This document shows, one piece after another, positions 1 through 64,000 of a stretch of DNA of 64,000 bases. Within the stretch, counting starts at the first letter, position 1, and every line of letters starts with the position of its first letter. Source of the stretch: Gammaproteobacteria bacterium (GTDB taxonomy: Bacteria; Pseudomonadota; Gammaproteobacteria; Eutrophobiales; Eutrophobiaceae); assembly GCA_965222155.1 (NCBI GenBank), contig CBDCTH010000012.1:1216001-1280000 (forward strand), written 5' to 3'. Below the pieces are notes generated by a model. It saw nothing but the letters and a program-made list of their open reading frames with translations, was not told where the DNA came from and made no database searches. The translations under genes and the position numbers were made by a program.

Positions 1-1
1 G

Positions 2-1813
2 TTGCGCGGGCCGCAGGGAACACTGTTCGGCAGAAATACCATAGGCGGGGCCGTAAACGTCAGGACCAAACGGCCTGGCGATGAGCCGGGTGGTAATATC
101 AGACTGACCACAGGCCGGTTTGACCGCATCGACCTGGCCGCTGCAGTCGACCTGCCGGTCAATGATAAATTGCAGCTGCGCCTCTCCGGCCTTACGCAGA
201 ATCGCGATGGTTTCGTGCGGCGTCTGGTCACCGACCCGGCGTTGCAAACGGATGATAATATCGTCGGCAACCGGCAGGGTAACGAGAATTCCGATACGCT
301 ACGCGGCTCCATTTTGTTTAATGCTACCGATGATCTCGAGTTTCTGGTTAATATCGATTACGCGCGCGTTCGCGAGGAATCAGCCGCGAGCACGGCGGCA
401 ATCACCAGCGCGGGGATCCCGGGAGCTTCATTACTGGCGCCCGTAACCGCGTCGGGATTTGGTCTGGTTGTGCCAGGTGACCCGCGCTTTATTCCTGATG
501 ACATCGATACCACATTCGCAACCGGCCCCAACGAAACTACACTGGATATTCTGGGTGCAACCGCTACAGTCACCTGGCGTCTTGACGGGCTGGAATTCAA
601 ATCGATTACCTCCTACCGGGAGACCGATGGCACATTCAATCGGGATGGGGACGGGACGCCTTTCCCCATCGGCGAACAGACGCGTAGCATTGATTTCGAA
701 CAGTTCACCCAGGAGCTACAAATAACCGGCGCCGGGTTCGATAACCAATTCGATTGGACGGCAGGCATGTTTTATTTCACCGAAGAGGCGACGGACCTGG
801 TTCTGGTGCGCTTAGGTAATATCCTGCCGCCGCCGGGTATCGATATCGATAATTTCATCGACAATGAAAGTTTCGCTATATTCGCGCAGGGGACATTCGA
901 CCTTAACGATAAATTGAGCCTGACCGGCGGCATTCGTTGGACCAGGGATGAGAAGGAGTATACGACGGCGCAAATCATCAGTGGGATACCGGTAACTGTC
1001 GTTAATGGCAGCAGTGATGCAGAGTTCGATGCAGTGACCGGGCGCGCGGGTCTGGAATACCGCTTAAACGAAGATCTGCTCATTTACTTTTCCTCGGCCC
1101 GGGGTTTCAAGAGTGGCGGTTTTACACCGCGTTATGTCGCGCCGGTTGCCGCACCCTTGCCGTTTGACCCGGAAACTGTGTGGTCATACGAAATCGGCGT
1201 TAAATGGCAGGGTCTGGAAGATCGCGCCCGGCTTAACCTGGCCGCGTTTTACACAGACTATACGGACATCCAGTTGGTATTGTTCGATAACTTCGGGGCG
1301 CCTATTAATCAAAACGGGGGTGAAGCGACAATCTGGGGTATAGAAGCGGAAGGGACCTGTATTTTCAGTGACTATTTCAGTCTGGCCACCACATTGGGGT
1401 ATACCAACGCTGAATTCGATGAAGTATTACCTCCTCTACTCGTGCCTTTTCAGCCTATTACAGTGGCTTCGAGGTTTCCCAACACACCGGAATTCCAAGC
1501 GTCGGTATCACCCCGACTTACCTTGCCGGTAGCCACTGGTGAAATTCGGCTGACAGTCGACTGGTTCTACAGTTCCAGCGTCCATCAAACCTTCGAAAAC
1601 GATCCTGAACTGTACCAGAACCCGCACCATCTGCTCGACGCATCGATTGCCTATACCGACTTGCCCGGTGACTGGTCACTGACCCTGGGTGTGCATAACG
1701 CTGCCGACGAGCGCATCATCATAAGTGGCGGTATCGGCAGAGTGCCGGGGTTTGGCGACAGGAACTTTAATCGGCCGCGTGAATGGTATCTGTCACTCAG
1801 CAAAAATTTCTAA
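2..1813 (+). CDS. TonB-dependent outer-membrane receptor (5' end outside window)
   Basis: RGPQGTLFGRNTIGGAVN plug motif, beta-barrel pattern, C-terminal Phe. Confidence 0.93.
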   Translation: MRGPQGTLFGRNTIGGAVNVRTKRPGDEPGGNIRLTTGRFDRIDLAAAVDLPVNDKLQLRLSGLTQNRDGFVRRLVTDPALQTDDNIVGNRQGNENSDTLRGSILFNATDDLEFLVNIDYARVREESAASTAAITSAGIPGASLLAPVTASGFGLVVPGDPRFIPDDIDTTFATGPNETTLDILGATATVTWRLDGLEFKSITSYRETDGTFNRDGDGTPFPIGEQTRSIDFEQFTQELQITGAGFDNQFDWTAGMFYFTEEATDLVLVRLGNILPPPGIDIDNFIDNESFAIFAQGTFDLNDKLSLTGGIRWTRDEKEYTTAQIISGIPVTVVNGSSDAEFDAVTGRAGLEYRLNEDLLIYFSSARGFKSGGFTPRYVAPVAAPLPFDPETVWSYEIGVKWQGLEDRARLNLAAFYTDYTDIQLVLFDNFGAPINQNGGEATIWGIEAEGTCIFSDYFSLATTLGYTNAEFDEVLPPLLVPFQPITVASRFPNTPEFQASVSPRLTLPVATGEIRLTVDWFYSSSVHQTFENDPELYQNPHHLLDASIAYTDLPGDWSLTLGVHNAADERIIISGGIGRVPGFGDRNFNRPREWYLSLSKNF

Positions 1814-1831
1814 CACAGCCTGATAAATCCC

Positions 1832-3277
1832 ATGGCGCGTTGCCTTCCGGACCAAGGATTCGTCACGTCGAAAGATGACGAACTCTTCAGCCTTTCTTTG
1901 TCCACACTGCTCCCCCTGCTTGAGCAGGGGGAGATTCACCATGAAGCATACCTGCAGAGTATCCTGCAACGTATTGAACAGTGTAAACACCTGAATATTT
2001 TTACTGCATACGATGAGGCAATCATTGCCCGGCAACTCGGCGGACTGAAAGATGGTTTGTCCCTGCTGCCCCTGCACGGTGTTCCGTTTGCCGTTAAAGA
2101 TAATATCCTTACTGAAGATTACCCTACCTCGAATGGCACGCCGGCGCTCAAAGACTGGCAACCGGGGGTAGATGCCGAAATCGTCAAACAAACGCGACGG
2201 CTGGGCGGCGTATTACTGGGCAAGCTCAACATGTCGGAATTCTGCCAGCATATATCCTGTAACAACGTCACCTTCGGGCCGGTACGCAACCCCCATAACC
2301 CGGACATGATACCGGGCGGCAGCAGTGGCGCTTGCGCAGCCGGTGTAGCCGCGGGGCTGTTTCCGTTTGCCATCGGCACGGATACCGGCGGCTCGGTACG
2401 CATTCCTGCCGCGTTGTGCGGCTGCTGTGGTTATAGACCGACAACCGGTCGCTTCTCCAACACGGGTATTACGCCCGTTGCGCCGATTGCCGACACGCCT
2501 GGTCTGCTGACCCGTTCCGTAGCAGATATTATTCTGCTGGATCAGTTGCTGACAGGCGCAGCCGATAGCGACCCGATTCACTTGTCCGGCCTCCGTTTAG
2601 GCATACCTCGAACCTATTTTTATGATGAGCTGGACCCGGACATCAGCAATGCCATGGAGACGGCTTTTGCAACCCTGTCTGCCCATGGTGTAATCCTGGT
2701 GGAACATGACATGCCGGATCTTGCCGAGCTCATTCCACGGGTCGGCATGCCCATTGTTTTCTATAGTATGCTGCGTGAAATCAGCTTCTTTCTGTTACGC
2801 CACGGTAATCTCACCCCGGTGCGCTCAATCATTGAACAGGTGGCCGGCGAAGTGGAGAAGACGACCCTGTTCAGCCAGCTTAACGAACTGCTGGTCAGCG
2901 CGGACAGTTACCACGATGCCTTGTGCAACAAATTGCCGGCATTGCGACGCAAGTACGACGATTACTTTCACGAGAGTAATAGCGATGTTTTTCTGGTGCC
3001 CACGACGATTGCCCCCGCCAAACCGCACTCGGCCAACGGAACTGACCGTGAAATCGACCATCTCCAGCAAAAGCGCCCAAGCTTTCTGAGCTATATCCAT
3101 AATACGGAGCCAAGCAGCTTTGCCGGTGTCCCATGCGTATCCATCCCTGTCGGGCTGACCGGGACGGACCTGCCGGTAGGGATGGAAATCGTAGGACAAA
3201 GGGGTTATGATGCTCGCTTACTGCAGATTGCAGTGGCGATCGAGGCAATACTCCCGCGATTCCCGAACCAGACATAG
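1832..3277 (+). CDS. Amidase-signature family enzyme (indoleacetamide/mandelamide hydrolase-like)
   Basis: GVPFAVKDNI, PGGSSG, GTDTGGSVRIPA (Lys-Ser-Ser triad). Confidence 0.9.
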   Translation: MARCLPDQGFVTSKDDELFSLSLSTLLPLLEQGEIHHEAYLQSILQRIEQCKHLNIFTAYDEAIIARQLGGLKDGLSLLPLHGVPFAVKDNILTEDYPTSNGTPALKDWQPGVDAEIVKQTRRLGGVLLGKLNMSEFCQHISCNNVTFGPVRNPHNPDMIPGGSSGACAAGVAAGLFPFAIGTDTGGSVRIPAALCGCCGYRPTTGRFSNTGITPVAPIADTPGLLTRSVADIILLDQLLTGAADSDPIHLSGLRLGIPRTYFYDELDPDISNAMETAFATLSAHGVILVEHDMPDLAELIPRVGMPIVFYSMLREISFFLLRHGNLTPVRSIIEQVAGEVEKTTLFSQLNELLVSADSYHDALCNKLPALRRKYDDYFHESNSDVFLVPTTIAPAKPHSANGTDREIDHLQQKRPSFLSYIHNTEPSSFAGVPCVSIPVGLTGTDLPVGMEIVGQRGYDARLLQIAVAIEAILPRFPNQT

Positions 3278-3322
3278 CTTGAATCGGGCTGTTTTTGCCA
3301 TTTTTTACGGCGCGGAGGTCCA

Positions 3323-4270
3323 ATGCAATGGTATGAATTCAGCACCAGCCCACGACAAGGACTCGATGACTGGCGACACTTCATCAGTAAAAACCTGATT
3401 GGCGTTGAATGTGAGCCCCTGTCACACGATAATTTCCATGGGGCTGTACGTCAGGCCAAGGTAGGGAGTTTTGGCATAACACAGATCGCGTGCAGCGCTC
3501 ATCGAGTACATCGCTCCGAAAGACAACTCGATGATTCGGCCAAAGATTATCTCGTTGTTCTGCTGCAGAAAAAAGGCGACGTCTACATAGAACACAAGGG
3601 CGTCGACAATGACCTGGGGCCTTCAGGGATTTTCATTTTCGATCCTTCCTATACGCATGAGATGAAATTCCATTCGGATATTGATCAAACACTCTTACGT
3701 TTTCCCAAAGATGCCTTTTCCTTGCGGGGAATTGAACCTTATACGTTGGCAGGCGCAAAAGTCAATTGCAAGAGTGGGCTTGGACGCTGTTTTATGGAGT
3801 TCATAAGTTCCGTCACCAATGAACTCGAACAATGTGCCGAATACGATTGCCAGCGTCTTCTGGAAACCGCCGTCGACCTGTTCAAGCTGACCCTGCAGGA
3901 ACATCATTCCCTGTCGCTGGGGCGCCTCAGCTCAACGCAGCGGCACCTTGTGAGCCGGATAAGAGCTTATATCGAATATAATTTAACTGCCCCGGAATTA
4001 AATGCCGAACGCATCTCGGAGCATTTCGGCATATCCAGACGCTATATCGACCAGTTGTTCAGTTTGACCGGGGAAACCCTGTCCGGATGGATCAAGGCGC
4101 GCAGACTGGAGTTGTGCTGTCGTCTTTTCAGGGGCCGGGATACCAGAACAGTGAGCATATCGGAAGTTGCCTATTTCGCCGGTTTCGGTGATATTTCTTA
4201 TTTTAATCGATCCTTCAAGCAACGCTACCACATCACTCCGCGCCAATACAAAAAACGTTTCAGTATATGA
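3323..4270 (+). CDS. AraC-family transcriptional regulator (FeaR-like)
   Basis: C-terminal double HTH, ISEVAYFAGFGDISYFNRSFKQRYHITPRQY. Confidence 0.9.
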   Translation: MQWYEFSTSPRQGLDDWRHFISKNLIGVECEPLSHDNFHGAVRQAKVGSFGITQIACSAHRVHRSERQLDDSAKDYLVVLLQKKGDVYIEHKGVDNDLGPSGIFIFDPSYTHEMKFHSDIDQTLLRFPKDAFSLRGIEPYTLAGAKVNCKSGLGRCFMEFISSVTNELEQCAEYDCQRLLETAVDLFKLTLQEHHSLSLGRLSSTQRHLVSRIRAYIEYNLTAPELNAERISEHFGISRRYIDQLFSLTGETLSGWIKARRLELCCRLFRGRDTRTVSISEVAYFAGFGDISYFNRSFKQRYHITPRQYKKRFSI

Positions 4271-4384
4271 AGCGTTTTTACGTGGATCGTGTCGTCGAAC
4301 TGATATTCGCCAACGCAGCAGCGTTTCCCAGGGAAGTCATCAAGATGTTACGGGACAGGATGGCCGGTGGACACGGCTGGACAG

Positions 4385-6058
4385 CTATTCCTCGCCCCGC
4401 ATACGCCTGCGCCGGTCGATGTCGCCCGGGACAGGGACGGCATCCAGTAGTGTCCGGGTGTATTCGTGTTGCGGGTTGAAGATAACGTCCTCTGTCCTCC
4501 CGCGTTCAATTACTTTACCCCGGTGCATGACCAGTATCTGCTCGGACAGTTGCCTGACGACACTCAGATCATGAGAGATGAACAGGTAGGCAATGCCGTA
4601 GCGCGCTTGCAGCCGGCGTAACAGGTCGATAATCTGCGCCTGTATGGTCACGTCCAGGGCGCTGACGGCCTCGTCACAAACGATGAACTTAGGTTCCAGA
4701 GACAGCGCCCGGGCGATACTGATACGCTGGCGTTCACCGCCGGAAAACTCAAACGGGTAGCGGTTGACCATGTCCGCCCTCAGTTCAACCTCCTCAAGCA
4801 GTTGCACGGCCTTATCCTGTTTCGCCATGTCCAGCAAACCATGCTCCTTGAGTCCCTCCGTCAGTATATCCATGATCGTCATACGCGGGTTCAGCGATGA
4901 ATAGGGGTCCTGGAAGATCATTTGCAGGTTACGGCGCCAGGGTTTCATGCGGCCTTTCTTCAGGCCGCCGATTTCCGTGTCTTCAAAGACTATACTGCCG
5001 TTGTTGATGGCTTGCAGGCCGATAATTGCCCGTCCCAGGGTGGTTTTCCCCGAACCCGATTCCCCCACCAGGCCCACCGTTGACCCCCTGGCAATGGCCA
5101 GGTCAATATCGTCAACGGCCTTGACATGGCCGGTCGTGCGTGCGAACAAGCCCTTTTTGACCGGGAACCAGACGCGCAGGTTCTCCACCCGAATTAATCC
5201 ATCCTTGCCATGCGCGGCTTTCGTTCCCCTGCCATACGCTCTCACTGCGTCTTCCTTCGTATCGTACAGCCGCGGCACCGCTTGCAGCAACGAACGTGTA
5301 TACTCATGGGCAGGCGCACTGAATATGGGTTCGATCGCGCCGCGCTCAACTACCCGGGAGTCTTTCATGACGTAGAGCCGGTCGCATACCTCCCAGACCA
5401 CTGCCAGGTCGTGGGTGATCAGCAGCATAGACGTGTCTTCATCCTTCATGCTCATCAATAACCTGAAAATCTGCGCCTGCACCGTAACGTCCAGGGCGGT
5501 GGAGGGTTCATCAGCGATGATCAGCTGCGGTTTCAGCATCAGGGCCATGGCAATCATGACGCGCTGGCGCATACCGCCGGATAAATGATGGGGATAAAAC
5601 GACATCCGCTGCTCCGGGTCGGGGAGGCCTACCTTCTCCAGCCATTCCGTACCGAATTTCCAGGCCGCTTCCCGGTCCATGTCGGTATGAAGGCGCAACA
5701 TCTCGCTGAGTTGTTGACCGACCTTGTGCAACGGCGACAGCGCGGTCATCGGTTCCTGGAATATCATACTGATTTCCGCCCCGCGGGTTTGTCTGAGGCG
5801 CTCGATGGGCAGCGTCAGCAGGTCTTCACCGTTGAAGACAGCATTACCCTTGACGAAGCGCGCCGGCGGGCGCGGGACAAGCCGCAAAATACTCTGCGCA
5901 GTCACGGTCTTGCCGGAACCGGACTCTCCCACCAGTCCGATAATCTCGCCTCGGCGGATATCCAGGCTGACGTCGTTTACCGCCTCGACAATGCCTTCAT
6001 CGGTGTCGAAATGCACCGTGAGATCGTTGACGGAAAGCAGTTTTCCGGATGTTTTCAT
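4385..6058 (-). CDS. yejF: Peptide ABC transporter, double ATPase (YejF-like)
   Basis: Two GESGSGKT Walker A and LSGG/FSGG signatures; start placed at ATG 6058 just after the permease stop. Confidence 0.85.
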   Translation of the reverse strand: MKTSGKLLSVNDLTVHFDTDEGIVEAVNDVSLDIRRGEIIGLVGESGSGKTVTAQSILRLVPRPPARFVKGNAVFNGEDLLTLPIERLRQTRGAEISMIFQEPMTALSPLHKVGQQLSEMLRLHTDMDREAAWKFGTEWLEKVGLPDPEQRMSFYPHHLSGGMRQRVMIAMALMLKPQLIIADEPSTALDVTVQAQIFRLLMSMKDEDTSMLLITHDLAVVWEVCDRLYVMKDSRVVERGAIEPIFSAPAHEYTRSLLQAVPRLYDTKEDAVRAYGRGTKAAHGKDGLIRVENLRVWFPVKKGLFARTTGHVKAVDDIDLAIARGSTVGLVGESGSGKTTLGRAIIGLQAINNGSIVFEDTEIGGLKKGRMKPWRRNLQMIFQDPYSSLNPRMTIMDILTEGLKEHGLLDMAKQDKAVQLLEEVELRADMVNRYPFEFSGGERQRISIARALSLEPKFIVCDEAVSALDVTIQAQIIDLLRRLQARYGIAYLFISHDLSVVRQLSEQILVMHRGKVIERGRTEDVIFNPQHEYTRTLLDAVPVPGDIDRRRRMRGEE

Positions 6059-6065
6059 AGCCCCG

Positions 6066-7664
6066 TCATTCCAGCCGCGTAAACTTCCTGGGGTCGAAGG
6101 CATTGCGCACACCCTCGCCGATGAAAACACACAGGAGGATCACCAGGAACAGGGCCAGGCTCGGATACAAAATCAGCCACCAGTAGGCCTGTCCCTGCGC
6201 TTGCGCCAGCAATTGTCCCCAACTGGCGGTGGGTGGGGGCAGGCCGAAACCCAGGTAATCCAGCGCCGCCAGGGTACCGATAGCGCCGACCAGGGAAAAG
6301 GGAAAGAACGTTGTCAGCGGTACCAGCGCATTAGGCAGTATGTGCCGGAACAGGATTTTCCGATCCGGCAATCCCAGGCACTGGGCGGCTTCGACGAACT
6401 GCTGGTTGCGCAGGCGCAGGAATTCGGCGCGCATGTAATAGGAAATGCCTATCCAGTTGAACAAACCGTAGACAATGAGTAACAGTGTGAAACTGCTGCC
6501 GTACACCGACCCCAGCAGTATCAGGACGTACAGGAACGGCAGCGCTTCCCAGATCTCAGTCAGACGCTGGCCGGTCAGGTCAAATTTTCCGCCGTAGTAG
6601 CCCTGGACTGCGCCGATGATCGTGCCGATAACCATGGAAGTGACGACCAGCAGCAGGCCGAAATTAAGCGATATTCGCAAGCCGTAAAAGATGCGCGCCA
6701 GCACGTCCCGGCCGGTGTCATCCAGTCCGAACAGGTGGGGGCCGACCGGACGGAATGGAAAGCGCACGTCTTCCTTGATGAATTTTATCCGGTAGTTGAT
6801 GCCGTCATGCTCCAGACGCAGGTCTCCGACGGGAGCCGACAGGCGCGCCCTGGCCCTGTTGCGGATATCGTCTCTGCGTTTTGCCGTGAGATCATTCCAC
6901 AAGCCGTTGCGGGTGCTGACAAGCCCGTCTTCAGGGGTATACAGCCAACTCTCTTCCAGGTTTTCCCCGACGCCTTCCCGCAGCAGCACCCGTACCGTGT
7001 CCGGACTCCTGCTGCGTGGTTTGTAAGGAGAGAGGCTGAGTTCAACCTGCGCCGCTTCCGGAGCCGATGGGAATACCGTTGAATAGGGTACTGCCGGCTT
7101 ATTGGCAAATCTCAGCTTCAGGGCCTCGATGAAAGGCTCAGCGATGGTATAGAAGCTGCGCATACTCAATCCTTCAATGGGCGCCCCAATTGCCGTATCA
7201 CCCTGGCGGAAAAACCACTCCGCCCGCTGCTGACGATGTATGATGAAATTGATATCGATATTGACCGAGGCAACCCGGGGCTCCCGCTGCACATGAATTT
7301 CCACCTGGTTATCAACCGGGATGGAGGAGGCCTTGGTAATCTCCTGGGGACCGAAGGGCACCAGCGGAAAAATCATGAAATTATCCTCACTCCCGGCAAA
7401 CGCGGGAGAGTCATTGATCGTCTTGTAGTCCGGACGGGTTAATAACCCATTGCCTGTAAAGGTGTTCTCCGGGTAAAAGAACAAAACTGGAAAATAGGAT
7501 TTGTCCTCATAATGCACATACAGTGGACGATCATTGCAGATTAACTCTGCCCCCAGGCTCGTTATATACAGGAACACGATGATCAGCAGCGAATAATACG
7601 CGCGCTTGTACTCACGAAACCGTTGCAGGCGCTTACGCGTAATCGGATCAAACCAGTTAACCAT
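6066..7664 (-). CDS. yejE: Peptide ABC permease (YejE-like) with enlarged periplasmic loop
   Basis: GLDDTGRDVLARIFYGLRISL, YYMRAEFLRLR, EAA loop. Confidence 0.85.
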   Translation of the reverse strand: MVNWFDPITRKRLQRFREYKRAYYSLLIIVFLYITSLGAELICNDRPLYVHYEDKSYFPVLFFYPENTFTGNGLLTRPDYKTINDSPAFAGSEDNFMIFPLVPFGPQEITKASSIPVDNQVEIHVQREPRVASVNIDINFIIHRQQRAEWFFRQGDTAIGAPIEGLSMRSFYTIAEPFIEALKLRFANKPAVPYSTVFPSAPEAAQVELSLSPYKPRSRSPDTVRVLLREGVGENLEESWLYTPEDGLVSTRNGLWNDLTAKRRDDIRNRARARLSAPVGDLRLEHDGINYRIKFIKEDVRFPFRPVGPHLFGLDDTGRDVLARIFYGLRISLNFGLLLVVTSMVIGTIIGAVQGYYGGKFDLTGQRLTEIWEALPFLYVLILLGSVYGSSFTLLLIVYGLFNWIGISYYMRAEFLRLRNQQFVEAAQCLGLPDRKILFRHILPNALVPLTTFFPFSLVGAIGTLAALDYLGFGLPPPTASWGQLLAQAQGQAYWWLILYPSLALFLVILLCVFIGEGVRNAFDPRKFTRLE

Positions 7665-7671
7665 AAAACAC

Positions 7672-7806
7672 CGTCATTCCGGCAAATGCCCCCCTGGTCG
7701 TCACTCCGGCGAATGCCCCTTGGTCGTCACTCCGGCGAATGCCCCTTGGTCATCATTCCGGCGAATGCCCCCTTGGTCGTCATTCCGGCGAATGCCGGAA
7801 TCCAGT
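7672..7806 (+). repeat. Tandem array of CGTC-type REP units: 4 truncated 26-27-nt units plus 1 complete hairpin
   Basis: CGTCA(T/C)TCCGGCGAATGCCCC(C)TTGGT-like units at 7672, 7699, 7725, 7751, then CGTCATTCCGGCGAATGCCGGAATCCAGT. Confidence 0.9.
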
Positions 7807-7833
7807 GAAACAATAATGCTTCTATCGCAATAC

Positions 7834-8877
7834 TCATGCGTCGAAATGTATCCTTGGATCGATGAACATGTAACACAAGTCGGAGAAGATCCTGCCTATC
7901 AGCCCGAGAATGGAGGTCAGGGCCAGTATGCCCATGAATACCATGTAATCGCGGCTGACGATGGCATCCAGGCTCAACAGGCCCATGCCGGGGATTTCAA
8001 AGACTTTTTCTATCAGCACGGACCCGGCAAAAATCAGGGTGAAGATACTGCCGAAACCGGTGGCAATGGGAATCAGCGAATTGCGGAAGGCATGAGCCCA
8101 GATGGCCCGGTTGAATGTAGCGCCTTTGGCCAGGACCGTGCGAACATAATCCTGGCTGATCTGCTCCAGCAGGCTGTTCTTCATCAGCAGTGTGAGCACT
8201 GCGAAGTTGCCTATCATGTAGCAGGTGACCGGCAAAAACATGTGCATGAACAAGTCTTTGGCCTTGTCTGAGGTGGACAGCTCAATAAAATTTTCCGAAG
8301 TAAAACCGCTGACCGGAAAAATATCCCATAACCCTTCTGTCGTGCCTGACAGAAACATCTTCAACAACATGCCGAAGGCGAATGCGGGGATGGCATAGCC
8401 GATGAATACCAGGATACTGCTGGAGATATCAAACCAGGAGCCGTTTTTGACGGCCTTGGCTATTCCCAGAGGGATGCAGACCAGGTAGGTCAGGAAGAAC
8501 CCGGTCAGTCCGAATATCAGCGATACCGGAAATCGCTCGACAATAAGTTGGATCACCGTTTTGTTCGGGTATTTATAGGAGTCGACCGCCATGCCGACCC
8601 GATCCGTGACCAGCCATTTCCAGTAACGCTGCAGCAGGGGTTTGTCGAAGTTGAAATGCTGCTCCAGGGCCTTGCGCTGGTCCGGGGAGATACCGCTGGG
8701 TCCGGCGGCCGCGGCTGCATCAACCGTTCCCTGGCCAATCCCGCGCATCTGCATAATTGCCTGCTCCACCGGCCCGCCGGGGATAAACTGGCACAGGGCA
8801 AAACAGACGAAGGTGATACCGATGAAGGTGGGAATGACCAGCAGCAGGCGCCTGATGATGTAATGCGTTCGTTCCAT
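7834..8877 (-). CDS. yejB: Peptide ABC permease (YejB-like)
   Basis: YIIRRLLLVIPTFIGIT, PGGPVEQAI, HAFRNSLIPIA, IDPRIHF. Confidence 0.88.
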   Translation of the reverse strand: MERTHYIIRRLLLVIPTFIGITFVCFALCQFIPGGPVEQAIMQMRGIGQGTVDAAAAAGPSGISPDQRKALEQHFNFDKPLLQRYWKWLVTDRVGMAVDSYKYPNKTVIQLIVERFPVSLIFGLTGFFLTYLVCIPLGIAKAVKNGSWFDISSSILVFIGYAIPAFAFGMLLKMFLSGTTEGLWDIFPVSGFTSENFIELSTSDKAKDLFMHMFLPVTCYMIGNFAVLTLLMKNSLLEQISQDYVRTVLAKGATFNRAIWAHAFRNSLIPIATGFGSIFTLIFAGSVLIEKVFEIPGMGLLSLDAIVSRDYMVFMGILALTSILGLIGRIFSDLCYMFIDPRIHFDA

Positions 8878-8890
8878 TGACTCTATAAAA

Positions 8891-9075
8891 TATCCGCAGG
8901 TTACGTAATTAAAACATATTATCCGCAGATTACGCAGATTAGCGCAGATTAAAAATGATTCTTTTGTGTTGGAGTGATTTTGTTCTGAAATTGATTATAA
9001 GAACAACCATTGCAGCCCCGATAATATGATAAGTCTGCTCATCTTTTATATTTTCATCTGCGTAATCTGCGGATA
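8891..9075 (-). mobile_element. Non-autonomous GxxExxY element (internally deleted gene between GCAGAT-repeat inverted arms)
   Basis: Arms TATCCGCAGATTACGCAGAT...ATCTGCGTAATCTGCGGATA; minus strand reads DEQTYHIIGAAMVV|LIINFRTKSLQHKRIIFNLR*, matching both ends of the protein at 12596-12992. Confidence 0.85.
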
Positions 9076-9095
9076 AATAATTTTTCACCCGTGTA

Positions 9096-10859
9096 TTAGT
9101 CCCGTTTGAAGACTTCGTCAAAGCGGACGATTTCATCCCGTCTCGGCAAGGGTTCACCCGTTTCCCGCGCATAGTCAAGATCCGCTGCTGAATCCTCGTC
9201 ATACCACCAGAAGGAATAAGCGCCGTCCTCGTCGGAATATTTAGGCAGCACGGTTTTCGGGATACCGAATTTGTTCCAGTACAACAGGCGCCGATAATTG
9301 AGGTTCCACAACAGGATGTACGGGATATCATTGGTCAGGATGGCGTCAATCTCCCTCACCAGAGCGTGCCGTTTGTTGATATCGAATTCCGTTCTCAGCG
9401 CATCAATCATGGCATCTACTTCAGAATTATTATAGCCGGTGATATTCTGCCCGCCGGCACGATCCGCCTCCCTGGAATGCCACAGGGATTCCGGGTCCTT
9501 ATACAGGGACGCTCCCCAGGCTGCCCAGGTCATGTCAAAGTTGAACTCGTCCATATCCTTCACCCAGGCTGCCCAGTCCTTCCTGATGATCTCCAGGCGT
9601 ATTCCGACATCATTCAAACTTTCCCGGTAGATGGCCAGAAATTTATCCGAGTTCTGGCTGCGGGTCAGGAACTGGATGGTAAACGGTTGCTCGTCCTTCT
9701 CCAGCAGGCCGGTGTTTTCATTCGCCTGCCAGCCCGCCTCTGTTAGCAGACTCCTCGCCAATTCTTTGTCAAAGCGTATTTTTGGCCCCTGACAAGGTGT
9801 TTGCGCGTTATATAAGTCCTCGAAATAACATTGATGCAGGAAGTAAGACTCATGCATGATCGTCTGGTTCATCCTGGTACGATCCAACAGGTAGGCGAGG
9901 GCGAGCCGTACCCGCCGGTCGGCAAACTTGGCCCGCCGCAGGTTCATGGCGAACCCCTGGAAACCGATGGGATTATAGTTATACACCTCCTGCTTGATAA
10001 TCCAGTTGTTATCGTATGCCTCGCCGCTGGTTTCCGTCGCCCAGCGCGAGGCCGTATACACCGGATAAAAATCCAGGTTGCCAGTCTTGAATTCGGCAAA
10101 CGCATTTTCCCGTTCAGTGAAGAAGCGGAACTTGAGCCGGTCAAAATTGGCAGTCCCGCGCACGCTTTCCCGGTCTCTTTGCCACCAGTCCGCCCGGCGT
10201 TTGAGGGTAAGGGCAATCCCTTCTCTCAACGATTCCGGCTTGTAAGGGCCGCCCACGACCGGAAATTCAAAATTGATTTTATTAAAATCCCGGTCCTTGA
10301 AGATATGCGCAGGGAGTATATGGAACGAGCCCAGGGACAGCAGGTTTTTCCAGTGAACTTCCCTGGCCTGGAAGCGTATTGTCTGCTCATCAAGCACTTC
10401 CGGAGGATGAAACCGCTCAAAGGCAATCTTGTGGGGTCCAGTCAGGTTTTTCGGGTCCATGATCGCATTAAATGTCCAGGCAACGTCACGGGCGCTGACG
10501 GGCGTGCCGTCGCTCCATTCAGCCTGTTCATCCAGCCTGAACTCAAAGGTGGCCCGGTCCGTGGAAACAGACCAGGCCGCGGCCAGGTTCGGCTCGAATT
10601 CCAGTGTTAATCCATTGTTGCTGAGCAGGGATTCAAACATCAGCCCGAACAGGCGGCTGGACGTTATGGTCGTATCGAGATAGTAATTTAAACTTTTAGG
10701 GAAAGGCCCCGACCAGAACGACAACTCGCCACCCGGATGGGCGGCAGGGCTGGCAAACGGCGACATTTCTTCCTGCCAGTCAGGGTGCGGAAATTGCTGG
10801 GCAACCGCCGCGGGGAGCAGGCAAACCCATAAGTTCAGCAACAGGAACAGTTTGTACAT
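9096..10859 (-). CDS. yejA: Peptide ABC substrate-binding protein (YejA-like, SBP family 5)
   Basis: Signal peptide from MYKLFLLL, WSDGTPVSARDV motif, operon context. Confidence 0.85.
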   Translation of the reverse strand: MYKLFLLLNLWVCLLPAAVAQQFPHPDWQEEMSPFASPAAHPGGELSFWSGPFPKSLNYYLDTTITSSRLFGLMFESLLSNNGLTLEFEPNLAAAWSVSTDRATFEFRLDEQAEWSDGTPVSARDVAWTFNAIMDPKNLTGPHKIAFERFHPPEVLDEQTIRFQAREVHWKNLLSLGSFHILPAHIFKDRDFNKINFEFPVVGGPYKPESLREGIALTLKRRADWWQRDRESVRGTANFDRLKFRFFTERENAFAEFKTGNLDFYPVYTASRWATETSGEAYDNNWIIKQEVYNYNPIGFQGFAMNLRRAKFADRRVRLALAYLLDRTRMNQTIMHESYFLHQCYFEDLYNAQTPCQGPKIRFDKELARSLLTEAGWQANENTGLLEKDEQPFTIQFLTRSQNSDKFLAIYRESLNDVGIRLEIIRKDWAAWVKDMDEFNFDMTWAAWGASLYKDPESLWHSREADRAGGQNITGYNNSEVDAMIDALRTEFDINKRHALVREIDAILTNDIPYILLWNLNYRRLLYWNKFGIPKTVLPKYSDEDGAYSFWWYDEDSAADLDYARETGEPLPRRDEIVRFDEVFKRD

Positions 10860-10966
10860 ATCACGAGATTCATTCAAATAATAGTCAGGTAATCGAGCTT
10901 TCGGCAAAGTGAAGTGTATTATAGTACCTTGATAAACGACCACCTATTGATGATTTTTCAGAAAAG

Positions 10967-12589
10967 ATGACAGGGAACATACTGCTGGAGGTAAAAGCTC
11001 TAAAAGTTTGGTTTGCCGCTGAAAACCGCCCGGTCAAGGCCGTTGACGGGGTGGATTTCCGGATTCAACAGGGGGAAACTTTCGCACTGCTGGGGGAGTC
11101 GGGCAGCGGCAAATCCGTGACTGCACTGAGTATCACCAGGTTGTTGCCGCGGACGGTCGAAATCAGCGGCGCCATAGTGTTCAACGGCATGGACCTCCTG
11201 GCCCTGCCAAAGAAGAGGATGCGCAGCTTCAGGGGCAGGCATATCGCCATGATATTCCAGGAACCGCAAACCTCGCTCAATCCGGCCCTGACGGTGGGAA
11301 AGCAGGTGGGAGAGACACTTGCGCAGCACAGGAATCTTTTCGGGAGAGTACAAAAGAAAAGAGTAATTGAATTACTGGAAGCGGTGGAAATTCCAGATCC
11401 GGCGCAACGCATGGATGAATATCCCTACCAGTTCTCCGGAGGCATGAAACAACGGGTCATGCTGGCGCTGGCGCTGGCAGGGGAGCCTGATTTACTCATT
11501 GCCGATGAACCCACTACCGCGCTGGACGTCACGACCCAGGCCCGGATACTTGCGCTACTGAAAAAAATACAACGTGATACCGGCATGGCCATGTTGTTTA
11601 TCACCCATGACCTGGCTGTGGCCTCCCAGGTGGCGGACCGGGTTGCCGTCATGAACAAGGGCAAGCTGGTTGAAACTGCCTCCAACCGACGATTTTTCAG
11701 CCGGCCACAACACCCGTATTCAAAAATATTGTTTGATTCCCTGCCGGATGCCTCGAAAAACCGGGTCCGGGAGGCCGGGGAGATGCCGTTGCAGGCTGAA
11801 CCCATGCTCAGGGTGTCTGAATTGAAAGTCCATTTCCCTGTGCAGACGGGTTTTTTCGGTCGCCCGGCAGGCTACCTGCGGGCCGTGGATGGCGTGTCCC
11901 TGGAGTTAGCACAGGGTCGAACCCTGGCCGTAGTAGGTGAATCAGGTTCCGGGAAAACGACCTTGGGTAAAGGTATCCTGCAACTGCTCAAACCTGCCGG
12001 GGGTGCAGTGTTTCTTACGGGTGACAACTTGTCCGACCTGTCAGCGTCACAATTGCGTCAACGCCGTACCGATATGCAGGTGGTATTCCAGGATCCTTTC
12101 TCGTCCATGAACCCGCAGATGATGGTCAAGGATATTATCGAAGAGGGTATGCTGTCTCTGGGAGCAGAAAAAAACAGCAGGGTCAGGCAGGCGCTTGTTG
12201 ATGAACTACTTGACCAGGTCGGCCTGGAACCGGATTTTAAATATCGTTATCCGCATGAGTTTTCCGGCGGACAGAGACAGCGCATCTGTATTGCCCGGGC
12301 GCTGGCCGTCAGGCCGAAACTGCTGATTTGTGATGAACCGACAAGCGCCCTGGATGTAACGGTACAGGCCCGGATACTGGGGTTGCTGGCAAGCTTGCAG
12401 GAGGAACTGGGGCTGGCATACCTGTTTATTACCCACAATATCAGCGTGGTCGCCAGTTTTGCCCATGACGTGGCGGTAATGTACCAGGGCAGGATAGTGG
12501 AGCAGGGCGCAACAGGATCGGTTTTAAGCGCTCCACGGCATGAATATACAAAAACCCTTTTATCAGCCGTACCAGTTATCCGCAGATGA
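10967..12589 (+). CDS. Dipeptide/oligopeptide ABC transporter double ATPase
   Basis: [32 protein letters not shown]; the stop codon lies in the downstream repeat arm. Confidence 0.92.
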
Positions 12590-13001
12590 CGCAGATTAAC
12601 GCAGATTAAAGACAAGTCTTTTATACTGAAGCTGTTTTGCGCCGAAATTGATCAATAAACCCCGGTTTAACCCTGAGGCTTTCAGATAGTTAATCAGTTG
12701 AGATTCATCATGGCCGGATAATTTTTGCAGTGCTTTTGTCTCAACAATAACCGAATCATAACAGATAAAATCTGGTAGATAATACGTTTTCAGCTTCTGT
12801 TTTTTGTAATAGACAGGAAGTTTTTTCTCTTTTGAATAGGGAATGCCTTGTAGGTGAAATCCAGGCTAGGGCTTCCTGGTAAATTACTTCGAGAAAACCG
12901 TGACCAAGTTCGTTATGTACAGTCATTGCTGCTCCGATAATAGTATACGTATCTTCATCTCTTCTATTTTTATCTGCGTTCACCTGCGTCATCTGCGGAT
13001 A
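12577..13001. mobile_element. Full-length GxxExxY element bounded by ~30-bp inverted arms
   Basis: Left TATCCGCAGATGACGCAGATTAACGCAGAT (12577-12606); right arm reverse complement TATCCGCAGATGACGCAGGTGAACGCAGAT (12972-13001). Confidence 0.75.
12596..12992 (-). pseudogene. GxxExxY protein (PD-(D/E)XK nuclease family), frameshift near 12865
   Basis: TYTIIGAAMTVHNELGHGFLEVIYQEAL, then in a shifted frame GIPYSKEKKLPVYYK...PDFICYDSVIVETKA...QLINYLKASGLNRGLLINFGAKQLQYKRLVFNLR*. Confidence 0.9.
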
Positions 13002-13023
13002 CTTATCATTATTTTTCGGCGGC

Positions 13024-14127
13024 TCAGGTTTTAGTCATCAGGTGAATGCTATCAGCCAGCAGTGAGACGGTGATAGCGCCGCCTTGTTCGAGGTGGTTGC
13101 GCCGGGCGACGTGGGTTGGCACTGACAAGTAGAGCGCCTGGCCGTTATCAACCGCAATCGTGATTGAGCTTGTCTCTCCCAGGGGGATAAATTCATCGAT
13201 TCGTCCTTTTACGGGGTTCTCTCGTTCACCTTGGGACGGCCTGTCGCGCCGGTGCAGGATAATGCTTTCAGAAGGGATGACCCAGTCTACTTCAGATTGA
13301 GGGTCAAACTCCGGGCGATAGCGGGTCGTCAGGGTGTGGCCATTCCAGTTAATACGGGTTTTTCTACTATCGTGATCATGTCCCTCAATCTGGCCGCTGA
13401 ATATATTATCGTGGCCGACCAGGCCGGCGACGCCGGCATTATCGGGGTGGTTCATGACTTCCTCGGGAGTATTGATTTGCAGGGTTTTGCCGTGGTGGAT
13501 GACGCAAATCCTGTCGGCAATCCGGCGTGCTTCGTTCAGGTCGTGGGTGACGTGAATCACCGGCAAGTTGAAGCGTAGTCTCAAACCGACAAGTTCGCGT
13601 ACCAGTTTTCTGCGGGTCTGTTGATCTACGGAGGAAAAGGGCTCATCCAGCAATAAAACCCGAGGATCACGCGCCAATGCCCGGGCCACGGCAATACGCT
13701 GTTGTTGACCCCCTGATAACTGGTGGGGATAACGGTCTTCCAGACCGCTCATGTTCATGGCGTTCAGCAGGCTTCCAGCGATAAGCCGTTTCTGTTTATT
13801 CCCGATCCGGGTTAACGGTAGCATGATGTTCTGCAACGCCGTCATGTGCGGGAACAGGGCATAGTGCTGGAATACCATGCCGATACGTCGCTGTTGTACG
13901 GGTAGATTAATACCTGTCTCGGTATCCAGCCATTGTTCCCCATGGCAGGAGACCTGGCCGGTATCCGGGGTGTACAGACCGCTGATGGCTCTTAATATGG
14001 TCGTTTTACCGCTCCCGGAAGGCCCCAGGATCACCAGGATTTCACCTGAATCGCAGGTCAGGGACACATCCAGCGGAATCGGCTGAGCCTGTTTCAGTCG
14101 GACGCGAATGCGGTTAGCGTCGGTCAT
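13024..14127 (-). CDS. modC: Molybdate ABC transporter ATPase
   Basis: GPSGSGKT, LSGGQQQR, C-terminal TOBE-like region; follows modB. Confidence 0.85.
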   Translation of the reverse strand: MTDANRIRVRLKQAQPIPLDVSLTCDSGEILVILGPSGSGKTTILRAISGLYTPDTGQVSCHGEQWLDTETGINLPVQQRRIGMVFQHYALFPHMTALQNIMLPLTRIGNKQKRLIAGSLLNAMNMSGLEDRYPHQLSGGQQQRIAVARALARDPRVLLLDEPFSSVDQQTRRKLVRELVGLRLRFNLPVIHVTHDLNEARRIADRICVIHHGKTLQINTPEEVMNHPDNAGVAGLVGHDNIFSGQIEGHDHDSRKTRINWNGHTLTTRYRPEFDPQSEVDWVIPSESIILHRRDRPSQGERENPVKGRIDEFIPLGETSSITIAVDNGQALYLSVPTHVARRNHLEQGGAITVSLLADSIHLMTKT

Positions 14128-14785
14128 TTTTCCCCAGTCGGTCAGTCAGAAAGTAGATGAGGGTGATGGAGACAAGGGAAATCATGAGTAATACCGCGGA
14201 CATGGTTGCTGCGCCGGTATTGTCGAAGGCCTGGACGCGGTCATAAATGGCGATAGCGATAGTACGCGTCTCACCGGCAAGGTTTCCGCCCACCATCAAT
14301 ACCACTCCGAACTCCCCCAGGGTATGGGCCATGGTCAAAATGGCTGCGGAGACGATCCCGGGCCAGGCCAGGGGTATCTCAATTTTCCAGAAAGTCTGCC
14401 AGGAGGAAAGACCACTGCACCAGGCCGCCTCGCGAACGTTCAGAGGAATGGCTTCAAAGCTGCGCTGTACAGGCTGCACGGCGAAGGGGATATTAAATAT
14501 GATCGATGCCACCAGGATTCCCTCAAACGAGAAAACCAGGGAATTACCCGCTATTTCTTCATAAAATTTACCGAAGATCGAACGCTCACCCAGGCTTACC
14601 ATCAAATAAAACCCCAGGACTGTCGGCGGCAGGATCAGGGGCAGGGCGACCAATGCCTGAATAAGATTCCTCCCCCGGTTGTGCGACCAGGCCAGTTTGC
14701 GCGCGGATATAATTCCGATGGGCGCCAGTATGAGAGCGGTCAGCGCGGCAAGGAGTAATGAAACTTTAAGGGCCTGCCAGTCCAT
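14114..14785 (-). CDS. modB: Molybdate ABC permease
   Basis: ALPLILPPTVLGFYL, AHTLGEFGVVLMVGGN. Confidence 0.93.
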   Translation of the reverse strand: MDWQALKVSLLLAALTALILAPIGIISARKLAWSHNRGRNLIQALVALPLILPPTVLGFYLMVSLGERSIFGKFYEEIAGNSLVFSFEGILVASIIFNIPFAVQPVQRSFEAIPLNVREAAWCSGLSSWQTFWKIEIPLAWPGIVSAAILTMAHTLGEFGVVLMVGGNLAGETRTIAIAIYDRVQAFDNTGAATMSAVLLMISLVSITLIYFLTDRLGKNDRR

Positions 14786-14794
14786 ATTGAGTAG

Positions 14795-15550
14795 TCAGTC
14801 GGATAAAGAGTATCCGTATTTTTTAAAAATGGCTCCACTGGAACCGGTTGAAAGATAATTGTAAAACAGAGCACCGTCTTGATTGTCTTTATCGAGTAAT
14901 ACAGCGTATTGGATGATGGGTGTGTGCCAGCTTTCCGGGATGGGGAAGTTTATGCCTCTGCCGGAAAATTGCTTTAGCACTGGGAATGAACTGGGGATGA
15001 TACACAAGTCCACACTACCTGACACGCAAAATTGCATTGCCTGTGCGGCATTCTCTCCCAGCAGCAGTTTATTCCGGCTGACTACCCATACCCCGGCATT
15101 TTTTAATCCTTCCCTGGCCGCCGACCCGTAGGGTGCGTGTTCCGGGTTGGCAATTGCCATTCTTCGAAAATCGCCGTATTGCAGGACTTTTAATACATCA
15201 CTCATTGTCCCGGGCGTTGCTATTTTCGAGGTCTCAGGAACATACAGGCTGAGTCGGCCGCGTACCAGTGTCTTGACACTGTCTATCTCCCGGCCGTTAT
15301 CCCTGATAAAGTCCACGTACTCTTTGCCCGCGGAGATAAAAACCTGGTAGGGCGCGCCCTGTACGATTTGCCGGGCAAAATTACCGGACGAACCAAACGT
15401 CAGATTGACCCTGCTCCCTTCATCCGACTGAAAGGCCTGGCTTACCTCTGTGATAGGATGGGTCAGGTTGGAAGCGACAGCAATGTTCACTGCCTCCGCA
15501 TGCGCTTCCTGGATACAGAGTAACGACAACAGGTAGAATAATTTCCGCAT
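14795..15550 (-). CDS. modA: Molybdate-binding periplasmic protein
   Basis: AVASNL, FGSSGNFARQIVQGAP, IANPEHAPYG. Confidence 0.92.
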   Translation of the reverse strand: MRKLFYLLSLLCIQEAHAEAVNIAVASNLTHPITEVSQAFQSDEGSRVNLTFGSSGNFARQIVQGAPYQVFISAGKEYVDFIRDNGREIDSVKTLVRGRLSLYVPETSKIATPGTMSDVLKVLQYGDFRRMAIANPEHAPYGSAAREGLKNAGVWVVSRNKLLLGENAAQAMQFCVSGSVDLCIIPSSFPVLKQFSGRGINFPIPESWHTPIIQYAVLLDKDNQDGALFYNYLSTGSSGAIFKKYGYSLSD

Positions 15551-15568
15551 ACGATAAACTATATCAGG

Positions 15569-15666
15569 GTATAATCTCCAGGTAAAAAACAGGCCGAATA
15601 ATTAACCGTTCGTCATTGTATAATCTTCAGGTAGAAAACAGGCCGAACAATTAACCGTTCGTCATT
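15569..15666 (+). repeat. 49-bp tandem duplication upstream of modA
   Basis: GTATAATCT(C/T)CAGGTA(A/G)AAAACAGGCCGAA(T/C)AATTAACCGTTCGTCATT twice. Confidence 0.9.
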
Positions 15667-15820
15667 CCGGCGAATGCCGGAATCCAGTCACGAAACTATT
15701 CATTATAAGGAAGGTTGGCTTACTGGATTTCCATCCTTTGGTTCGTCAACGGCACATCCCCCTGCTTACAGCATGCAGGGGCAGGCTATGTGCCACTACT
15801 CGGCATTCGCCGGAATGACG
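15660..15820. repeat. Inverted pair of CGTC REPs with nested hairpin insertions in the right arm
   Basis: CGTCATTCCGGCGAATGCCGGAATCCAGT ... ACTGGATTTCC[insert]CGGCATTCGCCGGAATGACG. Confidence 0.8.
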
Positions 15821-15860
15821 GGTACGCTTCGAACACGCATACTAAAAGAGGGCTGATGTC

Positions 15861-16721
15861 ATGATTTTATTCACGGGATTGACCGGCGCGGTCGGGACGG
15901 AAATAGTAAAGCTGTTGCCGGAGTTTGGTGTTCAGGCCAGAGGGCTGGTCCGGGACCCGGCCAAGGCGGATCTGATAAAGGTAGCCGGTGTTGAGGTCAT
16001 CCCCGGTGACCTGGGTGATCCGGTCGCCATCAAAGAGGCGCTACAAGGGTGTGACAAGGCTTTCCTGCTCATGGCTAACTCCAGGGAGCAACTGGATCTG
16101 GAAAAAGGTTTCGTCGATGCAGCCTGGGCAGGCGGAGTCCGACGCCTGGTGAAAATGTCGGCCAACGGGGCTAATTCCAATTCAACGTCATTATTGAAGC
16201 GTTATCACGGCGATTCAGAGCAACACATCCGGGAATCAGGCCTGAGCTATACGCTGGTCCGGCCTAATTACTTCATGCAAAACATGTTTCACGTGGCTGC
16301 CAGTATTGTCGAACAGGACAAGTATTTCATGCCCATGCGGGCCGGGCAGGTGGGGATTATCGACGTGCGCGACGTGGCGCGATTTATACTGACCGTCCTG
16401 ACGATCCCCGGACACGAAAACAAGACCTATGAAATCACCGGCCCTGAGCTGGTATCGTTCCATGACATCGCCGGCCAACTGTCCGAGGTGATAGGCCGGG
16501 AGATCCGCTACGTTGACGTCCCCGCGGAAGATTTCAAGGAATCATTATCGCAATGGTTCCCTGATGACTGGTACGTGGAGACCGTCTCAGACATGTTCAA
16601 ACTGACAGCGCAAGGCCGCGGGGCATTGCTTAATGATATTTACAGCCAGGTGACGGGCAGGGCGCCGACGACTCTGAAGCAATTCTTCCAGGATTACGCC
16701 TCGTTTTTTGAGAAGGGTTAA
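15861..16721 (+). CDS. NmrA-like / atypical SDR NAD(P)H-binding oxidoreductase
   Basis: ILFTGLTGAVG Rossmann motif, LVRPNYFMQN, IDVRDVA, YEITGPE. Confidence 0.88.
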   Translation: MILFTGLTGAVGTEIVKLLPEFGVQARGLVRDPAKADLIKVAGVEVIPGDLGDPVAIKEALQGCDKAFLLMANSREQLDLEKGFVDAAWAGGVRRLVKMSANGANSNSTSLLKRYHGDSEQHIRESGLSYTLVRPNYFMQNMFHVAASIVEQDKYFMPMRAGQVGIIDVRDVARFILTVLTIPGHENKTYEITGPELVSFHDIAGQLSEVIGREIRYVDVPAEDFKESLSQWFPDDWYVETVSDMFKLTAQGRGALLNDIYSQVTGRAPTTLKQFFQDYASFFEKG

Positions 16722-16733
16722 TATTCGTGATAT

Positions 16734-16778
16734 TTGGGGTCAGTGTAAAAACTTTGTGAATGTTTACACTGACCCCAA
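16734..16778. repeat. REP-like hairpin / bidirectional terminator between convergent genes
   Basis: TTGGGGTCAGTGTAAA...TTTACACTGACCCCAA. Confidence 0.7.
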
Positions 16779-16870
16779 ACATGGTACAGCCTTACAATTA
16801 TCGGCATCAAGCACGAACATTGCACTCATAAACACTTGTCTTTCATCTGCGTAATCTGTGGACGAATTTC

Positions 16871-18223
16871 TCAGTCGGCCGGTTCGCGCATGGTGACGAA
16901 TTCTTCGGCTGCCGTTGGATGGATGCCGATGGTGGCATCGAATACGGCCTTGGTTGCGCCAGCCTTGAGGGCGATGCCTATGCCCTGGATGATTTCGCCG
17001 GCGTCTGCGCCGACCATGTGTACGCCCAGGACCTTGTCGGTGTCCTTGTCGACGATGATCTTCATCAGCGTCTTTTCGCCGTTGCCTGTCAAGGTGTGCT
17101 TCAGGTTGGTAAAACGGGATTTGTATATCTCTACGTTTGCATACTCCTGGCGGGCCTGTTCCTCGGTGAGGCCTACCGTGCCCAGGTTGGGTTGGCTGAA
17201 GATGCAGGTGGGGATGTCGCGGTAATCGACGCGCCTTGACTGGTTGTTGTAGAGGTTGTGGGCCAGGGCCGTTCCTTCCGCAGTGGCGACGGGCGTCAGG
17301 TTCATACGGTCGGTCACGTCGCCTATGGCGTAAATGGAAGGGATTGAGCTGCGGTATTCGGCATCGACCACTATTGCGCCCTTATCATTGAGCTTCACTC
17401 CGGCATTGTCCAGCCCCAGCCCGTTTGTGTTCGGTCGCCGTCCGGTGGCGTACATAATTAAGTCTGTTGACAGATCCGCAGTATCAGGGGAGTTGACCAG
17501 GTAACGATTGCCCTGTTTGTCTATGCTGTTAATCCGGGTATTGAACAGCAGTTTTATCCCTTTTTGGCGCATTTGTCCGGCAAGAAACTCCCGCATTTCC
17601 TTATCGAAGCCGCGCAGGAACAGGCCGCCGCGATACACCAGGGTGGTGTCCACACCAAGACCGTGAAATATACCGGCAAATTCGACTGCGATATAGCCGC
17701 CCCCCACGATCACCACACTGGCCGGCAGGGACTCGAGGAAAAAGGCTTCGTTGGATGAGATGATGTATTGCTTGCCGGGAATGTCCGGGATATGCGGCCA
17801 GCCACCCGTTGCCACCAGTATCCGCTGCGCGCTGATACTCTTCCCGTTGATCCGAACTGTATTCGGCCCGCCAAGCTCGGCCCTTCCGTTAAACAAGCGC
17901 ACCCCATTACCTTCCAGTAAATTCTTATAAATACCATTTAATCTACTGATTTCGTTATTTTTATTATTTAAAAGCTCATCCCATTTAAAAACAGGTTCGG
18001 CGACTTGCCAGCCGTAACCCGCCGCATCATGAAAATCTTCGGCAAAATGCGAGGCGTAAACAAACAGCTTTTTCGGGATACAGCCGACGTTGACGCAGGT
18101 GCCGCCCAGGTAGCGGTCCTCGGCGATGGCGACTCGTGCGCCGAACCCGCCGGCCATGCGCGCCGCGCGCACGCCGCCGGAACCGGCGCCGATGACAAAC
18201 AGGTCATAATCAAATTCGTTCAT
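16871..18223 (-). CDS. gor: Glutathione-disulfide reductase
   Basis: [31 protein letters not shown]. Confidence 0.96.
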
Positions 18224-18293
18224 ATTCACAGGTAACGCGCCCCTGATGAAAACAGACAAGGGCATAGGTTAACGCAGCTAAAACCACGGGAAA

Positions 18294-18377
18294 GCCACAG
18301 AGTACACAGAGTATACAAAGGAAAACTGAACTGTTAGCCCTTTCGGTTCACTCCGTGATCTCTGTGTCCTCTGTGGC
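18294..18377. repeat. CACAGAG micro-repeat inverted element
   Basis: GCCACAGAGTACACAGAG ... CTCTGTGTCCTCTGTGGC. Confidence 0.8.
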
Positions 18378-18392
18378 AATAAAAAATCCGTG

Positions 18393-19079
18393 TCAACTAC
18401 GGATTTTACGTCTTTTCAGGTAATCGACCGTCTTTTTCGCAAGTAATGGGAATATGCCGAGTAACGCAAACGACAGGATCAATCCGGGTGACAGAATATC
18501 CTTGAGGTGTTCAATTTTCGCAATCTGGGTGCCCGCATTCACGTAAACAATGGTGCCGGCCAGCATTCCGACCTGGCTGACGAGAAAAAAGGTTAACGCC
18601 CTGGTGGTGGTCAGACCCATTACCAGGTTGATAATGAAAAACGGGAATATCGGCACCAGTCGCAATGTGAACAAGTAGAATGCGCCTTCCTCTGCCATCC
18701 CCTTGTTGATGGCAATCAGTTTATCGGCAAAGCGTCCCTGAATGGATTCCCTGAACAGGTAACGGGAGAACAGGAACGCGAGAGTCGCACCGATGGTGGA
18801 AGCGAAGGAAGAAATGACCGTTCCCCACAGCAAGCCGAAAATAGCGCCGGCGGCCAGGGTGAGAATCGCCGCACCCGGCAGGGACAGGCCGGTAATGATG
18901 ACATATAGAAAAAAGAAGGAGACAACCGACGTAAACGATTCCCGTTCATAATAGGCATCCATGACCGCTTGCTTTTCCTTCAGATATCCCAGGTTGAAAT
19001 ACTGACCCATGTCAAAAATGAAAAACAATGCCACCAATATGACAACGATTGTCAGCAATATGATTTTGGTTCTGTTCAT
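18393..19079 (-). CDS. TVP38/TMEM64 (DedA/SNARE-associated) membrane protein
   Basis: LSLPGAAILTLAAGAIFG, YLFTLRLVPIFPFFIINL; start at MNRTKII. Confidence 0.9.
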   Translation of the reverse strand: MNRTKIILLTIVVILVALFFIFDMGQYFNLGYLKEKQAVMDAYYERESFTSVVSFFFLYVIITGLSLPGAAILTLAAGAIFGLLWGTVISSFASTIGATLAFLFSRYLFRESIQGRFADKLIAINKGMAEEGAFYLFTLRLVPIFPFFIINLVMGLTTTRALTFFLVSQVGMLAGTIVYVNAGTQIAKIEHLKDILSPGLILSFALLGIFPLLAKKTVDYLKRRKIRS

Positions 19080-19080
19080 C

Positions 19081-19301
19081 TTCTGGTGGCCTGGGAAGAT
19101 AACGGAATGGCGGAACTGGAATTTATCGCTGTCGCAGACACGGGCAACATTGAGGACCGGATGGCACTGCTGGGCAGGCAGGCTTCCGAAGACGTGGTCG
19201 AACATGAGATTTCACTCCGGTTACTCCGTCACTTCGCTTCATCGGTGCGCCACCAGCAGTACAGTGATGCGGATACCGTTACTGTCCGGGTCAACGTTTA
19301 G
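19081..19301 (+). pseudogene. Orphan C-terminal gene fragment (possibly from a large permease)
   Basis: Protein-like AELEFIAVADTGNIEDRMALL...EISLRLLRHFASSVRHQQY...VRVNV* with no room for an N-terminal part. Confidence 0.4.
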
Positions 19302-20557
19302 TCCAGCTGCTTTACCCTCACCGACTTTACTGCGTTATCCGTCACCTGGGTAATCTCCAGCGTAAAATTGCCAAGCTTCAAGGTAGTGCCCGGCTCCGGC
19401 ATTGTCTCCAGCCGCTCAAGGATCAGGCCATTCAGGGTTTTCGGTCCGCTGGCCGGTAAATCCCAACCCAGTTGCCGGTTAATCTCCCGCAGAGTGGCCC
19501 CGCCGTCGATGATGAATGAAGCGTCATCCTGCTCGACGATATCAACGTTATAGGTCTGGATATCCGTCGTGAACTCGCCGACAATCTCTTCCAGGATATC
19601 CTCCAGCGTAACCAGTCCCTGGATAGTCCCGTATTCATCAACCACAAAGCCCAGACGCTTTTTTGTCCGTTGAAAATTCAGCAGTTGCGCGTTCAGGGAT
19701 GTGCTGAGGGGCACGAAGTGGGGCTCTTCGGCAATCTCATCCAGATCTTCCCGGGTAATTTCATGGGGATCTTTCAATAACCGTATGATACGCCGTACAT
19801 GGATCACACCGATAATCTCATCCAGGTTTTCCCGGTATAGCGGCACACGGGTATGCGAGTTCTGGCTGAGGTAATTCAGGTTCTCGGTCAAATCATCATC
19901 GATATCCACTCCCGTAATTTCGTTACGCGGCACCATGATGTCTTCTACCGTCACCTGCTCCAGATCGAGAATCCCGAGCAGCATTTCCAGATGCCTGGAG
20001 GGCAGCAGCTTACCCGCTTCCGAGAGCACTGTTTTCAATTCCTCCCGCGATAGACTGGTATGTTCTCCAGCTTCGATTTTGAAGCGTAGCAAGGCCAGGA
20101 ACTTATTGGCCAGCCAGTTGATTGTCCAGACGAAAGGATAAAAAATCACTGCCAGGAGCTTCAGGACGTATGATGCAGGAAACGCGAAACGTTCCGGATG
20201 AAACGCAGCCACTGTCTTGGGAGCGGTTTCCGCGAATACCAGAAAAATAATGGTGAGTATCACCGGCCCGATCGCGTAACCGATATTCCCCATTAACCTG
20301 ACCGCAATGACCACACCCAGAGAAGCGGCGTAAAAGTTGACGATATTGTTGCCGAACAGTATCAAGCCAAGCAGGCGGTCAGGACGTTTCAGCAGGTCGG
20401 AAGTGCGGATTGCGCCATTGTGTCCGTCATTGGCGAGATGGCGCAGGCGATAACGATTGACCGCCATCATGCTGGTTTCGGAACCGGCAAAAAATGCAGA
20501 TACGCCGATCATCAGTATAAGAAAACCGGATAACAGGTAAATGGACACGTCATCCAT
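19298..20557 (-). CDS. HlyC/CorC (CNNM) family CBS-domain transporter, YfjD-like
   Basis: SAFFAGSETSMMAVNRYRLRHL, MVPRNEI, VVDEYG, LEDILEEIVGEF. Confidence 0.92.
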   Translation of the reverse strand: MDDVSIYLLSGFLILMIGVSAFFAGSETSMMAVNRYRLRHLANDGHNGAIRTSDLLKRPDRLLGLILFGNNIVNFYAASLGVVIAVRLMGNIGYAIGPVILTIIFLVFAETAPKTVAAFHPERFAFPASYVLKLLAVIFYPFVWTINWLANKFLALLRFKIEAGEHTSLSREELKTVLSEAGKLLPSRHLEMLLGILDLEQVTVEDIMVPRNEITGVDIDDDLTENLNYLSQNSHTRVPLYRENLDEIIGVIHVRRIIRLLKDPHEITREDLDEIAEEPHFVPLSTSLNAQLLNFQRTKKRLGFVVDEYGTIQGLVTLEDILEEIVGEFTTDIQTYNVDIVEQDDASFIIDGGATLREINRQLGWDLPASGPKTLNGLILERLETMPEPGTTLKLGNFTLEITQVTDNAVKSVRVKQLD

Positions 20558-20677
20558 AGATATTGCCTCAGTTTGAAGTTGATGGATATTGTCTACTTAA
20601 TTAATGGCAGGACAAAAGTGAGAATTCTTCGAGTGTATCATCTCAGTCATGCACGCGTAAGCGGGAATTCAATGATA

Positions 20678-20833
20678 CAGCAGTTCCCGCTAACTCCCGG
20701 GATCGAGGGCATCCTGCCCTCGTGGAGGGCGAGACGCCCTCCTTCCCAGGGAAAAATGCCCCCTTATCTCCTGGGGGACAGATTTAAATCTGTCCCCTGT
20801 GCCTTGTTGACTTCGATTTAGCAGGAGCACCTG
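20678..20833. mobile_element. MITE (copy 1) with 9-bp TSD TCAATGATA
   Basis: TIRs CAGCAGTTCCCGCTAA / TTAGCAGGAGCACCTG; TCAATGATA at 20669-20677 and 20834-20842. Confidence 0.88.
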
Positions 20834-20860
20834 TCAATGATAAATGTCTGTTATGATCCG

Positions 20861-21676
20861 TTAAACCCGGTGCAGAATGAGTTCCAGAACAAGTTTTGAG
20901 CCGAAATACGCCAACACCAGGGTGAGGAAGCCCCCGAGGGTCCAGTAAATCAGCGTTTTACCGCGCCAGCCCCGGGACCATCTTCCCCAAAGCACAACGG
21001 CAAAGATGAACCAGGCCAGTATGGATAAAACGACTTTATGGGATAGATGTTGGCCCAGCATGTCGTACATGAACATCAGTCCCGTAGCCAGACTGAGACT
21101 CAACAGAAAAAAGCCCATCGTCAGGACTTGAACCAGCAGTTCTTCCATGGTTTGCATGGGAGGCAGGATATTTATCACTGTTACGGGCTGTTTTTTTCGT
21201 AGCTGCGCTTCCTGAAACGCAAGCACTAACGCTTGCACCGCCCCGATAGCCAGCAGTCCATAGGCAGTCACCGATAGCAGGATGTGTATTTTCAGTCCGG
21301 CAGCGATGCCGCCAGGTATAATGCTTGTGCTGGGCAGTGCAATTTCCAGCAGCAGCGCAAGTGCGGCAACGGGGAAAAAGATAACAACCAGGTTACCCAT
21401 GGCTCTGAATAACCCGGTCAGGACGGCAAGGCATGCAATCACCCAGCTTATGAGCGAAAAGGCATGGTAAAAGCCCAGGTTGAACCCTGCCTGGACCAGG
21501 ATTTCCCGGTAAAGTACCAGGCCGTGGCCCGACAGGGCCAGACCCGCAAGAGCGGCAATTGTGTGGTTAAATGCTTCCGTTGTCAGGCGCCGATGAAATA
21601 TTCTGCGCCCCAGCCAGCCTGAGGTCAGCAAATAAAGTAATATTACGGCGATGCTGATAATGGTATTGGTTTCCAT
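20861..21676 (-). CDS. Cytochrome c assembly family inner-membrane protein (YpjD/CcsA-like)
   Basis: HILLSVTAYG, LPPMQTMEELL, HKVVLSILAW, GWRGK, LAYFGSKLVLE; divergent from ffh. Confidence 0.9.
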   Translation of the reverse strand: METNTIISIAVILLYLLTSGWLGRRIFHRRLTTEAFNHTIAALAGLALSGHGLVLYREILVQAGFNLGFYHAFSLISWVIACLAVLTGLFRAMGNLVVIFFPVAALALLLEIALPSTSIIPGGIAAGLKIHILLSVTAYGLLAIGAVQALVLAFQEAQLRKKQPVTVINILPPMQTMEELLVQVLTMGFFLLSLSLATGLMFMYDMLGQHLSHKVVLSILAWFIFAVVLWGRWSRGWRGKTLIYWTLGGFLTLVLAYFGSKLVLELILHRV

Positions 21677-21729
21677 ATAATATCCGGCTGCGGATGAGGC
21701 ATCTAAATCTACCATAAATAGAGGGCATC

Positions 21730-23088
21730 ATGTTTGAAAATTTAAGCGGACGGTTCAGTCGCATAGTTCAGCAGTTGCGAGGTCATGCGCGCCTCACGGA
21801 AGATAATGTCGCGGCGACCATGCGGGACGTGCGCATGGCCTTGCTGGAGGCAGATGTAGCCTTGCCGGTTGTCAGGGCGTTTATCGAGCGGATTGAAAAC
21901 AAGGCATTGGGCAGGGAAGTATCAACCAGTCTCACCCCGGGACAGGCGGTTGTCAAAATTGTACAGGATGAACTTGTTCACCTGATGGGAGAGCAGCAAT
22001 CATCATTGAATTTAAGCGTTCCACCTCCGGCGGTCATTCTGATGGCGGGATTACAGGGCGCCGGCAAGACCACCAGCGTTGCAAAGCTGGGTAAATGGTG
22101 CAGGGACAAACACGATAAATCCGTAGTGGTGACCAGTTGCGATGTCTATCGGCCGGCGGCCCTGGAACAGTTGCGGGTGCTGGCGGAGGAAAACCAGCTC
22201 GAATATTTCCCGGCCGATGAGCAGCAAAAGCCCGTAGATATTGCCGCGGCAGCACTGAAACACACCCGCTCCCGGTTTGCCGACGTGCTGATTGTCGATA
22301 CTGCCGGCAGGTTGCACATAGACGAGGAAATGATGCTGGAGATTCAACGCATTCATGGCGTGCTCAACCCGTCTGATACCCTGTTTCTGGTGGACAGCAT
22401 GATGGGCCAGGATGCCGTTAACGCAGCCCAGGCTTTTAACGATGCCCTGGACCTGACCGGTGTCATATTGACGAAAGCGGATGGGGATGCCCGGGGCGGG
22501 GCGGCGCTGTCGGTTCGACATGTCACCGGTAAGCCTATCCTGTTCCTGGGTACCGGTGAGAAAACCTCGGAGTTATCCCTGTTTCACTCCGACAGGATTG
22601 CCTCGCGGATACTGGGCATGGGTGACATGTTGAGCCTGATTGAGGAAGTGGAGCAAAAAACGGATCAGGAAAAGGCAAAAAAGATAGCCAGGAAGCTGAA
22701 AAAGGGAAAGGGATTTGACCTGAATGATTTTCGCGACCAGGTACGGCAGATGCAAAGCATGGGAGGACTGAGTAGTCTGATGGACAAGATGCCGGGAATG
22801 CAGCAGATGCCCGCGGGTATTGCAGGCCAGGAGCGGGAACTGGTCAAAATAGAGGCGATCATAAATTCCATGACGCCTGGTGAACGGCGCTTCCCTGCCG
22901 TCATCAACGGCTCCAGGAAAAAACGCATTGCCTCCGGCTCGGGGACTCAGATACAGGATATCAATCGCTTGTTGAAGCAGTTCGACCGTATGCTGAAGAT
23001 GATGAAAAAACTGACCAGGAAAGGCAGCATGGAGAATATGGTGCGCGCAATGGGCGGTAACATGCAGCAGCGTGGTTTCCGCCGTTAA
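21730..23088 (+). CDS. ffh: Signal recognition particle protein
   Basis: GLQGAGKTT, DTAGR, TKADGDARGG, Met-rich M domain. Confidence 0.97.
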   Translation: MFENLSGRFSRIVQQLRGHARLTEDNVAATMRDVRMALLEADVALPVVRAFIERIENKALGREVSTSLTPGQAVVKIVQDELVHLMGEQQSSLNLSVPPPAVILMAGLQGAGKTTSVAKLGKWCRDKHDKSVVVTSCDVYRPAALEQLRVLAEENQLEYFPADEQQKPVDIAAAALKHTRSRFADVLIVDTAGRLHIDEEMMLEIQRIHGVLNPSDTLFLVDSMMGQDAVNAAQAFNDALDLTGVILTKADGDARGGAALSVRHVTGKPILFLGTGEKTSELSLFHSDRIASRILGMGDMLSLIEEVEQKTDQEKAKKIARKLKKGKGFDLNDFRDQVRQMQSMGGLSSLMDKMPGMQQMPAGIAGQERELVKIEAIINSMTPGERRFPAVINGSRKKRIASGSGTQIQDINRLLKQFDRMLKMMKKLTRKGSMENMVRAMGGNMQQRGFRR

Positions 23089-23098
23089 GCTTAGTTAC

Positions 23099-23123
23099 CA
23101 TTCCGGCGAAGGCCGGAATCCAG
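23099..23123 (+). repeat. CGTC-type REP hairpin
   Basis: CATTCCGGCGAAGGCCGGAATCCAG. Confidence 0.8.
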
Positions 23124-23146
23124 ATGTACAATCATCCGTCATCAGA

Positions 23147-23644
23147 CTATCTGACATGCTCAGGTTTTAACAGGAGATACAACAACAGGACTGAAAACGC
23201 GCCAAACCAGAACAGGCTCCACTCTGCGATACTCAGGGACAGGAAAGTCCATACTGTTTCGGCACACTCCCCGGAGCCTGTAAAAATCAGTTTAAGCGCA
23301 TCGAAAATCGGAAATGCCTGCAGGATGAAATCCAGTCCCGGCCCGCATTCAGGCACCCGTTCCGGCGGCAGGTGTTGCAACCATACCTGCCTGCCTGCAA
23401 TGGCGGCGCCTGCCAGCGCGCAAATCAGCGCCAGTGCATTGTAAATACGGGTTGCCGAACCATGAATAAAACACGCGAGGCAGACGAGACCGACTCCCAG
23501 GTAAGCAACCCGTTGCAAAATACACAGCGGGCAGGGGTCCAGATCCTGGACGAATTGCAGGTAGTAGCCGAACCCAAGCAGCGACAGGCAAGCCAGGGCA
23601 ATAAATAAATGAATGAGGCGTCCGGAATGTAACGGTGAGTTCAT
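23147..23644 (-). CDS. dsbB: Disulfide bond formation protein B
   Basis: PCPLCILQR, RQVWLQHLPPERVPECGPG, GSGECAE. Confidence 0.95.
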   Translation of the reverse strand: MNSPLHSGRLIHLFIALACLSLLGFGYYLQFVQDLDPCPLCILQRVAYLGVGLVCLACFIHGSATRIYNALALICALAGAAIAGRQVWLQHLPPERVPECGPGLDFILQAFPIFDALKLIFTGSGECAETVWTFLSLSIAEWSLFWFGAFSVLLLYLLLKPEHVR

Positions 23645-23650
23645 AATTTA

Positions 23651-23750
23651 GGGAACCTCTATTTATTCACAAATTGATATATTAGCGGTCAATGATTTCA
23701 ATAAGTTAGCGACCCTGTGTATCGAAAAATGTCTATTATTAGAGGTTCCC
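23651..23750. mobile_element. 100-bp MITE with IS5-like ends
   Basis: GGGAACCTCT...AGAGGTTCCC terminal inverted repeats in TTA/TA context. Confidence 0.7.
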
Positions 23751-23774
23751 TTTAATCGTTCTTCGTGTCTCAGT

Positions 23775-23803
23775 CGCCATTCCGGCGCAGGCCGGAATCC
23801 AGT
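23775..23803 (+). repeat. CGTC-type REP hairpin
   Basis: CGCCATTCCGGCGCAGGCCGGAATCCAGT. Confidence 0.8.
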
Positions 23804-24774
23804 CAAAAACATCCGCCTAAAAATTCAACTATCCGCTGTTCCAACCAATACACAGGATACCCCGGCGCCTTGCCGCTGACAAATCCGATGTGCCCGCCGG
23901 TCTGCGCAAGCTCCAGTTGCACATATTCGGACAACTCATCTTCAGCAGGGATGACGTCCTCGGTCATGAGGGGGTCGTCCCGGGCATGGACTAACAAGAC
24001 AGGTACGTTGATGCTGCGTAAATACTGACGCGAGCTGCTGCGCATGTAGTAGTCCTCCACCCCGGCAAAGCCATGCAGCGGAGCCGTTATCTTATCGTCG
24101 AAGCTGAAAAAATCATTCAGCTTAGGAACTTCGCCGATGTCCAGGGGGCAGTCCCTAGCGCTGAATTTATCGATGATTTTACGTTTCAACAAGCGGAGCA
24201 GCCGGCGCTGGTATAGCCTGGAAAACCCTTTATTGAGCCGTCCTGCCCCTTCGGCCAGGGCGTAGGGCACGGAAACAGCGGCCGCTGCATGGACCTGTCC
24301 CTTGCGGTCTGCTTCTCCCAGGTACTTCAACAGCGCATTGCCGCCCAGCGAATAGCCCACAGCCGCTATGGGAACGCCGGGAAACCGCTCATGCAAATGG
24401 TCGATCAGGAACTCGATATCACCGGTCTCTCCGGAATGGTAACTGCGCGCCAAACGGTTATGTTCCCCGCTGCAACCGCGAAAATGCATGAATACCCCGA
24501 GCCAACCCTGTTTTTCAATGCCCGCTAGGAGCGGCTTGACGTAATGGGAGTCTACGCATCCTTCAAGTCCGTGAAATACCGCGACGATCTGGCTTCCTGC
24601 ATTCGCTGTCAGACACAGGTCAACGAAGTCCCCGTCGGGTAACTCAAGCCGCTCACGGGTCAAGTCCACCTCCGCCCTGCGCCGAAAATAATACGGCCAC
24701 AGGGTCTGTAAATTAGCGCCCGGCAACCACCATGCAGGCTCAAACCCGCTCGTTACGATCTTTCCGTGTTTCAT
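23803..24774 (-). CDS. yheT: YheT-family alpha/beta hydrolase
   Basis: ERLELPDGDFVDL, HGLEG, FRGCSG, GYSLGG, GGHIGFV. Confidence 0.9.
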   Translation of the reverse strand: MKHGKIVTSGFEPAWWLPGANLQTLWPYYFRRRAEVDLTRERLELPDGDFVDLCLTANAGSQIVAVFHGLEGCVDSHYVKPLLAGIEKQGWLGVFMHFRGCSGEHNRLARSYHSGETGDIEFLIDHLHERFPGVPIAAVGYSLGGNALLKYLGEADRKGQVHAAAAVSVPYALAEGAGRLNKGFSRLYQRRLLRLLKRKIIDKFSARDCPLDIGEVPKLNDFFSFDDKITAPLHGFAGVEDYYMRSSSRQYLRSINVPVLLVHARDDPLMTEDVIPAEDELSEYVQLELAQTGGHIGFVSGKAPGYPVYWLEQRIVEFLGGCF

Positions 24775-25073
24775 AAGCAGTCATTATATGATGCTAAATT
24801 GAGAGTTGTGCTTGAAAAAAACCGATGTCGAATTTTTTGTCAGGCTCAGGGGAGCCAGCGGAGCTAGGGTCGGACCTCTGTAATTTCAATCGGGCCTTTT
24901 GGTTTAAGCATAGATATTATTTGTCACCGGGCCTCTTATTTTATTTGACGTATATATCGATATTCGATGCAAACCCATAAAAAAATCGCACCCCTTAAAA
25001 AGGCCGGATAGTAGAAGCCATGGGTCGGACCTCTTATGCTGCCCCTTAAGTATTATTTCCCCGGAATTACCCT

Positions 25074-25101
25074 TTGCGTTATACGGGATTTTGTATAAAA
25101 T
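25074..25101 (+). promoter_or_regulatory. Putative sigma70 promoter with operator palindrome for the TA operon
   Basis: TTGCGT-16-TAAAAT overlapping TTATAC...GTATAA, ending 6 nt upstream of the toxin ATG. Confidence 0.5.
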
Positions 25102-25107
25102 AACCGA

Positions 25108-25431
25108 ATGAAACTATTGAAGTTCGCAGGAAGCGCGCTTGCTGATATTCGGGATTTCCCGTTGGAAGCCAGGCGGGAAGCAGGTTACCAGCTCAGCCAA
25201 GTACAGTTCGGGTTTGAACCGTCTGATTGGAAACCGATGAGCAGTATAAGTCCCGGCGTTCGTGAAATACGTATTCATAAGAAAGGAGAATTTCGTGTGA
25301 TATATATCAGTAGGTTTGATGAAGCCATATATGTATTACAGGCGTTTCAGGAGAAAACCAGGAAAATATCGAAAAAAGACAGGGAATTGATCAAGGCTCG
25401 TTTAAAAATGATTTCGGAGGTACGCTTATGA
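25108..25431 (+). CDS. RelE/ParE-superfamily (HigB/Gp49-like) toxin
   Basis: FPLEARREAGYQL, DWKPMSSISPGVREIRI, FRVIY, YVLQAFQEKT. Confidence 0.88.
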   Translation: MKLLKFAGSALADIRDFPLEARREAGYQLSQVQFGFEPSDWKPMSSISPGVREIRIHKKGEFRVIYISRFDEAIYVLQAFQEKTRKISKKDRELIKARLKMISEVRL

Positions 25432-25727
25432 GCAAGAAAGACAGACAAATTATTGACTCCTCAGGCAATGTCTTTGCTGATTTAGGCTTTGAACGATACG
25501 AAGCCGAAAACCTGCTGGTGCGCTCCAGGCTAATGGCGGCGATAAAAGCCTATATCGAGTCTGAAGGCATCACTCAAAGCGAGGCGGCTGAACGCTTCGG
25601 CGTTGCCCAACCCCGCATCAGTGAAATTTACCAGGGTAAAATCGAATTATTTTCTGCGGACAAGCTGATAAATATGTTGGCCCGGGTAGGGCGGCATGTA
25701 GAAATTTCCGTCCATAAGGCCGCCTGA
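25428..25727 (+). CDS. XRE-family HTH antitoxin (HigA-like)
   Basis: SSGNVFADLGF, TQSEAAERFGVAQPRISE; ATGA overlap with the toxin. Confidence 0.88.
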   Translation: MSKKDRQIIDSSGNVFADLGFERYEAENLLVRSRLMAAIKAYIESEGITQSEAAERFGVAQPRISEIYQGKIELFSADKLINMLARVGRHVEISVHKAA

Positions 25728-26096
25728 TCTCATCAGGCATTTCCAAAGCAATGGTGTATCCTAGCGAATTCCGAAACATTAATGGAACAAACGTGACCTC
25801 TACTCGATAAATGGAAAAATTCAACCGACTGAAAGAAATCCTGCGGACGATGTTCCAGCTCGACCGGGGCGACCTGGACTTCGGCCTGTACCGGATCATG
25901 AATCTAAAGGCAGGGGAAATAGAGGAATTTCTCGAAAAAGATTTATTGCCACAGGTGCAGACCGCTTTGGCAGGAAACGTTGCCGACAGGCAGGCCGGAT
26001 TAGAAAAAGAACTGGCTGAGAAAAAGGGCGTCAAGCGCGTGGCCGTGCAGGACTTTGGCGACAACAACCTGGTCCTGGTGGATGAAGGGCACCTAG

Positions 26097-27864
26097 CCCG
26101 CATATCTCACAAACTTTACCAAACAGCGACAAACAGGCTGTCTGTCGTTGATTCACTCACTGCATAGGGTCGATAGAGCAGGCAAACAAGCAAATCGGTG
26201 ACGCGTACGGCCTGTTTATCACGACCCTCCGGTGACAGACCGGCGTTTGCCCTGCCCAGGCGGGTGTGATGCGGTCAGCCGGCCAAGGGAGACCGTTCAC
26301 GGCGGGGCCGCCGCGCGGGTCAGGGGATGAGTGAGGTCCCGCGGGTTAACCGGGTGGGTCGGGCACGGGGCCGTCTCGCAGTTGTTGGCGCACGGTGGCG
26401 AACCTGGCCTGGTGCGGATAGCCGGAGGCGAAGGCCAGCCAGACCCGGCGGGCGCTGATGCGCACCACGGCGGCCAGTTTGAGGATACGGGTGCGGAGCG
26501 TGCCGCATTGCGCCTTGGCCCAACGGGTGCCGGCCAGTCCCAGGCGGCGCAGGCCGTGCAGCAGCAGGCAGGCAAAGGCAGACAGCTACAGGCGCAACTG
26601 GTTGGCGCGCAGGGTGGCCGTGCTGGTACGGTCGGCAAACAGGCCCGGTTGCTGCGCCTTGATGCGATTTTCCAGCTCCCCGCGCATGCAGTATAACTGC
26701 TCGTACAACACCTGGGCGCCGGCGGTTTTGTTATCCAGGTTGGTGACCACAAAACGCGGGTTGGCGCCGTTGGCCAGATGCGCTGCTTTTGCTAGCACCC
26801 GGCGCGTGCGCGACCAACTCTGCAAGGTACGATACCGTAATTCCCGGAAGCGCCGCGCGGCCCGGCCCGTCTGCAGGTAACGCCGGTGCGACTTGCGCAA
26901 GGCCTTGGCAATCTGCTTCTCCAACCGGCCATTGCGCGCCAACCCGAGCAGGTAATCCACATCATTGGCTTCGCACCAGGCCATCAGTTCCTCCCGGCAA
27001 AACCCCGAATCCCCGCGTACCCTGACCTGCACCTCGGGCCAACGCTGCCTTATCTGTCCGATAATCCGGGCCAACTCGTCCACACGGCCTGCCGCCGCAT
27101 CCTCATTGGCCGGGCGCAACCGGGCGCACAACAGGTGCTCCTCACAGAAGATGTACAACGGCAGATAACAATAGGACTTGTAGTAGCCGTGAAAGAAACG
27201 CCCCGCCTGCTCACCGTGCAGCGGGTCGTCCGTCGCAGCGAGGTCCAGCCACAACACCGACGGCGCACGCCGGTACGAGGCCGGAAAGGTCTCCACCAGC
27301 ACGCGGGCCAACCCCGCAGGGTCTGCCACTATCTTCTGGTAACGGTGCTGCGCCGCCTGCTCAGGCACCCCCAACTCCAGCCGGTTCAACGTGCTCGACC
27401 CCGCCAACGGATGCCCCCGGTCACGGGCCCGGCGACGGCTATCCCCCGTCAGGTCCGCCTTGCCCACCAGTAACGCCAGCAGACTGTCACTGCGCAAGGC
27501 ATCCTGGTCATTGAGGTCTTCATACCCCAAGGCCAGCCCATAGATGCGTTGCGCCAACAACGCCTGTACCGGGTGCTCCACCTTCCCCGCCTGACGATAA
27601 TCCGTAAAACACCCCGCCAGCCGGGGCAGCACATTCAAACGCTGCTCCAGCTCACGCAGCAGCAGCCCGCCGGCGTCCGAGGTGCGCCGGCCACCGTCAA
27701 ATCGCCCGGTGACATGGCGCCGACCAAAGGATTGAAATTCAAGTTGGGTTGAAGTACACTGTGTAGCCATGGGGTCTCCTCTCAAGTTTAATGTAAAATA
27801 TTGATAACTCTCACATTATACGCGAAGTTGAGACCCTTTTACAATGGTTTGTGAGATATGCGGG
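26097..27864 (-). mobile_element. IS1380-family insertion sequence
   Basis: TIRs CCCGCATATCTCACAAAC / GTTTGTGAGATATGCGGG; CTAG duplicated at 26093-26096 and 27865-27868. Confidence 0.93.
26340..27770 (-). pseudogene. IS1380 transposase with premature in-frame TAG at 26586-26588 (lower coordinate approximate)
   Basis: FDGGRRTSDAGGLLL, VRGDSGFCRE, NPRFVVTNL; ANQLRL*LSAFACLLLHGLRRLGL continues in frame. Confidence 0.88.
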
Positions 27865-28278
27865 CTAGGCGCGTCCGGCAAGGTATGGCGCGAGCGGCGC
27901 AAGGAATTATCCAGTGGTGGTTTTACCTTTGAATATTCCGCTACCTTAAAAGATACAACTACACCACGTTATTCATGAAACTGAAAAACGGGTTCGCAAA
28001 ACTGACCCTGACCTGCGTCTGAGTGCCTATATACTGTCCGTAACAGCCGTCCAACAGATTGATGGAGGTGTTCGCCATCCAAACGAGTGGAAAGAGGATG
28101 GTGTTTATTTCCTGAACGATCCTGATTGTCTGAAACAAGTTATCACGCACGTATTAGAACGAGAAACTCTACCACACTAAGTTTACGTCCTGGTAGCCTG
28201 TCGGCCTGGGGTGACACGATAATCGACTGGATGCCGGGTCAAGCCCGGCATGGCGCTCTGGATGGTGACGAGTGAAAT

Positions 28279-29025
28279 TCACGGCCTGAAATCGCAATGC
28301 ACCTGGAACGGGCAGTCAGGGGCGTCTTCAGCGACCACGCGTCCGGACTCAATATACGGTCGTTCCAGGACGATTAACAACTCCTGGCCTGTATCCGTAG
28401 CAGCCGAATTCACCACTGTGCCGATGTTTCTTTCTTCTCCATCCGGCATCAGCGCGGTACCGGGTTCCAGGAGGGTTTTGTTTTCCGTCGTTGCATGGCA
28501 CAGGCGTCGCTTGACTTTGCCGCGGTAGCGCAGGCGCGCGATGATCTCCTGGCCCGGGTAACAACCCTTGGTGAATGACACGGCGTCCAATTCGTCCAGA
28601 TTCAGTTCCTGGGGCAGGAAGCGTCCACTGGTTTCCGGGCGGAGCCAGGGAATGCCTTGTCTGATGGATGTTGTTTCCAAGGAGTCAGCGTCTATTCCGG
28701 ATGGATAAGTTGGTAATTCCGGAATTTTTTCTGTCTCTATCCCCGTATCAACGATATTTACGTCAGCGCGCAATACGTACATTTTCAGACGCTTGCTAAA
28801 TGCCTCTTTTAGTGCGCCCGGCAGCAGCAACCAGAAAGTCTCATCCGAGCGGGCCAGGATGAAGGTGGCGATCACCCTGCCTTTGGGGTCGCACCAGGCG
28901 CTGAGGCCGGCCTGGCCGGGAACGAGTCCGGTAACATCAGTTGTGAATTGTCCGTGGAGAAAGCCGGAGGCGTCAGCGCCGTCAATCTTGATTGGGGTGA
29001 GGAAGTTAATCGAGCCGGGGCTCAT
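28279..29025 (-). CDS. ygfZ: Folate-binding Fe-S/tRNA-modification protein YgfZ
   Basis: GADASGFLHGQFTTDV, VSFTKGCYPGQEIIAR. Confidence 0.9.
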   Translation of the reverse strand: MSPGSINFLTPIKIDGADASGFLHGQFTTDVTGLVPGQAGLSAWCDPKGRVIATFILARSDETFWLLLPGALKEAFSKRLKMYVLRADVNIVDTGIETEKIPELPTYPSGIDADSLETTSIRQGIPWLRPETSGRFLPQELNLDELDAVSFTKGCYPGQEIIARLRYRGKVKRRLCHATTENKTLLEPGTALMPDGEERNIGTVVNSAATDTGQELLIVLERPYIESGRVVAEDAPDCPFQVHCDFRP

Positions 29026-29399
29026 TGGGTTGCTTCGTGCTCGTTAACATCCGTGTCTCTGGATACCGGACAATCCCCCGGCTTACCGTATGCCGGGGCA
29101 GGCCTGTCCGGTACGACGCTGCTTGCGTCTTTCCCGTATAAGGGATGTTGGTGAGGTATGGCGTTGATTTTTCCTATGAGGGGCAGATAATCGGGGTTGG
29201 CCGGCTGCGCCTGACCGGTGATCCAGGCATACAGATCGGGATCGGCCTCATCCAGCAGGGAGCCGAACAGGGATTGTTCCCTGGAATTCAAGTGGGGATA
29301 ATCCCGTTCCAGAAAACGCAGCAACAGCAAATCCATTTCCCGGGTGCCGCGCCGGCAGCGCCAGCGTAACCGTGCGGTGGAATTAATGGCTGTTCCCAT
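29022..29399 (-). CDS. sdhE: Succinate dehydrogenase FAD assembly factor SdhE with C-terminal extension
   Basis: RLRWRCRRGTREMDLLL, DPDLYAWI. Confidence 0.9.
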   Translation of the reverse strand: MGTAINSTARLRWRCRRGTREMDLLLLRFLERDYPHLNSREQSLFGSLLDEADPDLYAWITGQAQPANPDYLPLIGKINAIPHQHPLYGKDASSVVPDRPAPAYGKPGDCPVSRDTDVNEHEATQ

Positions 29400-30181
29400 C
29401 AGAGTATTTTTGTTGCCAGTAATTTCTTGGTTTCAGCAATGGCCTTGGCGGGGTTCAAGCCTTTCGGGCAGGTATTGGTGCAATTCATGATCGTGTGGCA
29501 ACGATACAGGCTGAACGGGTCTTCCAGTTCACCCAGTCGCTCCTCGGTGTTCTCGTCCCGGCTGTCTATTATCCAGCGGTAGGCCTGCAATAAAATCGCC
29601 GGTCCCAGGTAGCGGTCGCTGTTCCACCAGTAACTCGGACAGGCCGTAGAGCAGCAGGCGCACAGGATGCATTCGTATAAACCATCGAGTTTTTCCCGGT
29701 CTTGCTTGGTTTGCAGGCGCTCACTCTGGTCCGGGGCAGGGGAGCGGGTCTGCATCCAGGGTTTGATGGAGGTGTACTGTGCATAGAACTGGCTCAGGTC
29801 AGGGACCAGGTCCTTGACAACCGGAGTATGGGGCAGAGGATATATATTGATGTCGTGTTTAATAGCGCTGATGGTTTTGGTGCATGCCAGCGTGTTGACG
29901 CCGTCGATGTTCATGGCGCAGGAACCGCAGATGCCCTCGCGGCAGGAGCGCCGAAAGGTCAGGGTCGAGTCGATTCCATTCTTGACATGGATAAGCGCAT
30001 CCAGGACCATCTGGCCGCATTTCTCCAGGTCGACCTCATAGGTGTCCATTCTGGGGTTATCGCTCGTATCCGGATCCCAGCGGTAGACCCGCAGGGTTTT
30101 TTTCCGCGTCACGTTGCCGTTCAGCAGAAATGTTTTTCCCTGCTTCACTTTCGAATTTTTCGGCAATGTAAATTGCGCCAC
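29399..30181 (-). CDS. sdhB: Succinate dehydrogenase iron-sulfur subunit
   Basis: [34 protein letters not shown]. Confidence 0.97.
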
Positions 30182-30199
30182 TGTTGTTCTCTTTGGTTA

Positions 30200-30296
30200 T
30201 ATCCACAGATTACGCAGATTTTCACAGATTAAAAAGACAGGTCTGTTGTATTTTTTCATCTGCGTGCATCTGCGTGCATCTGCGTAATCTGCGGAT
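30200..30296. repeat. Empty GCAGAT-repeat inverted element between sdhA and sdhB
   Basis: ATCCACAGATTACGCAGATTTTCACAGAT ... (ATCTGCGTGC)2 ATCTGCGTAATCTGCGGAT. Confidence 0.85.
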
Positions 30297-30309
30297 TTTC
30301 ATTTGCGGA

Positions 30310-32103
30310 TTAATATACTCTCTTTTTCGGCGGCACCGTTTCCACTTCATCCGTCAGGGTGTACAGGTGTACCGGCCGGTAATCAAATTTCACCCTGCCC
30401 GAATCTGGATCCAGCCATGATAAGGTATGCTTCATCCAGCTTTCATCATCCCGTTCCGGGTAATCCTCCCGGGCATGAGCGCCGCGGCTCTCCTTGCGGT
30501 TTGCGGCAGAGCGGATGCTCACCTGTGCGCATTGCAACAGGTTTTCCAGTTCCAGGGTCTCGACCAGGTCGGTATTCCAGACCAGGGAACGATCCGCGGT
30601 GCTGACGTTATTGAATGACTGGTAAACAGTATCCATTTTTTCGACACCTTCCGCAAGTATTTCACCGCTGCGGAAGACTGCGGCATTGGTTTGCATGGTA
30701 CGCTGCATGTTGTTCCTGATTTCGGCGGTACGCATGTCGCCATCGGCATAACGAAGGCGGTCAAACCGTGCTATGGCCTGCTCAGTCGCTGAGGCGCCAA
30801 GGGGTTTGTGGGGGGAGCCGGGTTTGATTTCCCGGGCGGCGCACAGGGCCGCGCCGCGGCCGAACACGATGAGGTCCAGCAGGCTGTTTGAGCCGAGACG
30901 ATTGGCGCCATGGACCGATACACAGGCAGCTTCGCCGATTGCCATGAGGCCGGGGGCGATACTGTCGGGATTGCCGTCCTTCAATGTCACCATCTGCCCG
31001 TGGTAATTAGTCGGGATCCCGCCCATGTTGTAATGCACCGTAGGCAGGACGGGAATGGGCGCCCTGGAAACGTCCACTCCGGCGAAGATGTGGGCCGACT
31101 CTGCGATCCCGGGCAGGCGTTCGTTGATCACATCCGGTCCCAGGTGTTCCAGGTGCAGGTAGAGGTGGTCCCGTTCCGGGCCAATCCCGCGCCCCTCCCG
31201 GATTTCAATAGTCATGGAGCGGCTGACCACGTCCCGCGAAGCCAGGTCCTTGGCATTGGGGGCGTAACGCTCCATGAACCTTTCGCCCTCCGAATTGGTC
31301 AGGTAGCCGCCTTCGCCGCGCACCCCCTCTGTGATCAATACGCCGGCGCCGTAAATGCCGGTAGGGTGGAATTGAATGAATTCCATGTCCTGCAGAGGCA
31401 GGCCGGCGCGCAGTACCATGGCATTGCCGTCACCGGTGCAGGTATGGGCGGAGGTACAGGAGAAATAGGCGCGACCATAGCCTCCCGTAGCCAGGACCAC
31501 GGTGTGGGCGCGGAAGCAGTGCAGGTCGCCCTTCTCCAGGTCCCAGGCCAGGACCCCCCGGCATACGCCTGCGTCATCCATGATCAGGTCGATGGCAAAA
31601 TATTCGATGAAGAACTCGGCGTTATGCTTCAAGGACTGCTGGTACAAAGTATGCAGAATGGCGTGGCCGGTGCGGTCCGCCGCGGCGCAGGTACGTTGCG
31701 CCGTGCCTTCACCATAGTTGGTCGTCATCCCACCGAACGGGCGCTGATAAATTTTACCGTCCGTGGTGCGCGAGAAGGGTACGCCGTAATGCTCCAGTTC
31801 AATCACCGCAGCAGCGGCCTCCTTGCACATATACTCGATGGCGTCCTGGTCGCCCAGCCAGTCCGACCCCTTGATGGTATCGTACATATGCCAGCGCCAG
31901 TCATCCTCGCCCATATTGCCCAGGGCCGCGCTCATGCCCCCCTGGGCCGCAACGGTGTGACTGCGGGTGGGAAAGACCTTGGTGATGCAAGCCGTTTTCA
32001 GCCCTTTCTCGGCCATGCCGAAGGTAGCGCGCAGCCCGGCGCCGCCGGCTCCCACGACGAGGATATCGTATTCATGTTGAATGAGTTGATAGCTTGCGCT
32101 CAT
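30310..32103 (-). CDS. sdhA: Succinate dehydrogenase flavoprotein subunit
   Basis: [35 protein letters not shown]. Confidence 0.97.
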
Positions 32104-32105
32104 TG

Positions 32106-32477
32106 TTACAGGCCCAGGTGGATTTTCATTACCGCCAGGACGGAAGCGAGAGCGCACAGCGTTGCCAGGAACCTTACCAGGATAATAGCCGCCGTCTTTT
32201 GCCGTTCATTTGCAACGTAGTCTTCGATTACCTCGTGCATACCGGATTGGGCGTGAAAAAACAAAGTGGGAATGAACAGAATGAACAGGATAACGCTGGA
32301 CGGAGTTGTAAGCCAATCCCGCACCACGGCATATTCCAGTGACGCCAGCGTGGATAAATCATAGATGAACCATAACGAGAGAGGGAGCAGGGCAACGGCG
32401 GAAAGCCGTTGATACCACCAGCGCCGGATACTTTCTCCGGCACTTTCGGTCCCGGGAAACAGGAGTCGCCTGATCAC
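32106..32477 (-). CDS. sdhD: Succinate dehydrogenase hydrophobic anchor subunit
   Basis: [23 protein letters not shown]. Confidence 0.92.
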
Positions 32478-32854
32478 CAGATACTCCCTGCACAGAAGGT
32501 CATGATTGTCAGCAAAACCGTGGCAATCACCACCGCATAACCGCTACGATACGTCGTAGTAATTTCCAGTCCCAGGCCCATATCCCAGAATAGATGCCGG
32601 ACACCGTTGCAGAGGTGGTAGTACAGCGAAAACACAAAGCCGATGACGACAACCTGGCCGTACCAGGCGGCAACGTGCCGGTTGATTACGGCGTATACCT
32701 CCGCGCCCGCGGCAACCGACACCAGCCAGCAGCACAGCAACACGGCGCCTGCACTCAAAAAGACACCCGTGATGCGGTGCGAGATGGACAGCATCGATGT
32801 CAACTGCGGCCTGTACTGCAAAAAAGGCGACAGCGGAGTTTGCGAGTTCGTCAT
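32474..32854 (-). CDS. sdhC: Succinate dehydrogenase cytochrome b556 subunit
   Basis: PLSP, SISHRITG, YHLCNGVRHLFWD. Confidence 0.95.
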   Translation of the reverse strand: MTNSQTPLSPFLQYRPQLTSMLSISHRITGVFLSAGAVLLCCWLVSVAAGAEVYAVINRHVAAWYGQVVVIGFVFSLYYHLCNGVRHLFWDMGLGLEITTTYRSGYAVVIATVLLTIMTFCAGSIW

Positions 32855-32926
32855 TTATTCCCCACTTGAAAAAAGGCACATTATACAGAAACCGTACTAT
32901 TCTTTGATGCCTGATGTCCTTAATTT

Positions 32927-33027
32927 CAGCAACTCCTGCTAAATCGATGTCAACAAGACACAGGGGACAGATTTAAATCTGTCCCCCAAGAGTCACTGTA
33001 TTGATCTCGATTTAGCGGGAGCACTTG
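32927..33027. mobile_element. MITE (copy 2, short) with near-perfect 9-bp TSD
   Basis: CAGCAACTCCTGCTAA...TTAGCGGGAGCACTTG; flanks CCTTAATTT / CCTTAATTA. Confidence 0.85.
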
Positions 33028-34054
33028 CCTTAATTATATGAGCATACGAAATCCATCCGTAATACAGCGGGAGCTTCTGTCTTAAGTTCATGTCGCCGTC
33101 AGGACCCGACAAATCAAAGGTGACAAAAAGAGGCAGGTGATCCGAATACTCGCCCGCCCCGGTATCAAAAAACGCCTCCGCCTCAAGCAGCAGGCTATCC
33201 ACAGCTTGGTTGTAAATGATGTGATCGATGGCGTATGGGTATTTCCGATTATAAGGCTGCGGATGCTCAACCCCGTGAAGCGCTTTCTCCAGGTCAACGT
33301 ATGCTCCGCCTTTTCCGCCGGATTCCAGCCGTACCCACACCTCGTCGCCCAACTGGTCAAGCTGCCTGTTGAAATCGCCGGCAATGATGAAATCCTGTTG
33401 CAGGCGGGCACGGGCATTGATCCAGGCGGATAACGCGTCAACCTGTCCATGGAGTATGACGCAATCCGGTTTGAGTTGTTTACCTGATATAGCCTGGTAC
33501 GTACATCTCGATTTCAGGTGTATGGAAAGCAGGTGTAGCGGAGGTCGGGCAGGGATGGATCCGGCTTCAACCTGTTCCAGGATGAGATAGACGCCCCAGC
33601 GCCCGGAATCATGCGTTCCCTGTAGTTCCCTGACGTCCGGTTGACGAACCGCCCTCATCCCCAGTCGTTCAGTAATATCTTTGCGAACGGCAAATCCCGT
33701 GCGCTGCATCAACCTGCTCTGAGGGACGTCATAGCAGTCCAGAAATTTCCGGGTCGGCCTTTCCGAAACATGAATATCATAGTCCGAAGCGGGGAACACC
33801 CTCTTTGCCGCGTGCAGGTCTTCCACTTCCTGGAACGCAACTACGTCCGCATTGGCCCGATTCAGGTATTTCCTGATAGCGTCGTATTCAGCAGTATCCC
33901 TTGGTCGGCAGCCCTGCGCGTTATTTGCCGCCAGGTGTTCAATATTCCAGGCGGCCAGGGTAACAGTCGGGTCTGCGGCAATACCTGAGACAGGCGCTAA
34001 TATCAGCAGTATTGTGGTAACCAGCCGGCCTGTCATCAGTCTGTAGCGTTCCAT
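32993..34054 (-). CDS. Exported endonuclease/exonuclease/phosphatase family protein
   Basis: Signal peptide, AAWNIEHL, AFQEVE, IHLKS, AGDFNR, IDHI, SDHLP. Confidence 0.88.
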   Translation of the reverse strand: MERYRLMTGRLVTTILLILAPVSGIAADPTVTLAAWNIEHLAANNAQGCRPRDTAEYDAIRKYLNRANADVVAFQEVEDLHAAKRVFPASDYDIHVSERPTRKFLDCYDVPQSRLMQRTGFAVRKDITERLGMRAVRQPDVRELQGTHDSGRWGVYLILEQVEAGSIPARPPLHLLSIHLKSRCTYQAISGKQLKPDCVILHGQVDALSAWINARARLQQDFIIAGDFNRQLDQLGDEVWVRLESGGKGGAYVDLEKALHGVEHPQPYNRKYPYAIDHIIYNQAVDSLLLEAEAFFDTGAGEYSDHLPLFVTFDLSGPDGDMNLRQKLPLYYGWISYAHIIKASAPAKSRSIQ

Positions 34055-34082
34055 GCCGGCACTTCACCAGCAAGACATGAAG

Positions 34083-34244
34083 TCAAAAATCCACACAACG
34101 ACCCTTTCTTTCCCAGTCTCCGTAGCGGGTGGGTTCCGGCCCTTTGGGTCCGCCGATTTCTTCAGCCTTTTTCTCGTTACTGTTTTCTACCGGACGGTCT
34201 TGCTGGGGCTGGATTTGCTGTTTCGTGATTTCTTTTTTGGTCAT
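34083..34244 (-). CDS. DUF1674 / SDHAF4(Sdh8)-like small protein, 53 aa (absent from the ORF track)
   Basis: Manual translation MTKKEITKQQ...EIGGPKGPEPTRYGDWERKGRCVDF*. Confidence 0.9.
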   Translation of the reverse strand: MTKKEITKQQIQPQQDRPVENSNEKKAEEIGGPKGPEPTRYGDWERKGRCVDF

Positions 34245-34384
34245 TGACTTATGCTATCAAAATCTACAGTATCCTGATGTTTTGGGAATTTCCATATGCG
34301 GATACGTCTTTCCCGACAGAAAAAACACAGTATGTAAACAATCAAAATGGAATGCAAGCGAAAGGACCGCCAGACATAATCGGC

Positions 34385-34807
34385 ATGGAAGCCCCACTGG
34401 AACTGCCGATTTTCATTCATTACCGGCCCTCAATGAGGGTTGCCGTGTTCAATACCCTGGTGCATTTCGGGGCGATTTTCTGCCTGTTCCTGGCGGAAAT
34501 TCCAGCCACTGTCATGGGATTAATCGGCGCCTGCGTGCTGATCCATTACGGGTTTTACATAAAGCGATTCCTCTCTCCGGAAAACATCTGTTTCAAGCTG
34601 GATAAACACGACCAATGGCAGATATTGAGGGACAACGACGAAGCTGGCGACCTGAGATTACTGCCCGGTCCGCTAGTCCATCCGCAGCTCGTGGTTCTCC
34701 GCTTCAAAGACACAACGGGCCGGACTTATTCCTGTGTGCTGACCCACGACAACCTGGATAAACAGAGCTTGAGACGATTACGCGTCAGACTGCGCTGGCA
34801 GCATTAA
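34385..34807 (+). CDS. ygfX: YgfX/CptA-family membrane protein
   Basis: Two N-terminal TM segments, LVHPQLVVLRF, DNLDKQSLRRLRVRLRW; lies near sdhE/ygfZ. Confidence 0.75.
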   Translation: MEAPLELPIFIHYRPSMRVAVFNTLVHFGAIFCLFLAEIPATVMGLIGACVLIHYGFYIKRFLSPENICFKLDKHDQWQILRDNDEAGDLRLLPGPLVHPQLVVLRFKDTTGRTYSCVLTHDNLDKQSLRRLRVRLRWQH

Positions 34808-35030
34808 TCTGGATGGACGTCAATTGAAATTCTAGCCCGGATTTCTCACCAGATGATGCGATGATCGTCGCCTCTGGCAGCATTAATCTGGATGGACGTC
34901 AATTGAAATTCTAGCCCGGATTTCTCACCAGATGATGCGATGATCGTCGCCTCTGGCAGCATTAATCTGGATGGACGTCAATTGAAATTCTAGCCCGGAT
35001 TTCTCACCAGATGATGCGATGATGTCGCCT
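34795..35030 (+). repeat. Three tandem copies of a 79-bp unit
   Basis: Units start at 34795, 34874, 34953; each includes the ygfX stop and CTAGCCCGGATTTCTCAC. Confidence 0.92.
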
Positions 35031-35056
35031 CCGGGGTCGGGATGATGTCGCCTCCG

Positions 35057-35300
35057 GGGTCGGACCAACGTAATCTATTGATCTTGTTATATAAAATGTT
35101 GTTTATAGGCCTGATTTAAGGCTTAAAACGCGTTTTTGACGGTGAAAAACATCACTTTAAGACAGAGTAACAGGCTACGATGGTAAGCGACATTTCTTAT
35201 AATGCTCATTTTCATGACAAAAATCGCCCTTTAAGGTTGAAAAAGGCCATATATAGAAGTGTAAATTCAATAAAATCAAATATTTACCCTGGTCCGACCC
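35057..35300. repeat. GGGTCGGACC inverted pair enclosing an AT-rich spacer (REP-like)
   Basis: GGGTCGGACC at 35057, GGTCCGACCC at 35291; the same word occurs as direct copies at 24867 and 25022. Confidence 0.6.
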
Positions 35301-35323
35301 TCACAGAACGGGCCGCATCTACG

Positions 35324-36154
35324 TCATCGACGGGCCGTCCTCCAGGCTATCCAGAGTTTTCTGACAGGGGTTAAGGAGATACGGGCGTGGGTGATTGACA
35401 CAGGGCTGGATTGATATTCCCGGCACAGGGCGCTCAGTATTTTCAGCATGGTCCGGGAAAACAGCAGTTCGTGTGCTTTTTCTCCCGGCAGGTTAGTCAG
35501 GCAGGTCTGTACTTCGTTCTGTATCAGTTCAAATACTTCTGTGAAGAATGCTGTTCCGGCGTCACCGGACTCTGGTTGAATGATTGTTTCCAGGTTGAGG
35601 TTATGTTTGGACAGTAGTTCAGCGGGGAGTATGTTGAGGCCGAGTCTGGCGAAGTGTCTGACGTGGTGGAGCAGTTCAAATGCGCCGTAACAGCAACCTG
35701 CAGTGGCCAGGGTGGCCAGCCTGGCCTGGTTTGTACAGCCGCAGGCCTGGCCTGCGGCTTTCCAGATGTTGCCGGAGGTGGCGTTATGCTGTTCCAGCCA
35801 GTCGCGGTAGGCGTCGGCATCCGACGCGTCAAGCATCTGCGCCATTGTCGCAACACAACCCATCATTTCCTGTTGAGACAGATAGTCAGCGCTATCGAGT
35901 TGGGACAATTCCTGGGTGACGGGGTGCTTCGGCTCGCCGGAAAACAGCCTGCCGATCTCTTCAAACCACCAGTACAGGGTGACACGTGCTGCGCCGGGGT
36001 CTGATGACGAATAGACCACCTCGCTGAGTTCCTGGTGAAAAGCAAACAGGGCGTGCAGTTTCCGCTTGCCTGGTGGGTCATGATACAAGGTCGAGTAATA
36101 CAGGTTGGAACCGGCAGGGGCGGCTTTATTGCGACAGTATTGGTCCGGCGTCAT
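35324..36154 (-). CDS. Squalene/phytoene synthase family protein (HpnD-like, degenerate motifs)
   Basis: MTPDQYCRNKAAPAGSNLYYS, HPVTQEL, ISLTPVRKLWIAW. Confidence 0.82.
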   Translation of the reverse strand: MTPDQYCRNKAAPAGSNLYYSTLYHDPPGKRKLHALFAFHQELSEVVYSSSDPGAARVTLYWWFEEIGRLFSGEPKHPVTQELSQLDSADYLSQQEMMGCVATMAQMLDASDADAYRDWLEQHNATSGNIWKAAGQACGCTNQARLATLATAGCCYGAFELLHHVRHFARLGLNILPAELLSKHNLNLETIIQPESGDAGTAFFTEVFELIQNEVQTCLTNLPGEKAHELLFSRTMLKILSALCREYQSSPVSITHARISLTPVRKLWIAWRTARR

Positions 36155-36820
36155 CAGCCGTCAGCCTGAACCCAGGACAGAATTTCTTCCGGGCTATCTA
36201 CCAGACCGTCGGCGCCCCAGTTTTCCGGGTTCTCAGTCTTATCGATATATCCGTAAGCAGCCACCAGGGTCGTCATCCCGGCGTTTGCTCCTGCTTCGAT
36301 GTCACGCCGCGCATCCCCCACATACAAGGTCTCTTCCGGCCTGCACTGCAATAGTTCACAGGCATGGAACAACGGCGCGGGATGAGGTTTGCGGTACTCC
36401 AGCGTGTCGCCCGAGACGATGCAATCGGTGCGCGTGTCCAGTTGCAGCATCTGCATGAGCGGGTTGGTCAGCCAGCCGGGTTTATTGGTGACGATGCCCC
36501 AGCAGGCATTTATCTCTTCCAGTCTGGCCAGTACCTGCTCCATCCCCGGGAACAGGTGGCTGTGGTTAGAGAGGTTGTCCCGGTATATTGCCAGGAACTC
36601 ATTACGCAACGGGGTAAAATCCGGGTCGGTCTCATCCAGGCCGAACCCCAACTTTATCATTGACACACCTCCCAGGGAAACACTGGGTCGGATCGCCTCA
36701 AACGCTAATGGTTTCCTGCCGTGATTGACAAGGGTCTGGTTCAGCGCATTAGCCAGGTCAGGAGCGGTGTCCACCAGGGTACCGTCCAGATCAAACAGGA
36801 CATGTTTGACGCTATTGTTC
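36154..36820 (-). CDS. gph: HAD hydrolase, phosphoglycolate phosphatase / MupP-like
   Basis: LFDLDGTLVDTAPDL, RKPHPAPL, YVGDARRDIEAG. Confidence 0.85.
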
Positions 36821-36857
36821 ATGTGCCTGTTGGTAGAGTTATGGTGAATACCGGTAA

Positions 36858-37568
36858 TCAATCTGTGAGCTGTGCATGAAGCAGGTAGTTAATACCGGGA
36901 TCATTGGTCAATGAGCAGTACCTGAGACCGGGGATGTAAAGCATTCCCCTGATATCCATCACCCTGAAATTCGCCTTGCGCAACCAGCGATCCAACTCCG
37001 ACGGGCGGATGAAGCCGGCGTAGTCATGGGTGCCTTTGGCGAGCAGGCCGAACAATCGTTCGGCGCCTATAACTGCGCCTAGATAGGATTTCAGGTTACG
37101 GTTGATGGTTGCCAGGATCAGGTGGCCGCCGGGCCGTAATAAACGGGCGCAGGTAAGCAGGAGCGCTTCCGGGTCAGGCACGTGCTCGAGTAATTCCATG
37201 CAGGTCAGAATGTCAAAATTGTTGGAATTATCCGTGGCGAAATCCTCCAGTCGGGCAGCGCTATATTCGATCTTCAGGCTGTTTTCCCGTGCATGTTGTC
37301 TGGCGACCCGGATTACTGCTTCGCCAGCGTCAAGGCCCTGAACCTGCGCACCCGCGCGCGCCAGCGCTTCCGTCAGAATGCCGCCTCCACAGCCAATGTC
37401 GAGCACGCGCCTGCCATCGAGCGGCACATTGTCAGTGATATAGTTTAATCGAATCGGATTTATGTCGTGCAGAGTTTGCAACGGGCCGCCACTATCCCAC
37501 CAATCATGCGCCAGTCGGCTGAATTTATCTACCTCATCCGGGTTGATATTGTCCTGATGGTTATTCAT
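36858..37568 (-). CDS. ubiG: Ubiquinone biosynthesis O-methyltransferase
   Basis: LHDINPIRL, VLDIGCGGGIL, CMELLEHVPDP, GTHDY. Confidence 0.96.
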   Translation of the reverse strand: MNNHQDNINPDEVDKFSRLAHDWWDSGGPLQTLHDINPIRLNYITDNVPLDGRRVLDIGCGGGILTEALARAGAQVQGLDAGEAVIRVARQHARENSLKIEYSAARLEDFATDNSNNFDILTCMELLEHVPDPEALLLTCARLLRPGGHLILATINRNLKSYLGAVIGAERLFGLLAKGTHDYAGFIRPSELDRWLRKANFRVMDIRGMLYIPGLRYCSLTNDPGINYLLHAQLTD

Positions 37569-37685
37569 GAAGAAAGGATAACGTGAATCTTGTAGAATCT
37601 GATTGTCTTATTCCTTGTCTTATTCCTTTGCCTGTTTGATTAATAAGTGATAATTTATTACAGAGCAACTGAGGTGTGATGAATT

Positions 37686-38912
37686 ATGGCGTCTATTCTA
37701 AATGATCGTGCAAGCGAGCCACAAGAGGTTCCGGCAGATACGCACACGACAGATGAAAATGTAAAAAAATCACAGCTGCGCAAAGAAGAGCGGTTGCTGG
37801 AGTTTATCTCCCGGCGTTTCAGAGAAAGCGCAGTCGGTTTTGAAGTGATACTTCGGGATGGAACTATACACAGCATAGGTGCGGGCTCGCCGCGCTTCAA
37901 AATAAAGATAACCCACCCCAAAGGTATCCGGGCTCTTGCTTCTTTTGATGAAGGGATTGTCGCGAATGCCTATATCAACGGCTGGTTCGACATCCAGGGC
38001 GATATCATTGCAATGTATGACTTGCGCGGGTATTTTCAGGATAGACACCTGTTCAGATGGTTTTGGCGTTTCATAGCGCCGGTGCTGCTAGGGCAGGTCG
38101 CGGTCAATAAATCGGCAATAAGCCGTCATTACGAACGAGACCATTCATTTTACCTTTCATTCCTGGACGAAGAATTCCGTTGTTACACCCAGGGAGTGTT
38201 CAAATCACCTGATGAACCGCTCTCGGTAGCGATACGCCGGAAAATGGATTTTATTCTTAAACAATGCAAGATGACACCCGGTAGTGAAGTACTGGATATC
38301 GGTGTCGGTTGGGGTTCGTTTGCGGAATACGCAGCACGCAAAGGCATAAAGGTGACCGGCCTTACCATTGCCGAGCAGTCATTTAAGTTCATGCAGCAAC
38401 TGACTGCAGAGCAGGATCTACCGATAACCACCAAGTTGATGGACGTCTTGGAGTACAAACCTAAAAAACAGTTCGATGCCATTACCATATTGGGTGTGAT
38501 GGAACACCTACCCAACTATAGTGAGGTACTCAAGTGTTTTAATCGGTTGCTCAAACCAGGTGGTTACGTATTTCTCGACGCCAGCGCCATACCCCGGAAA
38601 TACGAGATTTCATCCTTTGTTTCACAACACATATACCCCGGTAACCATTCCTTCTTCGTGCTTCACGACTTCCTGAAATCATTGGCCTCCATGCCGTTTG
38701 ATTTGAAAGGCGTATGGGATGACAGGCACAGCTACTACCTGACTTTTGTCCATTGGGCGCAGCGTTTCGATAACAACCGGGAATTCATTATCAAAAAATT
38801 CGGTGAGGCAGATTACCGGCGTTTCCGGTTATACCTGTGGGGGTCGGCAAACTGCTTCCTGCGCAACCGTCTGCAATGCTACCGCCTGGTGCTGCAAAAG
38901 CAGATGATGTAG
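37686..38912 (+). CDS. Cyclopropane-fatty-acyl-phospholipid synthase family methyltransferase
   Basis: ISRHYE, VLDIGVGWG, GVMEH, YIYPG-like motif, RFRLYLWGSA. Confidence 0.85.
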   Translation: MASILNDRASEPQEVPADTHTTDENVKKSQLRKEERLLEFISRRFRESAVGFEVILRDGTIHSIGAGSPRFKIKITHPKGIRALASFDEGIVANAYINGWFDIQGDIIAMYDLRGYFQDRHLFRWFWRFIAPVLLGQVAVNKSAISRHYERDHSFYLSFLDEEFRCYTQGVFKSPDEPLSVAIRRKMDFILKQCKMTPGSEVLDIGVGWGSFAEYAARKGIKVTGLTIAEQSFKFMQQLTAEQDLPITTKLMDVLEYKPKKQFDAITILGVMEHLPNYSEVLKCFNRLLKPGGYVFLDASAIPRKYEISSFVSQHIYPGNHSFFVLHDFLKSLASMPFDLKGVWDDRHSYYLTFVHWAQRFDNNREFIIKKFGEADYRRFRLYLWGSANCFLRNRLQCYRLVLQKQMM

Positions 38913-38973
38913 AGACGCTATTGTATATACCTACTATCGCTAATTTAAGTTATCCCGGATAAAAAACAGGAAA

Positions 38974-39039
38974 GCCACAGAGAACACAGAGAAAAACAGG
39001 TTTGTCAACCTTCTCGGTCCACTCTGTGATCTCTGTGGC
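38974..39039. repeat. CACAGAG micro-repeat inverted element
   Basis: GCCACAGAGAACACAGAG ... CTCTGTGATCTCTGTGGC. Confidence 0.8.
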
Positions 39040-39065
39040 AAAACAACTCTGCAGATTGATCCAGA

Positions 39066-39722
39066 CTACAAGTTTTTGAGCAGGATACCGCCTCGTTTTT
39101 TGAATCTTTCCGTCGCCAGCTCGGTAAAACGGTCGATGATACTGCCCTGCACCGATGGCCGGGCCAGGATGGCGTCACTCCAGGCCAGCACACGGCTGCA
39201 CCCCGGCGGGATCACATCATCGAGCGCCTGCTTCAACAGGTATTCTATGCGGATAAAAACGGGCGCATAGGCCGCGTCGATCAATGAGAATGCCGCGCCG
39301 TTGAAAAAGGGAGCGGCCGTCAGGTTTTTGTCCAGAAACTCGAATTTGTCCCTCAAGGCCTGTAACGATTGCTCCAGGATGTCCTCGTCGTCCGTAACCA
39401 CCATCCTGAATGACAGGTTGGATAATTCCGAACCGAACTCTATCCATGCCCGGTTTACGGCCTTTTGCAATGGCTCTTCCGGGTGCATGGACGGGGGGGT
39501 AATTTCATCCAGATATTCGTTTATGACTGCCGATTCAAACAGGATGTTGCCGTCTATTTTCAGTACGGGCACTTTCCCCAGGGGCGAGATCCGTAAAAAC
39601 CAGTCAGGCTTATTGGCCAGGTCTATATTGGTCCGCTTATACGGAATATCCTTTTCCAGCAAGGTAATGACCGAGCGCTGCACAAACGGACACAGATCGA
39701 AACTGATCAACTCAATTTCCAT
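39066..39722 (-). CDS. Glutathione S-transferase family protein
   Basis: CPFVQRS, SPLGKVPVL, LFESAVINEYLDE. Confidence 0.93.
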   Translation of the reverse strand: MEIELISFDLCPFVQRSVITLLEKDIPYKRTNIDLANKPDWFLRISPLGKVPVLKIDGNILFESAVINEYLDEITPPSMHPEEPLQKAVNRAWIEFGSELSNLSFRMVVTDDEDILEQSLQALRDKFEFLDKNLTAAPFFNGAAFSLIDAAYAPVFIRIEYLLKQALDDVIPPGCSRVLAWSDAILARPSVQGSIIDRFTELATERFKKRGGILLKNL

Positions 39723-39824
39723 AGGAAAAAACCAGTGATCAACTACCCGAATACGGATTCGGGATGATGTGCTCTTCAGCTTCTGAACTCATCATTGTCT
39801 GCGGCAGTGATCAACAAGTGTGAG

Positions 39825-40091
39825 TTAGCGGCGTTTTTTTACCCTCTTTCCCCGGGGTTCCTGGAAGTTGACGCGCAGGAACTTACCCTGATACATCTTG
39901 CCGTTCAACCCTTGAATCGCTGCCCTGGCTTCGTGCCCTTCCATATCGATAAAACCAAATCCCTTGCATTTGCCGGAAAAAACATCAGTAGCAAGCTGAA
40001 TGCCCCTGACTTTTCCGTACTCCGAGAATAGTTCAGTCAGGGCGGCTTCGGTCGTTTCCATAGGCAGACTTCCAACAAACATTCTTTTCAA
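39825..40091 (-). CDS. RRM (RNP-1) RNA-binding protein
   Basis: MFVGSL (RNP2), KGFGFIDM (RNP1). Confidence 0.9.
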   Translation of the reverse strand: MKRMFVGSLPMETTEAALTELFSEYGKVRGIQLATDVFSGKCKGFGFIDMEGHEARAAIQGLNGKMYQGKFLRVNFQEPRGKRVKKRR

Positions 40092-40162
40092 AGCAATATC
40101 CTTAATCCAGAGGTCTGGATTGTTGTTGTGAAATAAGAATTACCTGATTACAGGCAATTCGA

Positions 40163-40366
40163 CTAATTAAGTTGAACGTTAACGGCTTGATCGCCTTTTG
40201 CGCCAGCCTTTTTATCAAACGAAACTTTCTGGCCTTCGCCTAAAGTCCTGAAGCCTTCTGCCTGTATAGCAGAAAAGTGGACAAAAACGTCAGCAGTCCC
40301 ATCATCGGGCGTGATAAATCCATATCCTTTAGTTTCATTAAACCATTTAACAGTACCAGTTGCCAT
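40163..40366 (-). CDS. cspA: Cold-shock protein
   Basis: [22 protein letters not shown]. Confidence 0.93.
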
Positions 40367-40758
40367 ATATCACCTCATGCAAATATTAAAAAATCCCTGA
40401 ATAATTCCAGCCCGGAATTTCCAGAACATGAAAATCGAAAACTCGGGTTTTTGATTTTCTCGCATGTTCAATCATATTATGAATGAACACGATGGCGCAT
40501 CCCTATGCCGCAGTAAACTCTGAATGAATAAGAGTTCACTGGTGTCCCATGTGTTGCAAATTCAATAAGGTAATACAGGAAAAACCAACCGGAATTACTG
40601 AATTGACCAGAGAATATATGCAAACTACGTGTATAGTGTGTACGAAAATAGCGAAAATGGCAATAATAATCAACATAATAATCAAGTCTTTTCAACTAAC
40701 AGACCTTATAACGCACCATTGAACGCATTTGCCGACCAAAAAAATCAGGACGCACACC

Positions 40759-41226
40759 ATGAGTATCGAAAAATCCGGTGAGAATGATATGCTGAAACGC
40801 ATCTTCAGGATGCAGGCCGAACTGAACGATTACGTATTCAAAAAGAATAATCTCAAGGATGCTTCGGGGAATATCCTGGCCATGGATACCATTTACTCAG
40901 AAATCAGTAATGGCGCCCTCAAGGTGAATGACCTGCCCAATACATGGCTGTCAAACTATTCCAGGGCAATGCGTGAGGAGACACTGGAGCTTGATGAAGA
41001 GTTATTATGGAAATGGTGGAGCAAGGATGAGATTGACATACAGAATATCCGGGTTGAATTAATCGATATATTACATTTTCTTGTCTCCGCACTGATATGC
41101 TCAGGTCTTACGCCGGAAAAAGTGTACGAAATTTATTGCCAGAAACACGCGGTCAACCTGAACAGGCAGGACAGCGGTTACAATAAGGCAACGAAAAGTG
41201 AAGAGGACAATAAGAATATAGGCTAG
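40759..41226 (+). CDS. Dimeric (all-alpha) dUTPase-family NTP pyrophosphatase
   Basis: EETLEL, WKWW, VELIDILHF, KHAVNLNRQDSGY; start uncertain. Confidence 0.82.
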   Translation: MSIEKSGENDMLKRIFRMQAELNDYVFKKNNLKDASGNILAMDTIYSEISNGALKVNDLPNTWLSNYSRAMREETLELDEELLWKWWSKDEIDIQNIRVELIDILHFLVSALICSGLTPEKVYEIYCQKHAVNLNRQDSGYNKATKSEEDNKNIG

Positions 41227-41238
41227 GGCTTTCGGGAA

Positions 41239-41697
41239 ATGCGTTGGAACGGGGATTGCGGGCGAGGCGGCTGTTTTGTATTGTTGCTTCTCACAACTGT
41301 GGTATGTATTGGCCAGACCCATTTCAAGTCAGGTTCACTGACGATAAATACGAAATATGACAACCTGTATTACCGGGTTGAGGTTGCCGATAACGCACGA
41401 TCAAAAAGCATCGGCCTGATGTACCGGTCAACGTTACCGGCAAACCAGGGAATGTTGTTGCTTAACGAAAAACCGCAACAGTTGAATATCTGGATGAAGA
41501 ATACTTTTATCCCGCTTGATATAATCTATATCGATACGAATGGATACATAGTCAAGATCGTTGAGAACGCACAGCCGGAATCCACTGAGGTGATGCCGTC
41601 TGACGGCAGGGTCCAGGCCGTCCTGGAGCTGAATGCCGGGCAGGTACAAAAACGGGATATCGCCATTGGCGATCGCGTAACCTACCAGGTACATTAA
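41239..41697 (+). CDS. DUF192 family protein
   Basis: VEVAD...GLMYR, GML, WMKNTFIPLDIIYI, VLELNAG. Confidence 0.9.
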   Translation: MRWNGDCGRGGCFVLLLLTTVVCIGQTHFKSGSLTINTKYDNLYYRVEVADNARSKSIGLMYRSTLPANQGMLLLNEKPQQLNIWMKNTFIPLDIIYIDTNGYIVKIVENAQPESTEVMPSDGRVQAVLELNAGQVQKRDIAIGDRVTYQVH

Positions 41698-41729
41698 ATC
41701 GCACGCTGCCATGGGGATCACAAGGCTTG

Positions 41730-41905
41730 CAGGTGCTCCCGCTAACTCGAAGTCAATACAGTGATTCTTGCCGGATTCGAAGACAGCGGGGACAGATTTA
41801 AATCTGTCCCCCAGGAGTCACGGGCATTTTCCCCTGGGAGCGAGGGCGTCTCGCCCTCCACGAGAGCAGGATGCCCTAGCTCCCGGGAGTTAGCGGGAAC
41901 TGCTG
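41730..41905. mobile_element. MITE (copy 3, inverted) with near-perfect 9-bp TSD
   Basis: CAGGTGCTCCCGCTAA...TTAGCGGGAACTGCTG; flanks CAAGGCTTG / CAAGGTTTG. Confidence 0.88.
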
Positions 41906-41939
41906 CAAGGTTTGTACTCGCTGATACATAAATCACAAC

Positions 41940-43088
41940 ATGAAGATAATCCTCGCCCCAGACTCGTTCAAGGGTAGCCTGACCTCCATGGAGGTTGCCG
42001 AGGCTATGGAAAGAGGCATCAAAAGGGTGCTTCCGGGCGCTGACTGTATAAAGATTCCCATGGCCGATGGTGGGGAGGGAACAGTACAGTCCCTGCTTGA
42101 TGCGGTCGGTGGGGAGTTGATCATCTGTCAGGTCAAAGGTCCTGCCGGACAAAGCGTTACGGCCGGCTATGGGATGCTGGCGGATAACAGCACCGCGGTC
42201 ATTGAAATGGCGGCGGCTTCCGGTTTAGCGCTGGTCAGCGGCAAGACCATGAACCCGTTAAAGACTACCTCGTTCGGGACGGGTGAGCTGATCTGTCATG
42301 CCCTTGACAGGGGGGCGCAGAAAATTATTCTGGGTATTGGCGGCTCAGCCACCAACGATGCCGGCGTAGGCATGGCCCAGGCCTTGGGAGTGGTGTTTCG
42401 CAGCGGGGACGGTCGCATTATCAGACAAAACGGGTCCGGTGGGATGCTGCAAGAAATAGAGTCCGTGGACCTGGAAGACATACACCCGAAACTGCGCCAG
42501 GCTCAAATTCTGGTCGCCTGCGACGTCGACAATCCGCTGTCCGGGGAAAACGGGGCGGCCTGCGTGTTTGCTCCGCAGAAAGGCGCCGATGCGAATATGG
42601 TGAAGCTGCTTGATGACAATTTAAAACATCTGGCAAAGGTCATTATGCGGGAAATGGGTATTGACGTAGATGCCATACCGGGAGCCGGTGCGGCAGGGGG
42701 ACTGGGCGCCGGGTTGTTTGTGTTTGCCGGAGCGGAGCTCAAGAGCGGTATTGAGATCATCAGCAGGGCAACGTCCATTGAGACCCATCTACGCTCCGCT
42801 GAGCTGGTTTTTACCGGCGAGGGCAAGGTGGATTTTCAGACGGCATTCGGCAAGACCCCGGCGGGGATCGCCCGTCTTGCCGGCGAATACGGCGTACCCG
42901 TTATCGCCATCGGCGGCGCTCTGTCGGACGACGCCGGAGATGTGTTTACGCACGGGATCAATGGCCTGGAAGCTGCCATTACAAGAGACATGCCCCTGGA
43001 CGAGGCGTTGGCGAACTCAAGGGAATATATCGCTAATGCGGCAGAGCGGGTTATCCGGCTCATAAAAATCGGACAGGGAATGAAATAA
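41940..43088 (+). CDS. glxK: Glycerate kinase
   Basis: APDSFKGSL, PMADGGEG, GIGGSATNDAG, GAGAAGG, TGEG. Confidence 0.93.
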   Translation: MKIILAPDSFKGSLTSMEVAEAMERGIKRVLPGADCIKIPMADGGEGTVQSLLDAVGGELIICQVKGPAGQSVTAGYGMLADNSTAVIEMAAASGLALVSGKTMNPLKTTSFGTGELICHALDRGAQKIILGIGGSATNDAGVGMAQALGVVFRSGDGRIIRQNGSGGMLQEIESVDLEDIHPKLRQAQILVACDVDNPLSGENGAACVFAPQKGADANMVKLLDDNLKHLAKVIMREMGIDVDAIPGAGAAGGLGAGLFVFAGAELKSGIEIISRATSIETHLRSAELVFTGEGKVDFQTAFGKTPAGIARLAGEYGVPVIAIGGALSDDAGDVFTHGINGLEAAITRDMPLDEALANSREYIANAAERVIRLIKIGQGMK

Positions 43089-43272
43089 TCCACAGATGAC
43101 ACAGATGAGAATATATCCGCAGATTACGCAGATTAGCGCAGATTAAAATAAGTCTAATTTAACCCATTCGTACGTTCGAAAGATTAAATCTTCATTCGCA
43201 TGGAAACTGAAATTATAGAATTAATACCAATGTATCTGCGTTAATCTGCGTAATCTGCGTAATCTGCGGATA
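43088..43272. repeat. GCAGAT-repeat inverted element (degenerate interior)
   Basis: TATCCGCAGATTACGCAGATTAGCGCAGAT ... ATCTGCGTTAATCTGCGTAATCTGCGTAATCTGCGGATA. Confidence 0.88.
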
Positions 43273-43280
43273 ATATAATT

Positions 43281-44537
43281 ATGAAACTTTCCAACTTTGC
43301 ACAACGATTTTCAGAGCACTCCGGCATTATCCTGCTTATGGATGATTTGGGAGAGGCAATGGCCGGTGAGCAGGAGGTATTGATGCTCGGCGGTGGTAAT
43401 CCCGCGCATATCGCCGAAGTGCAGACATTTTTCCGGGCTCGAATGCAGCGCTTGCTGGACAGACCGGCCGAGTTTGCCCGTGTCGTCGGTGATTATGACC
43501 CGCCCCAGGGTAATAAAGCGTTTTTAACTGCCCTCGCGGACCTGTTAAATCGCGAATATGGCTGGGGGCTTAGTGCCGACAATGTAGCGCTTACAGCAGG
43601 AAGCCAGTCGGCTTTTTTCCTGTTGTTCAACATGTTCGCCGGTGAGTTTGCCGGTGGCAGCAGGAAGAAAATCCTGTTACCCATGGCGCCCGAATATATC
43701 GGTTACGGAGACGTGGGTCTGGTGGACGATATTTTTATGACGAACAGGCCGACAATCGAAAAGGTGGCAGATCGCACCTTCAAATATCATGTTGACTTCG
43801 ACCGCCTGACCGTGGATGAATCGATCGGCGCTATTTGCGTGTCGCGTCCGACCAACCCGACGGGCAATGTGCTGACGGACACTGAAGTGGCAAAGCTCAT
43901 AGATATTGCCGCGGATAACGCCATACCCATGATAATCGACAACGCCTATGGCATGCCGTTCCCCAATATCATATTCACCGGAGCGGAACTGGTTTGGACG
44001 GATAACATCATTCTTTCCATGAGCCTGTCAAAACTCGGCCTGCCCGGTACCCGCACGGGCATCATCGTGGCACGCCCGGACATCATCAAGACCCTCAGTA
44101 ATATCAACGGCATTCTGAATCTGGCGCCGGAAAGCGTCGGCCCGGCCCTGGCCCTGGACCTGGTCCAATCCGGAGAAGTGACTGAAATAAGCAGAACCCT
44201 TATACGGCCTTACTATGAAGAAAAGGCGAAACGGGCGATCACCCTGCTACATGAGCAATTGGCGGGGGTAGATTACTTTATACACAAGGCTGAGGGCGCA
44301 ATTTTTCTGTGGCTGTGGTTTCCCGGCCTGCCTGTCTCCAGCCTGGAACTGTATCGTCGTCTGAAGCAGCGGGGCGTCCTGATTATCCCCGGGGAGTATT
44401 TTTTCCCCGGGCTGGACGATGATCCCTGGCCCCACAAACAGGAGTGTATACGCATGACTTATTCGATGAATGACGACGTGGTGCGGGAAGGCATTGAAAT
44501 TATTGCGGAGGAGGTAAAGAAGTTATGGAAACTCTGA
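43281..44537 (+). CDS. avtA: Valine-pyruvate aminotransferase
   Basis: LMDDL, MLGGGNPA, VSRPTNPTGN, IDNAYG, SLSKLGLPG. Confidence 0.93.
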   Translation: MKLSNFAQRFSEHSGIILLMDDLGEAMAGEQEVLMLGGGNPAHIAEVQTFFRARMQRLLDRPAEFARVVGDYDPPQGNKAFLTALADLLNREYGWGLSADNVALTAGSQSAFFLLFNMFAGEFAGGSRKKILLPMAPEYIGYGDVGLVDDIFMTNRPTIEKVADRTFKYHVDFDRLTVDESIGAICVSRPTNPTGNVLTDTEVAKLIDIAADNAIPMIIDNAYGMPFPNIIFTGAELVWTDNIILSMSLSKLGLPGTRTGIIVARPDIIKTLSNINGILNLAPESVGPALALDLVQSGEVTEISRTLIRPYYEEKAKRAITLLHEQLAGVDYFIHKAEGAIFLWLWFPGLPVSSLELYRRLKQRGVLIIPGEYFFPGLDDDPWPHKQECIRMTYSMNDDVVREGIEIIAEEVKKLWKL

Positions 44538-44679
44538 ACAAGTCCGTCCAGGACTTGCCAGAGTGCGCAAAACAAAAATGTGATTTTTGTTTTGCTTCCA
44601 AAATCAATGACATATAGTCATTGATTTTGACGATACGTCCCTGTATCGTAGGAACCTCTGATTAAGTCTCAGAGGTTCC
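44527..44679. mobile_element. IS5-like MITE remnant with stacked hairpins
   Basis: GGAAACTCTGA ... three internal stem-loops ... GGAACCTCTGATTAAGTCTCAGAGGTTCC. Confidence 0.6.
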
Positions 44680-44681
44680 TT

Positions 44682-44870
44682 ATGATAAACCTGGATAATA
44701 AAGTCGCGATTATCCCCGGCGGTACTACATTAATAGGCAGAAAAGTTGCCCTCGAATTTATCAGGGCCGGCGCCAGGGTAACGGTTTGTGATATCGACGA
44801 AGCGGGCGGCAGTGAACTGGAACAGGAAGCGGGAGACGGTTTGAAGTTTATCCATGCCGACATTACCGAA
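44682..44870 (+). pseudogene. Short-chain dehydrogenase, N-terminal fragment only
   Basis: LDNKVAIIPGGTTLIG...FIHADIT, then runs into the antisense of dctM. Confidence 0.8.
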
Positions 44871-45999
44871 GCGCCAGCAATACAATCACTCCGAACCAGA
44901 TGAGGTCAAAGCCGTAATAATGAGCCAGGGGTACGAATATCGGCAGTGTCAACATCATCATGGATAACTGCTCCATAAATGCGCCCAGCATAAGCATGAT
45001 GACGAACATGATGAGCAAGGCCGCTATAGGGGTGAGGGTCAAAGTTCCGACCCATTCCACCAGACCTGTTGTTGCGCCTGAAAAAGCAAGCACCTTGCTG
45101 AAAGTGGAAGCGCCAAGAATAATCATGAACATCATCACTGTCACCCGGGTGGCGCCGAGAAACGATTTAATGATGACGTCCGTTGTCAGACAACGAAAAC
45201 AGGCGGCAAGAATGATCACGCCGGCAACGCCGCAGGCTGCTGACTCGGTTGGCGTTGCCCATCCCAGCATGATCATGCCGACCACTAAAAAGACAATGAA
45301 ACTCATCGGCAACACGTCCCTGACAACCAGCAGAACTTTTTGTCCGGATGATATTTCAAACACGTCGTATGCCGGAGCCGCATCGGGGTCCATGCGAATG
45401 CTGATGATGATGTAGATTCCGTATAACGTCGCCAGCAACAATCCGGGGACAATCCCGGCAATGAGTAACAGGCCGATATCGATATAGGCCAGACTACCCA
45501 GTAATACGGCAAGAGCAGAGGGCGGGATAAGTATGGCGAGACCGCCCACACCCAGTATCGGCCCAATGGACAAACGGTTTTTATAACCGCGTTTTTTCAT
45601 TTCCGGCACCATTAAAGTACCTAACAGGGCAGTGGACGCCATACTGGAACCGGACAGTGCAGCAAACATGGTGCCGCCACCTACGGTGACAAAGGATAAT
45701 CGCCCGGGCAGACGGCCAAACAATTTATCCAATGCGTTAAAGGCGCGAAACCCCAACCCGGAATGAAAAAATAACTCACCCATAATCAGGAACAAGGGAA
45801 CGGGAACCAGGGAGAAGCGGGTCAACGCATTCGCCGCGTTCCTGACCAGTTGCGCCAGCCCGGCATCACCTCCCATAAACAACATGACCCCAATAACGTC
45901 CGCGCCCAGAAAGGCAAACGCGACCGGCAAACCCAGTGCAATCAGGAAAATCGTGATGCCGAGCATCAGGGCAAACGCGACAAACCAGATCAGGTACAT
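44863..45999 (-). pseudogene. dctM: TRAP transporter large permease DctM, 3'-truncated
   Basis: FAALSGSS, LIPPS, ATPTESA; ends abruptly at WFGVIVLLAL before the usual TPP helix. Confidence 0.8.
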
Positions 46000-46030
46000 T
46001 TTTCAGTCTTCCGGACCATCATGGTTTGCG

Positions 46031-46540
46031 TTATTCATGGATCCCGATTTCACCGTCATACATGTTGTCAATCCCTATCAGGTAACGGCTGAACTCAATC
46101 GTTAACAAGAAAAACGAGACAGGCATGATGGCGAAAATCAGCCAGCGCGGCATATCAAATGAGCGAACTTCCTGGTCACCCCTGATCCAGGTTTCAATTG
46201 TCACCTGACCGGCGTAATAGCAAATCAGCACACAGGTGATCAGGCAAAGCAGGTAGCTGAGTCTGGAAATAAATGGCCGTAGCGGCGCAGGTATGACGGC
46301 GATAATCAGTTGCATGTAGACATGGTGCTTTTTTCTGACCAGCCAGGGCGCGCCGAGCAGGGTGACGTAATACAGGCCGTATTCCGTCAACGCCAGTGTG
46401 TGGGTGAACGGCGGCAAGCCGATATTTCGGGCTATAACGTCATACAGTATGAACAGAGTAAGCAGCGCGAGAATCCCCGCGCCCAGCGAGAAAAGGCCGA
46501 ATAACAGCTTTTCGTAAACGCCCCCGGGTTGATGATTCAT
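46031..46540 (-). CDS. dctQ: TRAP transporter small permease
   Basis: 4 TM segments, YDVIARN, LGAPWLVRKKHHV. Confidence 0.85.
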   Translation of the reverse strand: MNHQPGGVYEKLLFGLFSLGAGILALLTLFILYDVIARNIGLPPFTHTLALTEYGLYYVTLLGAPWLVRKKHHVYMQLIIAVIPAPLRPFISRLSYLLCLITCVLICYYAGQVTIETWIRGDQEVRSFDMPRWLIFAIMPVSFFLLTIEFSRYLIGIDNMYDGEIGIHE

Positions 46541-47544
46541 TCCTGTTGTGTCTCCTCAGCCCGATAAAATTTGTCGAGCAGTCCCGGATAATGCTCGGGC
46601 GAGCGTTTTTTCAAACGCTGCCAGATCACGTCGTGCGCGAGTTTGCGATACTTTTTTTCACCGGACTGATCCAGTTCGACAATATTCATGCCCAGTTGAC
46701 GCATGCGTTCATCCAATGTCCGGGTTAATTTCCGGAAGCGATGGTAACTGCTTGTCTCATACTCGATGGCAGCAGCGCGCAGAGTGTCCCGAATCTGTGC
46801 AGGGAGTTGTTCCCACCTGTCCTGGTTAAAAATGATGCCCACGTCGCTGGAAAAAACGCCGGGGTCTATACGGTATTGAAGATGTTGGCGCCAGGACGCA
46901 TCTTCAAGACCGATAATCGGCCAACCCAGTCCTTGTATCATATTACGCTCCAGGGCCATATAGATATCCGGCGCGGCCACATTGACAAATTGAGCGCCCA
47001 GATTACTGATAAAGTCACGCCATACCGGTCCACCGCGGATCAGCTTGGAACGAAGCTCTGGTATGCCGTCAGCACCTAACAATGGTTGTTCACGAGTAAA
47101 CACGTGAAATTCGATAAACATGGCGCGAGCCAGGTAACGCACGCCTAACTTTTGCTGATGTATTCTATCCATTAATTCGATACCGCCATTGCTGCGCGTC
47201 TCCCAGGGGGGCAGATTACTGGCGAACAACGCTTCAACCTCCGGCAATAAACCGATGTAATAGGTCGCCGGGCCAAATACCAGGTGCACGACGCCGGTCC
47301 TTACCGCATCAGCCTGTTCAAACGTCGGTATTGCTTCCGGTCCACCGACGAAAATAATCTTGAAATTACCTTCGCCCAGCTTATTGACCTGTTTGATCCA
47401 CTTTTCAAAATCCTGGGTATAGTCGGTTTGTCTGGGCAGCATGCTGACAGCCCGAATGATTTCGACATTCGATTGCTGGCTGCACGCGATCAGCGACAGC
47501 ATGGAAAATAACAGTATCGATTTGATAAGATGGGCAGGAATCAT
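46537..47544 (-). CDS. dctP: TRAP substrate-binding protein (lipoprotein)
   Basis: Lipobox LIAC, GGPEAIPTFEQADAVRTGVV, DIYMALER. Confidence 0.85.
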   Translation of the reverse strand: MIPAHLIKSILLFSMLSLIACSQQSNVEIIRAVSMLPRQTDYTQDFEKWIKQVNKLGEGNFKIIFVGGPEAIPTFEQADAVRTGVVHLVFGPATYYIGLLPEVEALFASNLPPWETRSNGGIELMDRIHQQKLGVRYLARAMFIEFHVFTREQPLLGADGIPELRSKLIRGGPVWRDFISNLGAQFVNVAAPDIYMALERNMIQGLGWPIIGLEDASWRQHLQYRIDPGVFSSDVGIIFNQDRWEQLPAQIRDTLRAAAIEYETSSYHRFRKLTRTLDERMRQLGMNIVELDQSGEKKYRKLAHDVIWQRLKKRSPEHYPGLLDKFYRAEETQQE

Positions 47545-47557
47545 ACAATAGAGCTTA

Positions 47558-47584
47558 GGAGCCTCTGATTAAGTCAGAGTTTCC
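47558..47584. repeat. Minimal IS5-like end pair (27 bp) flanked by CTTA
   Basis: CTTA-GGAGCCTCTGATTAAGTCAGAGTTTCC-CTTA, similar to 44651-44679. Confidence 0.6.
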
Positions 47585-47602
47585 CTTAATATAACATACG
47601 CT

Positions 47603-48835
47603 GTGAATAATAACGTCGCATCGACAGACACTATGAATTTACCTGCAAGACTGGATGGCCACAGCAAGCCGCAACTGCCGGCAACGCACTATCTGGATAA
47701 CCGTATATATACCGACCCGGCCGTATTCGAACGTGAACAACAGCATATTCTGGCGCCTTCCTGGCGTTTTGTCTGCCATGCCTCCGAGATACCGCAGCCG
47801 TTTGATTATCGCCTGGTTCGGGTTGCCGGCCACGAACTGGTCCTGGTCAGGGGAAAAGACCGGCGGCTTCGAGCCTTCTATAACAGTTGCGCCCATCGTG
47901 GCGCACGGGTGGTCAGGCGATCGGCCGGCAAACTGGAACAGGGGCGCATGACCTGTTTCTATCACCTGTGGAGCTATGATGATAGCGGGCGTTGTACCGG
48001 TATTTCTCGACCTTCAGGCTATCGGAATTCATCAGTGCGAAAAGAAGATGTCAGCCTGAAATCCGTCCGCGTCGAAACGCTGTTCGATCTTGTTTTTGTG
48101 TGTCTGGATGAAGATGCGGGATCATTACAGGATTTTCTCGGAGAATCTGTTATTGACACCATACGTACGCCGTTCGGCATGGCCGACCTCGAAGTATTTC
48201 ATATTCATCGTACGGAAATTCAGGCCAACTGGAAATTGTTCGTTGAAACAAATTACGAGGGATACCACGAATTATTGCACTTATTAAACCGCACCACCGG
48301 CGTTGCGCAGCAGGACTACCAAAAGCGGCAATGGAGGATTCATCCACGCGGACACGTCAGCTTTGATCATGCCAGGATCAGTTACCGGAATTTAAACTAC
48401 GAGCAACGTGAAGACGACAGGGTGCCGGGTATGGAACCTAATGGACATGTGGTAATAAACCTGTTTCCTGATATGTTGTTGAACTGTCGCTCAACCGTGG
48501 TTCGCATTGATTCATTAATACCGTTATCACCCGATCGCACGTTATTGGAATGTCGCGGTTTAGGCCTGGCTAATGACACTGAAGCAGTGCGGGCGATGCG
48601 AGTCCGGCACCATAACCAGGTATGGGGGCCGACCGGGATTAACCTGGCTGAGGATGTCTGGGCAGTGCAGGCGCAAATGCGTAATATGAAAAATGGCAGC
48701 AGCCACTACAGCGTCATCGCACGCGAGGAAGACGGTCCCATGAGTGATTCTTCATTACGTGGTTTTTACGCGGAATGGAGTCGCCTGACCGGTTACAGAC
48801 CATATGATCTCAATACTGTGAACACCGGCACATAG
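47603..48835 (+). CDS. Rieske non-heme iron oxygenase alpha subunit (methanesulfonate monooxygenase MsmA-like)
   Basis: CAH-X19-CFYH Rieske motif, ETNYEGYHELLH iron site, HNQVWGP, FYAEWSR. Confidence 0.85.
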   Translation: MNNNVASTDTMNLPARLDGHSKPQLPATHYLDNRIYTDPAVFEREQQHILAPSWRFVCHASEIPQPFDYRLVRVAGHELVLVRGKDRRLRAFYNSCAHRGARVVRRSAGKLEQGRMTCFYHLWSYDDSGRCTGISRPSGYRNSSVRKEDVSLKSVRVETLFDLVFVCLDEDAGSLQDFLGESVIDTIRTPFGMADLEVFHIHRTEIQANWKLFVETNYEGYHELLHLLNRTTGVAQQDYQKRQWRIHPRGHVSFDHARISYRNLNYEQREDDRVPGMEPNGHVVINLFPDMLLNCRSTVVRIDSLIPLSPDRTLLECRGLGLANDTEAVRAMRVRHHNQVWGPTGINLAEDVWAVQAQMRNMKNGSSHYSVIAREEDGPMSDSSLRGFYAEWSRLTGYRPYDLNTVNTGT

Positions 48836-48836
48836 C

Positions 48837-49307
48837 ATGTCAGAGGAGATCAATACGCAATTTGAATTGAATCGGTTGATTCATGCTTCTGCGCGTTACC
48901 TGGACAGCCACGATTTCCAGGCGTACCTGGATCTGTACAAGGAAGAGGGCGTCTATACGGTTATTACCAAAGCGCCAGAACTGGCGGAGCCTATGGTATG
49001 GATGCAGCATTCGTGCAGTGAATTACGGGAACGTATTGCTGCCATGACTGAACAGGAATGGGAGATTGCCGATGTGGAACAGACGCGTGTATTGTCTGTT
49101 GACCTGGTTGAAGTTAGCGCAGATACGGCAAATACATCCAGTAGTTTTGCCTTGTACCATACCGACCAGGAGGGCCTTACGTCATGTTATGCGGTAGGTC
49201 GTTATGATGATTGTTGGGAGAAAGATACGAACTCATGGATGTTGCGCAGTCGCCGGGTCGGACTAAAAACCCGGCAACTGAGCATGCCTTCACCATTGCC
49301 CATATAA
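48837..49307 (+). CDS. Rieske oxygenase beta subunit (SnoaL/NTF2 fold, MsmB-like)
   Basis: ARYLDSHDF, AVGRYDD, RRVGLKTRQL; adjacent to the alpha subunit. Confidence 0.8.
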   Translation: MSEEINTQFELNRLIHASARYLDSHDFQAYLDLYKEEGVYTVITKAPELAEPMVWMQHSCSELRERIAAMTEQEWEIADVEQTRVLSVDLVEVSADTANTSSSFALYHTDQEGLTSCYAVGRYDDCWEKDTNSWMLRSRRVGLKTRQLSMPSPLPI

Positions 49308-49405
49308 AGCTGCTTCCTGGAAAAAAGAGATACATCAGCAACTGCCCTTTTCTTTTTTCGTAATAACTCTTACTATTCATCAGGATTAATTTAAATTGAT
49401 AAAGT

Positions 49406-51724
49406 GTGAAACAGGCATCGAAAAAAAGTAAAATCGACGCAGAGTCAGGAAGCCAATTCGTACGCTATATCAAGGAAATCAGCGTTATTGTCCTGGGAGC
49501 CATCGCGTTATTTATCGCACTGGCATTAATCACCTATCACCCATCGGACCCGGGCTGGTCCCAGGCAGTCAGCGATGCTGAAATCCACAACGGTGGAGGG
49601 ATTGTCGGTGCATATATTGCTAACTTACTGCTTTATATTTTCGGCTACCCGGGCTATTTATTCCCCCTTGTATTTGTCTTTGACGGCTGGCGCATTTTTA
49701 AATCACGCCGGGTTGAGGTATCGGTAACCCGTCTCATAAGAGCAATCAGGATGTTTGGGTTTGTCATGTTGGTTTCCGGTTGCTGCACGTTGGCATGGTT
49801 GCACCTGGAAGCAGGAGCGCACCTGCCCGAGCATTTACCTGATCAAACCAGCAGCGCAGGCGGGATTCTGGGGATTGCCTTTGGTTCAATTCTATTTGAT
49901 GTCTTCAGTTATTCGGGCAGTACCCTGCTTATGCTTACCATTTTGTTGGTAGGAATCACCTTGTACATAGATCTATCGTGGTTGTGGCTGATTGATAAAA
50001 TCGGATATATTACAATAAGAATATCCTCAAAATCATTCATTTATGCAAATAAGTTAAGGCAATATATACATTCTGTGGAAGTCAGGAAGGAAAGAGAAAA
50101 CCTGGTCCGGAAACAACAGAAAAAAATCAGGGACAGGGCGCCGCCGCGCATTGAACCGGTTATGGCTCAAGTGGAAATCAGTGGTCGCGCCGAGGCGGAA
50201 AAACAGGAACCTTTGTTTGAGATGCCGGCTGATTCGGCATTACCACCCCTGGGTTTGCTGGATCTGCCCAAGCCGTCCACGGGCAGGTATTCAGAGGCGA
50301 CCCTTGAGGCCATGTCGCGCCAGGTGGAACTGAAGCTGCTTGATTTCAACATTCAAGTGGACGTGGTAGCGGTTAATCCCGGGCCTGTAATCACCCGGTT
50401 TGAACTGCAGCCGGCGCCGGGAGTGAAAGGCAGCCAGATCAGCAACCTCTCTAAAGACCTGGCCCGTTCACTCTCAGTAGTCAGTGTTCGCGTCGTTGAC
50501 GTGATCCCGGGAAAATCCGTCATCGGATTGGAAATACCCAACGCTACTCGTGAACTGGTTACCCTGAGCGAGATATTGAGTTCCAAAGAATATGAAGAAC
50601 TCAATTCGACTACGGTACTGGGGCTGGGAAAAGATATCAGCGGCCATCCCATTGTCATGGACCTGAGCCGGATGCCGCACCTGCTGGTTGCCGGTACGAC
50701 CGGAGCGGGTAAATCCGTTGCCGTTAACGCGATGGTCCTGAGTCTGCTTTATAAGTCTCCTCCGCGTAAAATCCGCTTGATTATGATCGACCCGAAGATG
50801 CTCGAATTATCCGTATACGAGGGAATCCCCCATTTATTGACACCGGTAGTCACGGATATGAAAGAAGCGGCAAATGCATTGCGCTGGTGTGTGGCTGAAA
50901 TGGAACGCCGTTATCAATTGATGGCGGCTCTGGGCGTGAGAAATATCAATGGTTACAACAAGAAGGTCAATGAAGCCGCCAGCCGGCGCCAACCCCTGCA
51001 AGATCCTTTTCATACGCCCATCGATGACGAGGATGAAGTGCCGGTGTTGGAAGAGCTTCCGTATATCGTCATCCTCATTGATGAACTGGCGGACATGATG
51101 ATGACTGTGGGCAAAAAGGTGGAGGAATTGATTGCCAGGCTGGCGCAGAAGGCCCGGGCCTCCGGCATTCACTTGATCCTGGCCACGCAACGCCCGTCCG
51201 TAGACGTTATCACGGGACTGATCAAGGCCAATATTCCCTGCCGGATTGCATTCCAGGTCTCATCAAAGGTGGACTCCCGAACCATTCTGGACCAGATGGG
51301 AGCGGAAAATCTCCTCGGAAATGGAGATATGCTGTTCCTGCCGCCCGGCACAAGTCTGCCGATAAGGGTGCATGGCGCCTTTGTTGATGATCATGAAGTG
51401 CACAAGGTTGTTGAAAATATCAAGAGGCGCGGCGCTCCGAACTACCTGAATGACATTACCAGGGATCCGGGCGATGGCGGGACAGCGCCCATTCCGGGCC
51501 TGGAAACCGCCTCTGACGATATGGATCCGCTCTATGATGAGGCCGTGCGGATTGTCACGGAAACCCGCAAGACGTCTATTTCCTATATCCAGCGCCGGCT
51601 CAAGATAGGTTATAACCGCGCCGCCAGGATTATCGAAGAAATGGAAGCCAGCGGACTGATAGGCCCACTGCAAGCCAATGGCAACCGGGAGATACTTGCG
51701 GGGCCTCCACCGCCAATGGATTGA
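49406..51724 (+). CDS. ftsK: DNA translocase FtsK
   Basis: N-terminal TM region, [22 protein letters not shown], gamma domain [13 protein letters not shown]. Confidence 0.97.
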
Positions 51725-51761
51725 CAATACGAAAATACAGAGAAGATGAGAAAACTGATTT

Positions 51762-52002
51762 TATCCGCAGATTACGCAGATGAAAGGCATAATATTACTT
51801 CAAGGTTTTGTAAAACCTTGTAGCGAACAAGGAATGCCCGCTAGCCAGTCACAGAGCTTGTCCCGGTATGTCGTAAGCCGAGGGATATAAACATGACTGA
51901 TTACCTCTCGTTTAAATGATTTTTTGTTATTCCTGTTCTTCTCTGTGATACCTATAGCTTTTCGATCATTTTATCTGCGTGTATCTGCGTGTATCTGCGG
52001 AT
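51762..52002. repeat. GCAGAT-repeat inverted element with nested hairpins; right arm overlaps the lolA 5' end
   Basis: TATCCGCAGATTACGCAGAT ... ATCTGCGTGTATCTGCGTGTATCTGCGGAT. Confidence 0.8.
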
Positions 52003-52592
52003 TATTTCTTTGTCTGTCGGTGAACGCAGGCAACAACCCGTTGGATGTCTTTCTCGACGGTCTGGAAACGTTCTCGGCCGATTTTGAGCAAACATTGCTC
52101 GATTCATCGGGTGAAGTGCTGGAAACCACCAAAGGCACTGTGCTACTACACCGTCCCGGCATGTTCTCTTGGTTATACAGCGAACCATACATACAGAAAA
52201 TCATAAGCGACGGCAAGACCTTATGGGTTTATGAGGAAGACCTGGAACAGGTTACAATCAGCGACATGACTGATGCCATTGAAGACACGCCTGCGCTGAT
52301 ATTCAGTGGAAACTACCGCCTGACTGAACATTACGTGATTAATGAACTTGAAAATGGCGATGAACACGCCTGGCTGGAGCTGACACCCAGGGATATTGAA
52401 TCACACTATCGATCGCTGCGCCTGGCATTCTCCGACAATGAACTGACAGCCATGATACTGTTTGACAGCCTGGGGCAGACGCTGTTGATCACATTCATGA
52501 ATGGCAGCAGGAATCCGGACCTGAACAGGGAGCTTTTCCGGTTTGCTCCTGCAGACGATATTGACGTCATAGATGCCAGACAGGCTGATTAA
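51924..52592 (+). CDS. lolA: Outer-membrane lipoprotein chaperone LolA (start TTG 51924 or GTG 51945)
   Basis: ADFEQ, RPGMFSW, ISDGKTLWVYEEDLEQVT, DSLGQ; ftsK-lolA-rarA-serS synteny. Confidence 0.92.
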   Translation: MLFLFFSVIPIAFRSFYLRVSACICGLFLCLSVNAGNNPLDVFLDGLETFSADFEQTLLDSSGEVLETTKGTVLLHRPGMFSWLYSEPYIQKIISDGKTLWVYEEDLEQVTISDMTDAIEDTPALIFSGNYRLTEHYVINELENGDEHAWLELTPRDIESHYRSLRLAFSDNELTAMILFDSLGQTLLITFMNGSRNPDLNRELFRFAPADDIDVIDARQAD

Positions 52593-52603
52593 CGAGCTTT
52601 CCA

Positions 52604-55194
<2,591 letters not shown>

Positions 55195-55285
55195 CCACAG
55201 GGGACACAGATTGGGCTGAGTAACTTTTTGCGCATGGGTAAACCTGTATGTTTATCGTCATCTTACCCGCTATACAAAAGCAGCC

Positions 55286-55309
55286 GGGGACAGGTTTAAA
55301 CCTGTCCCC
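55286..55309. repeat. Solo GGGGACAG-TTTAAA-CTGTCCCC palindrome
   Basis: GGGGACAGGTTTAAACCTGTCCCC, a compensated variant of the MITE core hairpin. Confidence 0.8.
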
Positions 55310-55343
55310 AGTCAATTAAAACGACAGGACTGAGTTGAGATGA

Positions 55344-56292
55344 TCAGGGTAGAGCGTAAGGCCCAAGGAACCGCGGGCCATTAAAGTGGATCAGGTGCGA
55401 TGGGGCATCGGCTACCCAGACCTCTGTTTCCCAGGCAATCTCGGCTAGATACTGCCCCATGAGAATACGGTTTGGGAAAGCGGTCACATATACTAAGCCG
55501 GCCGTTGAACCCACGAACAGCTTGCCAAGTTCGTTGTGTCGTTTGCTATCGACAGGACCATGACTGGTAACGGACTCAACTAAAAGTAACCAGTTTTTCC
55601 TGGTGTAATACAGCACCACATCGGGCATTTTGCCATGTGTATCAACATTGACACCGAGCCCGGATAGGAGGGTTTCATCAAAGTAGCCCCACTTGTCACC
55701 TGCATCACCTGCATAGACCAATAAACTACCCGGTGTAAAACGCGGTGCAAATTCCTCTATGACTGATCAGTTCACTATGGGCGCCGGGACTGAGAGTAAT
55801 CTGCTTACCCGAAGCTACTACAACAGGTATGCGCTCCAGTTCACGTTCTTTGGCATAACGGGATATTAAAGTTTCGCGCACAGCCAGATAGTCTGTCAGC
55901 GCTTCAGACCATTCAGGGGTGTTGAAGATGCGCAGCAAAGCCAATGTAGCAGGTTTAATCTGATAGACAGCTTTTGGGCTGTTTACCGGACGGTCAGGCC
56001 TATCAGGGTTATATAGCGCGATACCCGCATCACAGAACTGGTGTATTGTTTGGCGGCGTATAGTTTCGCGAGTATTCGGAGCGTACTCCTTATCATAGTG
56101 ATCCCTTATCCATTCCATAATGGGTGTAATACCCATGAGCGGGTTTTCTGCTTCAGACCATGCTTTGTCGGGCGTCAGGTTCAGTAATGCCAATAAGCTG
56201 AGTGCAGAACGTTCATTCTGCTGTGCTCTCGGTAGGCCCAAAGCGGTGATGATCTCTGACGCGGTCTCGATATAATCCTGTTTATCTTTCAT
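55344..56292 (-). pseudogene. BsuBI/PstI-family type II restriction endonuclease, frameshift near 55760
   Basis: YAPNTRETIRRQT, RPVNSPK, then in a shifted frame IEEFAPRFTPG...HGKMPDVV...ESVTSHGP...IAWETEVW. Confidence 0.9.
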
Positions 56293-57755
56293 GCGTTGAG
56301 CGTATCAATCTTGTCGCTAATCATGGTCTGAGAGATTTCTCCACACTGTAAAGCCCAATTACCAAGCTCAACCAGAGCGGCGCGACTTGGGTATTTCATT
56401 AGTCTGAGGTCGGTTGCATTGACTTGGGTATGACCACTGAAACGTCGGAAATGATTATCAATGACGCTGGAATTAAGATACACAGCCAGCCCATACGCTA
56501 AGGCCTGCGGTAAACCATGCTTGTTTTCATGGAACAGGTTTAAGTGGTTTTCGAAACCCAGCAAAGGGGCGTTATCGAATATGGCGGGTTCTACTACACT
56601 TGCAATGATTCGACGTTTTTCCTCTTTGGAGGAAAAACGTCTTACCACGCAATAAAAACCGGACGGATACAACCATTTTTCGGTATCTCTGGTATGCCGG
56701 ATCGCATTCGGTTTTTTCATCCCATAAACAGGCCAGCTGGCGCCATTGCTGTCGAAATGACCGGGATAGAGCAACGGAACGCAACCTGGCTCAGGTACAT
56801 CAAGCAAATGCTCCTTCAAGCGGAAGTCAACGACAGGGCCGGTAGAAACTGTGATGCCGAGTTCACTAAGCGAGTAACGAATAGCTGGGTTTAAATTGAG
56901 ACAGTCCACAGGAGACGCAGGGATGTGAATAAATCGTTCTGCATCATCCGGGAATACGACTTGATTAAACGGATAATTATGGATAGTCAGGTCAGAGAAA
57001 CTGTCATCGGTCGAAGTGGAAACAGTTACCTGTCCTTGTCTTCCACCACGCTCAAGTCGGATAATGATGTTTTCTTGGAGTACGTCATCGTCCTTAAATG
57101 CCTTTTTGCGAGATTCGAATAAATGCAGGCGCCGAATAGCTGTATGAGTCAGGATAAAGTCACGGAAGGGACGATAATACGGGCCATTGCAAAAGCTGCG
57201 GGGAATGATCGCAACAATCTGTCCACCAGGCACGGACAGCGCAACAGCCAACGCCACAAATGCTGAATAGAGGTTGACTGTTTCAATTCCAACCTGACGT
57301 AAGAGCAAGCGGTATTTGGAGTTGCTTCTGATTTTCTTATAAGGTGGGTTTAGAATAGCGTGTGTGAAATCGTATTTTTGAAACTGAAGCGCATTTACTG
57401 CTTCTTCTATGAAATCGTCTCCAATGGCTTCAAATGAAAAGTTACATTGTTGAATATAATGCAAAAGGGACTGTTCAAGTTCTCCATGGATACTACGGTC
57501 AATTTCAAAAGCCTTTAGTTGAATCTCCTCGAAATTGAGGTTGCCGTTTACGCAGCGCTCAAGAAATGCGCATGAAAGAGAGCCTATACCCGCTCCTGCA
57601 TCAAGCAGACGACAAACACCACCGGATGCCGGGAAAAGTCCCGCCATGAATGATGCGATATTTGCAGGAGTGAGGAATTGACCCAGTTCCGATTTCTTTT
57701 TCGCGGTGGTGCGTCTCGAAACTTTCAAACGTGTCTGGTCGACGAGTGATAACAA
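56289..57755 (-). CDS. N6-adenine DNA methyltransferase (BsuBI/PstI, Eco57I-like)
   Basis: LGQFLTP, LLDAGAGIG, ILNPPY, TGPVVDFR, FSGHTQVNATDL. Confidence 0.92.
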   Translation of the reverse strand: MLSLVDQTRLKVSRRTTAKKKSELGQFLTPANIASFMAGLFPASGGVCRLLDAGAGIGSLSCAFLERCVNGNLNFEEIQLKAFEIDRSIHGELEQSLLHYIQQCNFSFEAIGDDFIEEAVNALQFQKYDFTHAILNPPYKKIRSNSKYRLLLRQVGIETVNLYSAFVALAVALSVPGGQIVAIIPRSFCNGPYYRPFRDFILTHTAIRRLHLFESRKKAFKDDDVLQENIIIRLERGGRQGQVTVSTSTDDSFSDLTIHNYPFNQVVFPDDAERFIHIPASPVDCLNLNPAIRYSLSELGITVSTGPVVDFRLKEHLLDVPEPGCVPLLYPGHFDSNGASWPVYGMKKPNAIRHTRDTEKWLYPSGFYCVVRRFSSKEEKRRIIASVVEPAIFDNAPLLGFENHLNLFHENKHGLPQALAYGLAVYLNSSVIDNHFRRFSGHTQVNATDLRLMKYPSRAALVELGNWALQCGEISQTMISDKIDTLNA

Positions 57756-57862
57756 AATCTTACCTCCTGTACCCGCTTGAGTGCATAACAGGGTTACGGC
57801 CTATTACCTGACACTAATATATCACATGCTAATGCACTTTGTTGACTGCGCTCAGCAGGTTT

Positions 57863-58030
57863 CAGCAGTTCCCGCTAACTTCCGGGACCGATGGCATCCT
57901 GCCCTCGTGGAGGGCGAGACGCCCTCCCTCCCAGGGAAACATGTCCCCTTGGGGACAGATTTAAATCTGTCCCCCTTGCCCGAATCCGGCAAGAATCACT
58001 GTATTGACCTCGATTTAGCGGGAACGGCTG
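57863..58030. mobile_element. MITE (copy 4) with 9-bp TSD AGCAGGTTT
   Basis: CAGCAGTTCCCGCTAA...TTAGCGGGAACGGCTG; AGCAGGTTT at 57854-57862 and 58031-58039. Confidence 0.88.
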
Positions 58031-58234
58031 AGCAGGTTTTGTGATATCGACAGCCATTTCGGAAGTCTATGTGGAGGCAACCAACTAAGAACTTTGGAAC
58101 TATCTGACCTCACGGCAACAAGCGACCTGGGAGAAATCCGGGCTAAACATAGATAGCTTCTTTCCAGAAATGCTGTCTAATACTTATTTAAAATCTCTGT
58201 GCCTTCTGTGGCGCAACATTTACTGCAGACAGGT

Positions 58235-59599
58235 TTATGAACTGAACTCCCGCACCAACGCACCGATGGATTCCTTGGCGTCCCCGAACAGCATACGGGT
58301 GTTTTCACCGAAGAACAGCGGGTTGTCGACACCGGCAAAGCCGGCCGCCATGGAGCGTTTCAGTACGAATACCGTCTTCGCGTAATCCACGTTGATGATC
58401 GGCATGCCGTAAATGGGGCTGTCCTCCATCTCTCTGGCTGCCGGGTTGACCACGTCGTTGGCGCCGATGACGATGGCTACGTCCATCATCTCCATGCGCG
58501 GGTTGATATCCTCCATTTCGATGAGCAGGTCATAAGGCACGTCCGCTTCTGCCAGCAGGACATTCATGTGTCCGGGCATACGGCCGGCCACCGGGTGGAT
58601 GGCGTAGCTTACTTCAGCGCCATTTTTTTCCAGCAGTTCTTGCAGCTCCTTGACCACATGCTGGGCCTGGGCCACGGCCATGCCGTAACCGGGTACGACG
58701 ACGACACTGCTGGCCGCCTCGAGGATGTAATAAGCGTCATCCGGGGTAATGGGCTTCACTTCGCCCTCCACCTTGGCCAGGGCCGTCTTGACGGCGCCGA
58801 AACCGCTGAACAGCACGTTGGCCAGGGAGCGGTTCATGGCCTTGCACATGATGTTGGTGAGAATGATGCCGGTGGCGCCCACCAGGGAACCGGCGACGAT
58901 CAGGATGTTGTTGTTGATGGCAAAACCGGCGGCACAGGCGGCAAGGCCGGAATAGCTGTTGAGCAATGAAATTACTACGGGCATGTCGGCGCCGCCGATG
59001 GGGATGACCGCCATGACGCCGAACAGGAACGACAAGCCAATCAGGATATACAGGTAGTTGGTGTTCGCCGGTTCCTGGCAGAACATCACACCGACTATAA
59101 TGATGGCAAGCAGCAACAGGCTGTTGAAAATACGCTGTCCGGTGAAGATATAGGGACGTCCTGAGATGACCTCACTTAATTTTCCATAGGCGATCAGGCT
59201 GCCGGTAAACGTCAAACCGCCGATGAGGATCGACAGGAAGATGGTTACGATGGTAAAGGTGGAGTCGGCGCCGGAATGCAGTGCGGCCCAGCCCACGAAC
59301 AGGCTGGCGATACCGCCGAAACCGTTGAGCAGCGCCACCATTTCCGGCATGGCAGTCATGGCAATCAGGCGGGCGGCCAGTGCGCCAATCATGCCGCCGA
59401 CCACCAGGCCGACGATAATCCAGCGGAAATCGACGATGGAATGATCCAGCAGGGTGACGACGATGGCGAGTAACATACCCAGCGCCGACACCAGGTTGCC
59501 GTTACGCGCGGTTGCTGGCGAACTCAGCATTTTCAGGCCGAATATGAATAATACGGCCGCAGCCACGTAAGTCAGGTTGATCAGTAATTCATTACTCAT
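58235..59599 (-). CDS. pntB: NAD(P) transhydrogenase beta subunit
   Basis: GGADMPVVISLLNSYSG, PGYGMAVAQAQ, HPVAGRMPGH, GANDVVNP. Confidence 0.97.
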   Translation of the reverse strand: MSNELLINLTYVAAAVLFIFGLKMLSSPATARNGNLVSALGMLLAIVVTLLDHSIVDFRWIIVGLVVGGMIGALAARLIAMTAMPEMVALLNGFGGIASLFVGWAALHSGADSTFTIVTIFLSILIGGLTFTGSLIAYGKLSEVISGRPYIFTGQRIFNSLLLLAIIIVGVMFCQEPANTNYLYILIGLSFLFGVMAVIPIGGADMPVVISLLNSYSGLAACAAGFAINNNILIVAGSLVGATGIILTNIMCKAMNRSLANVLFSGFGAVKTALAKVEGEVKPITPDDAYYILEAASSVVVVPGYGMAVAQAQHVVKELQELLEKNGAEVSYAIHPVAGRMPGHMNVLLAEADVPYDLLIEMEDINPRMEMMDVAIVIGANDVVNPAAREMEDSPIYGMPIINVDYAKTVFVLKRSMAAGFAGVDNPLFFGENTRMLFGDAKESIGALVREFSS

Positions 59600-59886
59600 T
59601 TTTCAGCACCTTCCCTTTTCTTGAACATGGACAGCATGCGGTTGGTCACCATGTAACCGCCGACCACGTTGATCGAGGCGAACGTGACTCCCAGGGTGCC
59701 GAGCAACGTCGCCATTTCAGCGCTGCCTGCGCCGGCAGAGGTCAGGGCGCCGACCAGGGTGATGCCGGAAATGGCGTTGGCCCCGGACATAAGCGGGGTA
59801 TGCAGGGTGGCTGGTACTTTACTGATCAACTCAAAGCCCAGGAATATGGACAGGACCAGGATGAATGTCAGGTATACGGCTTCCAT
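59596..59886 (-). CDS. pntAB: NAD(P) transhydrogenase alpha subunit, membrane part (alpha2)
   Basis: VPATLHTPLMSGANAISG, INVVGGYMVTNRMLSMF. Confidence 0.93.
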   Translation of the reverse strand: MEAVYLTFILVLSIFLGFELISKVPATLHTPLMSGANAISGITLVGALTSAGAGSAEMATLLGTLGVTFASINVVGGYMVTNRMLSMFKKREGAEK

Positions 59887-59896
59887 TGATAGCTCC

Positions 59897-61030
59897 TTAG
59901 CGTTGCAGGTTCTTGATGGTTTCGTTGACGATGGCGCCGCCGTGGGTTATCAGGCAGCCCTGGATGATGTCGTTCTCGGCGTTGAGTACAAAGGACTTGT
60001 TTTCTTCGTCCCAGTATTCGTTCAACATGTTATACAGGTTGGACGAATACATCTGGCTGGCGTCACGGCATACGTAATTGGGCCAGTTGCCCTGGCCGAT
60101 GATGGCGACGCCGTTGACAAGGACTTCCTGTCCGGCCTCCGAGCCTTCCACGTTGCCGCCGGTTTCCGCAGCCATGTCGACGATCACGCTACCGGGTTGC
60201 ATGGCTTCCACCATGTCACGGGTCACCAGCACAGGCGCCTTGCGCCCGAATACCTGGGCAGTGGTGATGACGATATCGGATTCGGCAATGGCCGCCTTCT
60301 GGCCCTGGCGTTGTATTTCAATCTGTTCCGGGGTCAGTTCCCGGGCATAGCCGTCCTTGGTCTCGCCCGTTTCACCCAGGTCAATCTCAAGGAATTTTGC
60401 GCCGACGGAACGCACCTGCTCGGCCACGACGGGGCGGGTATCGAAGGCCGTCACCTTGGCGCCCAGCCGTTTGGCCGTGGCGATGGCCTGCAATCCGGCG
60501 ACACCGGCGCCGATGACGAATACCCGGGCCGGTTTTATGGTGCCGGCGGGCGTCATCATCATGGGCAGGAGACGGTCTAACCTGTTGGCGGCCATCATCA
60601 CGGCGACATAGCCGGCCAGGTTGGCCTGGGAGCTGAGCGCGTCCATCTTTTGCGACAAGGTGGTGCGGGGGATCATCTCCATGCTGATAGCGCTGACACC
60701 CTGTTTTGCCAGGGCATCCACCAACTCGCCTTCATTAAAAGGGTCCAGGTAGCTGATATGAATACAGCCCTGTTTTATCTGTCCGACTTCCCCTGACTCC
60801 GGCTTGCGGATGCGCAGTATGATATCGGATTTCGTAAGTATATCGTTCCGGTTGGAAGCAATCGTGGCGCCGGCCTCGGTATAGGCCTCATCGGCAAAGC
60901 CGGCACCTTGCCCCAGCGCGGCCTCCACCGTTAATTCCGCACCGAGTTTGACCAGTTTTTTTACCGTATCAGGGATAACGGCGACCCGGTTCTCACCCGG
61001 ATGAGTCTCCTTAAGAACACCAATTTGCAT
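59897..61030 (-). CDS. pntAA: NAD(P) transhydrogenase alpha subunit, soluble domain I (alpha1)
   Basis: GENRVA, MDALSSQANLAGY, GAGVAGLQAI, DMAAETGGN. Confidence 0.95.
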   Translation of the reverse strand: MQIGVLKETHPGENRVAVIPDTVKKLVKLGAELTVEAALGQGAGFADEAYTEAGATIASNRNDILTKSDIILRIRKPESGEVGQIKQGCIHISYLDPFNEGELVDALAKQGVSAISMEMIPRTTLSQKMDALSSQANLAGYVAVMMAANRLDRLLPMMMTPAGTIKPARVFVIGAGVAGLQAIATAKRLGAKVTAFDTRPVVAEQVRSVGAKFLEIDLGETGETKDGYARELTPEQIEIQRQGQKAAIAESDIVITTAQVFGRKAPVLVTRDMVEAMQPGSVIVDMAAETGGNVEGSEAGQEVLVNGVAIIGQGNWPNYVCRDASQMYSSNLYNMLNEYWDEENKSFVLNAENDIIQGCLITHGGAIVNETIKNLQR

Positions 61031-61390
61031 AAAAAAGCCCCTCTGGCAGGTTTGTAAGTGTCAGGTATCAGTGCACCGGGCCTCGCCCCCTCGGCATCCA
61101 GTATCCGGCGCATATATGGTGTGTGGCGGCCGATTGCAGCCGCCATTGCTAAAGCGGCACAAATACTAACACAAAGAAAAATGCAAAACTACCAGTAGTT
61201 GTGAACCAGTAGTTGTGAAGTTCGCCAACCGTCTTTCAATGTTCCGGCAGGACTGCGTGGAGAATATCTGCGCATACGTTATGGTATTGAGCTGGAAGAG
61301 CGGCTATAGTGATGCCGACCAAATCATTTATCCGAAGTAGAAGTAGATTATACACCCCCAACTACATAACAGAAAAAGAGAGACCATAAG

Positions 61391-61621
61391 ATGAAAGAAG
61401 TTTTAACGGCAGTATTTGAAAAGTCATCGTATGGATACATCGGGTATGTTGAAGAATTGCCCGGCGCCAACACGCAAGGTAAAACTCTGGAAGAGACCAA
61501 AAAAAACGTGATTGAAGCCATCCAACTTGTATTACAGGCAAATCGGCAATTGGCGGAAGAACAAATAACCGCTACCAAGTCAGATGTTGTGAAAGAGGCT
61601 CTTGGCAGCATATCTATATAA
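61391..61621 (+). CDS. hicB: HicB-family antitoxin (short)
   Basis: YIGYVEELPGANTQGKTLEETKKNVIEAIQLVL. Confidence 0.88.
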   Translation: MKEVLTAVFEKSSYGYIGYVEELPGANTQGKTLEETKKNVIEAIQLVLQANRQLAEEQITATKSDVVKEALGSISI

Positions 61622-61794
61622 AACGGCGGGTATTAATACGCCGTATTGAAAAAATGGGCTGTGAATTGTTGCGAGAAGGTGGTAACCATAGCGTCTACGT
61701 CAACCGTCTAAAAAAGAAGGTCACTACTGTTCCGAGGCACAGGGAAATTGATGAAAATCTTGCCAAGCGGATATTCAAGGATTTAGAAATATAA
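61618..61794 (+). pseudogene. hicA: HicA toxin with ATA in place of the start codon
   Basis: Manual translation (I)KRRVLIRRIEKMGCELLREGGNHSVYVN...TTVPRHREIDENLAKRIFKDLEI*. Confidence 0.82.
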
Positions 61795-62042
61795 ATTTTA
61801 AAGATGAGTCTCCTTAAGAACACCAATTTGCATAAAAAAGCCCCTCTGGCAGATTTGTAAATGTCAGGTATCAAAGCGCCGGGGATCATCCCCTCAGCAT
61901 TCGGTATCCGGCGCAGATATGGTGTGTGGCGGCCGATTACAGCCGCCATTGCTAAAACGGCGCAGATGCTAACATAAACATAAATTCAAAACTACCAGAA
62001 GTTGTAAACCAGAAGTTGTAAAGCCTGCAGGACAAGTACTCT

Positions 62043-62121
62043 CGTCATTCCGGCGAATGCCGGAATCCAGTAAACAAGGAATACTTTATTTGACTGGATT
62101 CCGGCATTCGCCGGAATGACG
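62043..62121. repeat. Perfect inverted pair of CGTC REPs (REPIN-like)
   Basis: CGTCATTCCGGCGAATGCCGGAATCCAGT-21nt-ACTGGATTCCGGCATTCGCCGGAATGACG. Confidence 0.92.
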
Positions 62122-62146
62122 GGTTGCTATTTGATAGAATACGCTG

Positions 62147-63187
62147 ATGAAACTTGGCGTTGTTGTCGGCTACTCACAGAATGAAGTCAAACTGCCCATG
62201 GAGGAAATCCTGGAGGCGGAACGGCTCGGCTATGATTCCGTCTGGACGGCGGAGGCTTATGGTTCCGATGCGCTGACCCCGGCGGCCTGGATACTGGCAA
62301 AGACCACAAGGATTAAGGTGGGCACCGCCATCATGCAAATCCCCGCCCGTACCCCGACCTCTACCGCCATGAGCGCCATGACGCTGCAGAGCCTGTCCGG
62401 CGGGCGCTTCATACTAGGCCTGGGTCCTTCCGGTCCCCAGGTGGTGGAGGGCTGGTACGGGGCGACATACGCCAGACCCTTGACGAGGATGCGGGAATAC
62501 ATTGATATTATCCGGCAGGTAATTGCCCGGGAGGCGCCGGTACAGTACAGCGGTTATCATTACCGGTTGCCGTATCAGGGCAAGGACAGCACCGGCCTGG
62601 GTAAACCGTTGAAAAGCATCCTGCACGGCGACCCCGACATGAACATCTATACCGCCGCTATTACCGCCGGCGGCATCCGACTGGCCGCAGAAATGGCCGA
62701 CGGATTTTTCCCGTTATGGATGAACCCGGACAGGTACGATTTGTTTGCCTCCGCCATCGAAACCGGGCTGGCAGCAGCAGGCAGGGAAAAAAGCAAGGAG
62801 GAGTTTGACGTGGCCCCGTTTGTCCGCGTCTGCATGGGCTATGACCTGGAAAAATGCCGTAACGTGGCAAAACGGGAACTGGCCCTGTACATCGGCGGCA
62901 TGGGCGCCAGGGATAAAAACTTCTACAATAACTATGCCAGGCAGTTGGGGTATGAAGAAGCCGCCATAAAGATTCAGGACCTGTTCCTGACCGGGAAAAA
63001 ACCGGAGGCTGTTGCAGCAGTCCCCGATGAACTGGTGGACGACGTCGCCCTGGTCGGTCCGCCTGACCGTATCAGGCATAACCTTGAGCGCTGGAAAGAA
63101 GCCGGTAAAAAAGGACATGTCGGCACCTTTCTGGCATCCGGGGCATCGATACAGGCGTTACGCTTGCTGGCTGAAGAACTGCTATAA
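62147..63187 (+). CDS. LLM-class (luciferase-like) oxidoreductase, putatively F420-dependent
   Basis: SVWTAEAYGSDA, GRFILGLGPSGPQVVEGW, LYIGGMGARDKNFY. Confidence 0.88.
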   Translation: MKLGVVVGYSQNEVKLPMEEILEAERLGYDSVWTAEAYGSDALTPAAWILAKTTRIKVGTAIMQIPARTPTSTAMSAMTLQSLSGGRFILGLGPSGPQVVEGWYGATYARPLTRMREYIDIIRQVIAREAPVQYSGYHYRLPYQGKDSTGLGKPLKSILHGDPDMNIYTAAITAGGIRLAAEMADGFFPLWMNPDRYDLFASAIETGLAAAGREKSKEEFDVAPFVRVCMGYDLEKCRNVAKRELALYIGGMGARDKNFYNNYARQLGYEEAAIKIQDLFLTGKKPEAVAAVPDELVDDVALVGPPDRIRHNLERWKEAGKKGHVGTFLASGASIQALRLLAEELL

Positions 63188-63228
63188 ATAATTGTCGTTA
63201 TGGATGAAGGCACCGTATGCCAATCCGC

Positions 63229-63256
63229 TTGACAAGTATACATATATGTGTACTAT
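63229..63256 (+). promoter_or_regulatory. Sigma70 promoter with operator palindrome for hicAB
   Basis: TTGACA-16-TACTAT; AGTATACATATATGTGTACT near-perfect palindrome in the spacer. Confidence 0.7.
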
Positions 63257-63262
63257 GGCCAG

Positions 63263-63433
63263 GTGAAAAGGAGAGATTTGGAAAAGGCGCTCATCAACCT
63301 GGACTGGTACTTCCTGAGGCACGGAAATAAACACGATGTCTGGACGGATGGAGAACGGCAGGAAGCAATTCCGTGACACAAGGAAATTAATGAAATATTA
63401 GCCAAAGCTATCATACGAAGGGCAGAAAAATGA
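63263..63433 (+). pseudogene. hicA: HicA toxin with premature TGA (63374-63376)
   Basis: MKRRDLEKALINLDWYFLRHGNKHDVWTDGERQEAIP*HKEINEILAKAIIRRAEK*. Confidence 0.88.
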
Positions 63434-63849
63434 AATTACAAGGCAAGGCATTTAAAAATGGCAAGTTCTGGTTAGCGGATATCCCTTTCCTTGAGTTGAT
63501 GACTCAGGGCCGAACAAAAAAGGAATTACTCCTGATGGTAGAAGATCTAATTGTCACATTAGCTGATAAAAAAGAATTTGAGGTAAATGTCAAATGCACT
63601 AAAGACGGAATTCTCGAAATTGGTTCGAATGATAATAAGGTGATGATAGGCTTGCTGCTTAAACGCAAACGGCAATTAAACAACTTAACCATTAAACAAG
63701 TAGCTGAGCGCATGGGTTCAACATCCAAAAACGCTTACGCCCGTTATGAACAGGGCAAAACTCTGCCAAGCATTGATAAACTCCAGGATCTGTTAAATGC
63801 GACCGGCCCATTTTCCGACCTGGTGATCTCGCAAGCCCGGCTTGCATAG
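63430..63849 (+). CDS. hicB: HicB-family antitoxin with C-terminal XRE HTH
   Basis: WLADIPFLELMTQGRTKKE, TIKQVAERMGSTSKNAYARYEQG; ATGA overlap with hicA. Confidence 0.85.
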   Translation: MKLQGKAFKNGKFWLADIPFLELMTQGRTKKELLLMVEDLIVTLADKKEFEVNVKCTKDGILEIGSNDNKVMIGLLLKRKRQLNNLTIKQVAERMGSTSKNAYARYEQGKTLPSIDKLQDLLNATGPFSDLVISQARLA

Positions 63850-64000
63850 CGAAGTACTGGGTAAGAAGCTACTATCGACTTTCCCGATCTTTAACGATTA
63901 ACACAATCACCATGTCGTTAACAACTTCTTACGACATCACCATTACCTCCCGGCCGGAGGTTGGCAAGAATGAACTTCAGGTCTCACATCACAGTCAATG

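Follow-up and report, generated by a model that had tools for sequence, protein, structure and literature searches.

The 425-bp unit at positions 12577-13001 of the window (the whole 64,000-nucleotide stretch of DNA analyzed here) is a decayed copy of an insertable cassette; cassettes of this family are widespread and similar to the intervening sequences (IVS) of rRNA genes. Two inverted arms surround a gene of the GxxExxY family, and the explanation that we favor, with confidence slightly better than even, is that the unit is a decayed member of an IVS-like family of selfish cassettes, in which the heptamer arrays are the probable target of the nuclease that they enclose. The parts of the unit are as follows:

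12577..12610, no strand: left arm, the 3' arm in the sense of the gene; TATC followed by three CGCAGAT units at spacings of 9 and 10 nt
12596..12992, minus strand: pseudogene of a GxxExxY / PDDEXK_3 nuclease; 132 codons if read through, with GFLEVIY, D..ExK and QxxxY motifs
12866..12869, minus strand: frameshift; 2 nt missing with respect to the intact copies of G000 (contig C9) and G004
12968..13001, no strand: right arm, the 5' arm in the sense of the gene; the left arm inverted, with a degenerate middle unit

A repeat search returned one outstanding inverted repeat here, with arms of 34 nt that are 91% complementary and lie 357 nt apart. Each arm contains three CGCAGAT heptamers, spaced by 9 and then 10 nt, with (T)ATC in front; those of the left arm start at 12581, 12590 and 12600, and the right arm carries the complement at 12972 and 12991, with a degenerate unit, CGCAGGT, in the middle. 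An earlier note on this DNA had described arms of about 30 bp made of three GCAGAT units of 9-10 nt; the number of units and their spacing stand, but the arms are 34 nt long, the repeated word is the heptamer CGCAGAT, and one unit in six is degenerate. The window contains 37 copies of CGCAGAT, whereas 9.4 would be expected (sd 3.1); none of 100 shuffles reached that count.

The unit is placed between two ABC-transporter ATPase genes (PF00005), and its sole ORF corresponds to a 132-residue nuclease (PF13366). The statement that a GxxExxY gene of about 130 codons fills the 425-bp element was borne out, as the gene has 132 codons and its two halves exceed the curated cut-offs of both TIGR04256 (37.6 and 91.9 bits; cut-off 35) and PF13366 (36.2 and 83.1 bits; cut-off 22). 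Both halves were also recovered by a profile search of the whole genome, and the GFLEVIY, LPDF and VETK motifs are present across the two frames. As had been proposed, the end codons of the gene lie within the arms, with the ATG in the right arm (12992-12990) and the TAA in the left arm (12598-12596), where the upstream ABC ATPase gene also ends (TGA, 12587-12589). The frameshift that the earlier note put near 12865 exists, but it is a 2-nt deletion located between about 12868 and 12867; it breaks the nuclease frame, leaving no intact one, and the window copy is a pseudogene of the GxxExxY/PDDEXK_3 family.

Intact copies show a dN/dS of 0.11, a value that at the sequence level indicates purifying selection on the protein. 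The conserved residues are E35, D75, E85, K87, Q99 and Y103: among 47 sequences, the columns of E35, Y38, D75, E85 and K87 show no variation or at least 90% conservation, Q99 never varies, and Y103 is found in at least 90% of the rows. We take the conserved Q99...Y103 motif that follows the ExK strand to be the one known by name as QxxxY. The nearest structure to the predicted model of the intact copy (pLDDT 93.6) was Cas4 SSO0001 (Foldseek E 6.8e-5, TM 0.60; by VIA, Z 8.0, rmsd 3.2, 100 aligned), with the BpuSI nuclease domain also at Z 8.0, and then MGME1 and lambda exonuclease. The model thus predicts a restriction-endonuclease-like core of the Cas4/RecB-like PD-(D/E)XK branch, with QxxxY placed after the ExK strand. 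A PDB sequence search with the single protein gave no match, and the family profile gave only insignificant matches to T7 endonuclease I (E 0.37-0.5), which cover the PD..ExK core. Because of the dN/dS value, the conserved residues and a confident model close to PD-(D/E)XK nucleases, we read the protein as functional.

The association between arms and protein extends over the family. Related loci were found with a 12-row alignment, and displaced controls were drawn from the same loci. Inverted matches between the start and stop regions with a score of at least 12 were detected at 58 of 80 homologous loci from many phyla, compared to 3 of 401 displaced controls, and with a score of at least 14 at 48 of 80 loci compared to 0 of 401. 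A second set of loci, mostly from one other host family, had arms in 25 of 30 cases and in none of 110 controls. Inspection of the flanks of GxxExxY genes for inverted arms, which had been suggested as a check, thus gave a positive answer in both sets, and the idea that gene and arms form one unit is upheld by the recurrence of the same arrangement around homologues in many phyla, far above controls. Heptamer type tracks the protein clade and not the host. Mapped on the protein tree, it requires 10 changes, compared to 23-25 in the 10 shuffles listed of the 200 run; in one well-supported clade, which gathers 69 proteins from at least 12 phyla, the arms are of the CAGAT type in every one of the 45 rows to which a label could be given, and within one host family several heptamer types each follow protein subclades. 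As gene and arms are physically linked, co-inheritance alone yields part of this tracking.

The PF13366/TIGR04256 family comprises 12,606 cluster representatives at E<=0.001, and a protein-atlas search returned PF13366 clusters only. No match was found in 50,697 phage records, and carriage by plasmids was limited to 8 plasmid records, all of them typed as non-mobilizable. The family has no established function, and the one survey found, in its accessible part, lists it as 'Unknown' (PMC3424549).

The host genome (G000) contains one intact copy of the gene, the existence of which had been raised as a point to check. This copy (copy B) has CGCAGAT arms like those of the window copy, and in both of them the gene begins and ends inside the arms. 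Another paralogue, copy A, shows 37% identity and is bounded by arms of ACAGGAT units. There are also 23 gene-less CGCAGAT arm pairs in this genome, four of them inside the window:

8920..9075, no strand: gene-less arm pair of 3+2 units; interior with 5' and 3' remnants of a GxxExxY gene (profile E 3.8e-8)
30200..30296, no strand: gene-less arm pair of 3+4 units with a 39-nt interior; also in G014, G016 and G006
43114..43272, no strand: gene-less arm pair of 3+4 units; two degenerate outer units at about 43088-43107
51762..52002, no strand: gene-less arm pair of 2+3 units with a 192-nt interior; content of the orthologous site varies among relatives

The pair at 8920..9075 sits in a 230-bp insertion (8879-9108) that is missing in G002, G013 and G016, where the junctions were read, and that is probably absent also from G014, in which the two genes overlap (TAATG). 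The site of the pair at 30200..30296 is empty in G013 and G002 (GGAT|TAAT), and that of the pair at 43114..43272 holds the same interior inverted in G014, other interiors in G016 and G002, and nothing in G013. Only 2 of the 23 gene-less interiors match the family profile; the other interiors have scores typical of shuffled sequence, and most show no relationship to one another. The possibility that every gene-less copy arose from the gene by deletion was rejected, being true of only those two.

Direct repeats outside the arms measured 0-1 nt in 16 of the 24 arm pairs of the genome and 2-4 nt in the remaining 8. No target-site duplication of fixed length was found outside these 24 pairs, whose flanks are A/T-rich, and the earlier remark that no target-site duplication was visible is therefore extended by the lack of any consistent direct repeat around them. 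ATC plus the heptamer forms a fixed end in 22 of the 24 pairs, and 21 of the 24 lie between ORFs. Pairing occurs only between the two arms, each arm being a direct array of heptamers and not a self-pairing palindrome.

Comparison of orthologous sites among congeneric genomes revealed empty, filled, internally deleted and inverted states within the genus, the kind of presence/absence polymorphism for which the earlier note had advised looking. At the window-copy site, G013 is empty, whereas G003, G007, G011, G005 and G018 carry one-unit palindromes or single units; G002 keeps the arms but lacks the gene interior (330 nt), the gene of G004 is intact and runs in the opposite direction, and G015 and G016 carry interiors that are inverted relative to each other (89% over 150 nt in reverse). 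At the copy B site, G000 has the full gene, G016 and G014 show internal deletions (147 bp and 270 bp, respectively), and a one-unit palindrome is present in G002. Arms remain at orthologous sites while interiors change, and among three copies the arms are 88-100% identical, compared to 74-83% for the gene. As the flanks are only about 75-88% identical among species, these comparisons define no exact insertion junction. Across four metagenome runs, contigs break at the arms, where depth is 30-70 times that of the flanks, and the contigs of these runs yielded no near-identical empty site.

Several species of the genus have 46-114 arms per genome, and a reversed-pattern control gave 0 in 23 of 23 genomes. 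Three-unit arms are also present in five congeneric genomes (65 in G033, 47 in G034, 82 in G001, 18 in G015 and 11 in G013) in which no match to PF13366 was obtained at E<=0.01. The share of perfect arms in these five genomes (0.39-0.89; 0.89 in G001 and 0.79 in G033) overlaps that of genomes with an intact gene (0.50-0.82; 0.66 in G000, 0.82 in G004 and 0.59 in G018). Since the gene-less genomes keep many perfect arms, arms persist, and perhaps multiply, without a resident gene. These data count against the earlier claim that the nuclease mobilizes the unit: 11-82 arms in genomes lacking a PF13366 gene, overlapping shares of perfect arms, gene-derived sequence in only 2 of 23 interiors, and other cargo within arms of this kind (see below).

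The reading that we favor makes the cassette a small PD-(D/E)XK nuclease gene whose end codons lie inside the two inverted arms, the three CGCAGAT heptamers of each arm following one another at intervals of one helical turn. Such cassettes would form a family of selfish insertable DNA that enters short intergenic gaps without target duplication and crosses phyla along with its arms, and internal deletion would remove the gene and leave arm-only palindromes behind. We infer binding and cleavage by the nuclease and copying by repair: the enzyme would recognize its own heptamer arrays as DNA and break arm-bearing or heptamer-like sites, and repair would then copy from another arm-bearing copy, with the arms as the homology, in a homing-like manner. 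Because the arms are inverse copies of each other, the interior could be copied or flipped in either orientation. A bolder extension, which we regard as possible though on balance doubtful, is that GxxExxY proteins would drive a class of mobile DNA not described before, in which a minimal Cas4/RecB-like nuclease reads phased heptamers, breaks heptamer-bearing palindromes and is copied in with its arms by repair, with the ORF-bearing 23S IVS and the thousands of heptamer-armed palindromes found across many phyla as its products or relatives. No published description of the cassette was found in the literature searched, which lay outside subscription journals and supplements.

Persistence of abundant and intact arms in the five genomes without a PF13366 gene, lack of any gene trace in 21 of the 23 gene-less interiors, and retention of arms at orthologous sites with changing interiors would also fit a true REP-like repeat family, spread by another factor or used by the host, in which the GxxExxY gene is a passenger. 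Other arms point the same way: ACAGGAT arms enclose a ParE_toxin + HTH_3 pair, the single PF05635 gene of the host genome is flanked by inverted arrays of short units (TTTTTAGT arms), and a CACAGAG family of 87 arm clusters has no gene in that genome. As similar arm pairs hold other cargo, the enclosed gene need not be the engine. On the other hand, CACAGAG/CGCAGAG arms do enclose GxxExxY genes in other genomes, the arms incorporate the start and stop codons, their presence at 58/80 and 25/30 homologues greatly exceeds that in controls (3/401 and 0/110), and the heptamer follows the protein clade over at least 12 phyla and, inside a single host family, changes from clade to clade. No candidate mobilizing gene was found either, the Y1_Tnp genes lying 7-23 kb from the nearest arm and being absent from G001. 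We consider this passenger role rather unlikely, though it deserves serious weight. That the arms would instead act as RNA, with the paired transcript ends cut by RNase III for processing or control of the nuclease mRNA or to make the insertion harmless, seems improbable to us. When the whole unit is folded as RNA, the arms do pair in the minimum-energy structure (z -6.0), and the location of 19 of the 24 pairs between co-directional genes implies that they are probably transcribed; ORF-bearing 23S rRNA IVS, in the part of their published description available, share the stem-plus-ORF layout, GACAGAT heptamers and excision by RNase III (PMC4990558). However, arm mismatches (20 G·U, 31 A·C and 72 others) show no excess of G·U-compatible changes on the sense strand, a pattern of DNA rather than RNA constraint, and a stem alone leaves unexplained both the conserved heptamer with its 9-10-nt phasing across phyla and the presence/absence, inversion and cassette exchange seen at the DNA level. 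This RNA role may apply alongside action on DNA, not instead of it.

The fixed ends of the arm pairs (ATC plus heptamer in 22/24), the gene-less derivatives and the presence/absence polymorphism would suit a cut-and-paste transposon, with the 132-residue nuclease as the whole transposase and the arms as terminal inverted repeats. We judge this quite improbable, as the 24 arm pairs lack target duplications, their interiors are heterogeneous, unlike those of a family of deletion derivatives, and the arms stay fixed in place while interiors are exchanged. Moreover, PD-(D/E)XK enzymes hydrolyze DNA and none is known that joins strands on its own; TnsA of Tn7 needs TnsB. Finally, there is very little chance that ordinary intergenic hairpins, such as terminators, happen to surround a small gene with no system involved. 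Terminator-like structures do appear in relatives, as the one-unit palindrome followed by a T-run at the 'empty' window-copy site of G003 and as a hairpin at the copy A site. Nevertheless, chance hairpins are contradicted by the 37 heptamers of the window against 9.4 expected, by the reversed-pattern control (0 in all 23 genomes), by the orientation of the arm pairs (54 inward, 2 outward) and by the association of arms and gene across phyla. Terminators were rejected also on the basis of gene context, since the tandem, convergent and divergent surroundings of the arm pairs match the genome-wide mix, with no enrichment at gene 3' ends.

Phased heptamer arrays that co-vary with the protein clade provide a concrete candidate substrate for PF13366/TIGR04256, whose function could be tested directly using a protein of 132 residues and an oligonucleotide of 34 bp. 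Should the nuclease act on the arms, this would represent a type of mobile element driven by a PD-(D/E)XK nuclease, without transposase or target duplication, and would offer a possible origin for the long-puzzling ORF-bearing IVS of rRNA genes. For annotation, the family explains palindromes that number in the dozens in the intergenic DNA of a genome, including some that interrupt operons or remake the ends of genes, as at 8879-9108.

Regarding known systems, MITEs and their parent IS share with the cassette the terminal inverted repeats, short gene-less copies and intergenic positions, and clear internal-deletion derivatives of the MITE kind were found, two in the host genome and three at orthologous sites in relatives. 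Unlike them, the cassette shows no target duplication and encodes no transposase, whether DDE or of another known type, and the interiors of its gene-less copies mostly bear no relation to the gene or to one another. Homing endonuclease genes are small nuclease genes in the middle of a symmetric site, frequently decayed and without target duplication, and are copied between alleles with long homologous flanks. The proposed break-and-repair spread of the cassette follows the logic of homing, but the only homology shared among its many unrelated loci consists of the two arms of 34 nt, and arm pairs with a gene are far fewer than those without. One-unit palindromes at empty orthologous sites (G003, and G002 at the copy B site) are compatible with a nuclease that would cut the gene-less form of its site.

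The logic of REP/RAYT systems, with a different enzyme, had been invoked for the unit in the earlier note, and it holds only as an analogy. As in REP/REPIN-RAYT, so far as the available portions of that literature describe them, a gene in single or few copies is flanked by a dispersed intergenic repeat that also occurs as gene-less inverted pairs, without target duplication. However, the arms are direct heptamer arrays whereas the REP unit is a short imperfect palindrome, the enclosed gene encodes a PF13366 PD-(D/E)XK nuclease and not a Y1 HUH transposase, and CGCAGAT arms persist in genomes without a GxxExxY gene. RAYT inheritance is mostly vertical according to the same portions, whereas the GxxExxY clade crosses phyla with its arms. 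A direct link to RAYTs was rejected, since the distance between the PF01797 (Y1_Tnp) genes of the host genome and the nearest arm is 7-23 kb, and G001, with 82 arms, has no such gene.

The ORF-bearing IVS of 23S rRNA are a closer published relative than REP/RAYT, as judged by their published description in the part accessible. According to it, IVS of Coxiella burnetii and Leptospira consist of an inverted-repeat stem around one small ORF (S23p / PF05635), roughly 0.4 kb in size, with tandem GACAGAT heptamers in 2-3 strain-variable copies just upstream of the ORF start; they lie within 23S rRNA helices, are removed as RNA by RNase III, and are termed selfish elements, sporadic in distribution and with an ORF in decay (PMC4990558). 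No mechanism for IVS mobility was found in the literature searched, so far as its sources were accessible. The 425-bp unit differs in its location between protein genes instead of a 23S rRNA helix, in its ORF, which encodes a PF13366 PD-(D/E)XK nuclease and not the four-helix-bundle protein S23p/PF05635, and in the dozens of dispersed gene-less copies of the CGCAGAT cassette in the genome. The likeness, within what that description covers, lies in the stem, the one small ORF and the tandem heptamers at the ORF start, with the ACAGAT core common to both, and the PF05635 gene of the host genome is likewise found inside inverted arrays of short units.

The top inverted repeat at window positions 12400-13200, as found by an inverted-repeat search, is formed by two arms of 34 nt each (12577-12610 and 12968-13001) that are 91% complementary and have 357 nt between them. 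In each arm, (T)ATC precedes three heptamers at successive spacings of 9 and 10 nt; the heptamer is CGCAGAT, except for the middle unit of the right arm, CGCAGGT. CGCAGAT occurs 37 times in the window versus 9.4 expected, and none of 100 shuffles reached 37. Both ends of a GxxExxY gene lie within the arms, and the TGA of the upstream ABC ATPase gene is also inside the left one:

12992-12990, minus strand: start codon (ATG) of the GxxExxY gene, within the right arm
12598-12596, minus strand: stop codon (TAA) of the GxxExxY gene, within the left arm
10967-12589: upstream gene, double ABC ATPase with an oligopeptide-type C-terminal region
13024-14127: downstream convergent gene, ABC ATPase with a TOBE domain

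In profile searches each half of the window gene scored above the curated cut-offs of TIGR04256 and PF13366, and its frame changes once, 2 nt being absent at about 12868/12867 relative to two intact copies. The description in the earlier note, a frameshifted GxxExxY gene set in inverted micro-repeat arms that hold its ATG and TAA, was borne out with small corrections. The feature at 12577-13001 is real and not a chance arrangement; this copy is dead and belongs to a family of cassettes whose GxxExxY nuclease gene has its ends embedded in inverted arrays of heptamers.

The window's own genome, G000 (12 contigs, C1 to C12, 4.55 Mb), contains 75 clusters of at least two CGCAGAT-type units and, facing inward, 24 pairs 49-447 bp long. 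A few duplicates may sit in these counts, because some small contigs repeat arm-bearing stretches (C1:15475 = C12:30629; C10:92720 = C8:7233; C10:104842 = C8:19358) and the assembly is rated 7.28% contaminated. One pair, on C9, encloses an intact gene of 132 codons (copy B), the intact relative sought in this genome, with arms that match the window copy's almost exactly and a body 80% identical. A second intact paralogue (copy A, 37% identical) has arms of the same design whose word differs (ATGGATGAACAGGATATACAGGAT and its inverse). A third arm family is built on CACAGAG and comprises 87 clusters, with 27 inward-facing pairs spanning 55-374 bp (for example C12:784382-784755 and 1957622-1957880); these enclose no GxxExxY gene in G000, and CACAGAG/CGCAGAG arms do enclose such genes in other genomes. 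Some CACAGAG pairs are nested within CGCAGAT pairs (C12:2437171-2437340). Taking the three families together, 54 pairs face inward versus 2 outward, and the arm patterns read backwards have zero occurrences in this genome. The window itself holds the following pairs with no GxxExxY gene inside:

8920-9075: gene-less pair
30200-30296: gene-less pair
43114-43272: gene-less pair
51762-52002: gene-less pair

The flanks of homologous genes were searched for inverted arms, as had been proposed, in two samples. The first comprised 80 public-genome loci from many phyla, retrieved with a 12-sequence alignment; at each, the start region (-120..+45) was compared with the stop region (-45..+120) and the highest-scoring ungapped inverted match was taken. 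Scores of at least 12 were reached at 58/80 loci versus 3/401 control windows shifted by 1-2 kb at the same loci, and scores of at least 14 at 48/80 versus 0/401. Most arms in these loci consist of C(G/A)CAGAT units repeated every 9-10 nt and carry an ATCC end; CACGAAT, CACGAAG or CACGGAT heptamers occur in a few clades. The second sample, 30 loci found by searching 301 genomes from the window's phylum with Pfam (51 with a match), had arms at 25/30 loci versus 0/110 controls, its rows being kin since they come mostly from one other host family; the heptamers were CGCAGAG/CACAGAG, CACGAAG, CACGGAA, CGCAAAG and CGCGGAT. A quick maximum-likelihood tree was built from all 112 proteins; with the 42 rows unlabelled under the heptamer rule left out of the count, heptamer class changed 10 times on it versus 23-25 times in the 10 shuffles printed of 200 run. 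One clade (96% SH-aLRT, 69 rows, at least 12 phyla) had CAGAT arms in 45/45 labellable rows, and within the single host family of the second sample several heptamer types track protein subclades. Linked inheritance accounts for part of this tracking and does not account for heptamers being retained while the proteins diverge by about 50%.

Among the window copy, copy B and the copy of the congeneric genome G004, identity is 88-100% in the arms and 74-83% in the body, and dN/dS between the two intact copies is 0.11. Arm mismatches on the sense strand of the 48 best cross-phylum loci (20 G·U-compatible, 31 A·C and 72 other versus 1240 paired positions) gave no sign of selection for RNA pairing. 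Spacers between heptamers agreed more often between the two arms of an element (8/11 and 5/11) than across elements (0.42 and 0.13). The G004 copy (locus L019:850-1295) has TTC in its 3' arm where the window copy and copy B have TAA, and its protein runs on through the arm (…FNLRSSASSADKF). SA(Q)SAD tails resembling that of G004 occur in several distant homologues. The retention of the arms is thereby shown to be as DNA and not as coding sequence. These comparisons indicate that the arms are conserved as DNA and that the protein is under selection.

The GxxExxY family is large (12,606 representatives at E<=0.001), with conserved columns that include E35, Y38, D75, E85, K87, Q99 and Y103. The AlphaFold model of copy B is confident (pLDDT 93.6, pTM 0.85), and its best Foldseek match is Cas4 SSO0001 (E 6.8e-5, TM 0.60), followed by an uncharacterised restriction-endonuclease-like protein, the DinG nuclease domain, MGME1, Cas4 Pcal_0546 and lambda exonuclease. 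With VIA-align, the BpuSI nuclease domain and SSO0001 each scored Z 8.0, a value near 8 securing common fold only. From its modelled structure and conserved residues, the protein is predicted to be a minimal PD-(D/E)XK nuclease with its catalytic set intact. The PF13366 entry of a PD-(D/E)XK survey reads 'Unknown', with multiple transfers (PMC3424549).

Comparison of empty and filled sites among relatives, which the earlier note had suggested, revealed presence/absence, deletion and inversion. Both flanks of the window site were placed in 14 of the 18 matched congeneric genomes; G006, G009, G010 and G017, with one flank only in the locus, were dropped. G004 carries an intact gene in reverse orientation (protein 83% identical), G002 has complete arms with 330 nt of the interior deleted, and G015 and G016 have complete arms around an interior of about 95 nt that lies in opposite orientations in the two (89% identity in a reverse alignment of 150 nt, the flanks aligning forward). 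The site holds a one-unit palindrome, CGCAGAT-aaatc-ATCTGCG, followed by a T-run in G003, one unit or a degenerate pair in G007, G011, G005 and G018, other repeats in G001, G008, G012 and G018, an extra ORF in G014 and no unit in G013. The native end of the upstream gene is heptamer-like in several species, e.g. ATCCGCAGATAA and ATCCACAGGTGA. In G014 (L021) some 850 bp separate the two ABC ATPase genes; this gap lacks arms and contains a long open frame that, by eye, resembles a small membrane or ion-channel-type protein. The same intergenic hot spots also host a different dispersed repeat (…gtcataccggcgaaggccggtatccagt… / …ctggattccgggtcaagcccggaatgac…), at the window site of G001, G008 and G018, inside G000 C12:1957622-1957880 and adjoining C12:777556; its G008 copy has a 13-nt direct repeat on the flanks (ACCATCAACGGAT).

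The site of copy B holds the full gene in G000, internal deletions of 147 bp in G016 and 270 bp in G014, a one-unit palindrome in G002 and another insert in G013. At the copy A site, G014, G013 and G016 have a terminator-like hairpin and no cassette, which is likewise absent from the more diverged sequence of G002. A 230-bp insertion (window 8879-9108) is absent in G002, G013 and G016, where the junctions were read and two genes overlap (TAATG), and alignment suggests its absence from G014 too. This insertion contains the pair 8920-9075 and a degenerate outer arm (ATCCGCAGGTTACGTAATTAA, about 8893-8913), parts the two minus-strand genes that overlap in those three genomes, and changed the C-terminus of the upstream one (FKRD-stop vs FQQ-stop). 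Element 30200-30296 occurs in G014, G016 and G006 but not in G013 or G002. For element 43114-43272, G014 carries the same interior in inverted orientation, G016 and G002 have different interiors, and G013 lacks the element. No target duplication had been seen at the window copy, and none of fixed length was found around the 24 pairs of G000. Of these, 21 lie outside ORFs, overlapping them by at most 30 nt, and the contexts of the 24 (19 tandem, 3 convergent, 2 divergent) match the genome-wide mix (2295/560/553).

Family-wide association, clade-heptamer tracking, DNA-level conservation and orthologous-site dynamics support the cassette being a selfish, insertable element, and its nuclease would most likely act on the arms that enclose it. 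We favour break-and-copy, with the arms serving as homology, because such a mechanism would also explain the inversions and interior exchanges. The less likely alternative is that the arms spread by other means with the GxxExxY gene as a passenger, and it is favoured by arm populations that stay intact where there is no gene. Three-unit arms number 0-114 per genome, with the maximum in G016 and zero in G003, G008, G009, G012 and G017; a reversed-pattern control gave 0 in every genome searched. Intact genes of the window-copy clade are confined to G000, G004 and G018, apart from one with 61% identity in G010, and remnants lie in G016, G014 and G002. All 7/7 genomes with such a gene or remnant have at least 21 arms and 5/5 without arms lack the gene, but the converse fails: G033 (65 arms), G034 (47), G001 (82), G015 (18) and G013 (11) are without any PF13366 match, at a completeness of 94-98% and with G033 and G034 as single contigs. 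The share of perfect arms among those with up to 3 mismatches is 0.89 in G001 and 0.79 in G033, without the gene, 0.66, 0.82 and 0.59 in G000, G004 and G018, with an intact one, and low in G005 (0.17), G006 (0.18) and G013 (0.39).

The passenger reading is also favoured by what the pairs enclose. Only 2 of 23 gene-less interiors in G000 match the family profile (E 3.8e-8 and 7e-7), the rest scoring as shuffled sequence, and the interiors are mutually unrelated save one inverted pair on C4. The single PF05635 gene of G000 (23S rRNA IVS protein, four-helix-bundle; C4:517620-518060, L165) has inverted short-unit arrays on both sides, TTTTTAGT upstream and ACTAAAAAC downstream; the cassette design is repeated there with a different gene family and a different word. 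Outside the window, an ACAGGAT-type pair with arms 843 bp apart (C12:1174982-1175824, L166) encloses ParE_toxin (E 1.1e-5) and HTH_3 (E 1.1e-11), and is explained either as a heptamer-armed cassette with toxin-antitoxin cargo or as a chance placement of two solo arms. The proposal that the nuclease mobilises its repeat-bounded unit therefore stands in part: association, tracking and site dynamics favour the selfish element, whereas gene-less arm populations, unrelated interiors and other cargo speak against the simple reading that a nuclease moves its repeats.

In the literature searched, no description was found of GxxExxY genes with such heptamer arms. The REP/RAYT-like logic with a different enzyme, proposed in the earlier note, holds in that REP/REPIN-RAYT systems, as outlined in published accounts, also have a gene flanked by its own dispersed repeat; they differ in enzyme, and the likeness does not extend to repeat anatomy or inheritance pattern, the Y1_Tnp genes of G000 lying 7-23 kb from any arm. 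Among published elements, the nearest counterpart is the IVS of 23S rRNA that carries an ORF. In Coxiella it is reported to be a selfish element of 428 nt with a decaying S23p ORF and two or three GACAGAT heptamers in tandem ahead of the start, and to be excised by RNase III (PMC4990558).
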